DNA of 64,000 nt, from positions 66,832 to 130,831 of the forward strand of contig CAYSZK010000001.1 of the NCBI GenBank assembly GCA_964435495.1, in the 5' to 3' direction. The position numbers and the translations under genes were made by a program. The notes beneath the pieces were generated by a model. It saw only the letters and a list, made by a program, of their open reading frames with translations. It was not told the origin of the DNA and did no database searches. This DNA comes from an uncultured Verrucomicrobiales bacterium. GTDB lineage: Bacteria > Verrucomicrobiota > Verrucomicrobiia > JADLBR01 > JAIBCM01. Shown one piece after another: positions 1 to 64,000 of the stretch (position 1 is the stretch's first letter; the number at the start of each line of letters is the position of its first letter).

Positions 1-2
1 AC

Positions 3-464
3 GTGGTTCTCACGACCCTTGACGCGTCGATCAACTGGATTCGCAAGAACTCTTTGTGGCCGATGCCGATGGGGCTGGCCTGTTGCGCGATTGAGTTGAT
101 GGCGGCGGCGTCGTCGCGGTTCGACATTGCGCGGTTTGGGGCGGAAGTGATGCGGTTTTCGCCGCGGCAGGCGGACCTTTTGATCGTGGCGGGCACGGTG
201 ACGTACAAGATGGCGCTCGCGGTGAAACGGATTTACGACCAGATGCCCGAGCCCAAATGGGTGATTGCGATGGGGGCGTGCGCGTCGTCGGGCGGCATGT
301 ACCGGAGCTACGCGGTGTTGCAGGGGATCGACCGGCTGCTGCCGGTGGACGTGTACGTGTCGGGGTGCCCGCCGCGGCCGGAGGCGCTTCTGGAGGGGTT
401 GATCCGGTTGCAGGCCAAGATTGACCGGGAGAAATCGCTCCTGGCGCAGAAGCGGGCCGCGTGA
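3..464 (+). CDS. nuoB: NADH-quinone oxidoreductase subunit B (5' end outside window)
   Basis: [21 protein letters not shown] and [11 protein letters not shown]2-cluster motifs. Confidence 0.97.
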
Positions 465-483
465 GGACGAGGCGCCCCGCACC

Positions 484-1062
484 ATGAACCCGGACAACCT
501 TGCCGCCCGGCTCGACGCCGAGTTTCCGCGCCAGATCACGCGGTTGCCGGCATTCCGCGGGGAGACGGCCTTTGCGGTGGCGGACCGGGGGCGGATCGGG
601 GACGTGGCGCGGTTTTTGAAGCGGGAGTGTTCGTATGACTACCTGGTGGACATCAGCAGCGTGGACAACGCCGGCGATTCGCCGCGGTTCGAGGTGGTGT
701 ACGAGTTCTATTCCCACAACAGCGGGCGGCATGTGCGCGTGAAGGCTGCGGTGCCCGAGGAGGCGTGCTCGCTGCCGAGCATCGCCGGGGTGTACAAGAC
801 CGCGAACTGGCACGAGCGCGAGATTTTTGACATGATGGGCATCCGGTTTGACGGCCATCCGGACCTCCGGCGGATTCTGATGTGGGAGGGGTACCCGCAC
901 TTTCCGTTGCGCAAGGAGTTTCCCCTGGAGGGCCTGCCGACGCTTGCGCCGGACGGGCATTTCACCAACCCGGCGCCGATGGCGGGGGGTCCGTTTGTGG
1001 CGCCGGCGGCGGAATTGGCGGGCGGGCGGGAGCCGCGGTCGGCGGCGCCGGAGCCGGCGTGA
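484..1062 (+). CDS. nuoC: NADH-quinone oxidoreductase subunit C
   Basis: ANWHEREIFDMMGIRFDGHPDLRRILMWEGY..PLRKEFP; start moved to ATG 484. Confidence 0.95.
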   Translation: MNPDNLAARLDAEFPRQITRLPAFRGETAFAVADRGRIGDVARFLKRECSYDYLVDISSVDNAGDSPRFEVVYEFYSHNSGRHVRVKAAVPEEACSLPSIAGVYKTANWHEREIFDMMGIRFDGHPDLRRILMWEGYPHFPLRKEFPLEGLPTLAPDGHFTNPAPMAGGPFVAPAAELAGGREPRSAAPEPA

Positions 1063-1077
1063 CGCGTTGGGAGGGCC

Positions 1078-2316
1078 ATGGCGACGACGATTGAGCAGCC
1101 CGACATTCTGGCCCGGTACGCGCGGCACGCGGCGGACGCGGGCGCGCCGGAGGGGGAGCGCCTGGTATTGAACATGGGGCCGTCGCATCCGAGCACGCAC
1201 GGCGTGTTGCGGATCGTGCTGGAACTGGACGGTGAAGTGATCACCAAGGCGGACCCGGACATCGGCTACCTGCACCGGGGCGACGAAAAGATCGCGGAGA
1301 ACATGCAGTACAACCAGTTTGTGCCGTACACGGACCGGCTGGACTACCTTGCGCCCCTGGCGAACAACGTGGCCTACGCGCTGGCGGTGGAGAAGCTGAT
1401 GGGCTGGGAGCTGCCGCCGCGGGGCCAGGCGATCCGCGTGATCTCCTGCGAGATGGCGCGGATTTCGTCGCATCTGCTGGGTCTTGGGGCGTTCGCGATG
1501 GATTGCGGCGCGATGACCGTGTTCCTGTACACCTTCACCGAGCGCGAAAAACTTTACAACCTGATCGAGATGCTGACGGGCGCGCGGTTCACGACGAGTT
1601 ACACGCGGATCGGGGGCATGACCCGTGATTTGCCGGACGGATTCCTTCCGGCGCTGCGGCGGTTTTTGGACGATTTTCCCGCGCGGGTGGACGACATCGA
1701 CAACCTTCTTTCGCGGAACCGGATTTTTGTGGACCGGACGCGGGACGTGGGTGTTTTGGCGAAGGAGTTGGCGGTGGACTACGGGTTGACGGGGCCGAAC
1801 CTGCGGGCGTCGGGGGTTGCGTACGACCTGCGGCGCCGGCATCCGTATCTCGGCTACGACCAGTACGATTTCGAGGTGCCGGTGGGGACGGCGGGGGATT
1901 GCTACGACCGCTACCTGTGCCGGCTGGTGGAGATGCGGGAGAGCGTGAAAATCCTGCGGCAGGCGGTGGACAAGCTGCCGTCGGGGCCGATTTGTGTGAA
2001 CGACCCGAAGGGCGTGCTGCCGGCGAAGGACAAGGTGCTCACGAAGATGGAGGAGTTGATCCACCAGTTCATTCTGGTGACCGAGGGGATCGACGCGCCG
2101 AAGGGGGAAATCTATTTCGGCGCGGAGAATCCAAAGGGGGAACTCGGGTTCTACATCAACTCGCGGGGCGGCGGCGTCCCGCACCGGCTCAAGATTCGGG
2201 CGCCGTCGTTTGTGAATTTGAGCGTCTTTCCCGCGTTGTTGCCGGGGCATATGATGGCGGACGTGGTGGCGATTTTGGGCTCGTTTGACTTCGTGATGGG
2301 AGAATGTGACCGATGA
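1078..2316 (+). CDS. nuoD: NADH-quinone oxidoreductase subunit D
   Basis: LNMGPSHPSTHGVLR, GYLHRG, DRLDY and C-terminal GECDR. Confidence 0.97.
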   Translation: MATTIEQPDILARYARHAADAGAPEGERLVLNMGPSHPSTHGVLRIVLELDGEVITKADPDIGYLHRGDEKIAENMQYNQFVPYTDRLDYLAPLANNVAYALAVEKLMGWELPPRGQAIRVISCEMARISSHLLGLGAFAMDCGAMTVFLYTFTEREKLYNLIEMLTGARFTTSYTRIGGMTRDLPDGFLPALRRFLDDFPARVDDIDNLLSRNRIFVDRTRDVGVLAKELAVDYGLTGPNLRASGVAYDLRRRHPYLGYDQYDFEVPVGTAGDCYDRYLCRLVEMRESVKILRQAVDKLPSGPICVNDPKGVLPAKDKVLTKMEELIHQFILVTEGIDAPKGEIYFGAENPKGELGFYINSRGGGVPHRLKIRAPSFVNLSVFPALLPGHMMADVVAILGSFDFVMGECDR

Positions 2317-2588
2317 AAAAGAACCGGACAGTAAACCTGGCGTGGACCGCGATGGCGGCCATCCTCTTGGCGGCGTGCGTGTCGAGGCTGACGCCGGAGA
2401 ACCTGGCGCGGGTGAAGGACGGAATGAGCGAGCAAGAGGTCCGGACCATTCTGGGGGCGCCGACGGAAACGAAGACGGGCAGCTTCCTCGGGGTGACCGG
2501 GACGACGCTGGTGTACAGCAACCGGGCGCAGCGGGTGATTTTTGTGTTTGTGAACGGCAAGCTCTTTGGGCGGGAGGGGACCCTGTGA
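2313..2588 (+). CDS. Small lipoprotein, BamE/SmpA-OmlA-like domain
   Basis: Lipobox LLAAC, then GMSEQEVRTILGAP; 4-nt overlaps with nuoD and nuoE. Confidence 0.7.
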   Translation: MKKNRTVNLAWTAMAAILLAACVSRLTPENLARVKDGMSEQEVRTILGAPTETKTGSFLGVTGTTLVYSNRAQRVIFVFVNGKLFGREGTL

Positions 2589-3079
2589 GCGAAGCCGCGC
2601 CGCCGCCCGCCTTTGTGGCGCGGGCCGACGAGGTCCTCGGGCGCTACCCGGCCTCGCGGCGGAGCGCCGCGCTGCCGCTGCTGCATCTGTGGCAGGAGGA
2701 GTTCGGGTTCATCTCGGACGCGGCCATTGAATGGATCGCGGGGAAACTGGGCTTGCAGCCGGTCCACATTTTGGAGTTGGTGACCTTTTACCCGATGTTC
2801 CGGCAGCGGGCGTATGGCCGGTTCCACATCAAGGTCTGCCGGACGCTGTCCTGCGCGCTGGGCGGCGGCCACGAGTTGTTTGAGACATTCCGGAAGCGGC
2901 TGGGATTGGAGGGGGACCCGCACGACGGTCCGCTGCATTCACCGGACGGGCGGTTTACGCTGGAGTATGTCGAGTGCCTGGCGAGTTGCGGGACGCCGCC
3001 GGTCTGCATGGTGAACGAAGATTTCCACGAGAAGGTGGGCGACACGGAGGCCGAGGCGATCCTGGCGCGGTGCGCGTGA
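2585..3079 (+). CDS. nuoE: NADH-quinone oxidoreductase subunit E
   Basis: VTFYPMF, CRTLSC and ECLASC 2Fe-2S ligands; GTG start 2585 inferred. Confidence 0.93.
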   Translation: MSEAAPPPAFVARADEVLGRYPASRRSAALPLLHLWQEEFGFISDAAIEWIAGKLGLQPVHILELVTFYPMFRQRAYGRFHIKVCRTLSCALGGGHELFETFRKRLGLEGDPHDGPLHSPDGRFTLEYVECLASCGTPPVCMVNEDFHEKVGDTEAEAILARCA

Positions 3080-3099
3080 GGGGGTCCGGAGAAACGGCG

Positions 3100-4446
3100 A
3101 TGGCGATTGGCGAACGGCGCATTATTTTCCGGAACATTGACGTGCCGGGGTACACGCCCGACATCGGGTGTTACCTGAAACAGGGCGGCTACGAGGCGCT
3201 GCGCAAGGCCGCCGGAATGAAGCCCGCGGACATTGTGGCCGAGGTGAAGACCTCCGGGTTGCGCGGGCGCGGCGGCGCGGGTTTTGCGTGCGGCTTGAAG
3301 TGGACGTTCATTCCGCCGAACAACACCAAGCCGGTCTATTTGATTTGCAACGCCGACGAGTCGGAGCCGGGCACCTTCAAGGACCGCCAGATCATCCACA
3401 AAGACCCGCACCAGCTTCTGGAGGGCATGATCATCTCCTGCCTCGCGGTCGGGGCGCGGCTCGCCTATATTTACATTCGCGGCGAGTTTCCGGAGGGGGC
3501 GCGGATTCTGGAGCGCGCGATCCACGAGGCGAAGGGGAAGGGGTTTCTCGGGGAGAATGTCCTGGGCACGGGTTTCGGGCTGGACATCCATGTGCACCGG
3601 GGCGCGGGGGCCTACATTTGCGGGGAGGAGACGGGTTTGATCGAGTCGCTGGAAGGGAAGCGCCCCTATCCGCGGATCAAGCCGCCCTATTTCCCGGCGG
3701 TGCTGGGCTTGTACATGTGCCCGACCATCGTGAACAACGTGGAGACCCTGTGCAACGTGAAGCACATCGTGGCGATGGGCGGCGCGGAGTACGCGAAGCT
3801 CGGGCGCCCGAACAACACCGGCACGCGCGTGTTCTGCGTGAGCGGCGACGTGAACAAGCCGGGCTATTACGAGTTCGAGGTTGGGGCGCTCACCCTGGGC
3901 CAGTTGATCCATGACGTGTGCGGCGGGATTCGGAAGGGCAACCGGCTCAAGGCGGTCATTCCCGGGGGTTCCTCGGCGAAGGTGTTGAAGGCGGGCGAAC
4001 GCTACCGGATCAAGGAGCGGGGCGCCGACGGCGCGGTGGCCGAGCGGGAGATAGGGCTGGAGGATATTCCGATGGATTTCGATTCCCTGGCCGCGGCGGG
4101 GTCGATGGCGGGTTCCGGAGGCGTGATCGTCATGGATCACACGCGGGACATGGTGGACGCGCTCGCCAACATCAACGAGTTTTACGCCCACGAATCCTGC
4201 GGCCAGTGCACTCCGTGCCGCGAAGGGTCGTTGTGGATGAAAAAAATCACCGCGCGCATGTTGCGGGGTGGCGCGCGGCCGGAGGACGCCGCGTTGCTCA
4301 AGTCGGTGGCCGACAACATCGCGGGGCGCACCATTTGCGCCTTTGGCGAGGCGTGCGCGTGGCCGACGCAAAGTTTTGTGGCCAAGTTCCGGGATGAATT
4401 CGACGCAAAGGCCGCCCACGCGCGGCAGGTCCAGGAGGCGGCATGA
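3100..4446 (+). CDS. nuoF: NADH-quinone oxidoreductase subunit F
   Basis: SGLRGRGGAGF, NADESEPGTFKDR, GAGAYICGEE and ESCGQCTPCREG. Confidence 0.97.
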   Translation: MAIGERRIIFRNIDVPGYTPDIGCYLKQGGYEALRKAAGMKPADIVAEVKTSGLRGRGGAGFACGLKWTFIPPNNTKPVYLICNADESEPGTFKDRQIIHKDPHQLLEGMIISCLAVGARLAYIYIRGEFPEGARILERAIHEAKGKGFLGENVLGTGFGLDIHVHRGAGAYICGEETGLIESLEGKRPYPRIKPPYFPAVLGLYMCPTIVNNVETLCNVKHIVAMGGAEYAKLGRPNNTGTRVFCVSGDVNKPGYYEFEVGALTLGQLIHDVCGGIRKGNRLKAVIPGGSSAKVLKAGERYRIKERGADGAVAEREIGLEDIPMDFDSLAAAGSMAGSGGVIVMDHTRDMVDALANINEFYAHESCGQCTPCREGSLWMKKITARMLRGGARPEDAALLKSVADNIAGRTICAFGEACAWPTQSFVAKFRDEFDAKAAHARQVQEAA

Positions 4447-4934
4447 CGTGGAGCGAGGTGTGCGAACATTCGGCCTTGCGCGATGCGCCGTTCAAGGTGG
4501 AAACCAATGAATGGGGACAGGTACTCATGAGCCCGGCGACCAACAAACATTACTTCGCGCAGTACCGGGTCGCCAGGCTCCTGGAAGAGCACGCTGCCGG
4601 CGGGGTCGTATTCACGGAATGCGCCGTGGAAACCGGGCAGGGAACCCGGGTGACCGATGCCGCCTGGATTTCGGAGGATCGTTGCCGCCCGCAAATTGAC
4701 CTGCCCGCGTTCCGCGCCGCTCCCGAGATATGCGTGGAGATCGATTCCCCCGGGAATTCAGACGGAGAATTTGCGCTGAAGGCCGGCCTTTATTTCAAGG
4801 CGGGCGCCGAGGAAGTGTGGCGGGTTGACGCCGGGGGGCGGGTCCGCTTTTTTGCGCCGGGAAGGCCCATCGGCCGTTCGCTTCGTTGTCCGGCGTTCCC
4901 GGACTTCATCCAGCACCTGACGGGAAAGTCATGA
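4443..4934 (+). CDS. Uma2-family (PD-(D/E)xK-like) endonuclease-fold protein
   Basis: GQVLMSPA..H, VTDAAW, APEICVEIDSPGN, K..LYFKAGAEEVW; ATGA overlaps on both sides. Confidence 0.85.
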   Translation: MTWSEVCEHSALRDAPFKVETNEWGQVLMSPATNKHYFAQYRVARLLEEHAAGGVVFTECAVETGQGTRVTDAAWISEDRCRPQIDLPAFRAAPEICVEIDSPGNSDGEFALKAGLYFKAGAEEVWRVDAGGRVRFFAPGRPIGRSLRCPAFPDFIQHLTGKS

Positions 4935-6583
4935 TCGCGCCCTCCACCAACGCCGCCGCCGAACTGGTCAACGTCCAATTGGACGGGCAGTGGGTCCAGG
5001 TTCCCAAGGGCATGAACGCGATTGAGGCCGCGCGCGGCTTCGGCAAGTTCATCCCGCACTATTGCTACCATCCGAAGCTCGAAGTCGTCGGCAACTGCCG
5101 GATGTGCCTGATCGAGATCGGCACGCCCAAGATGGGCCCGGACCGCAAGCCGGTGATGGGCGCGGACGGGCGCCCGGAAATCCTGTGGATGCCGCGCCCG
5201 CAGATCGGCTGCGCCACGAAGGTCTCCGACGGCATGGGCATCCGGACCACATCGCCGTTGGTCGAGGAATGCCGCAAAGGGGTCATGGAATTCCTCCTGC
5301 TCAACCATCCGCTGGACTGCCCGATCTGCGACCAGGCGGGCGAGTGCAAGCTGCAGGAGTTCTCGGTGGAATACGGCAACGGCGGGAGCCGCTTTGTCGA
5401 GAAGAAGGTCACCAAACCCAAGCGGGTGGACATTGGCAGGAATATCATCCTGGACGATGAGCGCTGCATCCTTTGCTCGCGTTGCATCCGGTTCATGCGC
5501 GACGTGGCCAAGGACGACTGCCTTGGCTTCACCCAGCGCGGCAGCCACACGACGCTGTCCATCCATCCCGGCAAGCGGCTCGACAGCAATTATTCCTTGA
5601 ACACCGTGGACATCTGCCCGGTGGGCGCGCTGACCAGCAAGGATTTCCGCTTCAAGATGCGCGTCTGGTTCCTCAAGGAGACCCCGAGCATCTGTGCCAC
5701 CTGCGGCACCGGCTGCAACACGATCATTGGCTCCCGCGAAGGCGTGGTGTACCGCCAGACACCGCGCGAGAACGGCGCCGTCAACGAATGCTGGATGTGT
5801 GACCGCGGGCGGTTGAATTTCCATTTCCTTCACGATCCGGCCCGCCTCACGCAGCCGCTCCTCCATGGCAAGGCGGCGTCCCGCGAGGATGCCCTCGACG
5901 CGCTCGCCACCGCGCTGAAGAACGCCGCCCCGCCGAAGATTGCCATCCTGGCCTCCGCGCGCATGACCAACGAGGAGTTGTACCTTGTCCGCCGCCTTCG
6001 CGGGCGCCTGGGCGGCGCATCCGTGAAGGTTGCCACCGTGCCGCGCCCACAGGAAGCGGACGGGCTCCTGGTCTGCGGCGACGGGAACAGCAACACGGCG
6101 GGCGCCCGGTTGATGGGCATCCCGACCGGCGGCGAAGAGCTTGCCGGGCTCGCGGAGGGGGCCAAGGCCGGCGCGTTCGACGTGATCGTCGCGCTGGGCG
6201 AAGACTTGGCCGCGTGCGGCGTGCCGGAGGAGGCGCTCCGCAAAGCCGGGTGCGTCGCGGCGGTTGCGTTGCTGCCGAACGGGACCACGGCGTCCGCGGG
6301 AGTTGTCTTGCCCGGGGCGGGTTTTGCCGAGAAGCGCGGCACGATGGTGAACGTGAAGGGGCGCATCCAGCGGTTGAACAAGGCGATCCCGGTTCCTGGC
6401 GGCGCCGCGGACGACTGGGAGATTCTAGCGGGGCTGCTGGGGCGGCTGGGCGACGACAAGGCGTTCCCGTCGATTGACGCGGTGTTTGCGGCGATGGCGG
6501 CGGAGGCGCCCGCGTTTCATGGGTTGACGATGGCGCGGGTGGGCGATGGCGGGCTGCAACTGGAGGCGGCGGAAGCCGCGTAA
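4931..6583 (+). CDS. nuoG: NADH-quinone oxidoreductase subunit G (short, about 550 aa)
   Basis: HYCYH..GNCRMC, NHPLDCPICDQAGEC, RCILCSRC and CATCGTGC...CDRGR. Confidence 0.93.
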   Translation: MIAPSTNAAAELVNVQLDGQWVQVPKGMNAIEAARGFGKFIPHYCYHPKLEVVGNCRMCLIEIGTPKMGPDRKPVMGADGRPEILWMPRPQIGCATKVSDGMGIRTTSPLVEECRKGVMEFLLLNHPLDCPICDQAGECKLQEFSVEYGNGGSRFVEKKVTKPKRVDIGRNIILDDERCILCSRCIRFMRDVAKDDCLGFTQRGSHTTLSIHPGKRLDSNYSLNTVDICPVGALTSKDFRFKMRVWFLKETPSICATCGTGCNTIIGSREGVVYRQTPRENGAVNECWMCDRGRLNFHFLHDPARLTQPLLHGKAASREDALDALATALKNAAPPKIAILASARMTNEELYLVRRLRGRLGGASVKVATVPRPQEADGLLVCGDGNSNTAGARLMGIPTGGEELAGLAEGAKAGAFDVIVALGEDLAACGVPEEALRKAGCVAAVALLPNGTTASAGVVLPGAGFAEKRGTMVNVKGRIQRLNKAIPVPGGAADDWEILAGLLGRLGDDKAFPSIDAVFAAMAAEAPAFHGLTMARVGDGGLQLEAAEAA

Positions 6584-6596
6584 AAGGAGCAATGCA

Positions 6597-7775
6597 ATGC
6601 TGATCCTCGAAACCGCCATCATTCTGGCCAAGATCGCCGTCGTGATCGGCGTCGTGCTGTTCCTGGTGTCCTACACCGTACTCGCGGAGCGCAAGGTGAG
6701 CGCCATGATCCAGGAGCGCGTGGGTCCGAACCGCGTTGGGATTCCGTTTTTAGGGAATTTCGGCGGCGCCCTGGCGCTGGCGCAGCCGGTGGCGGACGCG
6801 CTGAAACTGATGCTCAAGGAGCAGTTCACGCCTGGGCACGCCAACAAGTTCTATTACTGGCTCGCCCCGGCGCTGGCGATGGCGCCGGCGTTGATTGCCC
6901 TCGCGTTCCTTCCGTTCGGCAGCGTCATCGATCTGGGCTGGATTTGGGCGCTCCTGCCCGAGGCGGCCCGGACCTGGCTTACGGAGTTTGTCGGCGGCCC
7001 GCTGCCCCAGTCCACGCGCGGCGTGATCGCCGATGGGAACGTCGGCATCCTGATGGTGTTCGCCATCACGTCGCTGGGCGTTTACGGGATTGTCCTCGCC
7101 GGATGGGCATCGAACTCCAAGTACCCGTTCCTTGGCGGCATCCGGTCCAGCGCCCAATTGATTTCCTACGAGCTGGCCATGGGCCTGTCCGTGATTCCCG
7201 TGTTTCTGGTGATCGGCAATCTCAACCTGTCGGCGGTGGTAACCCACCAAATGCAGCACGGCTGGCTGGTCCTGCCGTTTTTTGCGGAGCAGCTGGACTG
7301 GAAGAGCTTCGTGTATGCGGCGCCGTGCGCGCTCTCGTTCGTGATCTTTACCGTCGCCGCGTTCGCGGAAACCAACCGGCTCCCGTTTGATCTGCCGGAG
7401 TCGGAGACCGAGCTCGTCGGCGGTTACAACACCGAGTACGCCGCCATGAAGTTCGCGCTGTTCTTCCTGGGCGAATACGCCGCGATGATTGTGGCGTCGG
7501 CGTTGATGGTGACGCTGTTCCTAGGCGGCTGGTCCCTGCCGGGAATCGGGTTCAAGCTAGTTCCGGGGGGCGAAGGCAATTTCCTGTGGGGCATGGCCAA
7601 CGCGGGCGTGTTTCTGGGGAAGATTGTCTGTTTTCTTTTGTTTTTCATCTGGATTCGGTGGACGGTGCCGCGGTTCCGGTACGACCAGTTGATGAACCTC
7701 GGGTGGAAGGTTTTTCTGCCGCTCGCCCTGGCCAACGTGGTCTTTACCGCCATCCTCGTCGGCATTGTCCGCTGA
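6597..7775 (+). CDS. nuoH: NADH-quinone oxidoreductase subunit H
   Basis: ERKVSAMIQERVGPN, QPVADALKL, ETNRLPFDLPESETELVGG and RFRYDQLM. Confidence 0.96.
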   Translation: MLILETAIILAKIAVVIGVVLFLVSYTVLAERKVSAMIQERVGPNRVGIPFLGNFGGALALAQPVADALKLMLKEQFTPGHANKFYYWLAPALAMAPALIALAFLPFGSVIDLGWIWALLPEAARTWLTEFVGGPLPQSTRGVIADGNVGILMVFAITSLGVYGIVLAGWASNSKYPFLGGIRSSAQLISYELAMGLSVIPVFLVIGNLNLSAVVTHQMQHGWLVLPFFAEQLDWKSFVYAAPCALSFVIFTVAAFAETNRLPFDLPESETELVGGYNTEYAAMKFALFFLGEYAAMIVASALMVTLFLGGWSLPGIGFKLVPGGEGNFLWGMANAGVFLGKIVCFLLFFIWIRWTVPRFRYDQLMNLGWKVFLPLALANVVFTAILVGIVR

Positions 7776-7809
7776 GGCGGAAACTTCGACGCCGCGTCCG
7801 GACGGCGCG

Positions 7810-10587
7810 TCAAACCCGTTCCCGGTGCAACGACGCATCCACCGCCGCGGCCATCCGGGCCGGGTCCGCCGCCGCAGTCAGGAAACCCGCAATCCGGCGG
7901 GCCGCGTCGAGGGGCGCGGTGAGGCACTGGTGGTGCGGCACGCGCAGCCAGCGGATGTCGGACCGCATCGCCAGTTGCGCCGTGATCTCCGCGGCCTGGC
8001 GCGCGATGGCGGAGGCTTCAAACCCCGCGGGGTTCGTGCGGGTTCCCGCCGTGTTCCGGGCGAGGCGGCCGAGCATGGCGCGCTGGGACTTTTCGATTTC
8101 CACCGCGTCGCGGTCCATGAATATGATTTCGTAGCGCGGTCCCGGCGGCAGGAAGGGCAGGAGCGGGGCGACGATCTTGACCGCCTTGCCGCGGGCATCT
8201 TTGAGCCAGGCCGTGTCACGGGCGATGCCCTTCACCTTGTCAAACTCCAGGTATCCCTTGGGATTGCTGGCGTCGGCGGCGCGGGCGCCGTCGCTGAGGA
8301 TGGCCACGCCTCCGGCGGCCAGCATTTGCATCATCATGGACGTGCCCGAGCGCGGCATGCCGGAGACGACGATGATGGCCTGGGCGGGATCGGACGGCCA
8401 ATCGTGGGGGCGCTCCGGGCGGTCGGGTGAGGGGTCGGGCGGGGGAGGGACGTTCGGAGCCTCGGGCGCGGGGTGGTGGAGGGCGGGGCGGGCTTCGGCG
8501 AGTTCCCTGTGGCGGGCGGCCTTGGCGGGGTCGTTGAGATGATGCTCGTAAAGGGCGGCGAGGCGTTTGTGCGCCTCGCGGAAGCCTGGGTTCTGGGCGG
8601 CGGCGATTTCGAAGGCCTGGGCGGCGCGCGGCGGATGGCCCAGACGATTGAAGCAAACGCCGATCACGTAATGGGCGCCTGGGAAATGGTACTGGACACC
8701 GACTGCGGCGAGGGCTTCGGCGGCGGCTTCCACGAACCGTTTGCCCCGTAGAAAGGCGCGGGCGAGTCCGTAGCGGGCGGAGGCGCAGTCGGGGTCGCGG
8801 GCGAGGGCTTTGCGGAAGGCCGTGGCGGCCTTGGCGGGATCGCCGAGTTTGAGGAAGACGTTGCCGATCTGGACGTGCAGGTCCGGAAGGCGGGGATTGG
8901 CGAGGGCCGCCTTTTCCAGGTGCTTGCGGGCGGCGGGAAAGTCGGCGGCGGCAACCGCCACGAGGCCGAGAAGGTAGTCGGGCAGGAACGGGTTGAGGAC
9001 GGCGCGCTGCCGCAAGGTTTGGAGCCGGCGCTGTTCGCCGGGGTTGAGGTCCTTGGGCTTCTCTTTGTGCCAGCCCTTCTTTTCGATTTCTTCGCGGGCT
9101 TCCGCGGCCAGGCGGACGCGGGTTTCGAGGAGGGCGTGGATCGTGTCGCGGAACTCGGGGATGCGTTCGAGTTGTTGATAGGTGTGGGCCAACTGGAACA
9201 GGAAACGGACCTCGTCGGGTTCCACGACGGCGAGTTCTTCGTAAATGGGCATGGCTTCGGCCGGGCGGCGGGCGTGGACGAGGGCCTGGGCAAGGTTGTA
9301 GGCGGCCTCCCGTTCCGTGCGCCACGCGGCCATCTCCCGGTTGGGGCCCGGGTCTTCGATATAACCCAGCTCGATGAGCTGCCGCAGGCCGGCGCGCGCT
9401 TCTTCGGGCGTGAGATTCTGGCGCGGCGGAAGCTGGCCGGACGCGCCGGGGATGGAGTCCCACGACGGCACGGATTCCGCGGGCGGGGATTGTTCCCACG
9501 CCTGGAGCAGCGGCCTGCCGTCCATGTCGGCGCCCACGGCGACGCCGAAATGGGTGAGGACGGTGGGGGCGATGTCGAGAAGGGAGGCGCCGGTGAGGCG
9601 TTCGTCGCGCCGGATGCCGGGGCCGGCCATGACGAAGATGCCAAAGGGACGGTGCTCGGCGGCGGGGCCGGCGGGTTCGTCGGGAATGACGGCGGGCCGG
9701 AGATGGTCGGGATGGAATCCGTGGTCGGAGACGAGCATGACGGTGGTGTCCGGGCCGGCGAGCCGGAGCAGGACGGAGAGCATGGCGTCGTGGAAACGGT
9801 AGGCGCCTTCGATCACGCCGCCGTAGATTTCGAAATCCTTTTTGGAAATCCACTCCTGGCGCGGCGGATGGTAGCGCATAAAGCCGTGGCTGTAGTGGTC
9901 AATGGCATCGTAATACACGGCCATGAGGTCCCAGGGTTCCAATTGCATGACGGCGGTCGCCGCGGCGTGGATGGTTGAGCATTCAGCGGTGATCTTGGCG
10001 AGCATCTCCGGGCGCCGATCTTTTTCCTGGTCAATTTTGGAGGCCTTGGGAATGAACGGCATGACCTGCGGGCCGGCGATTTCGCGGGGGTGGACGCGCA
10101 GTTTCTTGAGGGGCCCGGCAAGGCGTTCGGGATGGACTGTGCCTGGGCGCATGGCCCAGGGGACGCGCGGACGCCGGGGGGCCTTGTGAAAGAAATCGGA
10201 CACCATGACGCCGTTGATGGGCTCCGCGGGGTGGGACGGCCACCAGCCGATGACGTGGGTGCGGTATCCGGATTGGGAGAGGATGTTCCAGAAGGCCTTG
10301 GTCCGGCGCGTGCGCGAGGAGACGGGCTCGACAATTCCGGTGGCGGGATTGACCTCGGTGAAGCCGTGGACGCCATGTTTGTGGGCGTACTTGCCGGTGG
10401 CGATGGAGGTCCAGAGCATGGGCGAGAGGATGGGGCGGAGCGTGGCGAGGTTGCCGATGACGCCGCGTTCCACAAGCGACTGGAGGGCGGGCATTTTGCC
10501 GGCGTCCACAAGCGGGTGGATGACCTTCCAGTCGGCGGCGTCCCAGCCGACGAAGAGCAGTTTTCCAGGGTGCGGAGGAGTGGACAT
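7810..10587 (-). CDS. AlkP/phosphodiesterase domain + TPR repeats + C-terminal sulfotransferase domain
   Basis: GWDAAD, LSPMLWTSIATG, DAIDHYSH and SDHGF; TPR-like helices; SGMPRSGTSMMMQML PAPS-binding loop. Confidence 0.85.
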   Translation of the reverse strand: MSTPPHPGKLLFVGWDAADWKVIHPLVDAGKMPALQSLVERGVIGNLATLRPILSPMLWTSIATGKYAHKHGVHGFTEVNPATGIVEPVSSRTRRTKAFWNILSQSGYRTHVIGWWPSHPAEPINGVMVSDFFHKAPRRPRVPWAMRPGTVHPERLAGPLKKLRVHPREIAGPQVMPFIPKASKIDQEKDRRPEMLAKITAECSTIHAAATAVMQLEPWDLMAVYYDAIDHYSHGFMRYHPPRQEWISKKDFEIYGGVIEGAYRFHDAMLSVLLRLAGPDTTVMLVSDHGFHPDHLRPAVIPDEPAGPAAEHRPFGIFVMAGPGIRRDERLTGASLLDIAPTVLTHFGVAVGADMDGRPLLQAWEQSPPAESVPSWDSIPGASGQLPPRQNLTPEEARAGLRQLIELGYIEDPGPNREMAAWRTEREAAYNLAQALVHARRPAEAMPIYEELAVVEPDEVRFLFQLAHTYQQLERIPEFRDTIHALLETRVRLAAEAREEIEKKGWHKEKPKDLNPGEQRRLQTLRQRAVLNPFLPDYLLGLVAVAAADFPAARKHLEKAALANPRLPDLHVQIGNVFLKLGDPAKAATAFRKALARDPDCASARYGLARAFLRGKRFVEAAAEALAAVGVQYHFPGAHYVIGVCFNRLGHPPRAAQAFEIAAAQNPGFREAHKRLAALYEHHLNDPAKAARHRELAEARPALHHPAPEAPNVPPPPDPSPDRPERPHDWPSDPAQAIIVVSGMPRSGTSMMMQMLAAGGVAILSDGARAADASNPKGYLEFDKVKGIARDTAWLKDARGKAVKIVAPLLPFLPPGPRYEIIFMDRDAVEIEKSQRAMLGRLARNTAGTRTNPAGFEASAIARQAAEITAQLAMRSDIRWLRVPHHQCLTAPLDAARRIAGFLTAAADPARMAAAVDASLHRERV

Positions 10588-10610
10588 GGGAAGAGGGGCG
10601 GGGGGGGGAT

Positions 10611-12359
10611 TCAGGGGAGTTGTCGCACGGGTGGGGTGGGGGAATCAGCCGGGGAATTCCAGGCCGCCCGCAATCGGGCGACCTCGATCACGGAGAAGCG
10701 GTTGTCGCGGAACACAATGGCTTCCGGGGGGGGCTCGCGAAGGACGAGGTCCTCGCGGCGCAGGGTTTTGAGGAAGGCTTTGACGTCCGCCGGGGGAAGG
10801 CGTTCATAGCGTCCGCGTTTGCGGAAATCCTCCCCATAGCGGGCCGGGACGGCCAGGAGATGCGTGATCTTGTGGCGGTCGGCGATCCTGAGCATATCCT
10901 TTCGGTCGGTTGCGTACATGGCGCGCAGTCCGTCCCACGCGCGGGCGAACGCCTCGCGCCACAGGAGGGAATAGTAGGGCTGGTCGAGTTCGAAGCCGCA
11001 GAGGGCGGCCCGCCTGCCCCAGAAAGGGATGTCGTCGCCGTCGTTGGGATGGCTCGCCAACCGGGAGTCGGGGGGGAGCGTGTTCAAGAAATCGTACAGG
11101 GCCGCATGGTCTTCGCGGCGGATATTGGCGCCTTCGGAGGGTTCGTAGTTCCCGCCCCACAGCATCCAGAATCCCGCGACAAACGCCGCGCCAAGGAAGT
11201 TGCGGACTGTTTGTTGTGCCAGGAACGAGCGGCGCGGCGCCCGGAGCCCGCCGAGGGACGAAATCACGAAAGCGGCGGCCGCGGCGCCAAAGCCGTACTC
11301 CGGGTAGCGCTGGGGCAGGTAGAGCCTGAAAGCGAGGGCGGCGGCGGTCCAGTAACAGATGACGGACCCGCCGAATAACGCGGCGGCGGGCGCCGGGAGC
11401 GGAATCCGCCTCGCCGCGAGAGCCCACGCGAGGGCCGCGACGAGAGCCCACGCAAGGATCGCGGCGGGAGTCCCGGCCCAGCGGTTTGTGGCATCGTCCC
11501 CGGTGCGGGGGCGCGGATCGAAGATGGCGAGGTATTCCAGAACGCCTTCGGTGAAAGGGGTGAGAGGCGGCGGGGTGGCGATCTGCGGAATCCCGGCGTA
11601 ATAGGCGGGTTCGGCGGCAATGGCGGCGCGGGTGATGACGGGTCCCAGATCGCGATTGCCGGCGCGGCCCGCGCCGATCACCAAGGCACACGCGCCCAGC
11701 ATCCCGGCGGAAGCCGCAAGGTGGCGAACCCGCCGGGCGTGAGGGGGCGCAAAACACCCCGCCAAAGCCAGAAGGCCTTCGGCGGCGAGGATGATCAGCG
11801 TTGCGACCGGATAGATGCCGGCGCTCAGAACGGCGGCGAGCGCCCGAATGGGAAAGCGTCCAGACACCGCGCCGGCGATCCATAGGGCCAGCAAGGGAAC
11901 ACCGAAATGACGGGGCGTGCCGCCAATCCACCAGGGGAATCCGACCGCGGAAAGAATGACCATGGCGGACGCGCCGGGGCCCGCCCGCCGGGAGCGGGCG
12001 AGGACCCAGGCCGCGAGTCCGACGATGGCGAGGGACAGGAACTGGAACACCTTGGCCAGCCCATAGACGCCGGTGAGCGGTGCGAGGGCGCTTCCGAGCA
12101 GGCGCGGCAGGAGCGGCTGCATGGCAAGGCAGTTGGCGGTGACCGGGTCGTTGGCAAGCGGCGCGCCGGGCGTGAACTTGTGGAACCCGACGAGGTGCGT
12201 GCGCGCGTCATCGGTTTGGACGCCCGGATCGAAGAGCGCCCCCCAGGAACGGATCGTCCACGGGACGGCGAAGGAAACAAGGGCGGCGGCGAGGACGAGC
12301 AGGGAAAGCCGGTGGAGGAGAAGGGCTGTTGCCGGTTCCGGACGGTCACCGCGGATCAT
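10611..12359 (-). CDS. Polytopic membrane protein, putative GT-C glycosyltransferase
   Basis: About 10 hydrophobic segments; acidic QTDD motif after TM1; soluble C-terminal domain; start moved to ATG 12359. Confidence 0.55.
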   Translation of the reverse strand: MIRGDRPEPATALLLHRLSLLVLAAALVSFAVPWTIRSWGALFDPGVQTDDARTHLVGFHKFTPGAPLANDPVTANCLAMQPLLPRLLGSALAPLTGVYGLAKVFQFLSLAIVGLAAWVLARSRRAGPGASAMVILSAVGFPWWIGGTPRHFGVPLLALWIAGAVSGRFPIRALAAVLSAGIYPVATLIILAAEGLLALAGCFAPPHARRVRHLAASAGMLGACALVIGAGRAGNRDLGPVITRAAIAAEPAYYAGIPQIATPPPLTPFTEGVLEYLAIFDPRPRTGDDATNRWAGTPAAILAWALVAALAWALAARRIPLPAPAAALFGGSVICYWTAAALAFRLYLPQRYPEYGFGAAAAAFVISSLGGLRAPRRSFLAQQTVRNFLGAAFVAGFWMLWGGNYEPSEGANIRREDHAALYDFLNTLPPDSRLASHPNDGDDIPFWGRRAALCGFELDQPYYSLLWREAFARAWDGLRAMYATDRKDMLRIADRHKITHLLAVPARYGEDFRKRGRYERLPPADVKAFLKTLRREDLVLREPPPEAIVFRDNRFSVIEVARLRAAWNSPADSPTPPVRQLP

Positions 12360-12571
12360 CCGGCGAGGATGCCTGAGGGCGGGGGGAGACGACAAGGAGG
12401 AACGGGTCTTGCGCCCCCGTCGATGGGGTCCATGGCCGCATCCAGCCCTCTCCAGGGGGCGGTATGTGAAAGAGCGGGCCGCCCGCGCGTGCGACGCCAC
12501 TTTGCAGGCAGCCGCGAACCGGGGTCAATTTCGCGCTGGAGCGGGGCGGAATCGGGGGTAATCAGGGCGGC

Positions 12572-14239
12572 ATGCTCCGGCTTCTGCGCGTGCGCAATCT
12601 TGCCTTGGTCGAGGACCTCACCTGGGAGCCGGGACCGGGTTTCACGGTGATGACCGGGGAAACGGGTGCGGGCAAATCGAGCGTGGGGGGGGCGTTGTCC
12701 CTGGTGCTGGGGGATCGCGCGGACAAGTCGTTGATCCGGACGGGCGCGGACGGTTGCACGGTGGAGGCGGAATGGGAGCTGGGGGACGGGGCGTTGTTGG
12801 CGGGGGTGGCGGAGGCGCTGGAACGGTGCGGCGCGGAGCCGTGCGAGGATCGGGTGCTGCGGCTCAAGCGTTCGGTGTCGGCGGCGGGGCAGAATCGGCA
12901 GTTCCTCAACGGCTCGCCGGTGACGCTGCAGGTGTTGCGGGAGATCGGGGGGCGGCTGGGAGACTTTCACGGGCCGCACGACCATCAATCGCTGCTCTCG
13001 ACGGAGACCCAGCGGGAGTTGTTGGACGCCTACGCGGGGGCCGGTGGGGCGGCGGCGGAGGTGCGCGGGGCGTGGCAGGAGGCGCAGCGGCTGGAGACGG
13101 CGTTGCGGGAGATTGAGGCGGAGACGGCGGCGTCGGAGCGGGAGGTCCAGTTGCTGGCGTTCCAGGTGGACGAGATTGAGAAGGCGGGTTTGGCGCCCGG
13201 GGAGGACGTGGAGATTGGGACGCGGATGGAGGCGGCGCACAACTTCCGGCGGCTGAGCGAATTGACGGGGTTGTTGGCGGCGCAACTGGAGGGGGAGGAA
13301 GACTCGTTGACGGACCGGGTTGCGGCGGTGGAACGGAACCTGAGCGAGCTGGTGGCGTTGGACAAGCGGGCGGCGGGGATGGAAGAGCTTCTGGAGACGG
13401 CGCGGACGTCGTTGAACGAACTGGGCCGGGAACTGGGGCATTACACCTCGGGCCTGGAGGTGGACCCGGCGGAGTTGGCGCGGATCGAGGAGCGCTACAA
13501 TTTGTTGGCGGGCCTGAAGCGGAAGCATGGGCCGTCCCTTGCGGAGGTGATACGGAGGGGGGAGGAGGGGCGGGCGCGATTGAACCGGATGGAGAACCGG
13601 GAGGAGGAGCTGAAAAAGGCGCGCGAAGCGGCGGCGGGGGCGCGTCTGGCGTTTCAGAAACAGGCGGAGGCGTTGTCGAAGGCGCGCGGGGCGGCGGCGG
13701 GGCGGCTGGGGAAGGCGATCACGGCGGAGTTGCGGGACCTGGGATTTGAGAAGGCGGTGTTGGAGGTGCGTGTGGGGCGGTTGGAGGCGGCGGGGCCGCA
13801 CGGTCTGGACGCGGTGGAGTTCCAGTTTGCGCCGAACGTGGGGGAGGGCGCGAAGCCGTTGCGTTCGATAGCGTCGAGCGGGGAGATGGCGCGGGTGATG
13901 CTGGCGATCAAGGGCGTGCTGGCGGCGCAGGACACGGTGCCGCTGCTGGTGTTTGACGAGGTGGACGCAAATGTGGGCGGGGAGACGGGGACGAAGGTGG
14001 GCCGGAAACTGCGGGGGCTTGGGGCGGCGCGGCAGGTGCTGTGCGTGACCCATTTGCCGCAGGTGGCGGCGCTGGGAGCGGCGCACTATCAAGTGAGCAA
14101 GGCGACAAAAGGCGAGCGGACCTTCACCCAACTGGATTTGCTGGACGGGGAGGGGCGTGTGGAGGAGTTGGCCCGGATGTTGGGCGGGGCCAACGCGAGC
14201 AGCCGCGATCTTGCGCGGGCGATGCTGGGGGGATGCTGA
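12572..14239 (+). CDS. recN: DNA repair protein RecN
   Basis: TGETGAGKS, FHGPHDHQSLL, SSGEMARVML, LVFDEVD and CVTHLPQVAA. Confidence 0.97.
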   Translation: MLRLLRVRNLALVEDLTWEPGPGFTVMTGETGAGKSSVGGALSLVLGDRADKSLIRTGADGCTVEAEWELGDGALLAGVAEALERCGAEPCEDRVLRLKRSVSAAGQNRQFLNGSPVTLQVLREIGGRLGDFHGPHDHQSLLSTETQRELLDAYAGAGGAAAEVRGAWQEAQRLETALREIEAETAASEREVQLLAFQVDEIEKAGLAPGEDVEIGTRMEAAHNFRRLSELTGLLAAQLEGEEDSLTDRVAAVERNLSELVALDKRAAGMEELLETARTSLNELGRELGHYTSGLEVDPAELARIEERYNLLAGLKRKHGPSLAEVIRRGEEGRARLNRMENREEELKKAREAAAGARLAFQKQAEALSKARGAAAGRLGKAITAELRDLGFEKAVLEVRVGRLEAAGPHGLDAVEFQFAPNVGEGAKPLRSIASSGEMARVMLAIKGVLAAQDTVPLLVFDEVDANVGGETGTKVGRKLRGLGAARQVLCVTHLPQVAALGAAHYQVSKATKGERTFTQLDLLDGEGRVEELARMLGGANASSRDLARAMLGGC

Positions 14240-14270
14240 CAGGAACCCGCTTTCCGGCCCCCCCGGGGCA

Positions 14271-14474
14271 TCAGCCGGCTTTGGGTGGTTCTTCGCGCAG
14301 GACGGTGGCCGCTTTTTCCGGCCCGCGGCGCGGCACATGATGCACGAGCCGGCCGCCGCGCTTCTCCTGCTCGCTGACAAGCCAGGCAAAGTATTTGGCA
14401 AAATCGCCGCCGTGTTCGGACACCAGTTCATCGCGCGCGCGCCAGACTTCCTCGATTGGATCTTTCGTTTTCAT
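14271..14474 (-). CDS. Small protein coupled downstream of PIN gene (putative antitoxin)
   Basis: 67 aa, DPIEEVWRARDEL; ATGA overlap with the PIN stop. Confidence 0.65.
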   Translation of the reverse strand: MKTKDPIEEVWRARDELVSEHGGDFAKYFAWLVSEQEKRGGRLVHHVPRRGPEKAATVLREEPPKAG

Positions 14475-14956
14475 GGCTCAGGTACTATTCCCATAAGTTC
14501 CTTCGGTGTGCAAACCACGGGGCAGGCATACCCCGCCTGACGGCAAGCGCCCTGAATGTCCCGTATGGTCGCCGCGTTGTTGATGTGACGGCAGTTCCAG
14601 GTCATTAGAAAATCAATGTTCCACCGCGCGGCGATGGCGATGTGCAAAGCATCGGCTTTGGCACGGGCAGGAATAACGCCCGTGGCAAAGATGGCCTCCT
14701 CGACTTTCCAAACTTCCGAATCGATTGCCAGTTCTCCGCATTCCGCCAGGGCGGCCAACCTCGCTGCACTTGCCGTGGTGTCCCCTCGCGACGTTTCCGC
14801 AAGCACGGCGAAGGAGACGTAAAGAACAAACGCCTTTCGCCGTTTCTCCCACCATTCCCGAGTGGCGATTTGCTGCGCGAGAATCTCCACGTCCCGGTTC
14901 GGCCACGCCGTCAGCAGGCTCGGAATCGTTGTTTCGATATAGACGGTCGGTTTCAT
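14471..14956 (-). CDS. PIN-domain (VapC-like) protein
   Basis: VYIETTIPS, ADALHIAIA and LMTWNCRHI PIN motifs. Confidence 0.85.
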   Translation of the reverse strand: MKPTVYIETTIPSLLTAWPNRDVEILAQQIATREWWEKRRKAFVLYVSFAVLAETSRGDTTASAARLAALAECGELAIDSEVWKVEEAIFATGVIPARAKADALHIAIAARWNIDFLMTWNCRHINNAATIRDIQGACRQAGYACPVVCTPKELMGIVPEP

Positions 14957-15150
14957 CGGCTCAGTCCGCGTCCATGATTCGCTTGAGCAGCCCGTCCAGG
15001 CCCTCGAAGCCGGGAGGTGGACTCGGCACCGCTTGCGGCAACATGAGGCACGAGAGACTGCTTACCGTTCCAAGCCGCTCTCCGCAACCCGCAATTGTCC
15101 GCTTGCCCCGCGATGCGCACCGCAAACTTCCCAAACGCCATGTTTGATGG

Positions 15151-15162
15151 GAAAACGCTTTC
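15151..15162. promoter_or_regulatory. Candidate LacI-family operator
   Basis: Near-palindrome GAAAACGCTTTC with central CG, about 140 bp upstream of the sugar operon. Confidence 0.3.
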
Positions 15163-15301
15163 GGCCCTCCGGGGCGCCGGCCCGGAGTTTGAAGCATGTG
15201 ATACTGTTGTGAGGGGGAGAGCGGCCCCGCTGCGCGCCGTGGGCGCACTTCCAGTTGGCAATCAGCGCGATTTCCGTCCAGAGTGCGCTAATGACTTGGA
15301 G

Positions 15302-16393
15302 ATGGCGGTTGTGACGTCGGCGGTGGCGGGCTGGTGGATGGTGGCGGCGTGCGCCGGCGAGGGGGGCGGGCTGCATTTGTACCGTTGGGACGGCGGGACG
15401 GGCGGGTTGGAGCGGGTGGCGGTGGCGCCGGGGTTGGGGGCGGCGGGATTTGTGGCGGCGCATCCGAAGGGGCGGGTGGTGTACGCGGTGTTCGACGAGG
15501 GTGGAGCGCGCGAACCGAGCGGGCGGGTTCAGGCGTTTCGGTTGGTGGCCGGGGGCGGGATGGAGGCGATGAACCGGAAATCGACAAGTGGTTCATCGGC
15601 GTGCCATGTGTCGGTCTCGCCGGACGGGACGAAGTTGATGGTGGCGAATTACCGGGGCATCCGCGGGGAGGCGGGTTCCCAGGGGAGCGTGGATGTGTTC
15701 GCCCTGGAGCCGGACGGGTCCATCGGGGCGCGGCTGTTTGAGGGGCGGCATGAGGGGTCGGGCCCGCATCCGCAGCGGCAGACCGTGTCGCATCCGCATT
15801 CGATGACACCGCATCCCGGCGGGCGGTGGGCGGTGGCGCCGGACCTGGGGGTGGACCGCGTGGAGATTTACCGGATAGACGGAAAGGTGGAGCGGGCGGG
15901 CTCGATCCCGGTGCCGGCGGGGAGCGGGCCGCGGCACGCGGCGTTTGCGGACGGCGGGCGGCTTCTGTTTGTGATCATGGAACTGTCGAACCGGATGCAC
16001 GCGTATCGGTTTGACGCGGAGCGCGGGACAGCGGAGGCGTTGGCGGACGCATCGACCCTGCCGCCGGGGCATGCGGGCGGGGGCGCGTGCGCGGAGGTGC
16101 GCGTGCTGGAGCGGGCGGGGCTGGTGTTTGGGTCCAACCGCGGGCACGAGAGCATCGTGGCGTTTGACTACGATGCGGGGACGGGGGCGATGCGGGCGCC
16201 GGTGTGGACAGGGGGCGCGACTGGGCCGCGGGGGTTTGTGTTGTCGCCGGAGGGGCGGTGGCTGGTGGCGGGCAGCACAAGCGACAACGTGATGCGGGTA
16301 TTTGCGGTGAATGAAAAGACGGGCGGATTGGAATTGCGGGATACCGTGGGTGCGCCGTCACCGCAGGCGTTTGAGTTTGTAGTGGCGTTCTGA
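15302..16393 (+). CDS. Lactonase, 6-phosphogluconolactonase-family beta-propeller
   Basis: ACHVSVSPDG..LMVANY, HPHS, DLGVD, GSGPRH and SNRGHES; start approximate. Confidence 0.85.
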   Translation: MAVVTSAVAGWWMVAACAGEGGGLHLYRWDGGTGGLERVAVAPGLGAAGFVAAHPKGRVVYAVFDEGGAREPSGRVQAFRLVAGGGMEAMNRKSTSGSSACHVSVSPDGTKLMVANYRGIRGEAGSQGSVDVFALEPDGSIGARLFEGRHEGSGPHPQRQTVSHPHSMTPHPGGRWAVAPDLGVDRVEIYRIDGKVERAGSIPVPAGSGPRHAAFADGGRLLFVIMELSNRMHAYRFDAERGTAEALADASTLPPGHAGGGACAEVRVLERAGLVFGSNRGHESIVAFDYDAGTGAMRAPVWTGGATGPRGFVLSPEGRWLVAGSTSDNVMRVFAVNEKTGGLELRDTVGAPSPQAFEFVVAF

Positions 16394-16396
16394 CGG

Positions 16397-17485
16397 ATGA
16401 GCGCGGACCCAGATTCGAGACGGGCGAAAGTGGGCGTGATCGGGTGCGGCCGGATCAGCGCGGCGTATTTGAGGACGTTGACGGGGCCGTTGGCCGGGGT
16501 GGTGGAGGTGGCGGCGTGCGCGGACCTGGCGCGGGAGAAGGCGGCGGCGCGTGCGGCGGAGTTCGGGGTGGGGCGTGTGTGCGGGGTGGAGGAGTTGTTG
16601 GCGGACCCGGAGATAGGGATCGTGGCGAACCTGACCATTCCGGAGGCGCACCTGGAGGTGACGCGCGCGGCATTGGAGGCGGGGAAGCACGTGTATTCCG
16701 AGAAACCGCTGGCGTTGAGCGCGGGGGACGGGCTGGCGCTGCGGGATTTGGCGGCGGGCAAGGGGTTGCTGCTGGGTTCGGCGCCGGACACGATTTTGGG
16801 GGCGGGCTGGCAGACGTGCCGGCGGTTGTTGGATGAGGGGGCCATTGGGGAGGTGGTGGGCGCGGTGGCGACGGTGTTGATGGGGGCGCTGTCGCCGGGT
16901 TATTACCGGCGGGGGGTTGGGGTGGTGCTGGACATGGGACCGTATGTGGTGGGCGGGATGATCGCGTTGCTGGGCCCGGTACGGCGGCTGATGGCGGTGA
17001 CGCGCACGCCGGAGCGGCTGGAGTGGGCGGGGGAGGCGTTCGCGCCCGAGGAACCGGCGGTGGGCGGGGCGCTTCTGGAATTTGCGGGCGGGGTACTGGG
17101 GCAGGTATTTTTTGCGACGCGTGTGGCGTACGATCCGCGGGTCCGGATACTGGGCACGCACGCGGTGTTGCTGGCGGGCGACCCGAACCATTTCAACAGC
17201 CCTGTGGGCGTGCGGAACGGAAAGGGGATAGTGGAGGATGTGCCCCTGGATTTCGCGTTTCGGGAGAAGAGCGGGCGTGGCGCGGGGATCGCGGACATGG
17301 CGTTGGCGGCGGAGGAGGGTCGGGCGGCGCGGGTGGGCGCGGACCTGGCGTGCCACACCAACGAAGTGTTGCACGGGATTTTGGAGGCGGGCCGGACGGG
17401 AGCCGCGATGACGATGCAAACGACGTGCGCGCGTCCGGCGCCGATGCGGAGCGAGGGCGTGCCCGGCTGTTTTGGGCTTGCGTGA
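16397..17485 (+). CDS. Gfo/Idh/MocA family oxidoreductase
   Basis: IGCGRIS Rossmann motif; GKHVYSEKP; G.GVVLDMGPY. Confidence 0.9.
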   Translation: MSADPDSRRAKVGVIGCGRISAAYLRTLTGPLAGVVEVAACADLAREKAAARAAEFGVGRVCGVEELLADPEIGIVANLTIPEAHLEVTRAALEAGKHVYSEKPLALSAGDGLALRDLAAGKGLLLGSAPDTILGAGWQTCRRLLDEGAIGEVVGAVATVLMGALSPGYYRRGVGVVLDMGPYVVGGMIALLGPVRRLMAVTRTPERLEWAGEAFAPEEPAVGGALLEFAGGVLGQVFFATRVAYDPRVRILGTHAVLLAGDPNHFNSPVGVRNGKGIVEDVPLDFAFREKSGRGAGIADMALAAEEGRAARVGADLACHTNEVLHGILEAGRTGAAMTMQTTCARPAPMRSEGVPGCFGLA

Positions 17486-17497
17486 GGAGCGGCGGCG

Positions 17498-18583
17498 ATG
17501 AGGGAACTGGCAAACAAACCCCTTTGCGGAAGGCGCCCGCCGAACGTGGTGGTCGTGGGCTACGGGTATGCGGGGCGCGCGTTCCACACCTATCTTGTGG
17601 GGCTGGCGCCGGGGCTGCGGTTGCATGGCGTGGCGGTTGGCGATCCCGAGAAGCAGGCGCGGGCGCGGCAGGAGCGGGGGTGCGCGATTTACGGGACGTT
17701 TGACGAAGCGATCCGGGATGCGGAGGTGGATTTGGTTGTGCTTGCGACGCCGAACAGCACCCATTGCGATCTGGCGGTGCGGGCGTTGGACGCGGGCAAG
17801 CACGTGGTGACCGACAAGATCATGTGCCTGAGCCTGGCGGAGTGCGACCGGATGATCGAGGCTGCGCATCGCAACAGAAAGTTGTTGTCCGTGTTCCAGA
17901 ACCGGCGGTGGGACGGCGACTTCCTGACCGTGCGGAAGCTGATGGCGGACGGGGCGCTCGGGGAGTTGCGCTGGCTGGAGTTGGCGTGGCAGGGGGCGCG
18001 GCCGATGGGCCGGTGGCGCGGGCAGGCGGCGATGGGGGGCGGACGATTCTACGATTTGGGGGCGCATTTGATTGACCAGGCGCTGTTGCTGATGCCGCGG
18101 GCGGTGGAGTCGGTCTGGTGCCGGATGCAGCACGACCATCGGGAATCGGACACCGAAAGCCACGCGATGGCGGTGATTGGGTTTGCGGACGGGGCGACGG
18201 CGGTGATCGACACGGGCAGCATGCATTTTCTTTCCAAGCCGCATTGGTATGTGGCCGGAAGCAAGGGAACGTTTGTGAAGCACGGGTTTGATCCGCAGGA
18301 AGGGGCGATGAACAAGGGGAACATCGACGCGGCTGCGGAGGCGGCCGCGGATTTTGGGACCATGCGTGACGAGCAGGGGGAGCGGCGTGTGCCGACGCTG
18401 CCGGGGCGGTGGCGCAATTACTACGAGACGATCGCGGCGGTGTTGGCGGGGGAGACGCCGGCCGTGGCGCCGGTGCGGCTGGCGGAGACGCGGCGGGTGA
18501 TGGCGGTGGTGGACGCGGCGCTGCGGTCGGCGGAATCGGGGCAGGTTGTGAAGACGGAGATTGGCGAGGTGGAGGCGGCATGA
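17498..18583 (+). CDS. Gfo/Idh/MocA family oxidoreductase (IolW-like)
   Basis: VGYGYAG, GKHVVTDK, FQNRRWDGDFLT and YDLGAHLIDQ. Confidence 0.9.
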   Translation: MRELANKPLCGRRPPNVVVVGYGYAGRAFHTYLVGLAPGLRLHGVAVGDPEKQARARQERGCAIYGTFDEAIRDAEVDLVVLATPNSTHCDLAVRALDAGKHVVTDKIMCLSLAECDRMIEAAHRNRKLLSVFQNRRWDGDFLTVRKLMADGALGELRWLELAWQGARPMGRWRGQAAMGGGRFYDLGAHLIDQALLLMPRAVESVWCRMQHDHRESDTESHAMAVIGFADGATAVIDTGSMHFLSKPHWYVAGSKGTFVKHGFDPQEGAMNKGNIDAAAEAAADFGTMRDEQGERRVPTLPGRWRNYYETIAAVLAGETPAVAPVRLAETRRVMAVVDAALRSAESGQVVKTEIGEVEAA

Positions 18584-19431
18584 GCAAGGGACCGTTCAAA
18601 TTGGCGTTGAACACGAGCACCATCCGGTGCGGGGAGCATCCGCTGGCGCGGCGCATTGACGCGGCGGCGGCGGCGGGGTGGGAGGGGCTTGAACCGTGGG
18701 TGAAGGAGCTGGACGCGCATGTGGCGGGCGGGGGCGCGCTTGCGGACATCCGGACGCGCTGCGCGGACGGCGGTCTGGAGATTGTGAACCTGATTGGGTT
18801 TTTCGAGTGGGCGGTGGACGACCCGGAGCGGCGGAAGCTGGGATTCGACGAGGCGCGCCGTTGCTTTGCGATGGCGGCGGAGCTTGGGTGCCGGCATGTG
18901 GCGGCGCCGCCGAGCGGGGTGCATGGCGCGGCGGGGACCGATCTGCGGGCGGTGGCCGACCGGTTCGCGGCGTTGTTTGACGCGGGCGCGGAGTTCGGCG
19001 TGGCGCCCTTGGTGGAGTACTGGGGTTTTGCGAAGACCCTGGGGCGGGCGGGGGAAGCGTTGCAAGTGGCCGCGGATTGCGGGCGGGACGGGGCGCGGAT
19101 TCTGGCGGATGTGTTCCACACCTACAAGGGGAGCGGGACATTCGAGGCTTTCCGGATGCTGGGGGACAAGGCGCTCGGCCTGTTCCACCTCAACGATTAT
19201 CCGGCGTTGCCGGCGCGGGGGGAGATCACGGACGCGGAGCGTGTGTATCCCGGGGACGGCGTGGCGCCATTGGGGGCGATCCTGCGTTCGTTGTGCGACG
19301 CGGGGTACCGGGGGTATCTGTCGCTGGAATTGTTCAACGCGGCGTATTGGGCGGGCGCGCCGGAGGCGGTGGCGAGGACGGGGTTGGAGAAGGCGCGCCG
19401 GGTGGTCGCGACGGCGTGCGCGGAATCGTGA
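18580..19431 (+). CDS. Sugar phosphate isomerase/epimerase (AP-endonuclease-2 TIM barrel)
   Basis: PLVEYWG, DVFHTY, HLND, ERVYPGDG and SLELFN. Confidence 0.88.
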   Translation: MSKGPFKLALNTSTIRCGEHPLARRIDAAAAAGWEGLEPWVKELDAHVAGGGALADIRTRCADGGLEIVNLIGFFEWAVDDPERRKLGFDEARRCFAMAAELGCRHVAAPPSGVHGAAGTDLRAVADRFAALFDAGAEFGVAPLVEYWGFAKTLGRAGEALQVAADCGRDGARILADVFHTYKGSGTFEAFRMLGDKALGLFHLNDYPALPARGEITDAERVYPGDGVAPLGAILRSLCDAGYRGYLSLELFNAAYWAGAPEAVARTGLEKARRVVATACAES

Positions 19432-19497
19432 ACGGCGCGGATATTCCCTCGATTTGATTGGCGCTTTGGGCAAGGCATGAGAAAGGAAAAGGACCGA

Positions 19498-20262
19498 ATG
19501 AAAAGCAAACTGGGCATCATTGGAATTGTGCGTGAAGAAATGGCGGCGGACCTTGGGGGGACGCTGCGAAAGCTGAAAGCGGCGGGGTATTCGGGCGTGG
19601 AGTTCGGGTTTGGCTCGTTCAAGGGGATGGGCGGGGCCGCGGCCGTGGGGCGGGCGATGGCGGAGGCGGGGATGGAGGTGGTGACGTGCCACGCGGGGCG
19701 GGAGGATTTGAAAGAGCGGTTTGGCGCGCTGGTCGAGGCCTGCCGCGAGGCGGGCTCGCGGCACGTGACGATTTCGTGGGCGGAGATGGATTCGCCGGAG
19801 TCGATCAAGGCGGACGCGGCGCTTTACAACGAGGTGGGGCCAAGGCTGGGGAAGGAGGGGATCACCCTTTGCTACCATAACCACGAGCATGAGTTCATGA
19901 CGCGGTTGGGGAGCCGGATGCCGATGGACATGTTGTTGCAGCAGACGGCGCCGGAGGCGCTCCAGGTGAACCTCGACATCGCCTGGGCGGCGTATGGGGG
20001 CATTCAGCCGGTGGCGTTCATGGAGAGATACGCGGGCCGGATTCCGATCCTGCACATGAAGGATTTGCGGGACCTGACCGTCCGCGGTTGTTTCACGGCA
20101 CTGGGGACGGGGTTGATTGATGTGGCCGGGTGCGTGCGCGCCGCGCGGGATGCGGGGGTGTCGTGGTTGGTGGTGGAACAGGACCAGCCCTGGCGGTTGA
20201 AGGGAATGGACCTTGCGGTGGCGTCGGCGTTGAACCTGCGGGAACTGGGATTCGAAGGGTAG
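19498..20262 (+). CDS. Sugar phosphate isomerase/epimerase (TIM barrel)
   Basis: CYHNHEHEF, LDIAW, LHMKD and LVVEQD. Confidence 0.88.
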   Translation: MKSKLGIIGIVREEMAADLGGTLRKLKAAGYSGVEFGFGSFKGMGGAAAVGRAMAEAGMEVVTCHAGREDLKERFGALVEACREAGSRHVTISWAEMDSPESIKADAALYNEVGPRLGKEGITLCYHNHEHEFMTRLGSRMPMDMLLQQTAPEALQVNLDIAWAAYGGIQPVAFMERYAGRIPILHMKDLRDLTVRGCFTALGTGLIDVAGCVRAARDAGVSWLVVEQDQPWRLKGMDLAVASALNLRELGFEG

Positions 20263-20373
20263 GTTTGAGGGCGGCAGCCGCGCGGCGGGTGTTGAGGGAT
20301 GCCCCGCCCTTTCCGATTTGCCGCGGCCCCTCGCGGCCTTCCTTTTGGGCGGGGTTGGGCTAGTGTCAGGGGC

Positions 20374-21426
20374 ATGCCTGTGCGAAACGTGATTTTTGAC
20401 TGGTCGGGGACGCTGGCCGACGATTTCCGACCGGTGTTGGAGGCGACGAACGAGATATTCCGGCACTACGGGCTGGCGGCGTGGACGGCGGCGGAGTTTC
20501 GGGAACGGTTCTACATGCCGTTCCCGGAGTTTTTCCGGGAGTTCCTGCCGCAGGCGACGCTGCCGGAGATCGACTTTCATTATCACCGGGCGTTTCGGTC
20601 GTTGCAGGAGGAGATTCCGCTTTTGCCCGGGGCGGTGGAGATTCTGGAGCATTGCCGGTCGGCGGGGATGAAGGTCTTTTTGTTGAGCAGCATCCATCCG
20701 GAGCATTGGGCGGCGCAGTCGGCGCGGCTGGGGGTGGGCGGATACTTCACCAAGGCGTACGCGGGCGCGCTGGACAAGCGCAGGACGATCCTGGCTTTGC
20801 TGGCGGAGTGGGACTTGAATCCGGCGGAGACGATGTTCGTGGGCGACATGCGGCACGACATCGACACGGCGAAGCACGGGCGGGTGGTGTCGTGCGCGGT
20901 GTTGACGGGCTATGATTCGCTCGAAAAACTCAAGAAGTCCGAGCCGGATTTGTTGTTTCGTGATCTGGCGGGTGTGCTGGGGCATTTGCGGAGGCACACG
21001 ACCGAGCCGGAGGGCGCGCCTGTGGCGACGGTGGGCGCGTTGCTATTCAATGAAGCGGGTGACGTGCTGATGATCCGGACCCACAAATGGTCGGATCGCT
21101 GGGGGATTCCGGGCGGGAAAATCAAGCGCGGGGAGACGGCGGAGGCGGCGTTGCGGCGGGAGGTGCTGGAGGAGACGGGGCTGGAGATCGAGGACGTGCG
21201 CTGGGCGCAGGTGCAGGACTGCATTGATTGTCCGGAGTTTTACAAGAGGGTTCATTTCCTGTTGTTGAATTACACGGCGCGGGCGGTGGGGACGCGGGTG
21301 GTGTTGAACGACGAGGCGGAGACGCACCGGTGGATGGCGCCGCGGGCGGCTTTGGCGGAGCTGGAGTTGAACACGCCGACGCGGGTGCTTCTGGAGTCGG
21401 TGTTGGCGGCGGGCGGCGGCGCCTGA
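20374..21426 (+). CDS. HAD-family hydrolase fused to NUDIX hydrolase
   Basis: FDWSGTL and VGDMRHDI (HAD); GGKIKRGETAEAALRREVLEETG (Nudix box). Confidence 0.88.
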   Translation: MPVRNVIFDWSGTLADDFRPVLEATNEIFRHYGLAAWTAAEFRERFYMPFPEFFREFLPQATLPEIDFHYHRAFRSLQEEIPLLPGAVEILEHCRSAGMKVFLLSSIHPEHWAAQSARLGVGGYFTKAYAGALDKRRTILALLAEWDLNPAETMFVGDMRHDIDTAKHGRVVSCAVLTGYDSLEKLKKSEPDLLFRDLAGVLGHLRRHTTEPEGAPVATVGALLFNEAGDVLMIRTHKWSDRWGIPGGKIKRGETAEAALRREVLEETGLEIEDVRWAQVQDCIDCPEFYKRVHFLLLNYTARAVGTRVVLNDEAETHRWMAPRAALAELELNTPTRVLLESVLAAGGGA

Positions 21427-21431
21427 GCGCC

Positions 21432-23285
21432 TCAGACATCGCCGCCGCCCAGGCCGGCGCGGTATTCCTTGCGCTGGTAGGCGTTCATGAGGATGCGCTC
21501 CGCGTCGTCGAAGACGAGGAGGCGGATTTTGCCGCGTTTGAGTTTGGTCCATTTGAGGCCGCCGATTTCCTCGCGGGGATGGGCGGCGCGCTGCTCGCGC
21601 GACATGTGCTCGAAGGCGGCCAGCGCGGACTGGACGCTGGAGGTTTTGATGACGCCCTCGGCATGGGCTTCGCGGAGGGCGGCTTCCAGGGCGGCGGGAT
21701 TGTGCAAATCGAGGGTGGCAAGGGCGGTGAAAGGATGGTTGGGATTGGGGCAGAAGAACCAGGGTTTGAGGGGCGCGAGGGCGGCGGGTTCATCCCCGGT
21801 TTCCGTTTCGATTTCGGGGCCGTGGTCGTCCACGGGCTCGGATGGGGCGCGGGCGAAGGCGGCGTCGAGGCGAACGCCATCGAGCGGCGCGGGGAAGGCG
21901 ACCTCCTCGGTCACGCCCGCTTCGGCGCGTTCGGCCCGGTCGAGTGCCTGGGCGGCGTAGAGTTCCAGGTGGGGAAGGAGGAGGGGGGCGGCGTCCGCGA
22001 GGAACCGGAGGATGACGGGCGAATCCGGGTCTTTGTGCCTGAGAAACTCTATGGAGCAGGCGGTGGCGAAGAGTTCGCCGGCCCAGGCGAGGGCGCCGCG
22101 CCAGGAGGGCGCGAGTTCGGATTGCTCCTGGAACAGCGACCGGTTGGAGGGCGTTACGTCGCCGATCCAGGAGCCGACGAGGTGAAGGAGCTGGCGGCGG
22201 ACGGCGTCGGCCCTGGGGCATTCGGCGAATTTTTGGCGGGGCTGTCTTGTGAGATGGATGGCGAAACGGCGAAGCATGTCCGGCGAGGGGGCCTCTGGGC
22301 GCAAGCGGGCGGCGATCATGGCGCGGATCAGATCCCCCCAGAGCGGCCCGACGAAGCACAACTTTGCGATGGGAGGCGTGTCGAGGGGCCGGCCATAGCC
22401 TTTGGGGGGTACCCGGAGGGCTTCGATCCAGCCTTCGAGCAGGATCAGGAGGCAGAAAAGGCCGTGCGGAAGGTCATCCGGGCTGGCGTCGGCTTTGGCG
22501 CGCAGGAGGGAAAGAATGGGGGCGCGCACGAGGTTGAGGGCGGAGGATGTTTTGCGGAAGAAACGCGCGCCGGTGGCCTCCATGGCGTCGAAAGTCAACT
22601 GGCGTTGCGCGGCCTCGTCTTCCGCGTCGGCCAGCGCGTCCGCGAAGGAAGATCGGTCGATTGCGGCGGCGATCATGGCGTTTGTCGGGAGCGCGTCCAA
22701 GAGTGTGGCGAGGTCGTACGGGTGTGGCCAGTTGGCCAGCTTTTCCAGGAAGGGGCGCATGGGGGCGCCGCCCTGGGCGCCGGGTTGGAACGCGGCGATG
22801 ATGTCGCGAAGGATGGACGCCATTTCCTCAACGGTTTCCACGGCGCCGGGGTCATTGGCCGAGGCGAAATGGCCGGCGCGCATGGCGGCCGGGCTGCTGA
22901 AATCGGGCGTGGGGTCCGCGTCGCGGAGAATCGCGCGGAGCGCCAAGAACAGGACGGTGAGGGCATCGGTTGTGGCGCCGGGGCCGACGGATTCGGCGGC
23001 GGCGGCGCAGAGGCGGAGGTGCGCGAGGTGGCGCCGGGCGGCGTGAAGGGATTCGAGTTCTTCAAGGACGCGTCCGGCGAGCAAGGCCAGGCGGGCGCGA
23101 TTGGTGAGAAACGCGGGCGCGCCAAGGGTGCGCCTGGCCTCGTCGAAGCGCTGGCGCAGGGTGGCCATTTCCTCCGCCGTTGCGAAAGGGCAGAATCGAA
23201 AGGTCGGCTCGAACGCGGGCAGGAGGGTGTCGTCCGGGCGCGCGGGGCTTGCGCCCGCTCCGCCGGAGGTGGCTTGGTGGCTCAT
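21432..23285 (-). CDS. 617-aa hypothetical protein: helical N-terminus, acidic linker, C-terminal RelE/ParE-like domain
   Basis: ATG 23285 overlaps the kinase stop; C-terminus WTKLKRGKIRLLVFDDAERILMNAYQRKEY resembles the RelE core. Confidence 0.65.
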   Translation of the reverse strand: MSHQATSGGAGASPARPDDTLLPAFEPTFRFCPFATAEEMATLRQRFDEARRTLGAPAFLTNRARLALLAGRVLEELESLHAARRHLAHLRLCAAAAESVGPGATTDALTVLFLALRAILRDADPTPDFSSPAAMRAGHFASANDPGAVETVEEMASILRDIIAAFQPGAQGGAPMRPFLEKLANWPHPYDLATLLDALPTNAMIAAAIDRSSFADALADAEDEAAQRQLTFDAMEATGARFFRKTSSALNLVRAPILSLLRAKADASPDDLPHGLFCLLILLEGWIEALRVPPKGYGRPLDTPPIAKLCFVGPLWGDLIRAMIAARLRPEAPSPDMLRRFAIHLTRQPRQKFAECPRADAVRRQLLHLVGSWIGDVTPSNRSLFQEQSELAPSWRGALAWAGELFATACSIEFLRHKDPDSPVILRFLADAAPLLLPHLELYAAQALDRAERAEAGVTEEVAFPAPLDGVRLDAAFARAPSEPVDDHGPEIETETGDEPAALAPLKPWFFCPNPNHPFTALATLDLHNPAALEAALREAHAEGVIKTSSVQSALAAFEHMSREQRAAHPREEIGGLKWTKLKRGKIRLLVFDDAERILMNAYQRKEYRAGLGGGDV

Positions 23286-24613
23286 GGCAATATGGCGATT
23301 TCCTGGCCGGGGCGCATCACGATTTGGATGTTGCCTTTGTATTCGGAGATTTCGCCGGTGACGCGGACGCGCTTGCCGACGTAGCGGCGGAGATTGGCCT
23401 CGCTCCAGGCGGGGTTGTCCCCTTCGATGCGGAAGACCAGGGAGAGCGCGTCGCGGTAGTCGTGGGCGAAATTGAGGTAGCGGGTGGTGGCGGAGTGGCT
23501 TTGGCCGTAGGCGGCGATGGCGCCTTCGACGGTGGCGATGGCCCCCAGGCGCGCGCGGAGGGCGTCGAGGTTGGAGGGGTCGAGAGGCGGCGCCTCGGCG
23601 GGCGGCGGAGCGCCCGGCGCGGGGGCGGCGGGGCGGGAGTCGCGGAACGCGGCAACGGCGAGATAGGCGAGCCCGGCGATGAGGAGCAGGGCGGCGAGGG
23701 CGGCGACGATGGCGGCGAGCGCACCGGAGGAGCGGGGCGCGGGCGGGGGCGTAAGGAAGGGGGCGGAGGGCGGGCCGGTTTGGAACAGGGCGTGCAGTTC
23801 GGAGCGGACGTGATCGGCGGAGGGCGGGCGTTGCGCGGGGTCCCGGGCGAGCATGCGCAAGACGAGATGGGAAAGGGCGGGGGAGACGTCGGTGCGGCAT
23901 TGGGATAGCGGGGTGGGGAACTGGTGGAGATGGCCCTGGATGATTTGCTGGGTGGTTTCGCCAAGGAACGGGTAGCGGCCGGCGAGGGCATGGTAGAAGA
24001 TGCAACCCAGGGAATAGATGTCGGTGCGGGCGTCGGCGGTTTCGCGTCGGAGCTGTTCCGGCGCAATGGTGTGGACCGTGCCGAGGACGGAGGTTTCGTC
24101 GTTGTCGCCGGAATCGGGGTAGAGGTCCGAGCGGGCGAGGCCGAAGTCGAGGAGTTTGACGGTAAACCCGCCGTCCTCGTGGTATTGGAGCATGACGTTG
24201 GAGGGTTTGAGATCGCCGTGGACGACGCCGCGGGCGTGCGCGGCGGCGAGGCCGCGGCAGATTTGGGCGGCGATTTCGGCGAAGGTGGGGATGTCGAGGG
24301 GGCCATCGGCGGTGAGGCTGTCGAGTGTGCGCCCGTCGATGAGTTCCATGACGACAAAGGGGCCTTCGGGGTCGATGCCGAAGTCATGGATCGAGACAAC
24401 GTTGGGATGGTTGAGGACGGCGAGGATTCGGGCTTCGCGCAGGGCGTCCTCCTCCATGGTGTCGGAGGGTTTGAGGCGTTTGATGGCGACTTCGCGGCCG
24501 AGGTGGGAGTCCCAGGCGCGGAAAACCGCGCCTACGCCGCCTTCTCCGAGAGGTTCCAGCAGTTGGTAGCGATGCTCCTGCGTTGAGGCTTCCTCCGCCA
24601 CACGCTTGTTCAT
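23282..24613 (-). CDS. Hanks-type Ser/Thr kinase with TM helix and C-terminal OB-fold
   Basis: LGEGGVG, VAIK, HGDLKPSN, DFGLA, APEQ; TM LAAIVAALAALLLIAGLAYLAV; GKRVRVTGEISEYKGNIQI. Confidence 0.92.
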   Translation of the reverse strand: MNKRVAEEASTQEHRYQLLEPLGEGGVGAVFRAWDSHLGREVAIKRLKPSDTMEEDALREARILAVLNHPNVVSIHDFGIDPEGPFVVMELIDGRTLDSLTADGPLDIPTFAEIAAQICRGLAAAHARGVVHGDLKPSNVMLQYHEDGGFTVKLLDFGLARSDLYPDSGDNDETSVLGTVHTIAPEQLRRETADARTDIYSLGCIFYHALAGRYPFLGETTQQIIQGHLHQFPTPLSQCRTDVSPALSHLVLRMLARDPAQRPPSADHVRSELHALFQTGPPSAPFLTPPPAPRSSGALAAIVAALAALLLIAGLAYLAVAAFRDSRPAAPAPGAPPPAEAPPLDPSNLDALRARLGAIATVEGAIAAYGQSHSATTRYLNFAHDYRDALSLVFRIEGDNPAWSEANLRRYVGKRVRVTGEISEYKGNIQIVMRPGQEIAILP

Positions 24614-24694
24614 AGCGGGAATTCGGCGGAGGTCACCGTCAAAAGCGGCGGGCGGGGAATGGCGCGGTCCGCGGAGCGCCGCGCGGCGCCCCGG

Positions 24695-25345
24695 TCAGGC
24701 GATGCCGTCGTGGAGGGTTTCGAAAAGCGAGACCTCGTCGGGGCAGTGGGCGAACTGCCCGTCGGAGACGAGGACGCCGAAGCCTTCGCCGTAGGCGCGG
24801 CCATTGACGACGCAGACGTCGGTGGCGCACTCCTGGATTTGATGGCGGGCATTGGCGAGGGCTTGGTCGCGGTTGCCTTCCACCTCGAATTTCCAACCGA
24901 ACAACCGGGCCTGGGGGAACCAGGCGCGCAGGTTGCGGATGATCTTGACGGTGGGCATGAGGATGAGGGCGAGGCTGCCGGCGCGGCTGGAGATTTTCCT
25001 GCCCTGGACGGAGGCGCCGGATTCGTCGAGGATTTGGTCCACGCGGAAATCGGCGACGGCGGCGGCGTGGAAGACGGCCTCGATCTGGGCGGTTTCGGCG
25101 AGGCGCCGGAGATTTTCGGCGAGGTTTTCGGTGGTGGTAAAAGGGATGATATGGGCGGCGTTGTTCGGGCCGGTATAGGTGGCGTAATGGCCGCGGAGGC
25201 TGAAGACCTCGTGGCCGAGGGCGGTGAGGAAATTGCCGAGTTTGGTGCCGAGGCGGCCTGTGGAAAAGTTGGTTATGCGGCGCACCTCGTCGATGGGCTC
25301 GTAGGTGGGCCCGCAGGTGACCGCCAACTTCAGTCCGGATCGCAT
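24695..25345 (-). CDS. coaB: Phosphopantothenate-cysteine ligase (stand-alone CoaB domain)
   Basis: VTCGPTYEPIDEVRRITNFSTGRLG, HAAAVADF and GWKFE. Confidence 0.85.
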   Translation of the reverse strand: MRSGLKLAVTCGPTYEPIDEVRRITNFSTGRLGTKLGNFLTALGHEVFSLRGHYATYTGPNNAAHIIPFTTTENLAENLRRLAETAQIEAVFHAAAVADFRVDQILDESGASVQGRKISSRAGSLALILMPTVKIIRNLRAWFPQARLFGWKFEVEGNRDQALANARHQIQECATDVCVVNGRAYGEGFGVLVSDGQFAHCPDEVSLFETLHDGIA

Positions 25346-25505
25346 GATCCGGCCATGTATAACAGAGTTGGGCGGGGATGTCGCGGGTTTATGTGGCCGG
25401 GGGAATGGGAAACGGGCGGTGCGCCCTGTTCCCTTGCCCTCGGGGCGCCCGGCATCCTTCCAAAGGCGTGTTGACTTCGCGGCATGGGAGAACGAGCATG
25501 GGAGA

Positions 25506-26978
25506 ATGAGGCGGTGCGTAAGTCTGTGGCTGGCCTTGGGCGCGGCGGCGTGGGGCAACGCGGCGGAAGGCGGGCAGCCGGCGCGGCGGCCCAACGTGGT
25601 TGTGATTGTTTCCGATGACATGGGGTACGGGGATTTGCCGGGGTTTGGGGCGGACCTGGAGATTCCGATGCCGCGGATGGACCGGTTGCGGCGGGAAGGC
25701 ACGGTGCTGGCGGACGCGTATGTGTCGGGTCCGATCTGCGTGCCGTCGCGGATGGGGATTGTGACGGGGCGGCACCAGGCGCGCTGGGGGGTTTACACCA
25801 ATGTGTACGGCGGGCCGCCCTTCGAGGGCTTCCAGAAGGAGCGGACGCTGGCGGAGTATTTCAAGGAGGCGGGGTACGCGACGGCGTTGGTGGGGAAATG
25901 GCACTTGTCGGGGAACGGCGCGATCGAGAAGATGAAACCGGAACATCGTCCGGACGCAAAGGGATTTGACGAGATCACGATCATCCCCGGTGGGATGTCG
26001 GGGTTTTTCCCCGGGGCGCGGCTGTACGTTGGGGGCGGGAAGTTCACGCCGGCGCCAGAGTATTTGACCGACTATTTCGGGAAACAGGCGGCGGATTTCA
26101 TTCGGAGGCGGGAGCGGGAACCGTTCTTGCTGTATTTGGCGTTCAACGCGGTGCATGCGCCGCTGCACGCGTTGGACGCGGACATCGAAGCGTCGGGCGG
26201 GCGGGAGGGCTACGACCGGGGGCGGTATGAGCCGGAGTTGAAAGTTGCGGACCGCCAACCGAAGGCGGACCGGCGGGTGTACGCGGGGATGATGCGGGGA
26301 TTGGACCGGAACGTCGGGCGGGTGTTGGACGCCCTTGATGCGGCGGGGGTGGCGGAAAACACGGTTCTGTTTTTCATCAACGACAATGGCGGGCCCGCGC
26401 CGGACGCGGCGGCGCATTCGTACAACCAGGCGTCCAACGCCCCGTATCGCGGGCACAAATTTGATTTGCTGGAGGGAGGCGTGCGAACGCCGATGGTGGT
26501 TCGGTGGCCGGGGCGTGTGCCGGCGGGGAAGGTGTTTGCGGGGATTGCAAGCGGGATGGACATCCTGCCAACGGCGTTGGCGGCGGCGGGACTCACCGCG
26601 CCCAGTGGCACGCCGCTGGACGGGGTGGACCTGCTGCCCTTTCTCGAAGGATCGAAGAGCGGGGATGCGCATCCGTCGCTTTGCTGGCAGATTTACTTTG
26701 GGAACGAGAAGCAGACGGGACAGGCGGCGATCCGGCGCGGCAAATGGAAGCTGCACCAGAAGGCGCCGGTGAGCACGGGACCGGTTGAGGGCGGGTGGGC
26801 GCTTTACGATTTGGCGGCGGACGCCGGGGAGACGAAAGACGTAGCGAAGGAGCATCCGGAAATTGTGGCGGAACTGGCGGCGGAATGGTCGGTGTGGCGT
26901 CAGGGAATGACGGACCTTGCGAGTGCCGAAGCGGAACCTCCGCGCGCGGGCGTGGACCGGCGGAAGTCCCGCGAATAG
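25506..26978 (+). CDS. Secreted Cys-type sulfatase (arylsulfatase family)
   Basis: Signal peptide; SDDMGYGD, CVPSR (CxPxR), GKWHL and NDNGG. Confidence 0.93.
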   Translation: MRRCVSLWLALGAAAWGNAAEGGQPARRPNVVVIVSDDMGYGDLPGFGADLEIPMPRMDRLRREGTVLADAYVSGPICVPSRMGIVTGRHQARWGVYTNVYGGPPFEGFQKERTLAEYFKEAGYATALVGKWHLSGNGAIEKMKPEHRPDAKGFDEITIIPGGMSGFFPGARLYVGGGKFTPAPEYLTDYFGKQAADFIRRREREPFLLYLAFNAVHAPLHALDADIEASGGREGYDRGRYEPELKVADRQPKADRRVYAGMMRGLDRNVGRVLDALDAAGVAENTVLFFINDNGGPAPDAAAHSYNQASNAPYRGHKFDLLEGGVRTPMVVRWPGRVPAGKVFAGIASGMDILPTALAAAGLTAPSGTPLDGVDLLPFLEGSKSGDAHPSLCWQIYFGNEKQTGQAAIRRGKWKLHQKAPVSTGPVEGGWALYDLAADAGETKDVAKEHPEIVAELAAEWSVWRQGMTDLASAEAEPPRAGVDRRKSRE

Positions 26979-26995
26979 GCGGCGGCGGGCCACAA

Positions 26996-27226
26996 CCCTT
27001 GCTTGCAAGGGAGGAGTCTAACGCGTCACACCGCGAACCATCGTAATCTTCCCCGGTGGATCAAGGGTTTACGGGCGCAAAAGGGCACGATGCGGGTTGG
27101 GGACCCCAGACGCGAGTTTCGGACAAAAAGAGGGCCACGACACGAAGCGGGATCGCCCCCAGGACCGGGAGGCCCAGAGGGAACCAAAGCGACGCTGCCG
27201 GAGCGGCAAGGCGCCTTGCGCAAGGC
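26996..27226. other. Structured intergenic element bounded by two similar palindromes (candidate ncRNA or terminators)
   Basis: CCCTTGCTTGCAAGGG (26996-27011) and GCCTTGCGCAAGGC (27213-27226); internal pairings CGCGTC/GACGCG and CATCGT/ACGATG. Confidence 0.35.
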
Positions 27227-27263
27227 CGCTGGGGCGGCGGCATGAAGGGCGGCGTGAGGGGGT

Positions 27264-27644
27264 TCAGGGTTTGGGTTTGGAGTCGCCTGGGTACGGCTGG
27301 AACCGGAAGACGGTTTCGTTGGTGCGGGCGAGATTCAGGCGGTCGCGGGCCTGGCGTTCGACGTAGGCGGGATCGGATTTCAGGGCCGCGATCTGTTCCT
27401 TGAGGTGCTCATTTTCCCGCTGGGCGGCGACGATCTCGGCATGGTTGCGCGCGATCTCGCGCTCCAGCTCCCGGGATTTGTCCAGCGTCGGCACGAAAAG
27501 GAACCAAACGAAGCAGGCGATGCCGGCGAGGACGAGCAACTGGATGATGTTGACGAGGACACTCTCGAAGGCGGGCGGGCGCGAATCCCGAGGGGAGCGG
27601 TTGGGGGCTTCCCTGAGGACGCTTCGGTTCCATTGGCCCGACAT
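27264..27644 (-). CDS. ftsB: Septum formation initiator (FtsB/DivIC family)
   Basis: TM + coiled coil + DPAYVERQARDRLNL...ETVFRF. Confidence 0.85.
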   Translation of the reverse strand: MSGQWNRSVLREAPNRSPRDSRPPAFESVLVNIIQLLVLAGIACFVWFLFVPTLDKSRELEREIARNHAEIVAAQRENEHLKEQIAALKSDPAYVERQARDRLNLARTNETVFRFQPYPGDSKPKP

Positions 27645-27695
27645 GCCCCGTACCATAGCATGGAAGTGGGTTTGGGGAAACCGGGCCGGACGGGC

Positions 27696-28244
27696 TCAGG
27701 ATTTCCTGGCGCGGGGGGGGCGTTCCCCCTTTGCGGCGGATTTGTCGCGGACGGGCTTGTCGTGCCTGCCCTTGGGCTCGGCGTCGGCGTCGTGTTTCGG
27801 GACTTCGAGCACGATCTTGAGCGAGGCGTTGACATCGGGATGAAGATGGATTTCGACCTGGTGCGGGCCGGTTTCCTTGATGGGGTGCGGGAGGCGAATC
27901 CGCTTTTTGTCGATGGCCACGCCTTCCTTTGCGAGGCGTTCGAGGATGTCTTGGGACGTAACGGAGCCAAAGACCTTCTGCTGGCCTTCGCCGGCGAGCA
28001 TCTGGAACGTGAGCGTCATCTTGTTGATGCGCCCGGCGATTTCATTGGCTTCGTTGACCTCGCGGGCCTCGCGGGTGGCGCGGGCCTGTTTGAGGGCTTC
28101 GATCTGGCGTTTGTTGGTGGAGTTCGCCATCACGGCGAGGCCGCGGGGAAACAAGAAATTGCGGGCATAGCCGGGGCGGACCTTGACGACATCGGCTTCG
28201 GCGCCGAGGCCTTCGACTTTGGATTTGAGGATGATTTCGGTCAT
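27696..28244 (-). CDS. rplI: 50S ribosomal protein L9
   Basis: LGAEADVVKVRPGYARNFLFP and FGSVTSQDI. Confidence 0.97.
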   Translation of the reverse strand: MTEIILKSKVEGLGAEADVVKVRPGYARNFLFPRGLAVMANSTNKRQIEALKQARATREAREVNEANEIAGRINKMTLTFQMLAGEGQQKVFGSVTSQDILERLAKEGVAIDKKRIRLPHPIKETGPHQVEIHLHPDVNASLKIVLEVPKHDADAEPKGRHDKPVRDKSAAKGERPPRARKS

Positions 28245-28304
28245 GGAGGTAACGGATGGGCCGGCCCGAAGGGGGCGGGAGGGTTGGAGTGGGTGGGTTC
28301 CTGG

Positions 28305-28799
28305 TTAAAAGGGGATATCGTCCTCGTCCGGGGGGGGCGGATTGTCGTCGGCGGGCGGGGGCGCGGGGCGTTGGGGCCGCGGAGCGCCTCCGCCGGTCGG
28401 GCCGCCACTTGGGCCAGCGGCCTGGCCCGCGGCGGCGGGCGCGCCGCCTTCGCGGAACTCCGCGTTGCGGGGCCTCCCGAGAAATTGGACGCGCTCGGCG
28501 CGGACGCGGAGCTTGCTTTTTTTCTGGCCGTCCTTGCTTTCCCACTGGTCGAGTTGGAGGCGGCCTTCGACAAAGATGGGGGAACCTTTGGAGAGATACT
28601 GGCCGCAAGTTTCGGCCTGGCGGCCCCAGGTGACGATATCCACGTAGGTGACCTCCTCGCGTTCCTGGCCGTCCTGGGTGCGAAAAGTCAAGTTGATGGC
28701 CATGCCGAGGTCGGCGACGGCGGTTCCCTTGGGCATGTAGCGGACCTCGGGGTCGCGCGTGAGGTTGCCCATGAGAAAGACTTTGTTGAGGGAGGACAT
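28305..28799 (-). CDS. ssb: Single-stranded DNA-binding protein
   Basis: NKVFLMGNLTRDPEVRY; C-terminal DEDDIPF. Confidence 0.97.
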   Translation of the reverse strand: MSSLNKVFLMGNLTRDPEVRYMPKGTAVADLGMAINLTFRTQDGQEREEVTYVDIVTWGRQAETCGQYLSKGSPIFVEGRLQLDQWESKDGQKKSKLRVRAERVQFLGRPRNAEFREGGAPAAAGQAAGPSGGPTGGGAPRPQRPAPPPADDNPPPPDEDDIPF

Positions 28800-28814
28800 G
28801 GGGGGGAGGGGGGA

Positions 28815-29150
28815 TCAGGCGGCGGTCTCCGGCCCGCGAGCGGGTTGGCGGCGGGAGCTGCCGGTGGTCTTGACTTGGAGAAAGAAAGTGCGGAAGACGG
28901 AAGGGTTGAGGGCGAATTTCTGGTGGATTTGGTCCACGGAGGCGGGATCGGCCTCGAACCGGAAATTGACGTAGAACCCGTGATCGACCTTGCCGGCGAC
29001 GCGCTCGAAGCGGCGGCGATCAAGGCGTTGGACGCTTTCGACGCGGGCGCCGGCGGCCTTCATGTCAGCCTCGATGCGGGCGATGATTTCCTCGACCGCG
29101 GCTTCTCCGGCGCGCATGTCCAGAATGAACAGTCCTTCGTAGTTCCTCAT
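28815..29150 (-). CDS. rpsF: 30S ribosomal protein S6
   Basis: MRNYEGLFIL...GFYVNFRF; lies between pth and ssb. Confidence 0.92.
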   Translation of the reverse strand: MRNYEGLFILDMRAGEAAVEEIIARIEADMKAAGARVESVQRLDRRRFERVAGKVDHGFYVNFRFEADPASVDQIHQKFALNPSVFRTFFLQVKTTGSSRRQPARGPETAA

Positions 29151-29179
29151 AATATCCATATCTAAGGTGGCGGCCATGG

Positions 29180-29830
29180 TCATGTCAGTTCCGTGGGGTC
29201 CTTGGTTGTTTTCCCGGAAGGGGTGTGGGGCGCCACGGGGGCCGGGTCCGGGCGGTTGAACATGGCCATCGCGGAATCCAGGCCCAGGGTGCAGGCGCAG
29301 TCCACGGCTTCGGACGCGCGGTCGATGGCGGTCTCGACGAGGGGCATCTCTTCGCGCAAGAAAGCGCCGAGGACGTGTCCGGTCAGGTCCCGGCCGGGGG
29401 CGGGCGCGCCGACACCGACGCGGAGGCGGGCGAAGGCGGCGGAACGGGCGGAGCGTTCGATGGAGAGCAGGCCGTTGTGGCCGCCGGAGCTGCCGGAGGC
29501 GCGCAGGCGGAGGCGGCCAAGGGGAAGGGCGGTGTCGTCCACGACGGCGAGGAGGCTGTCGAGGCCGAGTTTGAAATAGTTGAGGAGCGGCAGGACGGCT
29601 TCGCCGCTGGCGTTCATGTAGGTGAGGGGTTTCACGAGCCACCCCCGGATGCGGGGTCCTTCGACGGAACCAAGATTGGTTTCGGCGACCGCGGCCTGGA
29701 ATTTGCGTTCGAGCCGCCACGGCGCGCCCCGGCGCGCGGCGAGGCACTCGACGACGCGGAAGCCGATATTGTGGCGGGTGTCCTCATATTGATCTCCCGG
29801 ATTGCCTAGGCCCACGACGACGGACAGCAC
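29180..29830 (-). CDS. pth: Peptidyl-tRNA hydrolase
   Basis: VGLGNPG..Y..TRHNIGF, KPLTYMNASG and GGHNGL. Confidence 0.97.
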   Translation of the reverse strand: MLSVVVGLGNPGDQYEDTRHNIGFRVVECLAARRGAPWRLERKFQAAVAETNLGSVEGPRIRGWLVKPLTYMNASGEAVLPLLNYFKLGLDSLLAVVDDTALPLGRLRLRASGSSGGHNGLLSIERSARSAAFARLRVGVGAPAPGRDLTGHVLGAFLREEMPLVETAIDRASEAVDCACTLGLDSAMAMFNRPDPAPVAPHTPSGKTTKDPTELT

Positions 29831-29843
29831 GGCGGCGCCCCGG

Positions 29844-30542
29844 TTACTTCTTCTCCTTCTTGCCTTCGGGCGCTTCCGCGGCGGCGGCGCCTTCGGCCGG
29901 TTTCTTCTCGGTAATGACTTCGGGTTGGGTGGCCGCGGCGGCGGCGGCGGCGGCGGGCTCGGGCTCGGCGGTCACGGGCGCGGCAACGGCGAAGACGACG
30001 AGGTCCCTGGAATTCAGGACCGTAACGCCGTCGGGGACGGCGATGTCGGCGACGTGGATGCTTTCCCCGATGTTGAGGGCGGAGACATCGACAACGACGC
30101 GGTCGGGCAGGTCCTTGGGAAGGCACTCGACGTGAAGTTCGCGGAGGATGTGTTCGAGCAGGCCGCCGTGGGTTTTGACGCCGACGGGTTCGCCGGTGGG
30201 GTCCACGGGGATGTGCGTCTTGAGTTTTTCGTCGGCGGCGATTTCGTGGAGGTCGATGTGCAGGATTCTGCCGGAGACCGGATCGTGTTGAACGTCCTGG
30301 ACGAGGGCGAGGCGCTTTTCGATTTTGCCGGAAGCATCGACTTCGAGGTCAACGAGGATGTTTTCGCCGGCGCCATGGTGAAAGAGGCGGTCGAGTTCGC
30401 GGGCGGAGAGTTCGAGATCGGCGGCGGTGGTGCGTTTGCCGTAGAGGACGGCGGGGACGCGTCCGGCGGCCCGGAGGCGGCGGACGGGTCCGCCACCTTT
30501 CGCCGTTCTGGGGTTGGCTTTGAGCAGTACTGATTTGGCCAT
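29844..30542 (-). CDS. rplY: 50S ribosomal protein L25 / Ctc
   Basis: RRLRAAGRVPAVLYG, VQHDPV..ILHID and CLPKDLPD. Confidence 0.95.
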   Translation of the reverse strand: MAKSVLLKANPRTAKGGGPVRRLRAAGRVPAVLYGKRTTAADLELSARELDRLFHHGAGENILVDLEVDASGKIEKRLALVQDVQHDPVSGRILHIDLHEIAADEKLKTHIPVDPTGEPVGVKTHGGLLEHILRELHVECLPKDLPDRVVVDVSALNIGESIHVADIAVPDGVTVLNSRDLVVFAVAAPVTAEPEPAAAAAAAATQPEVITEKKPAEGAAAAEAPEGKKEKK

Positions 30543-30793
30543 GTCTGGGGTCCGTTGCAGAGGTTCAAAAAATCCGCGGAAGACTTGCGCCCTTCGCGGA
30601 AACGGGCATACAAGCACCCGCGGGGAAAACGTCAACGGAAAAAACCGGAAAAATGCGGGCGCGGTGGATGGGGCCGGAAAGATGGGGTGGACGGGACGGT
30701 GGAAGGTTGGGGCGGCTTTCGGATTCCTCAATCATCCGCCGGGGATGGATTGGTTGGCAAGAGAGTATTGGGGGAGGGGCGGCGTGGGCGGGG

Positions 30794-32515
30794 TCAGTCG
30801 GTTTCGGCGAGGGTTTCATCGGCCTGGGTGACGCGGACGACTTCTTCGACGGTGGTTTCGCCTTTGAGGACGCGGCGCCAGCCGTCGGTGCGGAGGGTGC
30901 GCATGCCGGCGTTGATGGCGGCGGTTTTGATGGCGCTGGCGGGCTGGCGTCCGACGATGGCGATGCGGAGGGGGTCGTTAATGACGCAGAACTCGAAGAT
31001 GGCCTGGCGGCCCTGGTAGCCGGAGTTGCGGCATTGGTCGCAGCCGCGGCCGCGGCGGAAGCGCGGGCGGATGACGGCGGGGAATCCGATTTCGCGGAGG
31101 TATTCCGGGCGGTATTCGGCGTCTTCGGCGCAGGCGGGGCAGACGCGGCGGACGAGGCGCTGGGCGACGAAGACGCGGACAACAGAGGCGAGGAGGAAGG
31201 GTTCGACGCCCATGTCGAGGAGGCGCGTGATGCCGGAGACGGCATCGTTGGTATGGAGGGTGGAGAAGACGAGGTGGCCGGTCATGGCGGCGCGGATGGC
31301 GATTTCGGCGGTTTCGAAGTCGCGGATTTCGCCGACCATGATGACATTGGGGTCCTGGCGGAGGATGGAACGGAGGGCGGAGGCGAAGGTGAGGTCGATG
31401 TCGGGTTTGACGTCGATCTGCATGACGCCGGGGAGGCGGTATTCGACGGGTTCCTCGACGGTGATGATGCGGCGTTCGACGGAGTTGATGGAGCTGAGGC
31501 AGGAGTAGAGAGTGGTGGACTTGCCGCAGCCGGTGGGGCCGGTGACGAGGACGATGCCGTTGGGCTGGGCGAGGAGGGTGCGGACGAGGGTTTCGTCCTC
31601 GGGGGAGAGATCGAGGCGTTTGAGGTCGAAGCGCTGTTCTTCGGAGCGGTTGAGGAGGCGGAGGCTGATGCTTTCGCCGCAGACGGTCGGGATGGTGGAG
31701 ACGCGGACGTCGATGGGGCCGGTGGAGGACATCAGGGGGATGCGCCCGTCCTGGGGGAGGCGGCGTTCGGCGATGTCCATTTTGGCCATGACCTTGAGGC
31801 GGGTGATGATGGCGGCCTGGAGGACGCGGAGCTGGGGTGGGACGGCGACTTCGTGGAGGATGCCGTCGAGGCGGTAGCGGATGCGGATGTCGTTTTCGAG
31901 AGGTTCGATGTGGATGTCGGTGGCGTGTTCCTCGATGGCCTCGCGGATGACCTGGTTGACGAACTTGATGACGGAGGCCTCGGGGTTGTCGGCGTCGAGG
32001 TCGGTGGCGTCTTCGGCGCCCTCGAAATCCTCGAAGCCGGAGGCGGTTTTGAGGATTTCCTCGAAGGTTTCGGCGCCGACGCCGTAGAGCGTTTTGATGG
32101 CGCGGAGGATTTGGGAGCGTGGGGCGACGACCCAGTGGACGGGGCGGCCGGCGGCGTGGCGGACGCAGTGGATGGCGGCGGCATTGAGGGGATCGAAGCA
32201 GGCGACAGTGAGGGAGGTGGCGGAGGCGGTGAGCGGGAGGACGCCGAAGAGGAAGACGGTGCGGGATGGGATGAGGGCCATGGCGCCGCGTTCGACCTTT
32301 TGGTGGTCGATAGGCTGGAACGGCATGGCGAGGAAGGCGGCGAGGGATTCCAGGAACCTGGCTTCGTCCACCTGTCCGGAATTGAGGACTTCGTTGACCC
32401 AGGAGACGCCCGGTGCGCGGAGGGCGAGGAGGGCGCGGGCGGATTCCGGGGAGGGGCAACCGGCGCTGGTGAGGACGCCGGCGAGTGGGGCGAGGCGGTC
32501 GGCTTCGGTTTTCAT
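30794..32515 (-). CDS. gspE: Type II secretion / type IV pilus ATPase (GspE/PilB family)
   Basis: TDIHIEP, DIAERRLPQDG, TGPTGCGKSTT, LRQDPNVIMVGEIRD and STLHTND. Confidence 0.93.
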   Translation of the reverse strand: MKTEADRLAPLAGVLTSAGCPSPESARALLALRAPGVSWVNEVLNSGQVDEARFLESLAAFLAMPFQPIDHQKVERGAMALIPSRTVFLFGVLPLTASATSLTVACFDPLNAAAIHCVRHAAGRPVHWVVAPRSQILRAIKTLYGVGAETFEEILKTASGFEDFEGAEDATDLDADNPEASVIKFVNQVIREAIEEHATDIHIEPLENDIRIRYRLDGILHEVAVPPQLRVLQAAIITRLKVMAKMDIAERRLPQDGRIPLMSSTGPIDVRVSTIPTVCGESISLRLLNRSEEQRFDLKRLDLSPEDETLVRTLLAQPNGIVLVTGPTGCGKSTTLYSCLSSINSVERRIITVEEPVEYRLPGVMQIDVKPDIDLTFASALRSILRQDPNVIMVGEIRDFETAEIAIRAAMTGHLVFSTLHTNDAVSGITRLLDMGVEPFLLASVVRVFVAQRLVRRVCPACAEDAEYRPEYLREIGFPAVIRPRFRRGRGCDQCRNSGYQGRQAIFEFCVINDPLRIAIVGRQPASAIKTAAINAGMRTLRTDGWRRVLKGETTVEEVVRVTQADETLAETD

Positions 32516-32528
32516 GAGCGTGGGGCGC

Positions 32529-34814
32529 TCACTGGTTTGGGAGCGGGTCGGCGGCCTGGCTGGCGGGGACCGCGGGCCGTTTGGGGCCGGGATCATTGCG
32601 TCTGGCGCGGATGAGGTCCTCTTCCATATTGGGGTCGAGGCGGTAGCCCTTTTGTTCGACGGACCGTTCCGCGGCGAGGCGATCCACATGCTCGATGATG
32701 CGGGGGCGGAGCATGATGATGAGCTCGGTGCGGGTGCGGTTCATGGCGGTGTTGCGGAAGAGCGAGCCGAGGAGCGGGATGCGCTGGATGAGGGGGACGC
32801 CGGCCATGGAATGGTCGCGGCTTTGGGTGATGAGGCCGCCGAGGAAGATGGTGGACTGGTCGGGGACGGTGAACTCGTTCTTGAGGTAGCGGGTGGCGAT
32901 GTTGGGGACCTGGTTGCCGCCGACGAGGGTGAAACCGGCGACGGAATCGAGTTTCTGGACGAGCTGGATTTGGACATTGCGGTCGGGGTTGACGCGGGGG
33001 ACCACTTCGAGGCTGAGGGTGACCTCCTTGAACTCGACGGAGGAACTGGTGACGGGGTTGCCTGCGTCAATGGAAGTGAGCGTGTCGGTTGGGACGGCGA
33101 TTTCCTGGCCGGAGGCGATCACGGCGGTCTTGTTGTTTTCCGTGAAGACAGTGGGGCGGGAGATCGTGCGGAAGTTGCCGGTGGTTTCGAGGGCGCGGAT
33201 GACGCTGGCGGCGGTGTTGCCGAAGGTGATGAAGCCGGTGAGTCCGGAGGCGGAGACGGCGTTTGTGGCGACGAGGTTGATGATATCCTCGAAGAAATTC
33301 CGCTGGATGCTGGGGCCGCCGGTATTGCGCAGGGTGCCGGCGTACTGCGCGTCGCCGCCCTGGAGGCGGGAGGCCAGCCAGTCGAAGCCGAATTCGTCGT
33401 CCTCGTTCATGGTGAGCTCGCCGATGACGGTGTTGATGACCACCTGCGGGACGGGGACATCGAGTTCGTCGAGCATGCGGAGGACTTTGTCCTTGGCGTC
33501 CTGGTTGCCGATGACCACGATGGTATCGGAGCGGTTGTCGGCGATCAGGCGTGTGGCGCCGATGGTGACGGCGGCGGGGGTGGTATCGACGGGGTCGGTG
33601 GAAAGCTCGGTGTCAAAGGAGACGCCCGTGCCGGAGGCCGAGCCTGTGGAACCGCCTGAGGAGGTGGTGCGGTTTGCGGTGGTCTGGCCTGGGGTGGCGC
33701 CGCCGCCGCCGGCGCTTTCGGTGGCTTCGATGCCGCCCTTTTCGCTGAGCATCTGGACCAGGATGGGGAGGACCTGGCCGGCGCGAAGGTAGCGGAGGGG
33801 CCGGACGGTGGGTTCGGAAAACTCGACGTTGGCGTCGAGCTGCTGGATGAGTTTGCGGAGGAAGGGCATGTTAACGGGGCGGGAGACGATGTGGATGCGG
33901 TTGGTGCGTTCATCGGCCATGAGGCGGACCTTGCCGACGAGGATGGAATCCTCGGAGAGAGGGCGTGGGCCTTCCTGGGCGGCGGGCTGGCCCTGGGGCT
34001 GGTTGCCGGCGCCGAGGAGCAGCGCGTTGGGGTCGGAGGGGTCGGCGCGGTTGGGGGGAGGGGCGCCGCGGTTGGCGGCGGGGGTGGTGGCGGTTTGGCC
34101 TTCGATGCGGAGGAATTCGTTAAGGAACTCGACGATCTTGGTGGCGTCGGCGCGCTCGAGCTGGATGATTTCGGGAACGACTTCGGCCGGCGGGGTATCC
34201 ACGGTGCGCACGAGTTCGACGAGGCGGCGGATGACCGAGGTGCTTTCGGTGATCAGGACGGACTGGGCTTTGGGCAGGGGGACGATGGAGGTGCGCGGGG
34301 TTTGGCCGACGTACTGGCTGAGGACTTGGGCGATTTCCTGGGGATCGGCGTAGCCGAGGCGATAGAGGAAACTGACCACCTGTTCGCCAGGGGGGATTTG
34401 GGAGACGTGGGAGATGATGGGCACCCCTTCGGAGCGGGCGCTTTTCTGGGGGCTGAGGACCTTGACGGTAAGCTCGTCGAAGGGGACGATGGTGAATCCG
34501 TGAAGGAGGAGGCCCATTTCCACGAGCGTCACCGCGTCGGCGCGGGGCACGGGATCGTTGATGTTGATGGTGACGGGGCCTTGGACGGTGTTGTCATAGA
34601 CGACCCGCTTGCCGGTGAGCGTCTGATAGAAGTCAAGGACCGCGCGGACGTCGGTGGCGGGGAATTGGACCATGACCGTTTCGCCGAAGGCGTCATTGGC
34701 GCCATTGGCGCCATTGGCGGCGGGGGGCAGCGGGGGTGCGGAAACGCTGGGGGCATCCTGGCCGGGCGCGGGGAGCGCGGCGGCGAGGAGCAGGAGGGGG
34801 AGAATCCAGTTCAT
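32529..34814 (-). CDS. gspD: Type II secretion secretin
   Basis: Signal peptide; N0/N domains; QVVINTVIGE, SGQEIAV and GVPLIQRIPLLGSLF. Confidence 0.9.
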   Translation of the reverse strand: MNWILPLLLLAAALPAPGQDAPSVSAPPLPPAANGANGANDAFGETVMVQFPATDVRAVLDFYQTLTGKRVVYDNTVQGPVTININDPVPRADAVTLVEMGLLLHGFTIVPFDELTVKVLSPQKSARSEGVPIISHVSQIPPGEQVVSFLYRLGYADPQEIAQVLSQYVGQTPRTSIVPLPKAQSVLITESTSVIRRLVELVRTVDTPPAEVVPEIIQLERADATKIVEFLNEFLRIEGQTATTPAANRGAPPPNRADPSDPNALLLGAGNQPQGQPAAQEGPRPLSEDSILVGKVRLMADERTNRIHIVSRPVNMPFLRKLIQQLDANVEFSEPTVRPLRYLRAGQVLPILVQMLSEKGGIEATESAGGGGATPGQTTANRTTSSGGSTGSASGTGVSFDTELSTDPVDTTPAAVTIGATRLIADNRSDTIVVIGNQDAKDKVLRMLDELDVPVPQVVINTVIGELTMNEDDEFGFDWLASRLQGGDAQYAGTLRNTGGPSIQRNFFEDIINLVATNAVSASGLTGFITFGNTAASVIRALETTGNFRTISRPTVFTENNKTAVIASGQEIAVPTDTLTSIDAGNPVTSSSVEFKEVTLSLEVVPRVNPDRNVQIQLVQKLDSVAGFTLVGGNQVPNIATRYLKNEFTVPDQSTIFLGGLITQSRDHSMAGVPLIQRIPLLGSLFRNTAMNRTRTELIIMLRPRIIEHVDRLAAERSVEQKGYRLDPNMEEDLIRARRNDPGPKRPAVPASQAADPLPNQ

Positions 34815-34827
34815 GGGAGGGGGCCGG

Positions 34828-35502
34828 TTAGAAGTTGGCGGTGCGATCCAGCAGCCCGCACCAGGAGTGGTAAGGATAGAGCTTGATGAACTGGTTGGAG
34901 GGGAGAATGACCAGGCGCTGGAGCGTGTTGATCCATTCGTGGCGGGAGGAAATCTTCAGGGTGAGGAAGGCGATGTAGGTCTCGCCTTCTTTGGGAACGC
35001 CGATCCAGCCCTGGCGGACAAATTCGTTGCCGGGGGCGTGGGGCAGGGCGGACCAGCCGCGGCCAGGGTCATTGGCGTTGAGGAGGCGCCAGACCTGGCC
35101 GTTGTTGAGAAACGCGCCGTCGGTCCTGCGGTAATGGATTTCGCGGATGCCGATGGATTTCCGGTTGAGGGGGTCGAGGCCGAAGAACGCGGAGACGAGA
35201 ATGCCGTGGTTTTCGAAATGGCGGGCGCGGCCATAGGGGGAGTCGCCGAGTTCGCGCAGGTAGAGGAAGCGGTCGAAGAGCGCGGCGGCGAAGCCGAGGC
35301 GTTCGTCACCGCGGCGATTGGGGAGCCTGTCCTCGATCCACGCCACTTCGCGGCGGAGTTCGCGGGACTTGTTCAGGGCGTCATCGCCGCCGGGATCGAT
35401 GACGGGACCGTAGCGGTGCTTGGCCTGGTCCTCGTCTTCGCCGATTCTGGCGAGGGCGGGCATGGCGGCGGCTAAGGATAATAGGACGACCCAAAAACGC
35501 AC
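34828..35502 (-). CDS. Secreted hypothetical protein
   Basis: GTG start; signal peptide ending ALA-RIGE; co-oriented 14 bp upstream of gspD. Confidence 0.6.
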   Translation of the reverse strand: MRFWVVLLSLAAAMPALARIGEDEDQAKHRYGPVIDPGGDDALNKSRELRREVAWIEDRLPNRRGDERLGFAAALFDRFLYLRELGDSPYGRARHFENHGILVSAFFGLDPLNRKSIGIREIHYRRTDGAFLNNGQVWRLLNANDPGRGWSALPHAPGNEFVRQGWIGVPKEGETYIAFLTLKISSRHEWINTLQRLVILPSNQFIKLYPYHSWCGLLDRTANF

Positions 35503-35583
35503 AAGGTAACGTTAGCGGGGTTGGGCGTGGAGGCGAGGGGAAACTTTACGCGGGGGCCGGTGCGGCGGCGGGCCGGATTTGCC

Positions 35584-36489
35584 TCAACTGGCGCGCTTTG
35601 GGCGGAGGTCGGCGAGTTGGACGGCGTCGGCGTAGTAGGAGGAGCGGACGAGGGGGCCGGAGGCGACGTAGCGGAAGCCGATGGCGCGGGCGCGTCCGGC
35701 CCAGGCGTCGAATTCGGCGGGGGTCACCCAATGGCGGACGGGGAGATGCTTGTCGGAGGGGCGGAGGTACTGGCCTAGGGTGAGGATATCGCAGCCGGCG
35801 GCGCGGATGTCGTGGAGGGCGGCGTCGATCTCGGCATCGGATTCGCCCAGGCCGAGCATGAGGCCGGATTTCGTGACGATATCGGGCGGGCTGTGCTTGC
35901 GGGCATGGCGAAGAACGCCGAGAGATCGGGCGTAGGTGGCGCGGGCGCGGACGGCGGGGGTGAGCCGTTCGACGGTTTCGACGTTGTGGCTGAAGATGTC
36001 GGCGCGGGCGCCCAAAACGGTGTCCAAGTCGGGCGTGCGCCCGTTGAAGTCGCTGGTGAGGACCTCGAGGATGACGCCGGGTTTGGCGTGGCGGACGGCG
36101 CGGACGGTTTGGGCGACGTGGGCGGCGGCGCCGTCGGGGAGATCGTCGCGGGCGACCATGGTGATGACGGCGTGGCGGAGGCCGAGCTCGAGGACGGCGT
36201 TGGCGACGCGGGCGGGTTCGCCGGGGTCGAGGGGGAGGGGTTTGGCGGTGGAAACGGCGCAGAAGCCGCAGTTGCGGGTGCAATGATCGCCGCCGATCAT
36301 GAACGTTGCGGTGGAGCGGCTCCAGCATTCCCAGCGGTTGGGGCAGTGGGCGCTTTCGCAGACCGTGTGGAGCCGGGAGTTGGCGACGAGGCGCGAGGTT
36401 TGCTCGAAGCGCGGGTCGGTGGGAAGGCGGACGCGGAACCAAGCGGGCTTGGGCTGGCGGGTTTGTGAGGGGTCCGCGGCGAGGGGCAT
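35584..36489 (-). CDS. lipA: Lipoyl synthase
   Basis: CESAHCPNRWEC, CTRNCGFC and GPLVRSSY. Confidence 0.97.
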   Translation of the reverse strand: MPLAADPSQTRQPKPAWFRVRLPTDPRFEQTSRLVANSRLHTVCESAHCPNRWECWSRSTATFMIGGDHCTRNCGFCAVSTAKPLPLDPGEPARVANAVLELGLRHAVITMVARDDLPDGAAAHVAQTVRAVRHAKPGVILEVLTSDFNGRTPDLDTVLGARADIFSHNVETVERLTPAVRARATYARSLGVLRHARKHSPPDIVTKSGLMLGLGESDAEIDAALHDIRAAGCDILTLGQYLRPSDKHLPVRHWVTPAEFDAWAGRARAIGFRYVASGPLVRSSYYADAVQLADLRPKRAS

Positions 36490-36515
36490 GGGCGGGGGAG
36501 GGGATGGGGATGGGG

Positions 36516-37064
36516 TCAGGGGGCGATGCCGAGTTTGGCTTTGCCTTCGGGGGAGATTCTTGCGGGCGACCACGGTGGGTCCCAGACGACGGCGACATCG
36601 GCTTCGGCGACGGCGGGGAGGGCGCAAATTTTGCGTTGGGCATCGGCGGCGATGGCGGGGCCCATGCCGCAGCCCTGGGCGGTGAGCGTCATTTTGACTT
36701 CGACACGGTGGCGGCCATCGGGGAGGGGATGGGTATCCATGGCGTAGATGAGGCCGAGATCGACGATATTGACGGGGATTTCGGGATCGTAACAGGTGCG
36801 GAGCTGTTGCCAGACGAGCTCGGGGGAAAACTCGGCGGATGGCGCGTGGGCGGACTCCGGCTGGGGTGTGAGGCCGAGGGCATCGGCGTCGGCGGCGTGG
36901 ATGCGGAAAAGGCCGCGGGAGGATGCGACGGTGAAGGCGCCGCCGAGCGACTGGGTGATGTGGACCTCGGTGCCGGCGTCGAGGTGGACGGGGGTTCCGG
37001 CGGGGATTTGGACGGCGTCGCAGCCGCGGGCGAGCTTGACGGGGCCTGAAGGCGGTTCATTCAT
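36516..37064 (-). CDS. sufT: Fe-S cluster assembly protein SufT (long PaaD/DUF59 type)
   Basis: CYDPEIPVNIVDLGL, MTLTAQGCGMG and VWDPPW. Confidence 0.88.
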   Translation of the reverse strand: MNEPPSGPVKLARGCDAVQIPAGTPVHLDAGTEVHITQSLGGAFTVASSRGLFRIHAADADALGLTPQPESAHAPSAEFSPELVWQQLRTCYDPEIPVNIVDLGLIYAMDTHPLPDGRHRVEVKMTLTAQGCGMGPAIAADAQRKICALPAVAEADVAVVWDPPWSPARISPEGKAKLGIAP

Positions 37065-37115
37065 GGGGGAGCAACTTATGGAACAAGGCTGGCGGCGCAA
37101 CCCGGGAGATGTGGG

Positions 37116-37631
37116 ATGAGCGAGGAATGGTTTGACGTGGTGGACGGGGAGGACCGGGTGATTGGGCGGGCGCCGCGCGGGGAGGTGCATGCGAAGGGAC
37201 TGCGGCACCGGGCTGTGCATGTGCTGGTGTATGACGCCTTGGGGCGGTTGTTCCTGCAGAAACGTTCGATGGCCAAGGACACGCATCCGGGGTGCTGGGA
37301 TTCCTCGGCGAGCGGGCATGTGGACGCTGGGGAGGCGTATGAAGCCGCGGCGGTTCGGGAGCTGCGCGAGGAACTTGGGATGAAAAGGGATGAGGGGGAT
37401 TTGGTGGAGGTGGACCGGATTGCGGCGGGGCCTGGGACCGACCAGGAGTTTGTGCGGGTGTACGCGTGCGGGAGCGGGGGGCCGTTCCGGCTTCATGCCG
37501 GGGAGATTGAGGAGGGGCGTTTCTGGGGTTGGGACGAGATACGCGCCGCGGTGGAGAGCGAGCCGGGGCGGTTTGCGACGGCGTTTCGGACAATTTTTGG
37601 CAGGCTCAGGCCGGGCGGGGCGGCGGGTTGA
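37116..37631 (+). CDS. NUDIX hydrolase (Idi/YfcD-like)
   Basis: LRHRAVHV, WDSSASGHVDAGE and AAVRELREELG. Confidence 0.88.
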   Translation: MSEEWFDVVDGEDRVIGRAPRGEVHAKGLRHRAVHVLVYDALGRLFLQKRSMAKDTHPGCWDSSASGHVDAGEAYEAAAVRELREELGMKRDEGDLVEVDRIAAGPGTDQEFVRVYACGSGGPFRLHAGEIEEGRFWGWDEIRAAVESEPGRFATAFRTIFGRLRPGGAAG

Positions 37632-39123
37632 CGGGGGCGGAGTCGCGGGCGGGGGCGGCGGGGGCCGGGGCGAGAAAATCGCGGAGGGCATCGGCGAGCG
37701 AATCGCGGAACAGGCCGGCGTGGCGTTCGACGACGCGGGGGTTGTTGTCGCCGGGGAAGGGGGCGAGTTCGAGGGCGCCGACGCGGACTTTTCGCACGAG
37801 AATGGGGAAAGTGAAGGCGAGATCGTTGTCGGCGGGGCCGGACTCGTGTTCGAGGGCGGGGAGATCGAAGGGGGGTTCGGGTCGGAATCGGGCGCGGGAG
37901 AAGCCGCCTTTGCGGAGGGCGACGCAGAACTCCGTCCAGAAGGCAAGCGGATCGGGGTGGAGGCGGGCTTCGAAGCGGAGAAGGCGGCATATCTCGACAA
38001 TATAAGAGGTACGGGAGCGGTGGCGTAGGGCTTCGGTGAGCTGGAAAAAGACGCGGCCGTCGCGGACGTAGCCGAGGCGCCAGACGGCGAGAACGGCGAG
38101 CGTGAAAACCACGCCGAGGGCGAGGATGAGGCCCTTGCCTTCGCGGACGAAGAGCAGGAAACCGAGGAGGCAGCAGATGACGCACGCGGCGTAGAGGCCG
38201 AGGACGACGCGGCGCGGGGAGAGGCCGAGGTCGAGGAGCCGGTGGTGGATGTGTTCGCGGTCGGCGCGGAAGATGGGGAGGCCGCGGATGGCGCGGCGGA
38301 CGATGGCGAGGGTTGTATCGAGGATGGGGATGCCGAGGGCGGCGATGGGGACGAGGACGGCCGCAGCGATGGTGGACTTGTGTTCGGCGGCGAGGCCCAT
38401 CTGGCCGATGAGAAAGCCAAGGAAATAGGCGCCGCCGTCCCCGAGGAAAATCCGGGCGGGCGGAAAATTGAAGAGCAGGAAGGCGAGGAGGGCGCCGATC
38501 ATCAGCGCGCAGAGAACGAGGAGGACACCGCCGCCGGAGAATCCAACGGCGGCGGCGAGGACGGCGAAGACGAAGAGGCTGATGCCGGCCGCAAGGCCGT
38601 CGATGCCGTCGATAAGATTGACGAGGTTGGTGGTGGCGAGCAGCCAGAGAAAGGCGACGGGGATCGCGGCGGTGGCGAGATCGAACTGGATGGTCGCGAA
38701 GCCGACGCTGAGCTCGCTGGGTTTGAATCCGAAGATGGCGACGACGCCGCAGATGGCGATTTGGAAGAGCAGTTTGAGGCGGGCGCCGAGCGGGTGAAGA
38801 TCGTCGGCAAAACCGAGGGCGAACATGGCGAGGCAGCCCAGAAGCATCCAACCCCATTCCTTGAGCAGCGCTTCGCCGCGGACGGTGTCGCCGAGAAAAA
38901 GCGTGACGAGAACGCCCGCGACAAGGAAGGGGACGATGAGGCAGATGCCGCCGGTCCGGGCGATGGGAACGGAATGGACTTTGCGGCTGGGATCGACGGG
39001 ATCGTGCCCGCCGAACCGGGCGGCGGCCCAGAACGCGGCGGGAACCAACCCGAGCGCGATCAGGAATCCGCCGATCCCCGCGGCGAGGGTCCACGCGTAG
39101 ATGACCTTGGAGGATTCAAGCAT
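37606..39123 (-). CDS. wecA: WecA/MraY-family polyprenyl-phosphate sugar-1-phosphate transferase with C-terminal extension
   Basis: GFADD, TNLVNLIDGIDGLA, FNFPPARIFLGDGG and ADREHIHHRL. Confidence 0.9.
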   Translation of the reverse strand: MLESSKVIYAWTLAAGIGGFLIALGLVPAAFWAAARFGGHDPVDPSRKVHSVPIARTGGICLIVPFLVAGVLVTLFLGDTVRGEALLKEWGWMLLGCLAMFALGFADDLHPLGARLKLLFQIAICGVVAIFGFKPSELSVGFATIQFDLATAAIPVAFLWLLATTNLVNLIDGIDGLAAGISLFVFAVLAAAVGFSGGGVLLVLCALMIGALLAFLLFNFPPARIFLGDGGAYFLGFLIGQMGLAAEHKSTIAAAVLVPIAALGIPILDTTLAIVRRAIRGLPIFRADREHIHHRLLDLGLSPRRVVLGLYAACVICCLLGFLLFVREGKGLILALGVVFTLAVLAVWRLGYVRDGRVFFQLTEALRHRSRTSYIVEICRLLRFEARLHPDPLAFWTEFCVALRKGGFSRARFRPEPPFDLPALEHESGPADNDLAFTFPILVRKVRVGALELAPFPGDNNPRVVERHAGLFRDSLADALRDFLAPAPAAPARDSAPVNPPPRPA

Positions 39124-39183
39124 CGCGGGGCCCGGCCGGAGGGCCTGGGCGGCGAGGGGAAGCGCCGTGAGCGTATCCACGGG

Positions 39184-40233
39184 TCAGCGTCCGGCGGTGA
39201 AGGCCTTGTGAATCTCGGTGAAGATGTCGTCGAGGGACTTGGTGATGTCCCAGCCCGGGTAATGGGCGCGCATCTTGGAGAGATCGCTGATGTAACAGAT
39301 GTGGTCGCCTTCGCGGTTCTTGTCCACATACTCAAAGGCCATTTTGCGGCCGCTCGCGAGTTCGGCGCGGGAGAAGGCTTCGAGGATGGAGCAGGAGTTG
39401 GCGCGGCCGCCGCCGATGTTATAGACCTCGCCGGAGCGGGGTTTTTCGAGGAAGCGATGGATGAACCTGGCGACGTCCAGGGAGTGGATGTTGTCGCGGA
39501 CCTGTTTGCCCTTGTAGCCGAAGACGCGGTAGGTGCGCCCCTCGATGTTGCACTTGACGAGGTAGGAGAGGAAGCCGTGGAGCTCGACGCCGCTGTGGTT
39601 TGGGCCGGTGAGGCAGCCGCCGCGGAGGCAGCAGGTGTTCATGCCGAAATAGCGGCCATACTCCTGGACCATGATGTCGGCGGCGGCCTTGGAGGCGCCG
39701 AAGAGGCTGTGCTTGCTTTGGTCGATGGAAAAGGATTCGGCGATGCCGCCGGCGAAGGCCGGGTCATCGTACTCCCAGCGGGTTTCCAGTTCCTTGAGTT
39801 GAATCCGGTTGGGGGCGTCGCCGTAAACCTTGTTGGTGCTCATGTGGACGAAAGAGGCGGCGGGGGCGTGGCGCCGGGCGGCCTCCAGCAGGTTGAGCGT
39901 GCCCACGGCGTTGACGTCGAAATCGTCAAAGGGCCGGGAGGCTGCGAGGTCGTGGGAGGGTTGCGCGGCGGTGTGGACGATGGCATCGGGGCGGAGCTCC
40001 TCGATGCAGCGCAGGACGGACGCGCGGTCGCGGATGTCGAGTTCGTGGTGTTGGAAACCGGGGTGCGAGGCAAGGAGGCGCGTCTGGTTCCACCGGGTGT
40101 CGCCGCCGGGGCCGAAAAAGTCGGCGCGCTGGTTGTTGTCGATGCCGTGGACCGTCCAGCCGAGGCGGCAGAAATAATCCACGACCTCCGAGCCGATAAG
40201 GCCCGAGGAGCCGGTGACGAGAAGCGTGCTCAT
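39184..40233 (-). CDS. NAD-dependent sugar epimerase (CDP-paratose 2-epimerase-like)
   Basis: [21 protein letters not shown] and [16 protein letters not shown]. Confidence 0.9.
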
Positions 40234-40292
40234 GCGGGGAATGGGATGCCGGGAATGGGCGCGGGAATCCAGTTCTTTTTCGGGGGCGCCGG

Positions 40293-40478
40293 TCACGGCG
40301 GCGGAATCGCGAGGGAGCGGCAAATCTTCCGGGCCAGCAGGTCGGGGATTTCGGAATGGGTTGGGACCGGTTCGCGCCGGCCGATGCGCAGATTCCAGAT
40401 GATCGAGTGGATGCCACCGTTGCGTTTGAGGGGGCAGCCGTGGGGCTCCAAGTGCCGGACCAAGTCGCGGCGCTTCAC
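40293..40478 (-). CDS. hicA: HicA-family toxin
   Basis: [13 protein letters not shown]...GGIHS...VPTHSEI..LARKIC; GTGA overlap with hicB. Confidence 0.85.
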
Positions 40479-40684
40479 GAAAGCTCGACCATCGCTGGTT
40501 CGGACGCCGCGCTTCTGCGGGCATCTTCCCTGCGGTCTTCCATTAGCAGGAGAACAGCTTCGCGCAGGCTCTGGAGGCATTCCTCGCGGGTCCTGCCCTG
40601 GCCGTTGGCCTCAGGAACCTTGGGGCAGAATGCCACGAACCAGTCCCCCGACTTGTGAATCCCGGCAGTGAGCGGAATATCCAT
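40475..40684 (-). CDS. hicB: Short HicB-family antitoxin
   Basis: [29 protein letters not shown]; no DNA-binding C-terminal domain. Confidence 0.88.
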
Positions 40685-40773
40685 CGACCGGGAAATCTAC
40701 CGCCGCTTCGCGAAGCCCGCAAGGATTCCGCGGCGCGCTTTCGCGGGCGCGCGGGTGCGCCGCTTGGGCGGAA

Positions 40774-41553
40774 TCAAGGTTTCTTTGCGAAAGTCCAGTA
40801 GTAGATGAGGCCGTACCATTCGCGCACGGCGGCCTGGCTGTCGGCGAGGTGGGAGGCGTCGGGCATCCAATCCAGCGGTGTCGCCGCCATCCGGGCGTCG
40901 AGGGGGGCGCGGTAATCGGTGGGGAACGGAACAACGTCGAAGCCGGCTTGCTCGAAGATGTACCGGGCGCGGGCCATGTGCATGGCGCTGGTGACAAGGA
41001 TCACGCGCTGGACGCGGTGCTGGCGGTTGAGTTCGATCAAACGCTGCGCCTCCTCGGCGGTGTTGGCGCAGGGGCCGGTGACGGCGAGGGCGGCGCGCGG
41101 CACCCCGCGGCGCGCGGCTTCGGCGGCGAGCATGTCGCCTTCGGTGCCGTCCTGGGTGACCCAAGGAAGTTTGCCGCCTGTAAAGGCGAGGAGGGGCGCC
41201 TTGGCCGCCTGGTGCAGGGCGAGGCCGGCCTCGAACCGGTCCACGCCGCCGGACCATTCGATGCGGCTGGCGGAGCTGCGGGTGGCGTCGGCGATTCCGC
41301 CGAGGACGAGGATCCCGTCCGCGGCGGGGCAGGCATCGGCGGTGACTTGTTCGGCGCGGTTTTCGAGCGAACGGACCAGCCAGCGGGAGACCGAGGGTGT
41401 GCTGCACCCGTAGAGAACGGCGAGGGCGAGCATCGCCCAGAACCGGCTCCGGAACAGGAACGCCAGCGCGAGGCAGAAGAGGCCCAGGCCGAGGGGGAGC
41501 GCCACAAGCGGCAGAATCTTGTGAAGGAGGATGGGGATGTCGATGGTGGTCAC
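40774..41553 (-). CDS. YdcF/DUF218 family membrane protein
   Basis: Two N-terminal TM segments; ILVLGG, NTAEEA, LVTSAMHMARA and PFPTDY. Confidence 0.9.
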   Translation of the reverse strand: MTTIDIPILLHKILPLVALPLGLGLFCLALAFLFRSRFWAMLALAVLYGCSTPSVSRWLVRSLENRAEQVTADACPAADGILVLGGIADATRSSASRIEWSGGVDRFEAGLALHQAAKAPLLAFTGGKLPWVTQDGTEGDMLAAEAARRGVPRAALAVTGPCANTAEEAQRLIELNRQHRVQRVILVTSAMHMARARYIFEQAGFDVVPFPTDYRAPLDARMAATPLDWMPDASHLADSQAAVREWYGLIYYWTFAKKP

Positions 41554-41556
41554 GGG

Positions 41557-42633
41557 TCAAAGGGGGCCGCCCGCGGCGCGCGTGGGAAGCATGGCGCAGG
41601 GGCGCTGGAAACGATGCTGGAAGGCCGCGGCGATGTGGCTTTGGAAGGCGGCGGCGTGGGGTTCCTCGACAAGATTGAGTGTGGCGCCGCCGAAGCCGCC
41701 GCCGGAAAGCCGCGCGCCGAGGCAGCCGGGGGCGGTTCGGGCGGATTCGACGAGAAAATCGAGTTCGGGACAGGAATTCTCGAAGTTCACGCGCGAACTT
41801 TCATGGGACTCGAACATGAGCCGGCCGAGGGCGGCGTTGTCGCCGCGGGCGAGGGCGGCGCGGGCCTCGGCCACGCGGCGGTTTTCGCCGGTGATGTGGC
41901 GGGCGCGGCGGTGGTGAAGGCTGGAGAGCCGTGCGCGGGCGGCATCGAGGGCGGCGTCGGTGGCGTCGCGCAGGAACGGGACGCCGAGGGCGGCGGCGGC
42001 GGCTTCGCAGGAGGCGCGGCGCTCGTTGTATTCGCCGGTGACCAGCGCGTGGTATGCGCCGCTTTGGGCGAGGATGAACACGCAGCCTTTCGGGGCGGGA
42101 ATCAAATCGACTTCAAGCGAGCGGCAATCGATGGCCACGACGCGTTCGTCGCGACCGAAGAGGGAGGTGATCTGGTCCAGGAGCCCGCACTTCACGCCGG
42201 CGAATCCGTGTTCGGCGGCCTGGCCGATCTTCGCGAGGGTGATGTCGTCGAAGGCGGTGTTCCAAAGGCGCTGGAGGAACCGCGCGGCGGAGCATTCGAG
42301 GGCGGCACTGGAGCTGAGGCCGGCGCCGAGGGGCAGGTCGCTGGAGATGGACAGGTCGAAGCCCGGACCGGACGCGCCGCGGGCCTGGAACCCGTGGACG
42401 ACGCCGAGCACGTAGTTGGCCCATGGCTCCGCGGTCTGGGGCGCGATGCGGTCGAGGGCGGTCTCGCAGGTCCGGGCCAGGTTCTCCGAATTGAGAACCA
42501 CGCGATTGTCGGGGCGCGGGCCGCCGCGGACGGTGGTGCCGCGGTCCACGGCAAAGGCGAGGACGAAGCCTTCGTTGTAATCGGTGTGGTTGCCGAGCAG
42601 TTCGGCGCGGCCCGGGGCGCGGCATGCAATCAT
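41557..42633 (-). CDS. galK: Galactokinase
   Basis: APGRAELLGNHTDYNEG, GAGLSSSAA, CGLLDQ and GARLSGGGFGG. Confidence 0.95.
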   Translation of the reverse strand: MIACRAPGRAELLGNHTDYNEGFVLAFAVDRGTTVRGGPRPDNRVVLNSENLARTCETALDRIAPQTAEPWANYVLGVVHGFQARGASGPGFDLSISSDLPLGAGLSSSAALECSAARFLQRLWNTAFDDITLAKIGQAAEHGFAGVKCGLLDQITSLFGRDERVVAIDCRSLEVDLIPAPKGCVFILAQSGAYHALVTGEYNERRASCEAAAAALGVPFLRDATDAALDAARARLSSLHHRRARHITGENRRVAEARAALARGDNAALGRLMFESHESSRVNFENSCPELDFLVESARTAPGCLGARLSGGGFGGATLNLVEEPHAAAFQSHIAAAFQHRFQRPCAMLPTRAAGGPL

Positions 42634-42872
42634 GGGCGGAGAGGATGGGGGGAAGGGGCGGCGGATTTCAATCACGAAAGGCGTGCCATGAGTGAAAGCG
42701 CGCTTTGCCGGGACATGCGCGCTCGCTGGCACTGGGAACGCGGTGCGCGAACGCAATTTCTCCCCTGGCTGTTCTTTGCCAATCCGGTCTCGATCACCGG
42801 GGCGAGTCCCGGAATCGGCGCGGGCAAGATGGGCGTTGAACTTGGGCGGGATGGGGATACAAGGGGTGGCTG

Positions 42873-43655
42873 ATGAGATGCGGCGTGATTCTTGGATTGT
42901 GTGCGGCGGCGGCGGCCGGGGTGGCGGGACGGGCGCAACCGGTGGAGGCGCCCGCGGTGAAACAGACCACTCTGCAATGGTTCGGGCACGGGTTTTTCGT
43001 GGTGTCATCGGTGACGGGCGTGCGGGTTGCGATCGATCCGTTTGACCAGCGCCAGATTCCCGCGCCCGGCCCGGCGCGGGTGCCGGCGGACGTGTTGTTG
43101 GTGACGCATGAGGCCACCGACGCGAGCGTGACCGACCGGATTGACGGGAGCCCGCAGATTTACCGGGGATCAACGGGGGAAGGTTTGAACCGGGGCAGCG
43201 GAATGCTTTTCAAGGGATCACGGTCCTATCGGAGCCGGGACCGGAACGCGTCGTTGGGGCGAAACGTGATATATTCGTTCAAATTGGACGGGGTCCGCTT
43301 CGCGTTTTTGGGCAATCTCGGGCATCCGCTGAACACCGAGGAGGCGGCGGCGGTGGGAACCAGCGAGGTGGTGGTCGCGCCGGTGCCGCGGGAGGGGGGC
43401 ATGACGCGCGGGGACGTGTTGGCGACAGCGAAGGTGCTGGGCGCGCGCGTGCTGATTCCGGCGCGGTACAAGACCGCGTGGACGGAGAAGGCCGGGGATG
43501 TGGCGATGGGAACGCTGGACGGGTTGCTGGAGGGGCCGGAGAAGGTGGTGCGGCTGGACTCTGACATTGTGGTGTTGCAGGCGCGGGAGTTGCCGGAGCA
43601 ACTGGAGATATGGGTGCCGGCGGCGCCTGGGGGCGCGGCGGAGGTGTTGCCGTGA
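42873..43655 (+). CDS. Exported metallo-beta-lactamase-fold protein with degenerate metal site
   Basis: Signal peptide; WFGHGFF, IDPF, THEATDA, FLGNLGH and IPARY. Confidence 0.8.
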   Translation: MRCGVILGLCAAAAAGVAGRAQPVEAPAVKQTTLQWFGHGFFVVSSVTGVRVAIDPFDQRQIPAPGPARVPADVLLVTHEATDASVTDRIDGSPQIYRGSTGEGLNRGSGMLFKGSRSYRSRDRNASLGRNVIYSFKLDGVRFAFLGNLGHPLNTEEAAAVGTSEVVVAPVPREGGMTRGDVLATAKVLGARVLIPARYKTAWTEKAGDVAMGTLDGLLEGPEKVVRLDSDIVVLQARELPEQLEIWVPAAPGGAAEVLP

Positions 43656-44923
43656 AGGTGCTGGTGGTGGGGTCAGGCGGGCGCGAGCACGCGTTGTGCT
43701 GGAAGCTTGCCCAAAGCCCGCGGGTGAAGAGGATGTACTGCGCTCCCGGCAATCCGGGAACGGCAAAGCTGGGAACGAACGTGCCCATCAAGGCCGATGC
43801 GATTGGCGAACTGGCGGCTTTCGCGAAGCGGGAGGAGATTGGTTTGACGGTGGTTGGGCCGGAGGCGCCGTTGGTGGCGGGGATTGTGGACGAGTTCCGG
43901 CGGGAGGGGTTGCGAATTTTCGGGCCGGACCGCGCGTCGGCGCGTTTGGAGGGGAGCAAGGCGTTCGCGAAAGAGGTGCTGGTGCGCCACGGCATCCCAA
44001 CGGCGAGGGCGGGCGTGTTTCGGGAGAGCGGGGAGGCGCACGCGTTCAGCCAGAAACTGGGGTGCCCGCAGGTGGTCAAGGCGGATGGCCTGGCGGCGGG
44101 CAAAGGGGTGGTGGTGGCGGAGACTCCTGGGGCGGCGGCGGCGGCGATCCACAGCGCGCTGGAATTGGGGGCGTTTGGCGCCGCGGGCCGGTCGGTGGTG
44201 ATTGAAGAATTTCTTGATGGCGAAGAGGCTTCGGTGCACGTCTTGGTGGCAGGGCGGGAATATCGGCTGCTGCCGGGGTCGCAGGACCACAAGCGCGTGG
44301 GAGACGGCGACACGGGCCCGAACACGGGCGGGATGGGGGCGTATTCGCCGGCGCCGGTATTGTCGGAGGCGATGAGGGCGCGGGTGGAAGCCGAAATTTT
44401 GAAACCGCTGCTGGACGGGCTGGCGGCGGACGGCATGGAGTACCGGGGGATTTTGTACGTGGGGGTCATGGTGACGGCGGAGGGGCCGAAGGTCCTGGAG
44501 TTCAACTGCCGGTTTGGAGACCCGGAGACCCAGGTGATCCTGCCGCTGGTCAAAACGGACCTGGTGGATGCGATGGAGGCGGTGATAGACGGAAGGCTGG
44601 GGACGTGCGATTTGCGGCTAGGGGCCGGGCACGCGGTTTGCGTGGTCATGGCGGCGGGCGGGTATCCGGGGCCCTACGAAACCGGCACGGCGATCATGGG
44701 GATCGACGAGGCGGAAAGGCTGGAGAACGTGCGGGTTTTCCACGCGGGGACCGCGGAGGCGGGCGGGGGGCTGGTGACGGCGGGGGGGCGGGTGCTGGGG
44801 GTGACGGCGTTCGGGAGCAGCTTGCCCGAAACGTTGCGGCAGGTTTACGCGGCGGTGGAGCGGGTGCGGTTTGAAGGCGCAATTTTTCGGCGGGACATTG
44901 CGGCGCGGGCCTTGGCGCGCTAG
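43652..44923 (+). CDS. purD: Phosphoribosylamine-glycine ligase
   Basis: GSGGREHAL, KADGLAAGKGV, GPNTGGMGAYSP and EFNCRFGDPE. Confidence 0.97.
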   Translation: MKVLVVGSGGREHALCWKLAQSPRVKRMYCAPGNPGTAKLGTNVPIKADAIGELAAFAKREEIGLTVVGPEAPLVAGIVDEFRREGLRIFGPDRASARLEGSKAFAKEVLVRHGIPTARAGVFRESGEAHAFSQKLGCPQVVKADGLAAGKGVVVAETPGAAAAAIHSALELGAFGAAGRSVVIEEFLDGEEASVHVLVAGREYRLLPGSQDHKRVGDGDTGPNTGGMGAYSPAPVLSEAMRARVEAEILKPLLDGLAADGMEYRGILYVGVMVTAEGPKVLEFNCRFGDPETQVILPLVKTDLVDAMEAVIDGRLGTCDLRLGAGHAVCVVMAAGGYPGPYETGTAIMGIDEAERLENVRVFHAGTAEAGGGLVTAGGRVLGVTAFGSSLPETLRQVYAAVERVRFEGAIFRRDIAARALAR

Positions 44924-44931
44924 GATACCGG

Positions 44932-46116
44932 ATGGCAGTGCGCTGGCTGAGCATCGTTTGGGCGGCAATCCTCGCGGGAGCGGCCTGCCAAGGTTCCCCG
45001 TCGGCGGAGGAGGTCTGGTCGGCGATCCGGGATTTGTATGTGGACCCGGGTTCCCTGCCGGAGCAGCGGGTGCGGGAGGCGGTGGACACGGGGGAGGTGG
45101 GGTTGCTTGGGACGGGGGTTGAAATCGGAGGCACCAACCAGGCGGCGGCGCGGCTGGACGGTCCCGCGTGGCGGACGGAGTTGGTGGAGGGGCGGTATTT
45201 ATTTGTGCGCGTGCGGAATCTTGCGAAAGGCGAGGCCGTGGCGCGGCTTTCGGCGGCGGTGGCGAGCAACCTTGCGCCGGCGTGCGGGGTTGTTCTGGAC
45301 TTGCGCGGCTGGAGGCAACACGAGGCGTTTGAGGCGGGCGCGGAATTGACGGCTCTGCTGGGCGGCGGTGTCGGCGGCGAGTTATTTTCCCTGGTGGATG
45401 CCGAAGGCCGGGCGTCGGCGGTCCAGGCGGTCGGCGGGGCGGCGGGCGGGGCGGCCCATTCGCGGAAACCGCTGGTGGTGCTGGTCAACGGCCAGACGTC
45501 GGGCGTGGGGGAAGCGGTGGCGGATGGGCTGCGGAATCTTCGCGGGGCGGTGGTGGTGGGCGGCCCGACGGCGGGCAAGTCCGCGGTGTTTGCGGAGCGC
45601 ACGCTGAAGGACGGCCGCGTCCTGCGGGTCGCGGAAAAGCGTGTGATCGCCAGGGGAGGGCGCGCGTTGTTTCCCAATCCGGTGACGCCGGATGTGGCGG
45701 TGGAGGATGTGGGGGCGGACGATGCGGCGGCGATGGTGCGGGCGGCGGAAACGGGTGTGGCGGAGTTTGTCACGCCGGTGGAGCCGACAGACCGGCAGGA
45801 TGAAGCGGCGCTGGTGCGTGGGGAGATGCCGGAGGTGGACGAATTGCGGCGCCGGCTTGAGGACGCGGAGAAGCGCGGCAAGGAGGGGCCGGCGCCGGAC
45901 GGCGGGACGAACGCCCCGGCGGCGTCCGAGGGACGGGCACCGGCGCTGGTGGACGAAACCTTGGCGCGGGGTTTTGACATCTTGCGCGCCGTGGAAGCGT
46001 TGGCGCCGCGGCCCGCGAAAGGGCCGGGAACGGTGGCGGTCGCCAAAGGCGGGGACGGGGCGGGGGACGCGCCGCCGGCGCCGGCGAAACCGGAGGGAGC
46101 GGAAGACGGGCCATGA
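44932..46116 (+). CDS. S41 peptidase-like exported protein (no PDZ, catalytic Ser apparently replaced)
   Basis: [30 protein letters not shown] and PDVAV. Confidence 0.75.
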
Positions 46117-48293
46117 AGAGGGTTTTGTTTGTGTGCACGGGCAACATCTGCCGCAGCCCGATGGCGGAGGGCTTGTTGCGGCTTGCGATGGGGGGGGAGG
46201 CGGAGGTTTCCAGCGCGGGGCTGGGGGCGGCGCCTGGGTATCCGCCGAGCGCGCATGCGGTGGCGGCGATGGAGGAAGTGGGGGCCGACATCCGGGGCAT
46301 CCGCAGCCGCATGGTGAGCCCGGAACTTGTGGCGGCGGCGGACGCGGTGTTCGTGATGACCTACGGGCATCTGGACTTGATGCTGATGCTGTATCCGGCG
46401 GCGGCGGACAAGGTCTTCCTGGTTCGGGAATTTGAGCCGGGCCTGCGTTCGGACGAACGGGAGATCGCCGACCCGATCGGGGCGTCTCTGGAGGTTTACC
46501 GGCGGGCGCGGGACGAGATACGGTCGGCGATTCCGTCGATCCTGGGATATTTGCGCGGGGAGCGGGCGCCCGCGGAGGAAGTCATGAAGGACCACCACAG
46601 CAGGATCGAGATTGCCATCGGCGCCGACCACGGCGGCGTGGAATTGAAAAAGGCGCTCAAGGCGCAATTGGACAGCGGCGGCTACCGCGTGCGGGATGTC
46701 GGGGCTCATTCGGCGGATTCGGTTGATTACCCGGATTACGCGCGGGAGGTGGCGCGCGCGGTCGCGTGCCGGGAAGCGGACTTTGGAATTCTGGTGTGCC
46801 GGACGGGCATCGGGATGAGCATGGCCGCCAACCGGTATCCGGGCGTGCGCGCGGCGCTGGTGGACAACGCGGCCACCGCCAAGATTAGCCGCGAGCACAA
46901 TGACGCGAACGTGTTGTGCCTGGCCGGGGACCGGGTTTCGGCCAGGGACGCGGAGGAGATCGTGAAAGTGTGGCTTGCGGCGGCGTTTGCCGGCGGGCGG
47001 CACGAGCGGCGGGTGGACAAGATGGACGCGCTGGCGGCGGAGGAAGCCGGGTGCGGGGGGCCGGGATTGGCCGGGACCGACCCGCGCGTGTTCGCGGCGG
47101 TCCAGCTCGAGCATCTGCGGCAATCGGAGAATATCGAACTGATCGCGTCGGAGAACTTCGCCAGCCGGGCGGTGAGGGAGGCGCAGGGCTCCTGCCTGAC
47201 CAACAAATACGCCGAGGGGTATCCCGGCAAACGGTATTATGGCGGGTGCGAGCATGTGGACGTGGTGGAGAGCGTCGCCATCGAGCGGGCGCTCCAGCTT
47301 TTTGGCGCAGAACACGCGAACGTCCAGCCGCACTCCGGCAGCCAGGCGAACATGGCCGTCTATTTCTCCGTGCTCAAGCCTGGGGACAGGATTCTCACGA
47401 TGAACCTGGCGCACGGCGGCCACCTGACCCACGGGCACCCGAAGAATTTCTCCGGGCAACTCTACGAGGTCGTGCATTACGGCGTGAGCGAGGGCACGGA
47501 GACCATCGATTACGACGCGTTGGAGGCGCAGGCGCGGGAGGCGCGCCCGAAAATGATCACGGCCGGGGCGTCGGCCTATTCGCGGATCATCGATTTCGAG
47601 CGGATGCGCCGGATCGCGGACGGCGCGGGGGCGTATCTGTTCGTGGACATGGCGCACATCGCGGGGCTGGTGGCGGCGGGCCTGCATCCGTCGCCGGTGC
47701 CGTACGCTGACTTTGTGACGACCACGACGCACAAGACCCTGCGCGGGCCGCGTGGCGGCTTGATCCTGTGTCCGTCGAAGCATGCCAGGGAGATCGACTC
47801 GCTGATGTTCCCCGGCGTGCAGGGCGGGCCGCTGATGCACGTGATCGCGGCGAAGGCCGTCTGTTTCCTGGAAGCGCTGCGGCCGGATTTCAAAGCGTAC
47901 CAGGAACAGGTGCTGCGCAACGCGCGGGCGTTGTGCGAGGGCATGAAAAAGAACGGGTACCGCATCGTCTCGGGCACCACGGAAAACCATGTGATGCTCG
48001 TGGACGTCCAGCCTCTGGGAATCACCGGCAAGGACGCCGAGTCGGCCCTGGACCGCGCCGGGATCACGGTGAACAAGAACGCGATTCCGTTCGATAAACA
48101 GAGCCCGTTCAAGGCCGGCGGCATCCGGCTGGGTTCCCCGGCGGTGACAACGCGCGGGTTCAAGGAGGAGGAGATGTTCGAGACGGCGGACCTGATCCAC
48201 GAGGCGTTGCGGGGGCGGAACGATCCCGCGAAACTGGAGGCGGTGCGGGCAAGGGCGCGCGCGTTGACGCGGCGCTTCCCCCTGCCGGCCTAG
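46113..48293 (+). CDS. glyA: Triple fusion: LMW protein phosphatase + ribose-5-phosphate isomerase B + serine hydroxymethyltransferase
   Basis: CTGNICRS and DPIG; GADHGG, SVDYPD, CRTGIGM, HNDANVL; [28 protein letters not shown], all in one frame. Confidence 0.95.
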
Positions 48294-48296
48294 GCC

Positions 48297-48518
48297 ATGA
48301 CCCCTCTGGAAAAGCGCGCCGCGCAGGCCGGGAAAATCCTGGAGTCCCCGCGCGCCTACAAAATTTGCGAGGGGTGCGGGTCCATCGTGGCCATCAACAC
48401 GGTCATCTGCCCGGTTTGCAAGGCCTATCGGTTCGACGAAGACCCGGACCGCGTGTGCGAGCAGGCGCGCGAGCTGGGGTCCCGCGAGGCCCGCACAATC
48501 ACCGAGGACGATCTCTGA
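48297..48518 (+). CDS. Small zinc-ribbon protein
   Basis: CEGC...CPVC; 3-bp gap after glyA and 11-bp gap before purC. Confidence 0.75.
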   Translation: MTPLEKRAAQAGKILESPRAYKICEGCGSIVAINTVICPVCKAYRFDEDPDRVCEQARELGSREARTITEDDL

Positions 48519-48529
48519 GCGGGGGTGGG

Positions 48530-49408
48530 GTGAACGCGCCGCTGCTGGCCATCGACCTGCCTGGGACGCCCAAGGTGCGGTCGGGAAAGGTGCGGGAGCT
48601 CTTTGATCTTGGCGACTCGCTGTTGATGGTGGCCACCGACCGGATTTCCGCCTTCGACGTGATTATGGCGGAGGGCATTCCCGACAAGGGGCGCGTCCTG
48701 ACGGGCATCTCCCGGTTCTGGTTTGAGGCGACGCGGGAGTGGATGCCCAACCACGTGCTGGACTGGGAGGCGCCGCCGGGGCTTGGCGAAGGGCGCCTCA
48801 CGGGGCGCGCGATGCGGGTCCGCAAGGCGCGCCCCCTTCCCATCGAATGCGTCGTGCGCGGCTACCTGGCGGGCTCGGGCTGGAAGGAATACCGGGAACA
48901 CGGCACGCTCGCCGGCGCCGCGCTGCCGGCGGGAATGCGCGAGAGCGAGCGCCTGCCCGGACCGGTGTTCACTCCGGCAACCAAGGAGGACAGCGGCCAC
49001 GACATCAACATCACGCGCGAGGAAGCGGCGCGCATTGTCGGGCGGAAGGTGTTTGATGAAGTGGAGGCGGCGAGCCTGCGCCTGTATGCGTTTGCGCAAG
49101 GCCACGCCGCGGCGCGGGGAATCCTTGTCGCGGACACAAAATTCGAGTTTGGCCTGGACGGGGACCGCGTGATCCTGATCGACGAGGTCCTGACGCCGGA
49201 CTCGTCGCGGTTCTGGCCCGCGGACGGGTACGCGCCCGGCCGGGGCCAGAAGAGCTTCGACAAACAGTTTCTCCGCGACTACCTGGAATCGATACCGTGG
49301 AACAAACAACCGCCGCCGCCGCCCCTGCCGCCGGAGGTGGTTGCGGGGACGCGGAGGAAGTATCTTGAAGCGTTCCGGCTGATCACGGGCCGGGACCTGG
49401 ACGCGTAG
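48530..49408 (+). CDS. purC: SAICAR synthase
   Basis: SGKVRELF, DRISAFD, DTKFEFG, DEVLTPDSSRFW and DKQFLRD. Confidence 0.96.
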   Translation: MNAPLLAIDLPGTPKVRSGKVRELFDLGDSLLMVATDRISAFDVIMAEGIPDKGRVLTGISRFWFEATREWMPNHVLDWEAPPGLGEGRLTGRAMRVRKARPLPIECVVRGYLAGSGWKEYREHGTLAGAALPAGMRESERLPGPVFTPATKEDSGHDINITREEAARIVGRKVFDEVEAASLRLYAFAQGHAAARGILVADTKFEFGLDGDRVILIDEVLTPDSSRFWPADGYAPGRGQKSFDKQFLRDYLESIPWNKQPPPPPLPPEVVAGTRRKYLEAFRLITGRDLDA

Positions 49409-49509
49409 AGCCTTGGGGTCCGGCGCCCCGGCTGGCGACGACGCCCGCGGCCACCCACGGTTTCCCGCGGCGATCACGCCCTGGCGGCTTCGCGCCTATC
49501 GCCATGGGT

Positions 49510-52500
49510 TCACGGCGCCGGGGCGCGCACGATCTCGACCCGGGCGACCGTGACCGGTTGGTCGAGGGCCTTGACCTTGATGGCGTGGACGCCAGCGGTG
49601 AGCGTTGCCGTGCCGGCCACGCCGCCCGCCGCGTCGCCCTTCGCGAGAACGGCGTCGTCCACGCGCAGCTCGACCGGACCGCCCGAGGCGGAAAGGGTGA
49701 CCGCGTAACTGGCGGTTTCCTTGCTGGTGACGATCCAGCTCTTCCACGAGTGCGCCGGCAGGTCGGCCGGGGTTTTCTTGGGCGACCACGAGGCGGAATA
49801 ACTGTTCGTGGCGCCGCCTTGGGAATGCGGGAGATCGGGCGTGAGCGCGCCCGGGAGGATGAGACCGGCGTTGGGAGCGGCGGAAAGCCGGTCGTTCATC
49901 TCCTGGACGCACTTGAGCAGCGGCGCATTCGTCTGCGCGATGTTCTGTTGGACCGGATAGAAATAGGCATAGGCATAACCACCGTTCCCGCACCAGATAT
50001 CAAAGGCGTTCCGCAGCGCCTGCTTGGTCAGTTCCGGGTTTGCGGCTTCGCTGCCGTAGCGCAGGTCGTTCCAAGCCAGCATGCTGTAGTGGTCAAAGTC
50101 GCCCTGGACCGCCCAGCCGCCCTCGTAGGTGCAGGGCACCAAACCCCAGTTGCGGGCCATCTCGCACTCGGCCTGGGCCGTGCGATGGTACCCGGTTGCG
50201 GGATTCTGGCCGAAAGCGCTGCCGCCCGACGGGAAGTTCGGCGAATCCGGACCACCGTAGAACGCCTCCTCGCTGCCCAAATGCACCTCGTCGATGAAGA
50301 CCGTGCCCGCGCCGGGATTGACCCGCTCAAAGGCAACCGTGTGCTTGCCGGGCTCGAGCCGGAACACCCGGGTTGCGGCGTAATGGAAAACCTCGCCGCG
50401 GGACTCGAATCCGCCCCCGGGCAACAGCGTGGGCGTGACATCCACGCCGTCCACCTTCACTCGGATCGTGCCGGTACCACTTGAGCAGGTCCAACCGCCC
50501 CACCCCTGTTTCTTGTAGCCGTTGGACAGCCGGTCCAGCGCGGGGTTGAACGTGATCCAGTAGGCGCCGGCCTTCTCCACGGTGAACTCGCGGGCCATGC
50601 CGCTTTCACCCTGCAGGAAGGCGCACTGCGTGCCGAACTTGAATTCGGGTTTGCTCGAATCCTTGCCCCACGGAACGACAAACTCGATCTCCGACGAATC
50701 CGGCGGCAGGCCCACGTTCCCCTCCGCTGTCTTCAGGTTCTCCGTCGTGAAAAGCATGTTGACCGGCCCGAAACCGAGGCTGCCCGGCGTTTCGCACCAC
50801 ACCTTGCCGTCGGCACTGGTCACCGCCGCCTCGATCTTCAATCCCGGCGCCGCCGCGACCCCGACCGGCCCGAAGAAGCGGTCGGTCTTGTTCCCGCCCT
50901 TTTCCCGGCTCACGAGGTAATAGGTCTTGCCCGCCTGCAAATAGGCCGGCATGGCCTTGTTCTTTCCCCAGGCCTTCTCCGAGCACCAATCGTACCCGAA
51001 CCGGCCCCCCTCGAAGGTCGCGAGCCTGGGCGAACTCCGGAACCCGGCCCTCTGCGCGCCGGCCTCGTCCAGGATCGCCATGTTAAGGATGGGACTGGCA
51101 AAGAAATTCTTCCCCGTCAAATCCTTCGCGATCCAGCGGCCGAGCTTGTACACAAAGAGGTCCTTGTCACCCACGGTGAATTTGAACCCGACCCACTGCT
51201 CCTTGTCCGGCGCCGGGGCGGGTTCCGCTGGCAGATTCGCGACCGTCGCCGCCTCCCGGGCCGGCAGGCGCACGTCGCAGATGCCGGCGTTGCCGGTGAA
51301 GGTCCAGCCGCTGTTCCCCGGACGCAATTCCGCCGTGCCGTCCGGCACATCGACATCCTCAAACCCGCCGTTGGCCATCGGCTCTTTCTCCATCAGGCCG
51401 AACTTGTTGTTGCAACCGTAGTAGATCGCGCCGCCTCCGCCCCAGATGTAGTAGGAAGGCGGGTGCGGCTCGCCCGCGTGGGTGCTCGCGGGGTTGGCCT
51501 TGTTGAAATAATTGTCGAGGAACTGCAGTATCGTGTTCATCAGGCCCCCGTCATACTGGCCAAAGCAGAACACCCGGGCGCGGTCGCCGATCGCGCCGGG
51601 CACATCCGCATGGACCTCCCGGAACGCGTCGCTGAGCTGCTTCATCCGAAGCGCGTGGTACCGGTACATCGCGTTGTGATCGACGTTGCCGACCGCGCCG
51701 TCGTAGTTGACGATCTTCCAGTCCGGATGGTTCTCCGCCGCCTTCTTCCGCAGGTCGTCCCAGATGAACTGCGGATAGACCGCCCACGGCAGCTCGTTGG
51801 AGTGCTCCAGGTAAATCCGCAGGTTCGGGTTGAGCGGCGGATACTTGGGGTTTTCGACATAATGATCATACGGGTTCACGCCGTCGGAACCGTACCGGAC
51901 GAGCCGCGCGAAATTCCGCATGTACTCCTCGTTCCAGCCCGCGCCGCAGCAGATGTGCCAGTCCCTGCCGCCCTCGTTGATCATCATGATGTATTCTTCC
52001 AGGCAGTAGCCCCACCCCTTCTCGTGCTCGCGGGCATGATAGGCGGGCAGGGTCCGCTCCTGCCACGTCGCGCCCTTGTTCTGGCTCATGCCGATGTGCA
52101 GCCGTTCGATGGCGAAGGCTTCAAATGCCTTGCGCGCCTGGCGCCGGCGGATTTCGCCGGTTTGATGATGCTCCGTGGCGCCCTCGGCCACGGGGCACAA
52201 CACCTCCAGATTCGAAATCCCCGGCTGGCCCAGCGCCCGTTCGCTGTCGGTGAACAGCAGCATCAGGCCGGTGGGTTGATCCCCCAGCTCAAACCACGCG
52301 GTGGTCGTGTTGTCCGCCTCCGAGTATCCCGCCCCCTTCGGCAGCATCGCCATGCCGTTCTTGCCCTTGGAATTCTCGACCGACAACGCCTCGCCGCCGC
52401 CATCGCCGACGGTGTTCCAGGCGACCTTCACGCGCCCCCCGTGCCAGAAGGAGCCGACCTCGACGTTCGCTTTGCCCGTGAACCGGACCCTGTGCCGGCC

Positions 52501-53268
52501 CGTATATTGGAAGTTGAGCTCGACCAGAAAACCCGGAACCTTCGGCCAGCCGTTCGCGTCCAACTCCGCCTCGCCCAGTCTTGCGCCCTGCTTCCAATCC
52601 TTTTCCTCCAGGCCCCGCCACGTGACCGCCTCGCGCTTCATGTCGGCGCGTTGCTGGGTGAGCCACGACCCGGGGCACGCCTGGTGCCCGCAGATCTGGG
52701 CGAACGACAACGGGTCCACCACCTCCCACGGCGTGCTCGGGCTCGACCACTCCAACCGAGCCTCAGACGCCTTCGTCCCCGCCTTGTCCACATACTCGAA
52801 GACGATGCCGTACTTCTCCCCGGCCTTGAGCGGACCGGCGCCCACCTCCTTCACCACGCCCGTGCCGGGGCTGTCCACCAGGGTTTTGCCGCCCAACTTG
52901 AAACGCGCGCCGTCCCTGCCGGTGACGCGGAACGTGTAGGCCTCGCTGAACCGCGGCACCACCTGCCCGGTCCAGCGGATGGAAAAGTCGTCGGTCGGAA
53001 AATCCTTCATCCCCGGCGTTGTCGCCCCACCGACCGGCAGTCCCTTGCCGGCAACCCCTTCCTTCCAGTCGTGGTGGATGCGCACATCATGGCGGATGAA
53101 CGCCGGGGCGCCCTCGAATTTTGGGTTGGCAAAATACTCGCCCACCCACCCGGCCTTTGTCGTGCCTCCCCCCACCGGGGCGGTGTTGGCGGCGCGGGCA
53201 GGCGCGTGGAGCAGGATAAGCGCCATGCCAGCGGCCAGTCCGGTGAGGATGCGTGAGCTGAGGTTCAT
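49510..53268 (-). CDS. Large secreted PA14-domain protein with putative glycan-active core and C-terminal CBM-like module
   Basis: Signal peptide; DDFSIRWTGQVVPRFSEAYTF (PA14); LNPNLRIYLEHSNE; C-terminal beta-sandwich-like region. Confidence 0.75.
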   Translation of the reverse strand: MNLSSRILTGLAAGMALILLHAPARAANTAPVGGGTTKAGWVGEYFANPKFEGAPAFIRHDVRIHHDWKEGVAGKGLPVGGATTPGMKDFPTDDFSIRWTGQVVPRFSEAYTFRVTGRDGARFKLGGKTLVDSPGTGVVKEVGAGPLKAGEKYGIVFEYVDKAGTKASEARLEWSSPSTPWEVVDPLSFAQICGHQACPGSWLTQQRADMKREAVTWRGLEEKDWKQGARLGEAELDANGWPKVPGFLVELNFQYTGRHRVRFTGKANVEVGSFWHGGRVKVAWNTVGDGGGEALSVENSKGKNGMAMLPKGAGYSEADNTTTAWFELGDQPTGLMLLFTDSERALGQPGISNLEVLCPVAEGATEHHQTGEIRRRQARKAFEAFAIERLHIGMSQNKGATWQERTLPAYHAREHEKGWGYCLEEYIMMINEGGRDWHICCGAGWNEEYMRNFARLVRYGSDGVNPYDHYVENPKYPPLNPNLRIYLEHSNELPWAVYPQFIWDDLRKKAAENHPDWKIVNYDGAVGNVDHNAMYRYHALRMKQLSDAFREVHADVPGAIGDRARVFCFGQYDGGLMNTILQFLDNYFNKANPASTHAGEPHPPSYYIWGGGGAIYYGCNNKFGLMEKEPMANGGFEDVDVPDGTAELRPGNSGWTFTGNAGICDVRLPAREAATVANLPAEPAPAPDKEQWVGFKFTVGDKDLFVYKLGRWIAKDLTGKNFFASPILNMAILDEAGAQRAGFRSSPRLATFEGGRFGYDWCSEKAWGKNKAMPAYLQAGKTYYLVSREKGGNKTDRFFGPVGVAAAPGLKIEAAVTSADGKVWCETPGSLGFGPVNMLFTTENLKTAEGNVGLPPDSSEIEFVVPWGKDSSKPEFKFGTQCAFLQGESGMAREFTVEKAGAYWITFNPALDRLSNGYKKQGWGGWTCSSGTGTIRVKVDGVDVTPTLLPGGGFESRGEVFHYAATRVFRLEPGKHTVAFERVNPGAGTVFIDEVHLGSEEAFYGGPDSPNFPSGGSAFGQNPATGYHRTAQAECEMARNWGLVPCTYEGGWAVQGDFDHYSMLAWNDLRYGSEAANPELTKQALRNAFDIWCGNGGYAYAYFYPVQQNIAQTNAPLLKCVQEMNDRLSAAPNAGLILPGALTPDLPHSQGGATNSYSASWSPKKTPADLPAHSWKSWIVTSKETASYAVTLSASGGPVELRVDDAVLAKGDAAGGVAGTATLTAGVHAIKVKALDQPVTVARVEIVRAPAP

Positions 53269-53638
53269 GATAAGAAGTGCATAATCCATCCCGGAGGGGA
53301 TCGTTACAGACCGCCGGCGTTCTCGCGCCATCCGCGGGATGCCGCCGCGGGTCGCCGGGGGTTTATGGACCAGCCAGCGGGACGGGCGACACCGCGGCCC
53401 CGGCGAGGCCCGGCGCGTCCGTCCCACCGCGATGCCGGCGACTTCAAATCCGCCTGTCTTGCGCTTCGCCGCGATCGAGTGGGACCTTTACGATGCCAAG
53501 CGCACCGCTGAAAACAGGGCCGTTGTCAAAGGCCTCGCGCGAATCCACGCGCCCATGACCGGCATGGCGCGGGGGAAAGGGATGAGTTGCGCCGGAGAGA
53601 GAGGCTGGCATACTGGGGGCCGAACCAAGGAGATATGC

Positions 53639-54505
53639 ATGATGAGTGGCGCGAAGGGTTATGCGAAGCCGGAGGCGTTGGTGGACGCGGAATGGGTGGA
53701 GGCGCACCGGAAAGACCCGAAGGTGCGGATCATCGAGAGCAACGAAGACATCCTGCTCTACGGCACCGGTCACATCGGGGGCGCGGTACATATTGACTGG
53801 CGGGCGGACTTGCAGGACCCGGTGATCCGGGATTACGTCACGCCTGAGGCGTTTGCGGCGTTGTGCCGGCGCAACGGAATCGCGCCGGACACCACATGCG
53901 TGTTTTATGGGGACAAGGCGAACTGGTGGGCGTGCTACGCGCTCTGGGTGTTCCGGCTGTTCGGGCATGAACGCGTGAAGGTTATGAACGGGGGCCGGGA
54001 CAAGTGGATCGCGGACGGGCGCCCGGTCACGCGGGAGAAGCCCTCCCTTCCGGCGGTGGAGTATCCGGCGCCGGCGAAGCGGTTGGACGCGGAGATTCGC
54101 GCGTTTTTTGCGGACACGCTTGAGCATTCGCGGAAGAAACTGCCGTTGATCGACGTGCGGTCGCCGGGCGAGTTTCGAGGGGATTTGACCCACATGCCGG
54201 AGTATCCGCAGGAGGGGGTGTTGCGGGGCGGGCACATCCCCGGAGCGGCGAGCGTTCCGTGGAAGACGGCGGTGAACGAGGACGGGACGTTCAAGGCGGC
54301 GGTGGAACTGGAACGGATTTACACCCAAGGCTGCAGCCTTGACGCGAAGGGGGAAACCATCGTGTATTGCCGGATTGGCGAGCGCTCGAGCCACACGTGG
54401 TTTGTGCTTACGTATCTGCTGGGGCACGAGAAAGTGCGGAACTACGACGGTTCCTGGACGGAATGGGGGAACACCGTCCGGGCGCCGGTCGAACGGGCTG
54501 TTTGA
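53639..54505 (+). CDS. sseA: Tandem-domain sulfurtransferase (rhodanese, SseA-like)
   Basis: [19 protein letters not shown], active loop CRIGER and YDGSWTEWG. Confidence 0.93.
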
Positions 54506-54509
54506 GGGG

Positions 54510-54971
54510 ATGACGCATCCGGCGGGGTTGCAGGCGCTGATCGACTTTTTCGAGGGTCTCCCGGAGGACGCCCGGCGGGACAACCTTGTGGCGTTCGCGG
54601 ACGGGGCGGCGAAGATTGGGCCGCGCGAGGGGGAGGCGTATGCGGTGGAGGACGTGCGCAAGGACGAGGAGTGCACGGACACCGTGGGGGTATATTTGAA
54701 GGTGGACGGGGAGGGGAGGTGCCAGTTCCGATTGGCGCTGGGGGCGCGGGTCCAGACGTTGACGCGGGCGATGGCGGCGATCCTCTGCCGGGGGCTGGAG
54801 GGATGCACGCCGCGGGAGGTCCTGGATGTGCCGTCGGATTTCGTGCCGCGGATCGTGGGGGCGGAGCTTGTGCGGATTCGGAGCCAGACCGTGTATTATG
54901 TGCTGGGGCGGGTGAAGGGCGTTTGCAAGGTTTACCTGGACCGCGAGCGGGCGCGGCGCGGCGTGGATTGA
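54510..54971 (+). CDS. sufE: SufE-family sulfur acceptor
   Basis: EECTDTV conserved Cys; TRAMAAILCRGLEGCTPREVL; 4 bp after sseA. Confidence 0.7.
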   Translation: MTHPAGLQALIDFFEGLPEDARRDNLVAFADGAAKIGPREGEAYAVEDVRKDEECTDTVGVYLKVDGEGRCQFRLALGARVQTLTRAMAAILCRGLEGCTPREVLDVPSDFVPRIVGAELVRIRSQTVYYVLGRVKGVCKVYLDRERARRGVD

Positions 54972-55020
54972 CGGCGGGAAAAGGGGTTGCAATGGCGCGG
55001 GCGGGCGCTACGGGGGCGGT

Positions 55021-55791
55021 ATGAAATTGCGTGGATGGCCGGTGTTGCTGTTTGGGATTTGGGCGGGCGCGGCGCGGGCGGACCTGACCATCATGACGGA
55101 AGTTGTGGTCGAGGGCCAGGCGCCGATGAAGACGACCTTGCAGTTTGGGCAGGGGAAGGCGCGGATCGACGCGGGGATGGCGAGCACGATCCTGTTGCCG
55201 AAGGAGGGCAAGACGATCATGGTGATGCCGTCCAATAAGACGTATTTGGTGATGCCGGGCCTCGCGGAGATGGCGCAGAAGGTGATCGCCGGAAAGAGGG
55301 AGGAGCCGGAGGAGACGCCGCGGGTGACACGGACGGGGAAGAAGGAGACCATCAGCGGGTTTGCCTGCGAGCAGGTGATCCTGACCAAGGCGGACGGGTC
55401 ACGGGAGGAGCTTTGGGTTTCCAGGGAGGCGCCGGAGATGGAGGGGGTGGTGGAGGAATTCGGCAACGCGATGGGGCCGTTGTTTGGCGAGGGCCGGGCG
55501 GCGTGGCGGAAGTGGAACAAGGAGCATCCGGACCTGGCGCATTTTCCCGTGCGCCAAACCGGGTTTGACGCGGCGGGCAAGGAGACGCACAGATCGACGG
55601 TGCAATCGTTCAGCCGGGAACCGGTGCCGGCGTCGGCGTTCGAGCCTCCGGCGGATTACACCGAGCAGGCGATGCCCGCGTTTTCGCTGCCGGGCGCCCA
55701 GGACCTGGACGCGCTGACGGAGAAGGCGGAACAATTGGACAAGATGGCGGAGGAGTTGAAGAAGCGGCTGGAGACGCGGCCGAAGGAGTAG
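55021..55791 (+). CDS. Secreted DUF4412-like protein
   Basis: Signal peptide; TGKKETISGFACEQ and FEPPADY. Confidence 0.7.
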   Translation: MKLRGWPVLLFGIWAGAARADLTIMTEVVVEGQAPMKTTLQFGQGKARIDAGMASTILLPKEGKTIMVMPSNKTYLVMPGLAEMAQKVIAGKREEPEETPRVTRTGKKETISGFACEQVILTKADGSREELWVSREAPEMEGVVEEFGNAMGPLFGEGRAAWRKWNKEHPDLAHFPVRQTGFDAAGKETHRSTVQSFSREPVPASAFEPPADYTEQAMPAFSLPGAQDLDALTEKAEQLDKMAEELKKRLETRPKE

Positions 55792-55836
55792 CGGGCGGGG
55801 GCGCGCGGCGTCGGCGGAGGGGCGGGGAGGCCGGGG

Positions 55837-58167
55837 TTACGGGTTGATGACGGTTTTGTCCGGGGTGAAGGAGGAGTTGGCGGACTTGTCGGGTTCGACG
55901 GGCTGTCCGTGGGATTGGACGGCGGCTTCGACCAGGCGCATTTCCTGGAGGGAAATGAGGAAGGCCAGGGTGGATTCGGCGCCCATATTGAGGTTGAGGC
56001 GGTCGGGGTGGATGGCGTCGCGGCAGCCGCCGGTCGGCGCGTGATAGACGGGGAGGCCGAGATCGTTGCGGCCAAGAAACCAGTCGAAGGCGCAGAAGGC
56101 TTCGTCGAGCCAGGCGGAATCCTGGGAGGTAAGATAGGCTTCCAGGCAGGCGGAAACGGTGGCGCAGGCTTCGAGGGGTTGCTGGTCGAAGCTGGCGCGG
56201 GCGCCGCCGCGGGGCCAGAAGCCGTCGGAGCCGATGGGCCGGAAATAGCCGGGGGCGGCTTTTTGATTGGCGCAAAGCCAGCGGAGCGCGCGATAGGCGA
56301 TGTCCAAGGCTTCCTGGTTGCCGGTCCAGCGACCGCAGAGCAGAAGCGCGTGGGGAAGGCGCGCATTGTCGTAGCTGACGATGTTTTCGAACCAGGGCCA
56401 GTCCTCGGAGGCGGTGGCGCGGAACAGGCCGATGATGCGCTCGGCGAGGATTTCGCGCGTTTGGTTGGCGGCGCGGTCGCCGGAAAGGCGGCGGAGATAT
56501 TCATGGATGCCGAGGAGCGCGAGCGCCCAGGCGCGGGGCGAGGTCAGGGCGGCGGTGGCGTGAAGCGCGCGGTCGAAGAGCTGGGCGGCCCAAATCTGGG
56601 TGTTGCGGTCGGAGGCGCGCCCGACGAGCGTGCCGAGGGCGTGGATGGCGCGGCCGTGCGAGTCGTCGGAACCGCATTCCTCCAGCCAGCGGCGTTCGTA
56701 GCCCATGAAATTGCGGAAGCGCCCGGATTCGGGGGCGAAGGCGTGGTGCAGGAAGGCGGCGTAGTGGGAGGCGAGGCGGCGGATGGCGGGGGAGCTGTCG
56801 CCGGTCTCTTCGAGGAGCACGGTGAGGAGAAGGGCGCGGGCGTTGTCGTCGGTGCAATAGCCGTGGGCGTAATCGGGGATGGCGAGGACGGAGTGTTGGA
56901 GGATGCCTGTGGAATCGGTGAGCGTGTGGAGGTGGTCGAGGCGGATGTCGGGCAGGGCGGGGCGTTCCTGTTCGAGGGAACGGACCGTGAACCGGCGGGG
57001 CGCGGCGGCGCGGGAGGCGCGGGCTTTTTGGAAGGATTCAAAGTAGAGATGGGCGACTTGGTTCCAGACCATTTCGCGGCCCATGAGATAGGCGCGTTTG
57101 CGCATGGCGTTGCGGCGGGCGTCGTCTTCGAGGAGGGCGGACACCTCGCGGGCGAGCGTGGCGGGGTCGGCGAAGGGGACGAGGACGCCGCGGCCATCGG
57201 CGAGGAGTTCCTCGGCGTGCCAGTAGGGGGTGGAGACGACGGCCTTGCCGGCGCCGAAGCAGTAGGCGAGCGTGCCGGAGACGGCCTGGGCGGGGTTGAG
57301 GTAGGGGGTGACGTAGAGGTCGGCGGCGCCGATGAACTCCTTGAGTTCCTCCAGATCGACAAAGCGGTTGTAGAAGGCGACATGCCGTTTCACGCCGAGT
57401 TCGGCGACGAGGCGTTCGAGGGAGAGGCGGTAGGCTTCCCCCTGGTCGCGGACGAGGTTGGGGTGGGTGGCGCCGAGGATGATATAGACGACGTCGGAAT
57501 GGCGCCGGACGATTTCGGGGAGGGCGCGGATCATGTGTTCGACGCCTTTGCCCGGGGAGAGCAGGCCGAAGGTGAGGATGACGCGGCGGCCTTCGACACC
57601 GAACTGGTCCTTGTAGAAGGCGGGATCGACGAAGGGCGTGTCGGGGATGCCGTGGGGGATCAGGTCGATGCGGTCATTTTCCACGCCGTAGATGCCGCGG
57701 AGCATGCCGCGGGCGCGTTCGGTCATGACGACGAGGCGGGCGGAGAGCGCGGCGACCTCGTCGAGGACGCGGCGCTGGTTGCGGTCGGGCTTTTCGAGGA
57801 TGGTATGGAGGGTGGTGACGACGGGGAGGCGCACGTCGCGGAGGAGGGCGAGAAGATGGGCGCCGGCGGGTCCTCCGAAGATGCCGTACTCGTGCTGGAG
57901 GCAAAGGACCTCGGCATGGCTGAAGGTGAGGAAATCGGCGGCGCGCTCGTAGCCGTGGATGTCCTGTTCATTGAACTCGAACCGGACTTCGGGGGGGTAG
58001 TCGTAGCCTTCGGGGCGGTCGTTGACGGCGAGAACCACACATTCCGTGCCGGGGTATTGGGCGGCGACGGCGGTGCGGACGTCGTGGGCAAACGTGGCGA
58101 TCCCGCATTGGCGCGGGACGTAATCGGCCAGGAAGGCGATTTTCTTGGGGGCGCGCAGGCTGGTCAT
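55837..58167 (-). CDS. GT4 glycosyltransferase fused to a six-hairpin glycosidase-like domain
   Basis: PRQCGIATF, QHEYGIFGG, SGTLAY..GAGK; YCTDDNARAL, FDQQPLE and NMGAESTL. Confidence 0.88.
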   Translation of the reverse strand: MTSLRAPKKIAFLADYVPRQCGIATFAHDVRTAVAAQYPGTECVVLAVNDRPEGYDYPPEVRFEFNEQDIHGYERAADFLTFSHAEVLCLQHEYGIFGGPAGAHLLALLRDVRLPVVTTLHTILEKPDRNQRRVLDEVAALSARLVVMTERARGMLRGIYGVENDRIDLIPHGIPDTPFVDPAFYKDQFGVEGRRVILTFGLLSPGKGVEHMIRALPEIVRRHSDVVYIILGATHPNLVRDQGEAYRLSLERLVAELGVKRHVAFYNRFVDLEELKEFIGAADLYVTPYLNPAQAVSGTLAYCFGAGKAVVSTPYWHAEELLADGRGVLVPFADPATLAREVSALLEDDARRNAMRKRAYLMGREMVWNQVAHLYFESFQKARASRAAAPRRFTVRSLEQERPALPDIRLDHLHTLTDSTGILQHSVLAIPDYAHGYCTDDNARALLLTVLLEETGDSSPAIRRLASHYAAFLHHAFAPESGRFRNFMGYERRWLEECGSDDSHGRAIHALGTLVGRASDRNTQIWAAQLFDRALHATAALTSPRAWALALLGIHEYLRRLSGDRAANQTREILAERIIGLFRATASEDWPWFENIVSYDNARLPHALLLCGRWTGNQEALDIAYRALRWLCANQKAAPGYFRPIGSDGFWPRGGARASFDQQPLEACATVSACLEAYLTSQDSAWLDEAFCAFDWFLGRNDLGLPVYHAPTGGCRDAIHPDRLNLNMGAESTLAFLISLQEMRLVEAAVQSHGQPVEPDKSANSSFTPDKTVINP

Positions 58168-58243
58168 GGCGCCAGTGAAGCGCGTTCCGGGCGATGCGCC
58201 AAGCCTTTGCTGCCGGGGCGCGGGCCGCGGGGCCTCTGGGCGG

Positions 58244-59704
58244 TCAACCGGGCGGATGCTTCCGGAGTTCGGCGAGGAGTTCGTCGAGAGGGTAGGTGGC
58301 GAAGGACGAGGCGTGATCGCTCATGGCGTAGGGGAGAATGAGGCGTCCGGCGTGGACCAGGGCGCCGCAGGAATAGACGACGTTGGGAACGTAACCTTCG
58401 CGCTCGGCGCCGTCGGGGGTGAGGATGGGATGGGGAAGGCGCCCGATGACGCGGGAGGGATCGTGGAGGTCGAGAAGGGCGGCGCCGATGGCGTACTGGC
58501 GCATCGCGCCGACGCCATGGGTGAGCAGGAGCCAGCCGTCCGGGGTTTCGATGGGGGAACCGCAGTTGCCGAGCTGGACGAATTCCCATGGGAACGTGGG
58601 GCGCATGAGCAGGCGTTTTTCGTACCAGAAGTGGGGGTGGTCGGAGAACATGAGGAAGATGTTCTCGCCGTCCTGGCGGGAGATCATGGCGTAGAGCCCG
58701 TTGACCTTGCGGGGGAACAGGGCGAAGCCTTTGTTCTCGACCGCCGGCCCGTTGAGCGTGCTGACGCGGAACCGGCAGAAGTCGCGGGTTTCGAGGAGCT
58801 GGGGGAGGATCACCTGGCCGTCGTAGGCGGTGTAGGTGGCGTACCAGGAGGTGGAACGGTCGTCATTGCGGAACGCGACGAAGCGGGCGTCCTCGATGCC
58901 GCGGCTTTCGGCCGGGGTGTGGGGGAAGATGACGCGTTCGGAGATGCGGTCGCCGGACTCGAACTGGATTTCGTAGTTGGCGCGGGCGAGGGCGAGCATG
59001 TGGTGGAGCGTGGCGCGGGCGTCGGCGGTAAGGGCGCGGTTGGTGCGGCGGGCGCGGTCGAGGGCGGCGGCGAGCTCGGGTTGCGTAAAGGTGTCGGGCA
59101 ACGACGCGAGGATGGCCCCGGCGAGCGGATCGAGCAGGCCGAGCTCCTGGAGTTTCTGCGAGAACAGCGGCTTGTCGTAGGCGGGGTCCTGGATCACGTG
59201 GGGCGGACGGACGAGCGGGCTGGGCGGCAGGACTTGAATGGCGCCGTCGGCGGACACGATGCCGGAGCGAAATACGATGGAGGAGATGTGGCCTTCGCCG
59301 GTGGCGCGGAGGCTCAGGACGAAGCGGAGGGCGCCCTTGGGCAGGCCCGACTGGTCCGGATGCGGCACGATGGAAGGGTTGAAGAGCGCGGCGGCTTCGA
59401 TGGAATATTCCAGCGTGAAATGGGCGGCGAGCAGGAGGCGGTGTTCCTCGGCCAGGGGGCGGTCGGTGGCGAGAAAGGGGCGGACCTCCTCGAACCGGGA
59501 GGCGAGCCAGGCGCGAAGATTGGGGTGGCGCGACTCGAACCGGGCCAGGACGGCGCGGGCTTCGGCGCGGGCTTCGGCGTCGGAAAGGGCGCTCACGCGG
59601 GCGACGATGCGAAGGACGCGTTCACGGTTCACGAGTTCGAACGGGCGGGACAGGACGCGGGACTTGTCGGGGAGCAGGACGATGCCGGTGCGGTGGGGTC
59701 TCAC
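58244..59704 (-). CDS. GH130-family glycoside phosphorylase/hydrolase with N-terminal extension
   Basis: ALFNPS, GIEDAR, YTAYDG, NKGFALFP, GNCGSP and GYVPNVVYSCG. Confidence 0.88.
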   Translation of the reverse strand: MRPHRTGIVLLPDKSRVLSRPFELVNRERVLRIVARVSALSDAEARAEARAVLARFESRHPNLRAWLASRFEEVRPFLATDRPLAEEHRLLLAAHFTLEYSIEAAALFNPSIVPHPDQSGLPKGALRFVLSLRATGEGHISSIVFRSGIVSADGAIQVLPPSPLVRPPHVIQDPAYDKPLFSQKLQELGLLDPLAGAILASLPDTFTQPELAAALDRARRTNRALTADARATLHHMLALARANYEIQFESGDRISERVIFPHTPAESRGIEDARFVAFRNDDRSTSWYATYTAYDGQVILPQLLETRDFCRFRVSTLNGPAVENKGFALFPRKVNGLYAMISRQDGENIFLMFSDHPHFWYEKRLLMRPTFPWEFVQLGNCGSPIETPDGWLLLTHGVGAMRQYAIGAALLDLHDPSRVIGRLPHPILTPDGAEREGYVPNVVYSCGALVHAGRLILPYAMSDHASSFATYPLDELLAELRKHPPG

Positions 59705-59816
59705 GGGGGGAGCGTAGCCAATGGACGGGGCGGGCGCCAGCCTTTGGAGAGGCCGGGCGCGGCGTTCCGCGGAAAGTATTCGACGGGCACTTTCCGGGTG
59801 CGCAAGGTTTGGCGCG

Positions 59817-62048
59817 ATGAGCGCGGGCGGATTGGCGGAGGCGGCGGAGAACCGGGCGTTGGAAACCCTGGAGGAGGTGTTCGGGTTCCGTGAATTCCGC
59901 GCGCATCAGGGGGAGATCGTGGACGCCATTTTGGCCGGGCGGGACGTGTTTGCGGTGATGCCGACCGGCGCGGGGAAGAGTCTTTGTTACCAACTGCCGG
60001 CGGTGATCCTGGAGGGAACCGCGGTGGTGGTGAGCCCGTTGATCGCGCTGATGAAAGATCAGGTGGACGGCGCGCGGGAGAACGGAATTCGCGCGGCGTT
60101 TTTCAACAGCACCCTGGGCGCGGAGGAGCGCGGAGAGGTGATGCGGCGGTTGCGGGCGGGGGAGCTTGACCTGTTGTATCTGGCGCCGGAACGACTGTTG
60201 ATGGACGGGTTCCTCGACCGGCTGCGGGCGGGGCCGCTGGGGAGGCCGTCATTTTTCGCCATCGACGAGGCGCACTGCATCTCGGAGTGGGGGCACGATT
60301 TCCGGAAGGATTACCTGGGGTTGGACGCGTTGCGGCGGGAGTTCCCGGAGGCGCCGGTGGCGGCGTTTACGGCGACGGCGACGGCGCGGGTGGGGGAGGA
60401 CATCGTCGGGCGGCTGGCGTTGCGCGAACCGTTCCGGGTGCGGGCGTCGTTCAACCGGGCGAATTTGTTTTACGAAGTCGCCGAGAAGGACGGGGTGCGG
60501 GACCAGATTCTGGAGTTTGTGCGGGGGCAGGGCGGGGCGCCGGGGATCGTGTATCGCGGCACGCGCAAGGACGTGGAAACGACCGCGGCCGACCTGGCGC
60601 GGGCGGGGGTGCGGGCGCGCGGGTATCACGCGGGGATGCCGGACGAGGAACGGACCCGGACGCAGGACGCGTTCTTGGAGGGGGAGACCGATGTGGTGGT
60701 GGCCACGATCGCGTTTGGGATGGGGATCGACAAGCCGGACGTGCGCTTCGTGCTCCATGGCGACATGCCGAAGAACCTGGAGGGCTATTACCAGGAGACC
60801 GGGCGCGCGGGACGGGACGGGGATCCGGCGAAGTGCGTGCTGTTTTACGGGCGGTCGGACGTGATGCTGCAACTGCGGTTCCTGGAGGCGGTCCAGGACG
60901 AGGCCGAACGGAAGGCGGCGTTGGACCGGCTGCGGGCGATGGAACGGTACGCGCTGGGTTCGTCCTGCCGCCGCGCGGGGCTGCTGTCGTATTTTGGGGA
61001 ACGCCTGCCCGAGGGGGCGTGCACCGGATGCGATGTGTGCGCGGACACCTTCGAGGACGTGGACGCCACGCGGGAGGCGCGGATATTCCTGTCGGCTGTG
61101 GCGCGGACGGGGGAGCGGTTTGGGACGGGGCACCTGGTGGATATCGTGACGGGCAAGGAGACGCCGCGGGTGCGGCAATTCGGCCACGACAAACTCAAGA
61201 CGTTCGGCGCCGGGCGGGACATCGCCGCGGACCATTGGCGGGCGCTCTCGCTGGCGCTGCTGGCGGCGGAGGTGGTGGAGGCGGAGGGACGGTTCGGGTC
61301 GCTCCTGCTCACGCCGCGGGCGTGGCGGGTGATGAAGGGGGAGGAGCCGTTCGTGCGCCGGCGGCGCAAGGAACGGCCGCGCCCGGTGTCGCGGTCCGGG
61401 CGGGGCGCGGCGGCCGAAGTGGAGGTCCGGCATCCGGATCTGATGGCGCGGCTGCGGCAATGGCGCCTTGAAACGGCGCGGGCCGAAGCGGTGCCGCCTT
61501 ACATCATCGCGCACGACCGGATGCTCCGCGAGGTGTGCGCGCGCCTGCCGCGGACGATCCAGGATTTGCGGCAGGTGGCGGGCTTTGGCGAACGGAAGGC
61601 GGAGATGTTTGGCGGGGCGATCACGGGGCTTGTGGCGGGGTTCCTGGAGGAGCATCCGGAGGCCAGGGCCGAGGCGCCGCGGGTGGAATTGGAGAGGGCG
61701 GGGCCGCGTTCGGTGAGGCCGACGGCGCTGACCGACACGATCCGGGAAACTCTGCGGCTGGTCCGGGCGGGCATGACCCTTTCCGAAGCGGCGGCGGAGC
61801 GCGGGATGAGCACGACGACCCTGGTGGCGCACATCGACCAGGCGGCGGAGTGCGGGGAGCGCGCAGACCTGGGGCGGGTGGTCGATATGGCGGAGGTGGA
61901 ACGGTTGCGCCCATTTTTCGAGAAACATGGGATGGCGCGTTTGAAACCCGTGGTGGAGGAGGCGGGAGGATTGGAGTACGACACCGCGCGCCTGGCGAGG
62001 GCGGCCTTGCGGATGGGCGGCGCGGAGGGCGGGCGGCCCGGGGATTGA
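59817..62048 (+). CDS. recQ: ATP-dependent DNA helicase RecQ
   Basis: PTGAGKS, DEAHCISEWGHDFR, YYQETGRAGRDG; RQC and HRDC (VPPYII) domains. Confidence 0.96.
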   Translation: MSAGGLAEAAENRALETLEEVFGFREFRAHQGEIVDAILAGRDVFAVMPTGAGKSLCYQLPAVILEGTAVVVSPLIALMKDQVDGARENGIRAAFFNSTLGAEERGEVMRRLRAGELDLLYLAPERLLMDGFLDRLRAGPLGRPSFFAIDEAHCISEWGHDFRKDYLGLDALRREFPEAPVAAFTATATARVGEDIVGRLALREPFRVRASFNRANLFYEVAEKDGVRDQILEFVRGQGGAPGIVYRGTRKDVETTAADLARAGVRARGYHAGMPDEERTRTQDAFLEGETDVVVATIAFGMGIDKPDVRFVLHGDMPKNLEGYYQETGRAGRDGDPAKCVLFYGRSDVMLQLRFLEAVQDEAERKAALDRLRAMERYALGSSCRRAGLLSYFGERLPEGACTGCDVCADTFEDVDATREARIFLSAVARTGERFGTGHLVDIVTGKETPRVRQFGHDKLKTFGAGRDIAADHWRALSLALLAAEVVEAEGRFGSLLLTPRAWRVMKGEEPFVRRRRKERPRPVSRSGRGAAAEVEVRHPDLMARLRQWRLETARAEAVPPYIIAHDRMLREVCARLPRTIQDLRQVAGFGERKAEMFGGAITGLVAGFLEEHPEARAEAPRVELERAGPRSVRPTALTDTIRETLRLVRAGMTLSEAAAERGMSTTTLVAHIDQAAECGERADLGRVVDMAEVERLRPFFEKHGMARLKPVVEEAGGLEYDTARLARAALRMGGAEGGRPGD

Positions 62049-62071
62049 GGCGGTTGTGCGGGCGGGGGGGG

Positions 62072-62713
62072 CTACTCCGGGAGACAGTGGAGTTCGACGC
62101 CGAACACTGCTTCGAGCAGGTCCTTCTTCTTCTGCACGCCGAGCTGTTCGGCTTTCCAGTAGCCGGTGGCGTCCACGCGCAGGACCAGGTTGACGCCGGC
62201 GTCTTCGAGGGTGACGCGCTGGATGCGCTGGACGTGGCCGCGGTCGAGGGCGTCGGCGACGCGCAGGATGCCCGCGAGGCGCCGGACAACCTGGCGCAGG
62301 CCGCGGTCGAGGGCGCGGAATTCGTCGTGATCGCGTTTGGGCAGGGCTTTGCGGTGGTACCGCGCCATGAGGGCTACGACGTGGCGTTCGTGGGGTTCGA
62401 GGGTGCGCCAGGGGTGGGCGAGGATGAGCTGGCAGCCGAGCTTGTGGTGGGCGCGGCCATCGGGCGCCTGGCTCCAGCCGACGTCGTGCAGAAGCGCGCC
62501 GGCCCAGAGCCAGCCGCGTTCAAGCCCGCCGAGGTGGTGGCGCCGTTCGAGCTGGTCAAAGAGCTGCATCGCGAGGCCGGCGACGTGGCGGGTGTGATCG
62601 GGCTCGTTTTCGTAGCGGTCCAGGAACGCGGCCACTTCGCGGCTGGCGCGCTGTTGAAAGCGCTCGAAGAGCGGCGCGGGCGGACGGCGGGCTGTACGGG
62701 GCCGGGCGGTCAT
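62072..62713 (-). CDS. Stand-alone HD-domain protein (Ppx/GppA C-terminal type)
   Basis: HTRHVA, LLHDVGW, HHK, ARYHRK and LRVADALDRGH. Confidence 0.85.
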   Translation of the reverse strand: MTARPRTARRPPAPLFERFQQRASREVAAFLDRYENEPDHTRHVAGLAMQLFDQLERRHHLGGLERGWLWAGALLHDVGWSQAPDGRAHHKLGCQLILAHPWRTLEPHERHVVALMARYHRKALPKRDHDEFRALDRGLRQVVRRLAGILRVADALDRGHVQRIQRVTLEDAGVNLVLRVDATGYWKAEQLGVQKKKDLLEAVFGVELHCLPE

Positions 62714-63666
62714 GGCTCGATTTCCCCGGCGCTCATGGCGGCGGCGATGCCGTAGCGAAGGCCGCGATGCGTGACGAACACGCGTCCGTGGCCCATGGCG
62801 CGAAAGGCCGCGAGGTAGGTGAGTCCGCCGGCCACAATCACGTCCGCGCGGGAGTCGGGGATGCCGGGTGTGGCGCGGATTTGTTCCAGAGTCATGGCGG
62901 CCAGTTCGTCCACGAGCGGCGCGAGGCGGGCGGAAGCGAGCGGGAACGGCACGCCTTCGCGCATGCGGTCCCAAAATTCGGGATCGATGGCGTTGGCGAG
63001 GGCGCAGATGGTTCCGCCGGTGGCGGCCATGGCGGGGGCGGCGCCAAAGTGCGCGATGAGCGGCTGGAACGCAGCGGCGAGGTGGGCATCGAGGTTTGCC
63101 CGGTCGGCGGCCGGGACGGGGCGGCGGGAAAGGAACAGGTCGGTCATCCGGACGCAGCCGACGTTGAGGCTGGCCTTTTGGCGGATGGCGCCGGGGACGC
63201 CGCGCACGAACTCGGCGCTGCCGCCGCCGAGGTCCATGACCAGGATTTCATGGCCGCCAGGCATGCCTGGGGCGGTGGCGGCGCCGCGGAAGACGAGCGC
63301 GGCCTCCTCCTCCCCGGACAGGACCCTGAACCGGAGCCCGGTTTCGTCGCGCACGAGTTTGGCGAAGAGTTCCCCATTGGCGGCGGAGCGGACGGCGCTG
63401 GTGGCAAAGACGGCCGGGGGCGAGGCGCCGGCGTCTTCCGCCTGGGACTTGAAATCGCGGAGCACGGCGAGTCCGCGTTCCATGGCGGGGGCGGCGAGGC
63501 GCCCCGATTTCTGTGCGCCCTCGCCGAGGCGGCAGGGCACGCTGCGGTCCAGAACGGTGAGGAACCCCCCGCTGGGGGCGGGTTCGGCGACGATGATTTT
63601 AAAGGTGTTTGTTCCGGCGTCGATGGCGGCGAACCGGCCGGGGGGCGGGCCCGCGGGCATCACCAT
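62710..63666 (-). CDS. ppx: Ppx/GppA exopolyphosphatase (ASKHA domains only)
   Basis: IDAGTNTFK, ATSAVRSAANG, SGEEEA, DLGGGSAE and GLRYG; start could be 63660, 63663 or 63666. Confidence 0.9.
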   Translation of the reverse strand: MVMPAGPPPGRFAAIDAGTNTFKIIVAEPAPSGGFLTVLDRSVPCRLGEGAQKSGRLAAPAMERGLAVLRDFKSQAEDAGASPPAVFATSAVRSAANGELFAKLVRDETGLRFRVLSGEEEAALVFRGAATAPGMPGGHEILVMDLGGGSAEFVRGVPGAIRQKASLNVGCVRMTDLFLSRRPVPAADRANLDAHLAAAFQPLIAHFGAAPAMAATGGTICALANAIDPEFWDRMREGVPFPLASARLAPLVDELAAMTLEQIRATPGIPDSRADVIVAGGLTYLAAFRAMGHGRVFVTHRGLRYGIAAAMSAGEIEP

Positions 63667-63995
63667 TTCTCGGCAACGGAATGAATCTCGCCGATGAGAT
63701 CATCGATTTTCTTGATGTCCTTCCGGCGGCCCTTTTCGGGCTTGGTTTGAAGCGAACGGATTTGGGCGAGCATATCCCGGATGTCGCGGTGATGGGACGG
63801 GGTGAGATCGTCTTCGGCGGCAAGGCGGCGGACGGCGTCGGCGATCTGGCCGACTTCGCCGTCGAGGCGCCCGACATACGCGTCCACGATATCGCGGAGA
63901 AGGGACTTCAGCGTGTCGAGTTCGGCGAGAAGGTGGCGCACGGGGAGATTGTCCCCCGACGCAGGGCGTTTCGAGGCTGGCTTGCGTTCGGCCAC
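63660..63995 (-). CDS. Small helical hypothetical protein
   Basis: 111 aa amphipathic helices; stop overlaps the ppx start; true start may lie near or beyond the window edge. Confidence 0.7.
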   Translation of the reverse strand: MAERKPASKRPASGDNLPVRHLLAELDTLKSLLRDIVDAYVGRLDGEVGQIADAVRRLAAEDDLTPSHHRDIRDMLAQIRSLQTKPEKGRRKDIKKIDDLIGEIHSVAEKW

Positions 63996-64000
63996 GATGC

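Follow-up and report, generated by a model that had tools for sequence, protein, structure and literature searches.

A phosphatase-RpiB-serine hydroxymethyltransferase fusion downstream of purD, probably an ordinary member of a conserved verrucomicrobial family

Proteins that join a low-molecular-weight (LMW) cysteine phosphatase, ribose 5-phosphate isomerase B (RpiB) and serine hydroxymethyltransferase (SHMT) have been described in Verrucomicrobiota. Minf_1669 of Methylacidiphilum infernorum V4 has this three-domain composition (Hou et al. 2008, Biol Direct 3:26, PMC2474590). For Limisphaera, a 2026 paper (PMC13608581) mentions 'ribose 5-phosphate isomerases with an additional SHMT domain'. 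No biochemical study of the fusion was found in the literature, nor any measured activity, protein product or oligomeric state. The fusion gene studied here lies in a 64-kb window (the whole stretch of DNA that was analysed) and has domain composition and phylum in common with both published cases, to which it is likened by their published descriptions. The window comes from a hot-spring metagenome and has 67% G+C, which resembles Limisphaera, thermophiles of hot springs with 65-66% G+C. In Bacillus, the same three functions occur in identical order in what we take to be the gene string ywlE - ywlF(rpiB) - (ywlG) - glyA, but as separate genes rather than as one polypeptide.

Two partial versions of the architecture are also available for comparison. 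RpiB-SHMT fusions, found in Akkermansia, Lentisphaerota, some Nitrospirota, Acidobacteriota and Deferrimicrobium, have the same RpiB-to-SHMT junction and domain order. They lack a covalently attached phosphatase, and in Lentisphaerota the phosphatase gene is encoded immediately upstream. LMW phosphatase-SHMT (LMWPc-SHMT) fusions of Udaeobacter, Terrimicrobiaceae and other Chthoniobacterales, together with triple fusions whose RpiB is degenerate, share with the window's protein the invariant catalytic residues of phosphatase and SHMT, an Ile or Val in the P-loop and a common verrucomicrobial SHMT clade. RpiB is excised or degenerate in those proteins, whereas it is fully intact in the window's fusion. 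The features of the locus are the following:

43610..44923, + strand: purD (GAR synthetase), identified with Pfam; likely true start GTG 43652, with GGAGG before it
44932..46116, + strand: S41-peptidase-like gene (PF03572, 51.7 bits), immediately upstream of the fusion
46113..48293, + strand: fusion gene LMW phosphatase-RpiB-SHMT, 726 aa in one open frame, ATG start, TAG stop
46122..46535, + strand: LMW cysteine phosphatase domain, residues 4-141 (PF01451), P-loop C8TGNIC13R14S15, D120 in the DPIG loop
46536..46610, + strand: linker 1, residues ~142-166, holding Met158 (ATG 46584) and GGAGGA at 46574-46579
46611..47024, + strand: RpiB domain, residues 167-304 (PF02502, TIGR01120)
47025..47072, + strand: linker 2, residues ~305-320, differing in length and sequence between relatives
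47073..48290, + strand: serine hydroxymethyltransferase domain, residues 321-726 (PF00464, NF000586), PLP lysine K541
48297..48518, + strand: zinc-ribbon-like ORF of 73 aa (CxxC...CxxC) matching no Pfam family, starting 3 nt past the fusion stop
48530..49408, + strand: purC (SAICAR synthetase; PF01259, 246.5 bits), inferred start GTG 48530

A reading made from the sequence only, without database searches (hereafter the sequence-only reading), had recognised three intact catalytic signatures in a single 726-aa frame, and Pfam, NCBIfam and direct inspection of the residues all agree. The LMWPc profile (PF01451) aligned with residues 4-141 at 95.4 bits (cutoff 23.2; profile positions 1-141 of 144), LacAB_rpiB (PF02502) with residues 167-304 at 180.5 bits (1-138 of 138) and SHMT (PF00464) with residues 321-695 at 552.6 bits (cutoff 27; 3-399 of 399). 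The NCBIfam rpiB equivalog TIGR01120 scored 166.7 bits against a cutoff of 138.65, and the SHMT model NF000586 scored 627.9 bits against 335 (profile 1-403 of 404). The gene has the architecture of Minf_1669, its three domains following the expected order within a single unbroken ORF, and its SHMT falls inside the verrucomicrobial clade. It is very probably an ordinary member of a conserved verrucomicrobial three-enzyme fusion, with three predicted activities and a presumed single translation product. An AF2 monomer model of the fusion (pTM 0.63) neither favours nor rules out a fixed arrangement of the modules; pLDDT in linker 2 is 62-79.

The RpiB domain aligns over its full length with the Thermotoga maritima structure 1o1x (E 2.8e-42) and with C. 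thermocellum RpiB (3he8). All nine catalytic or phosphate-binding residues that were checked are present (D172, H173, C229, T231, H262, N263, R296, H297 and R300), with the signature spacing C229-x-T231. In E. coli RpiB, Cys66 is the catalytic base, His99 opens the ring and His10, Arg133 and Arg137 bind phosphate, with Thr68 also part of the site (PMC4783025). Each has its counterpart in the fusion, namely C229, H262, H173, R296, R300 and, for Thr68, T231. The phosphatase Cys, Arg and Asp are invariant among relatives. In the SHMT domain, K541 (in TTTHK), presumably the Schiff-base lysine, and H407, D512, H515, E347 and R672, which we take to be the other active-site residues, are present and invariant in 120 relatives. 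Judged by these residues, each of the three modules appears capable of catalysis. The phosphatase module would act as a Cys-dependent phosphomonoesterase, RpiB would interconvert ribose 5-phosphate and ribulose 5-phosphate, and SHMT would convert serine and tetrahydrofolate into glycine and 5,10-methylene-THF. No paralogue encoding a second Rpi or SHMT was detected within the 64-kb window.

The architecture is widespread in the phylum. The best 120 database matches (NCBI, JGI, ENA and Logan) were all proteins of about 720 aa with the same three domains and 60-69% identity, the nearest being proteins of Verrucomicrobiae MAGs (69% identical). The sequence-only reading had suspected that similar fusions were already annotated in Verrucomicrobiota, as both these matches and the printed record attest. 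At the ORF level, 80 species loci comprised 9 triple fusions, 30 LMWPc-SHMT fusions, 12 RpiB-SHMT fusions and 29 loci where the genes are separate but adjoining and keep that order. The SHMT tree groups the Verrucomicrobiota fusions in a single clade (SH-like support 98), within which the window's protein belongs to an eight-member clade with RpiB intact throughout (support 97). Verrucomicrobiota normally inherit these genes in fused form, and the fusion is already known. Outside the PVC group, RpiB-SHMT fusions occupy scattered positions in the SHMT tree and seem to have arisen independently.

Among relatives, the RpiB module is the unstable part. It is degenerate in ~66 of the 120 clusters, which keep the fold but have Asp in place of the catalytic Cys and have lost the phosphate-binding His and Arg. 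LMWPc-SHMT proteins (569-601 aa) have RpiB cleanly excised, and no recognisable RpiB remnant was found in their linkers. Decay has occurred at least two times and in-frame excision at least two to three times. As a sequence feature the fusion is ordinary for its phylum, and its main importance concerns annotation. Most of the best 120 matches are named 'ribose 5-phosphate isomerase B', and single-enzyme names such as this or 'glycine hydroxymethyltransferase' conceal the other two activities; where the RpiB module of a relative is dead, the annotation also wrongly credits the genome with an Rpi.

LMW phosphatase, rpiB and glyA occur as separate adjoining genes in Planctomycetia and Omnitrophota, and rpiB and glyA are adjacent in Desulfobacterota, Ignavibacteriota and others. 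An ancient string of a YwlE-like LMW cysteine phosphatase, rpiB and glyA very probably gave rise to the fusion by losing the stops between its genes, after which the single gene was passed on vertically. The derivation from an old gene string, implied when the sequence-only reading tied the fusion to ywlE-rpiB-glyA, is borne out by the separate-gene order in Planctomycetia and Omnitrophota.

The fusion start overlaps the stop of the S41-like gene (ATGA), and translation from ATG 46113 would be coupled to that gene. Of the genes upstream of the fusion it is the best conserved, being present also in loci L081, L083, L084, L085, L002 and L015. Downstream, the zinc-ribbon-like ORF is a conserved partner: ORFs of 73 aa, 60-66% identical to it, occupy the same place in L083, L084 and L085. 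The fusion is indeed flanked in the window by purD upstream and purC downstream, as the sequence-only reading had noted, but its framing of the locus as a purine operon holds in part. An upstream purD is shared by the close relatives L083 and L084 and by L085, L015, L024 and L028, while only 3 of the 80 species loci have purD within 5 kb. purC was found within 5 kb of the fusion relatives in none of the 80 species loci, nor in L081, L083 or L084. The adjacency of purC is local to the window and was discarded as a conserved trait. The fusion would force 1:1:1 expression of its modules and in this lineage probably shares a transcription unit with purD; glycine, the substrate of PurD, would be made by SHMT. 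Given this shared unit and stoichiometry, its probable function is to provide glycine, C1 units and pentose phosphate to biosynthesis in a coordinated way. Any coupling between the modules is putative.

The losses of RpiB among relatives raise the question of why a YwlE-like phosphatase stays fused to SHMT across Verrucomicrobiota. Where RpiB decays or is excised, the phosphatase remains joined to SHMT and the two active sites are retained, which hints that the phosphatase is functionally tied to SHMT and is not a passenger. The replacement of a P-loop Thr by Ile or Val, specific to the SHMT-fused lineage, is part of the same pattern. The tie might take one of two forms. In the first, the tethered phosphatase would strip a regulatory phosphate from SHMT in cis. 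In the second, it would bind or hydrolyse pyridoxal 5'-phosphate (PLP) or a related phospho-metabolite, so that the state of the cofactor would be linked to one-carbon flux. This second form is proposed because PLP, the cofactor of SHMT, binds tightly and selectively to mammalian LMW-PTP. A neutral history would give the same pattern: after fusion, SHMT lacks its own start signal, and deletions survive only if they stay in frame. We regard a functional tie as a tentative and rather unlikely proposition; if true, it could amount to an unrecognised phosphatase-linked control of bacterial one-carbon metabolism.

Whether the gene has a second product was considered at ATG 46584. This in-frame codon (Met158) does follow GGAGGA (46574-46579), as the sequence-only reading had pointed out, the core GGAGG being separated from the ATG by 5 nt. 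Initiation there would yield an additional RpiB-SHMT isoform of 569 aa without the phosphatase. The 5-nt spacing is that of a canonical Shine-Dalgarno (SD) sequence, the site is the strongest SD-like one in the operon, and the likely purD start likewise uses GGAGG. Moreover, RpiB-SHMT proteins accompanied by a separate phosphatase gene in Lentisphaerota and some Verrucomicrobiota (L009-L011, L022 and L041) suggest that the shorter product would be viable. Nevertheless, the Met158 column is not conserved (mostly V, P, A, E or T), and any Met in the linker is present in only 24 of 120 relatives. At the DNA level, a GGAG-type SD with an in-frame start in the linker is absent from all 11 other triple-fusion loci inspected, L081, L083 and L084 among them. 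The + strand of the window contains GGAGG 351 times, and GGAGG-N5-ATG occurs eight times against an expectation of 3.6 +/- 2.05 (6 of 100 shuffles reached as many), a frequency near chance in a G-rich strand; one copy sits inside the SHMT domain, at 48164. The motif also corresponds to plain Ala-Glu-Glu-Val-Met codons, and AF2 places Met158 within a short helix (155-162). The isoform suggested by the sequence-only reading is thus not borne out, and dual output from this gene appears decidedly unlikely. An internal rpiB start kept as a relic of a pre-fusion ribosome-binding site is likewise unsupported by the 11 loci.

The phosphatase module carries the hallmarks of the LMW phosphatase superfamily, a P-loop C8-TGNIC-R14-S15 near the N-terminus and a general acid D120-P121. 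By overall similarity it belongs to the YwlE clade. Among solved structures it is closest to the YwlE arginine phosphatases from Geobacillus and Bacillus (4pic best; E 6.7e-28 to 1e-22), with 4egs also among the best matches. The module has in common with YwlE (PDB 4kk3, 4pic) the C-x5-R P-loop, the Asp general acid and a short, non-aromatic D-loop (DPIG, against DPFG). Both the nearest structures and the D-loop are as expected of a YwlE-type phospho-arginine (pArg) phosphatase, which would place RpiB and SHMT under pArg control. However, the pArg determinant of YwlE is the guanidinium-binding Thr at P-loop position 5 (Thr11), and its change to Ile lowers pArg activity and raises phosphotyrosine (pTyr) activity (PMC7772506), a rule derived from mutants of YwlE and Drosophila DARP and not from the fusion clade. 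Where YwlE has Thr11 (CTGNTCRS), the window's phosphatase has Ile12 (CTGNICRS), and 109 of 110 fused relatives have Ile or Val (75 I, 34 V and 1 T). In contrast, free-standing phosphatases adjoining rpiB-glyA have Thr or Ser in 8 of 8 cases, and Thr predominates in two-domain LMWPc-RpiB proteins (23 T and 2 S vs 7 I or V). It follows that the pArg-selecting Thr was lost specifically in the SHMT-fused lineage. Since Ile replaces this Thr, the substrate is probably not phospho-arginine. The assignment as a phospho-arginine phosphatase in the sequence-only reading fails on this residue; we consider pArg control of RpiB and SHMT very unlikely, and their placement 'under phospho-control' is speculation. 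Of the traits of classical pTyr LMW-PTPs of the Wzb, PtpA and ACP1 type, the Ile at position 5 is present, whereas the D-loop DPIG lacks the aromatic residues of DPYY. The Wzb and Etp equivalogs of NCBIfam scored 54 and 51 bits against cutoffs of 243 and 247, respectively. A thioredoxin-coupled arsenate reductase (ArsC) was rejected: residues 1-157 contain only two cysteines, C8 and C13, with no pair of the Cys82/Cys89 type, and TIGR02691 scored 50.4 bits against a cutoff of 174.3.

Although the source is a metagenome assembly and the read-level data are contigs, an artefact in which missed stops or frameshifts falsely joined three separate genes is effectively refuted and has a negligible probability, since both junctions are identical in contigs of two different samples, the single-ORF architecture recurs in over 100 independent clusters and assemblies, among them the cultured Chthoniobacter flavus and complete MAG chromosomes, and the fusion is in print for Methylacidiphilum and Limisphaera isolates. 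The sequence-only reading had asked for a check for missed stops between the domains, and no hidden stops were found. The contigs compared were Logan assemblies of the two samples, which drop rare variants: those of one hot-spring run (X1) cover 45900-47848 and those of an independent hot-spring sample (X2) cover 46029-47236, in both cases crossing the two domain junctions with 0 differences and no indels or stops.

The fusion gene lies in a single open frame and encodes three full-length Pfam domains:

46113..48293, + strand: fusion ORF of 726 codons, ATG start and TAG stop
residues 4-141: low-molecular-weight phosphatase (LMWPc)
residues 167-304: LacAB_rpiB (RpiB)
residues 321-695: SHMT

The middle domain scores above the NCBIfam rpiB equivalog cutoff (166.7 versus 138.65) and the C-terminal domain far above that for SHMT (627.9 versus 335). 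The phosphatase signature (C8-TGNIC-R14-S and D120-P), the RpiB residues (D172/H173, C229-x-T231, H262/N263 and R296/H297/R300) and the SHMT PLP lysine (K541, in TTTHK) are all present, as the sequence-only reading of an intact triple fusion had claimed. The window originates from a hot-spring metagenome. The check for missed stops which that reading had proposed was made on assembler contigs, not raw reads: contigs from two hot-spring samples, X1 (window 45900-47848) and X2 (46029-47236), cross both domain junctions with zero differences and therefore indicate no missed stops. An AF2 model of the protein (60-sequence alignment; mean pLDDT 89.2, pTM 0.63) gives each of the three domains with confidence and, as a monomer model, does not fix their positions relative to one another; it argues neither for nor against inter-domain contacts. 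Linker 1 (phosphatase to RpiB) contains a predicted short helix at 155-162, and linker 2 (RpiB to SHMT) has a pLDDT of 62-79.

The best 120 matches among 5.8 billion protein clusters were all ~700-765 aa long, contained the same three Pfam domains and shared 60-69% identity with the query across 94-100% of its length. They were retrieved from NCBI, JGI, ENA and Logan assemblies, one being from the cultured Chthoniobacter flavus, and their database names, where given, are 'ribose 5-phosphate isomerase B' or 'glycine hydroxymethyltransferase'. The guess that such fusions were already annotated in Verrucomicrobiota was thus correct. The architecture itself is not new, having been described in print (Minf_1669 of Methylacidiphilum infernorum, Hou et al. 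2008; the Limisphaera paper, PMC13608581); to it the window contributes a further protein whose three modules are all intact. The pentose-phosphate reconstruction of the Limisphaera paper lists only RpiB, and our literature search found no biochemical study of the fusion.

Sampling a single genome from each species yielded 80 loci, each checked at ORF level:

LMWPc-RpiB-SHMT in one ORF: 9/80, Chthoniobacteraceae and other Verrucomicrobiota
LMWPc-SHMT in one ORF, without RpiB: 30/80, Udaeobacter and Terrimicrobiaceae
RpiB-SHMT in one ORF: 12/80, Akkermansia, Lentisphaerota, single Nitrospirota and Acidobacteriota loci and two Deferrimicrobium-group loci
separate adjacent genes in the same order: 29/80, Desulfobacterota, Ignavibacteriota, Planctomycetia and Omnitrophota

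The Lentisphaerota RpiB-SHMT loci have a phosphatase gene immediately upstream, and in Planctomycetia and Omnitrophota all three genes are separate. Searching residues 1-320 against 1.84 billion cluster representatives additionally retrieved many LMWPc-RpiB proteins of ~300 aa. Given these varied architectures, the gene string is old and fuses in every combination. One representative, P0204, is an unusual multi-copy protein of 1679 aa in which six distinct segments match the LMWPc-RpiB query, the best being its residues 874-1019.

In an SHMT-module tree (FastTree, 141 rows, local SH-like supports only), the verrucomicrobial fusions formed one clade (support 98), and the window fell within an eight-member clade (support 97) in which RpiB is intact in every member. 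About 66 of the 120 clusters (including P0030, P0032-P0034 and P0037-P0040) encode an altered RpiB: the catalytic Cys is replaced by Asp, His-Asn by Gln-His, and the phosphate-binding His/Arg are lost. These proteins form one large nested clade and a second small one. Their modules still match the RpiB fold at ~110 bits and are either structural pseudo-enzymes or carriers of a new activity. [quoted passage not shown] At the 30 loci (within L044-L080; Udaeobacter, Terrimicrobiaceae and other Chthoniobacterales) they are 569-622 aa long, keep the phosphatase P-loop CTGN[IV]CRS and DPIG loop intact, and show no RpiB remnant, as in a clean excision. Parsimony, from outgroup gene order, suggests that the triple fusion came first and RpiB decay or loss followed, the basal branches of the tree not being separated. 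In one Chthoniobacterales locus (L077, 4995-6714), LMWPc and SHMT are adjacent in different frames and their nearest relatives are LMWPc-SHMT fusions; either the gene has split secondarily or the MAG sequence contains a frameshift error.

The phosphatase C/R/D and SHMT active-site residues are invariant across the fusion relatives, RpiB-altered and RpiB-less proteins included. The persistence of a predicted-active phosphatase on SHMT after RpiB loss is suggestive of a functional tie between the two. Mammalian LMW-PTP is inhibited tightly and selectively by PLP (PMC4480753, citing Zhou and Van Etten 1999). PLP is also the cofactor of SHMT, and these two roles may hint at the same tie. A neutral view, in which the link is retained without any functional tie, fits equally well: SHMT lacks its own start signal once it is fused, and a deletion would then be viable only if it kept the reading frame. 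A functional phosphatase-SHMT tie seems unlikely.

Among solved structures, the phosphatase domain is closest to the YwlE arginine phosphatases from Geobacillus (4pic, E 6.7e-28) and Bacillus and to a Thermoanaerobacter homologue, 4egs, mislabelled 'RpiB'. This 180-aa chain was deposited as 'Ribose 5-phosphate isomerase RpiB', yet its whole length aligns to the LMW phosphatase domain, not RpiB; the name seems to have been transferred from genes that are fused or adjacent. Phospho-arginine specificity is determined by Thr at P-loop position 5, and its mutation to Ile reduces activity on pArg while increasing that on pTyr (PMC7772506, which reports Fuhrmann et al. 2013); most pTyr LMW-PTPs have Ile there (PMC7772506). 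Residues at this position were:

window: Ile12
110 triple-fusion clusters with intact N-terminus: I 75, V 34, T 1
30 LMWPc-SHMT loci: all I or V
8 free-standing copies beside rpiB-glyA: 5 T, 3 S
32 LMWPc-RpiB two-domain proteins: 23 T, 2 S, 7 I/V

The loss of Thr is therefore specific to the verrucomicrobial lineage in which the phosphatase is fused to SHMT, an association confounded with phylogeny. The D-loop of the window's phosphatase, DPIG, lacks the aromatic residues of classical pTyr enzymes, and ArsC-type extra cysteines are absent from the domain. Because of these features phospho-arginine is an unlikely substrate, and the phospho-arginine reading, at odds with I/V in 109 of 110 triple-fusion clusters, is not upheld.

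An RpiB-SHMT isoform initiated at Met158 had also been proposed. The in-frame ATG at 46584 and the GGAGGA just 5' of it (46574-46579) do exist, with genuine motif and spacing, and form the operon's strongest SD-like site. However, the Met158 column is mostly V/P/A/E/T, any Met occurs in the linker of just 24 of 120 relatives, and none of 11 other triple-fusion loci inspected as DNA (close relatives L081, L083 and L084 included) combines a GGAG-type SD with an in-frame linker start. GGAGG-N5-ATG was observed 8 times where 3.6 +/- 2.05 were expected, a count reached in 6 of 100 shuffles; another of these copies, at 48164, falls within the SHMT domain and is made up of Glu-Glu-Glu-Met codons. The + strand of the window (67% G+C, with a G-rich coding strand) contains 351 GGAGG and the - strand 45, so SD-like strings inside genes are common and weak as start signals in this genome. 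The isoform is quite improbable.

The purine-gene context was only partly borne out. Upstream of the fusion, purD and an MBL-fold gene recur in L083 and L084, but purD lies within 5 kb of the string in only 3 of 80 species loci and purC in none, its adjacency being local to this window. As SHMT makes glycine, the substrate of purD, linking the fusion to purine synthesis makes sense in this lineage, not as a general property of the fusion. The immediate neighbours are:

44932-46116, + strand: S41-peptidase-like gene, the most constant upstream neighbour
48297-48518, + strand: 73-aa zinc-ribbon-like ORF (CEGCG...CPVCK), starting 3 nt after the fusion stop codon

The fusion start overlaps the stop of the S41-peptidase-like gene (ATGA). 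This neighbour recurs in L081 (4725-5921), L083 (4912-5934), L084 (2890-4161), L085, L002 and L015. The 73-aa ORF matches no Pfam family; 73-aa CxxC...CxxC ORFs, 60-66% identical, occupy the same place in L083, L084 and L085, and the ORF seems to be a small, conserved partner gene.
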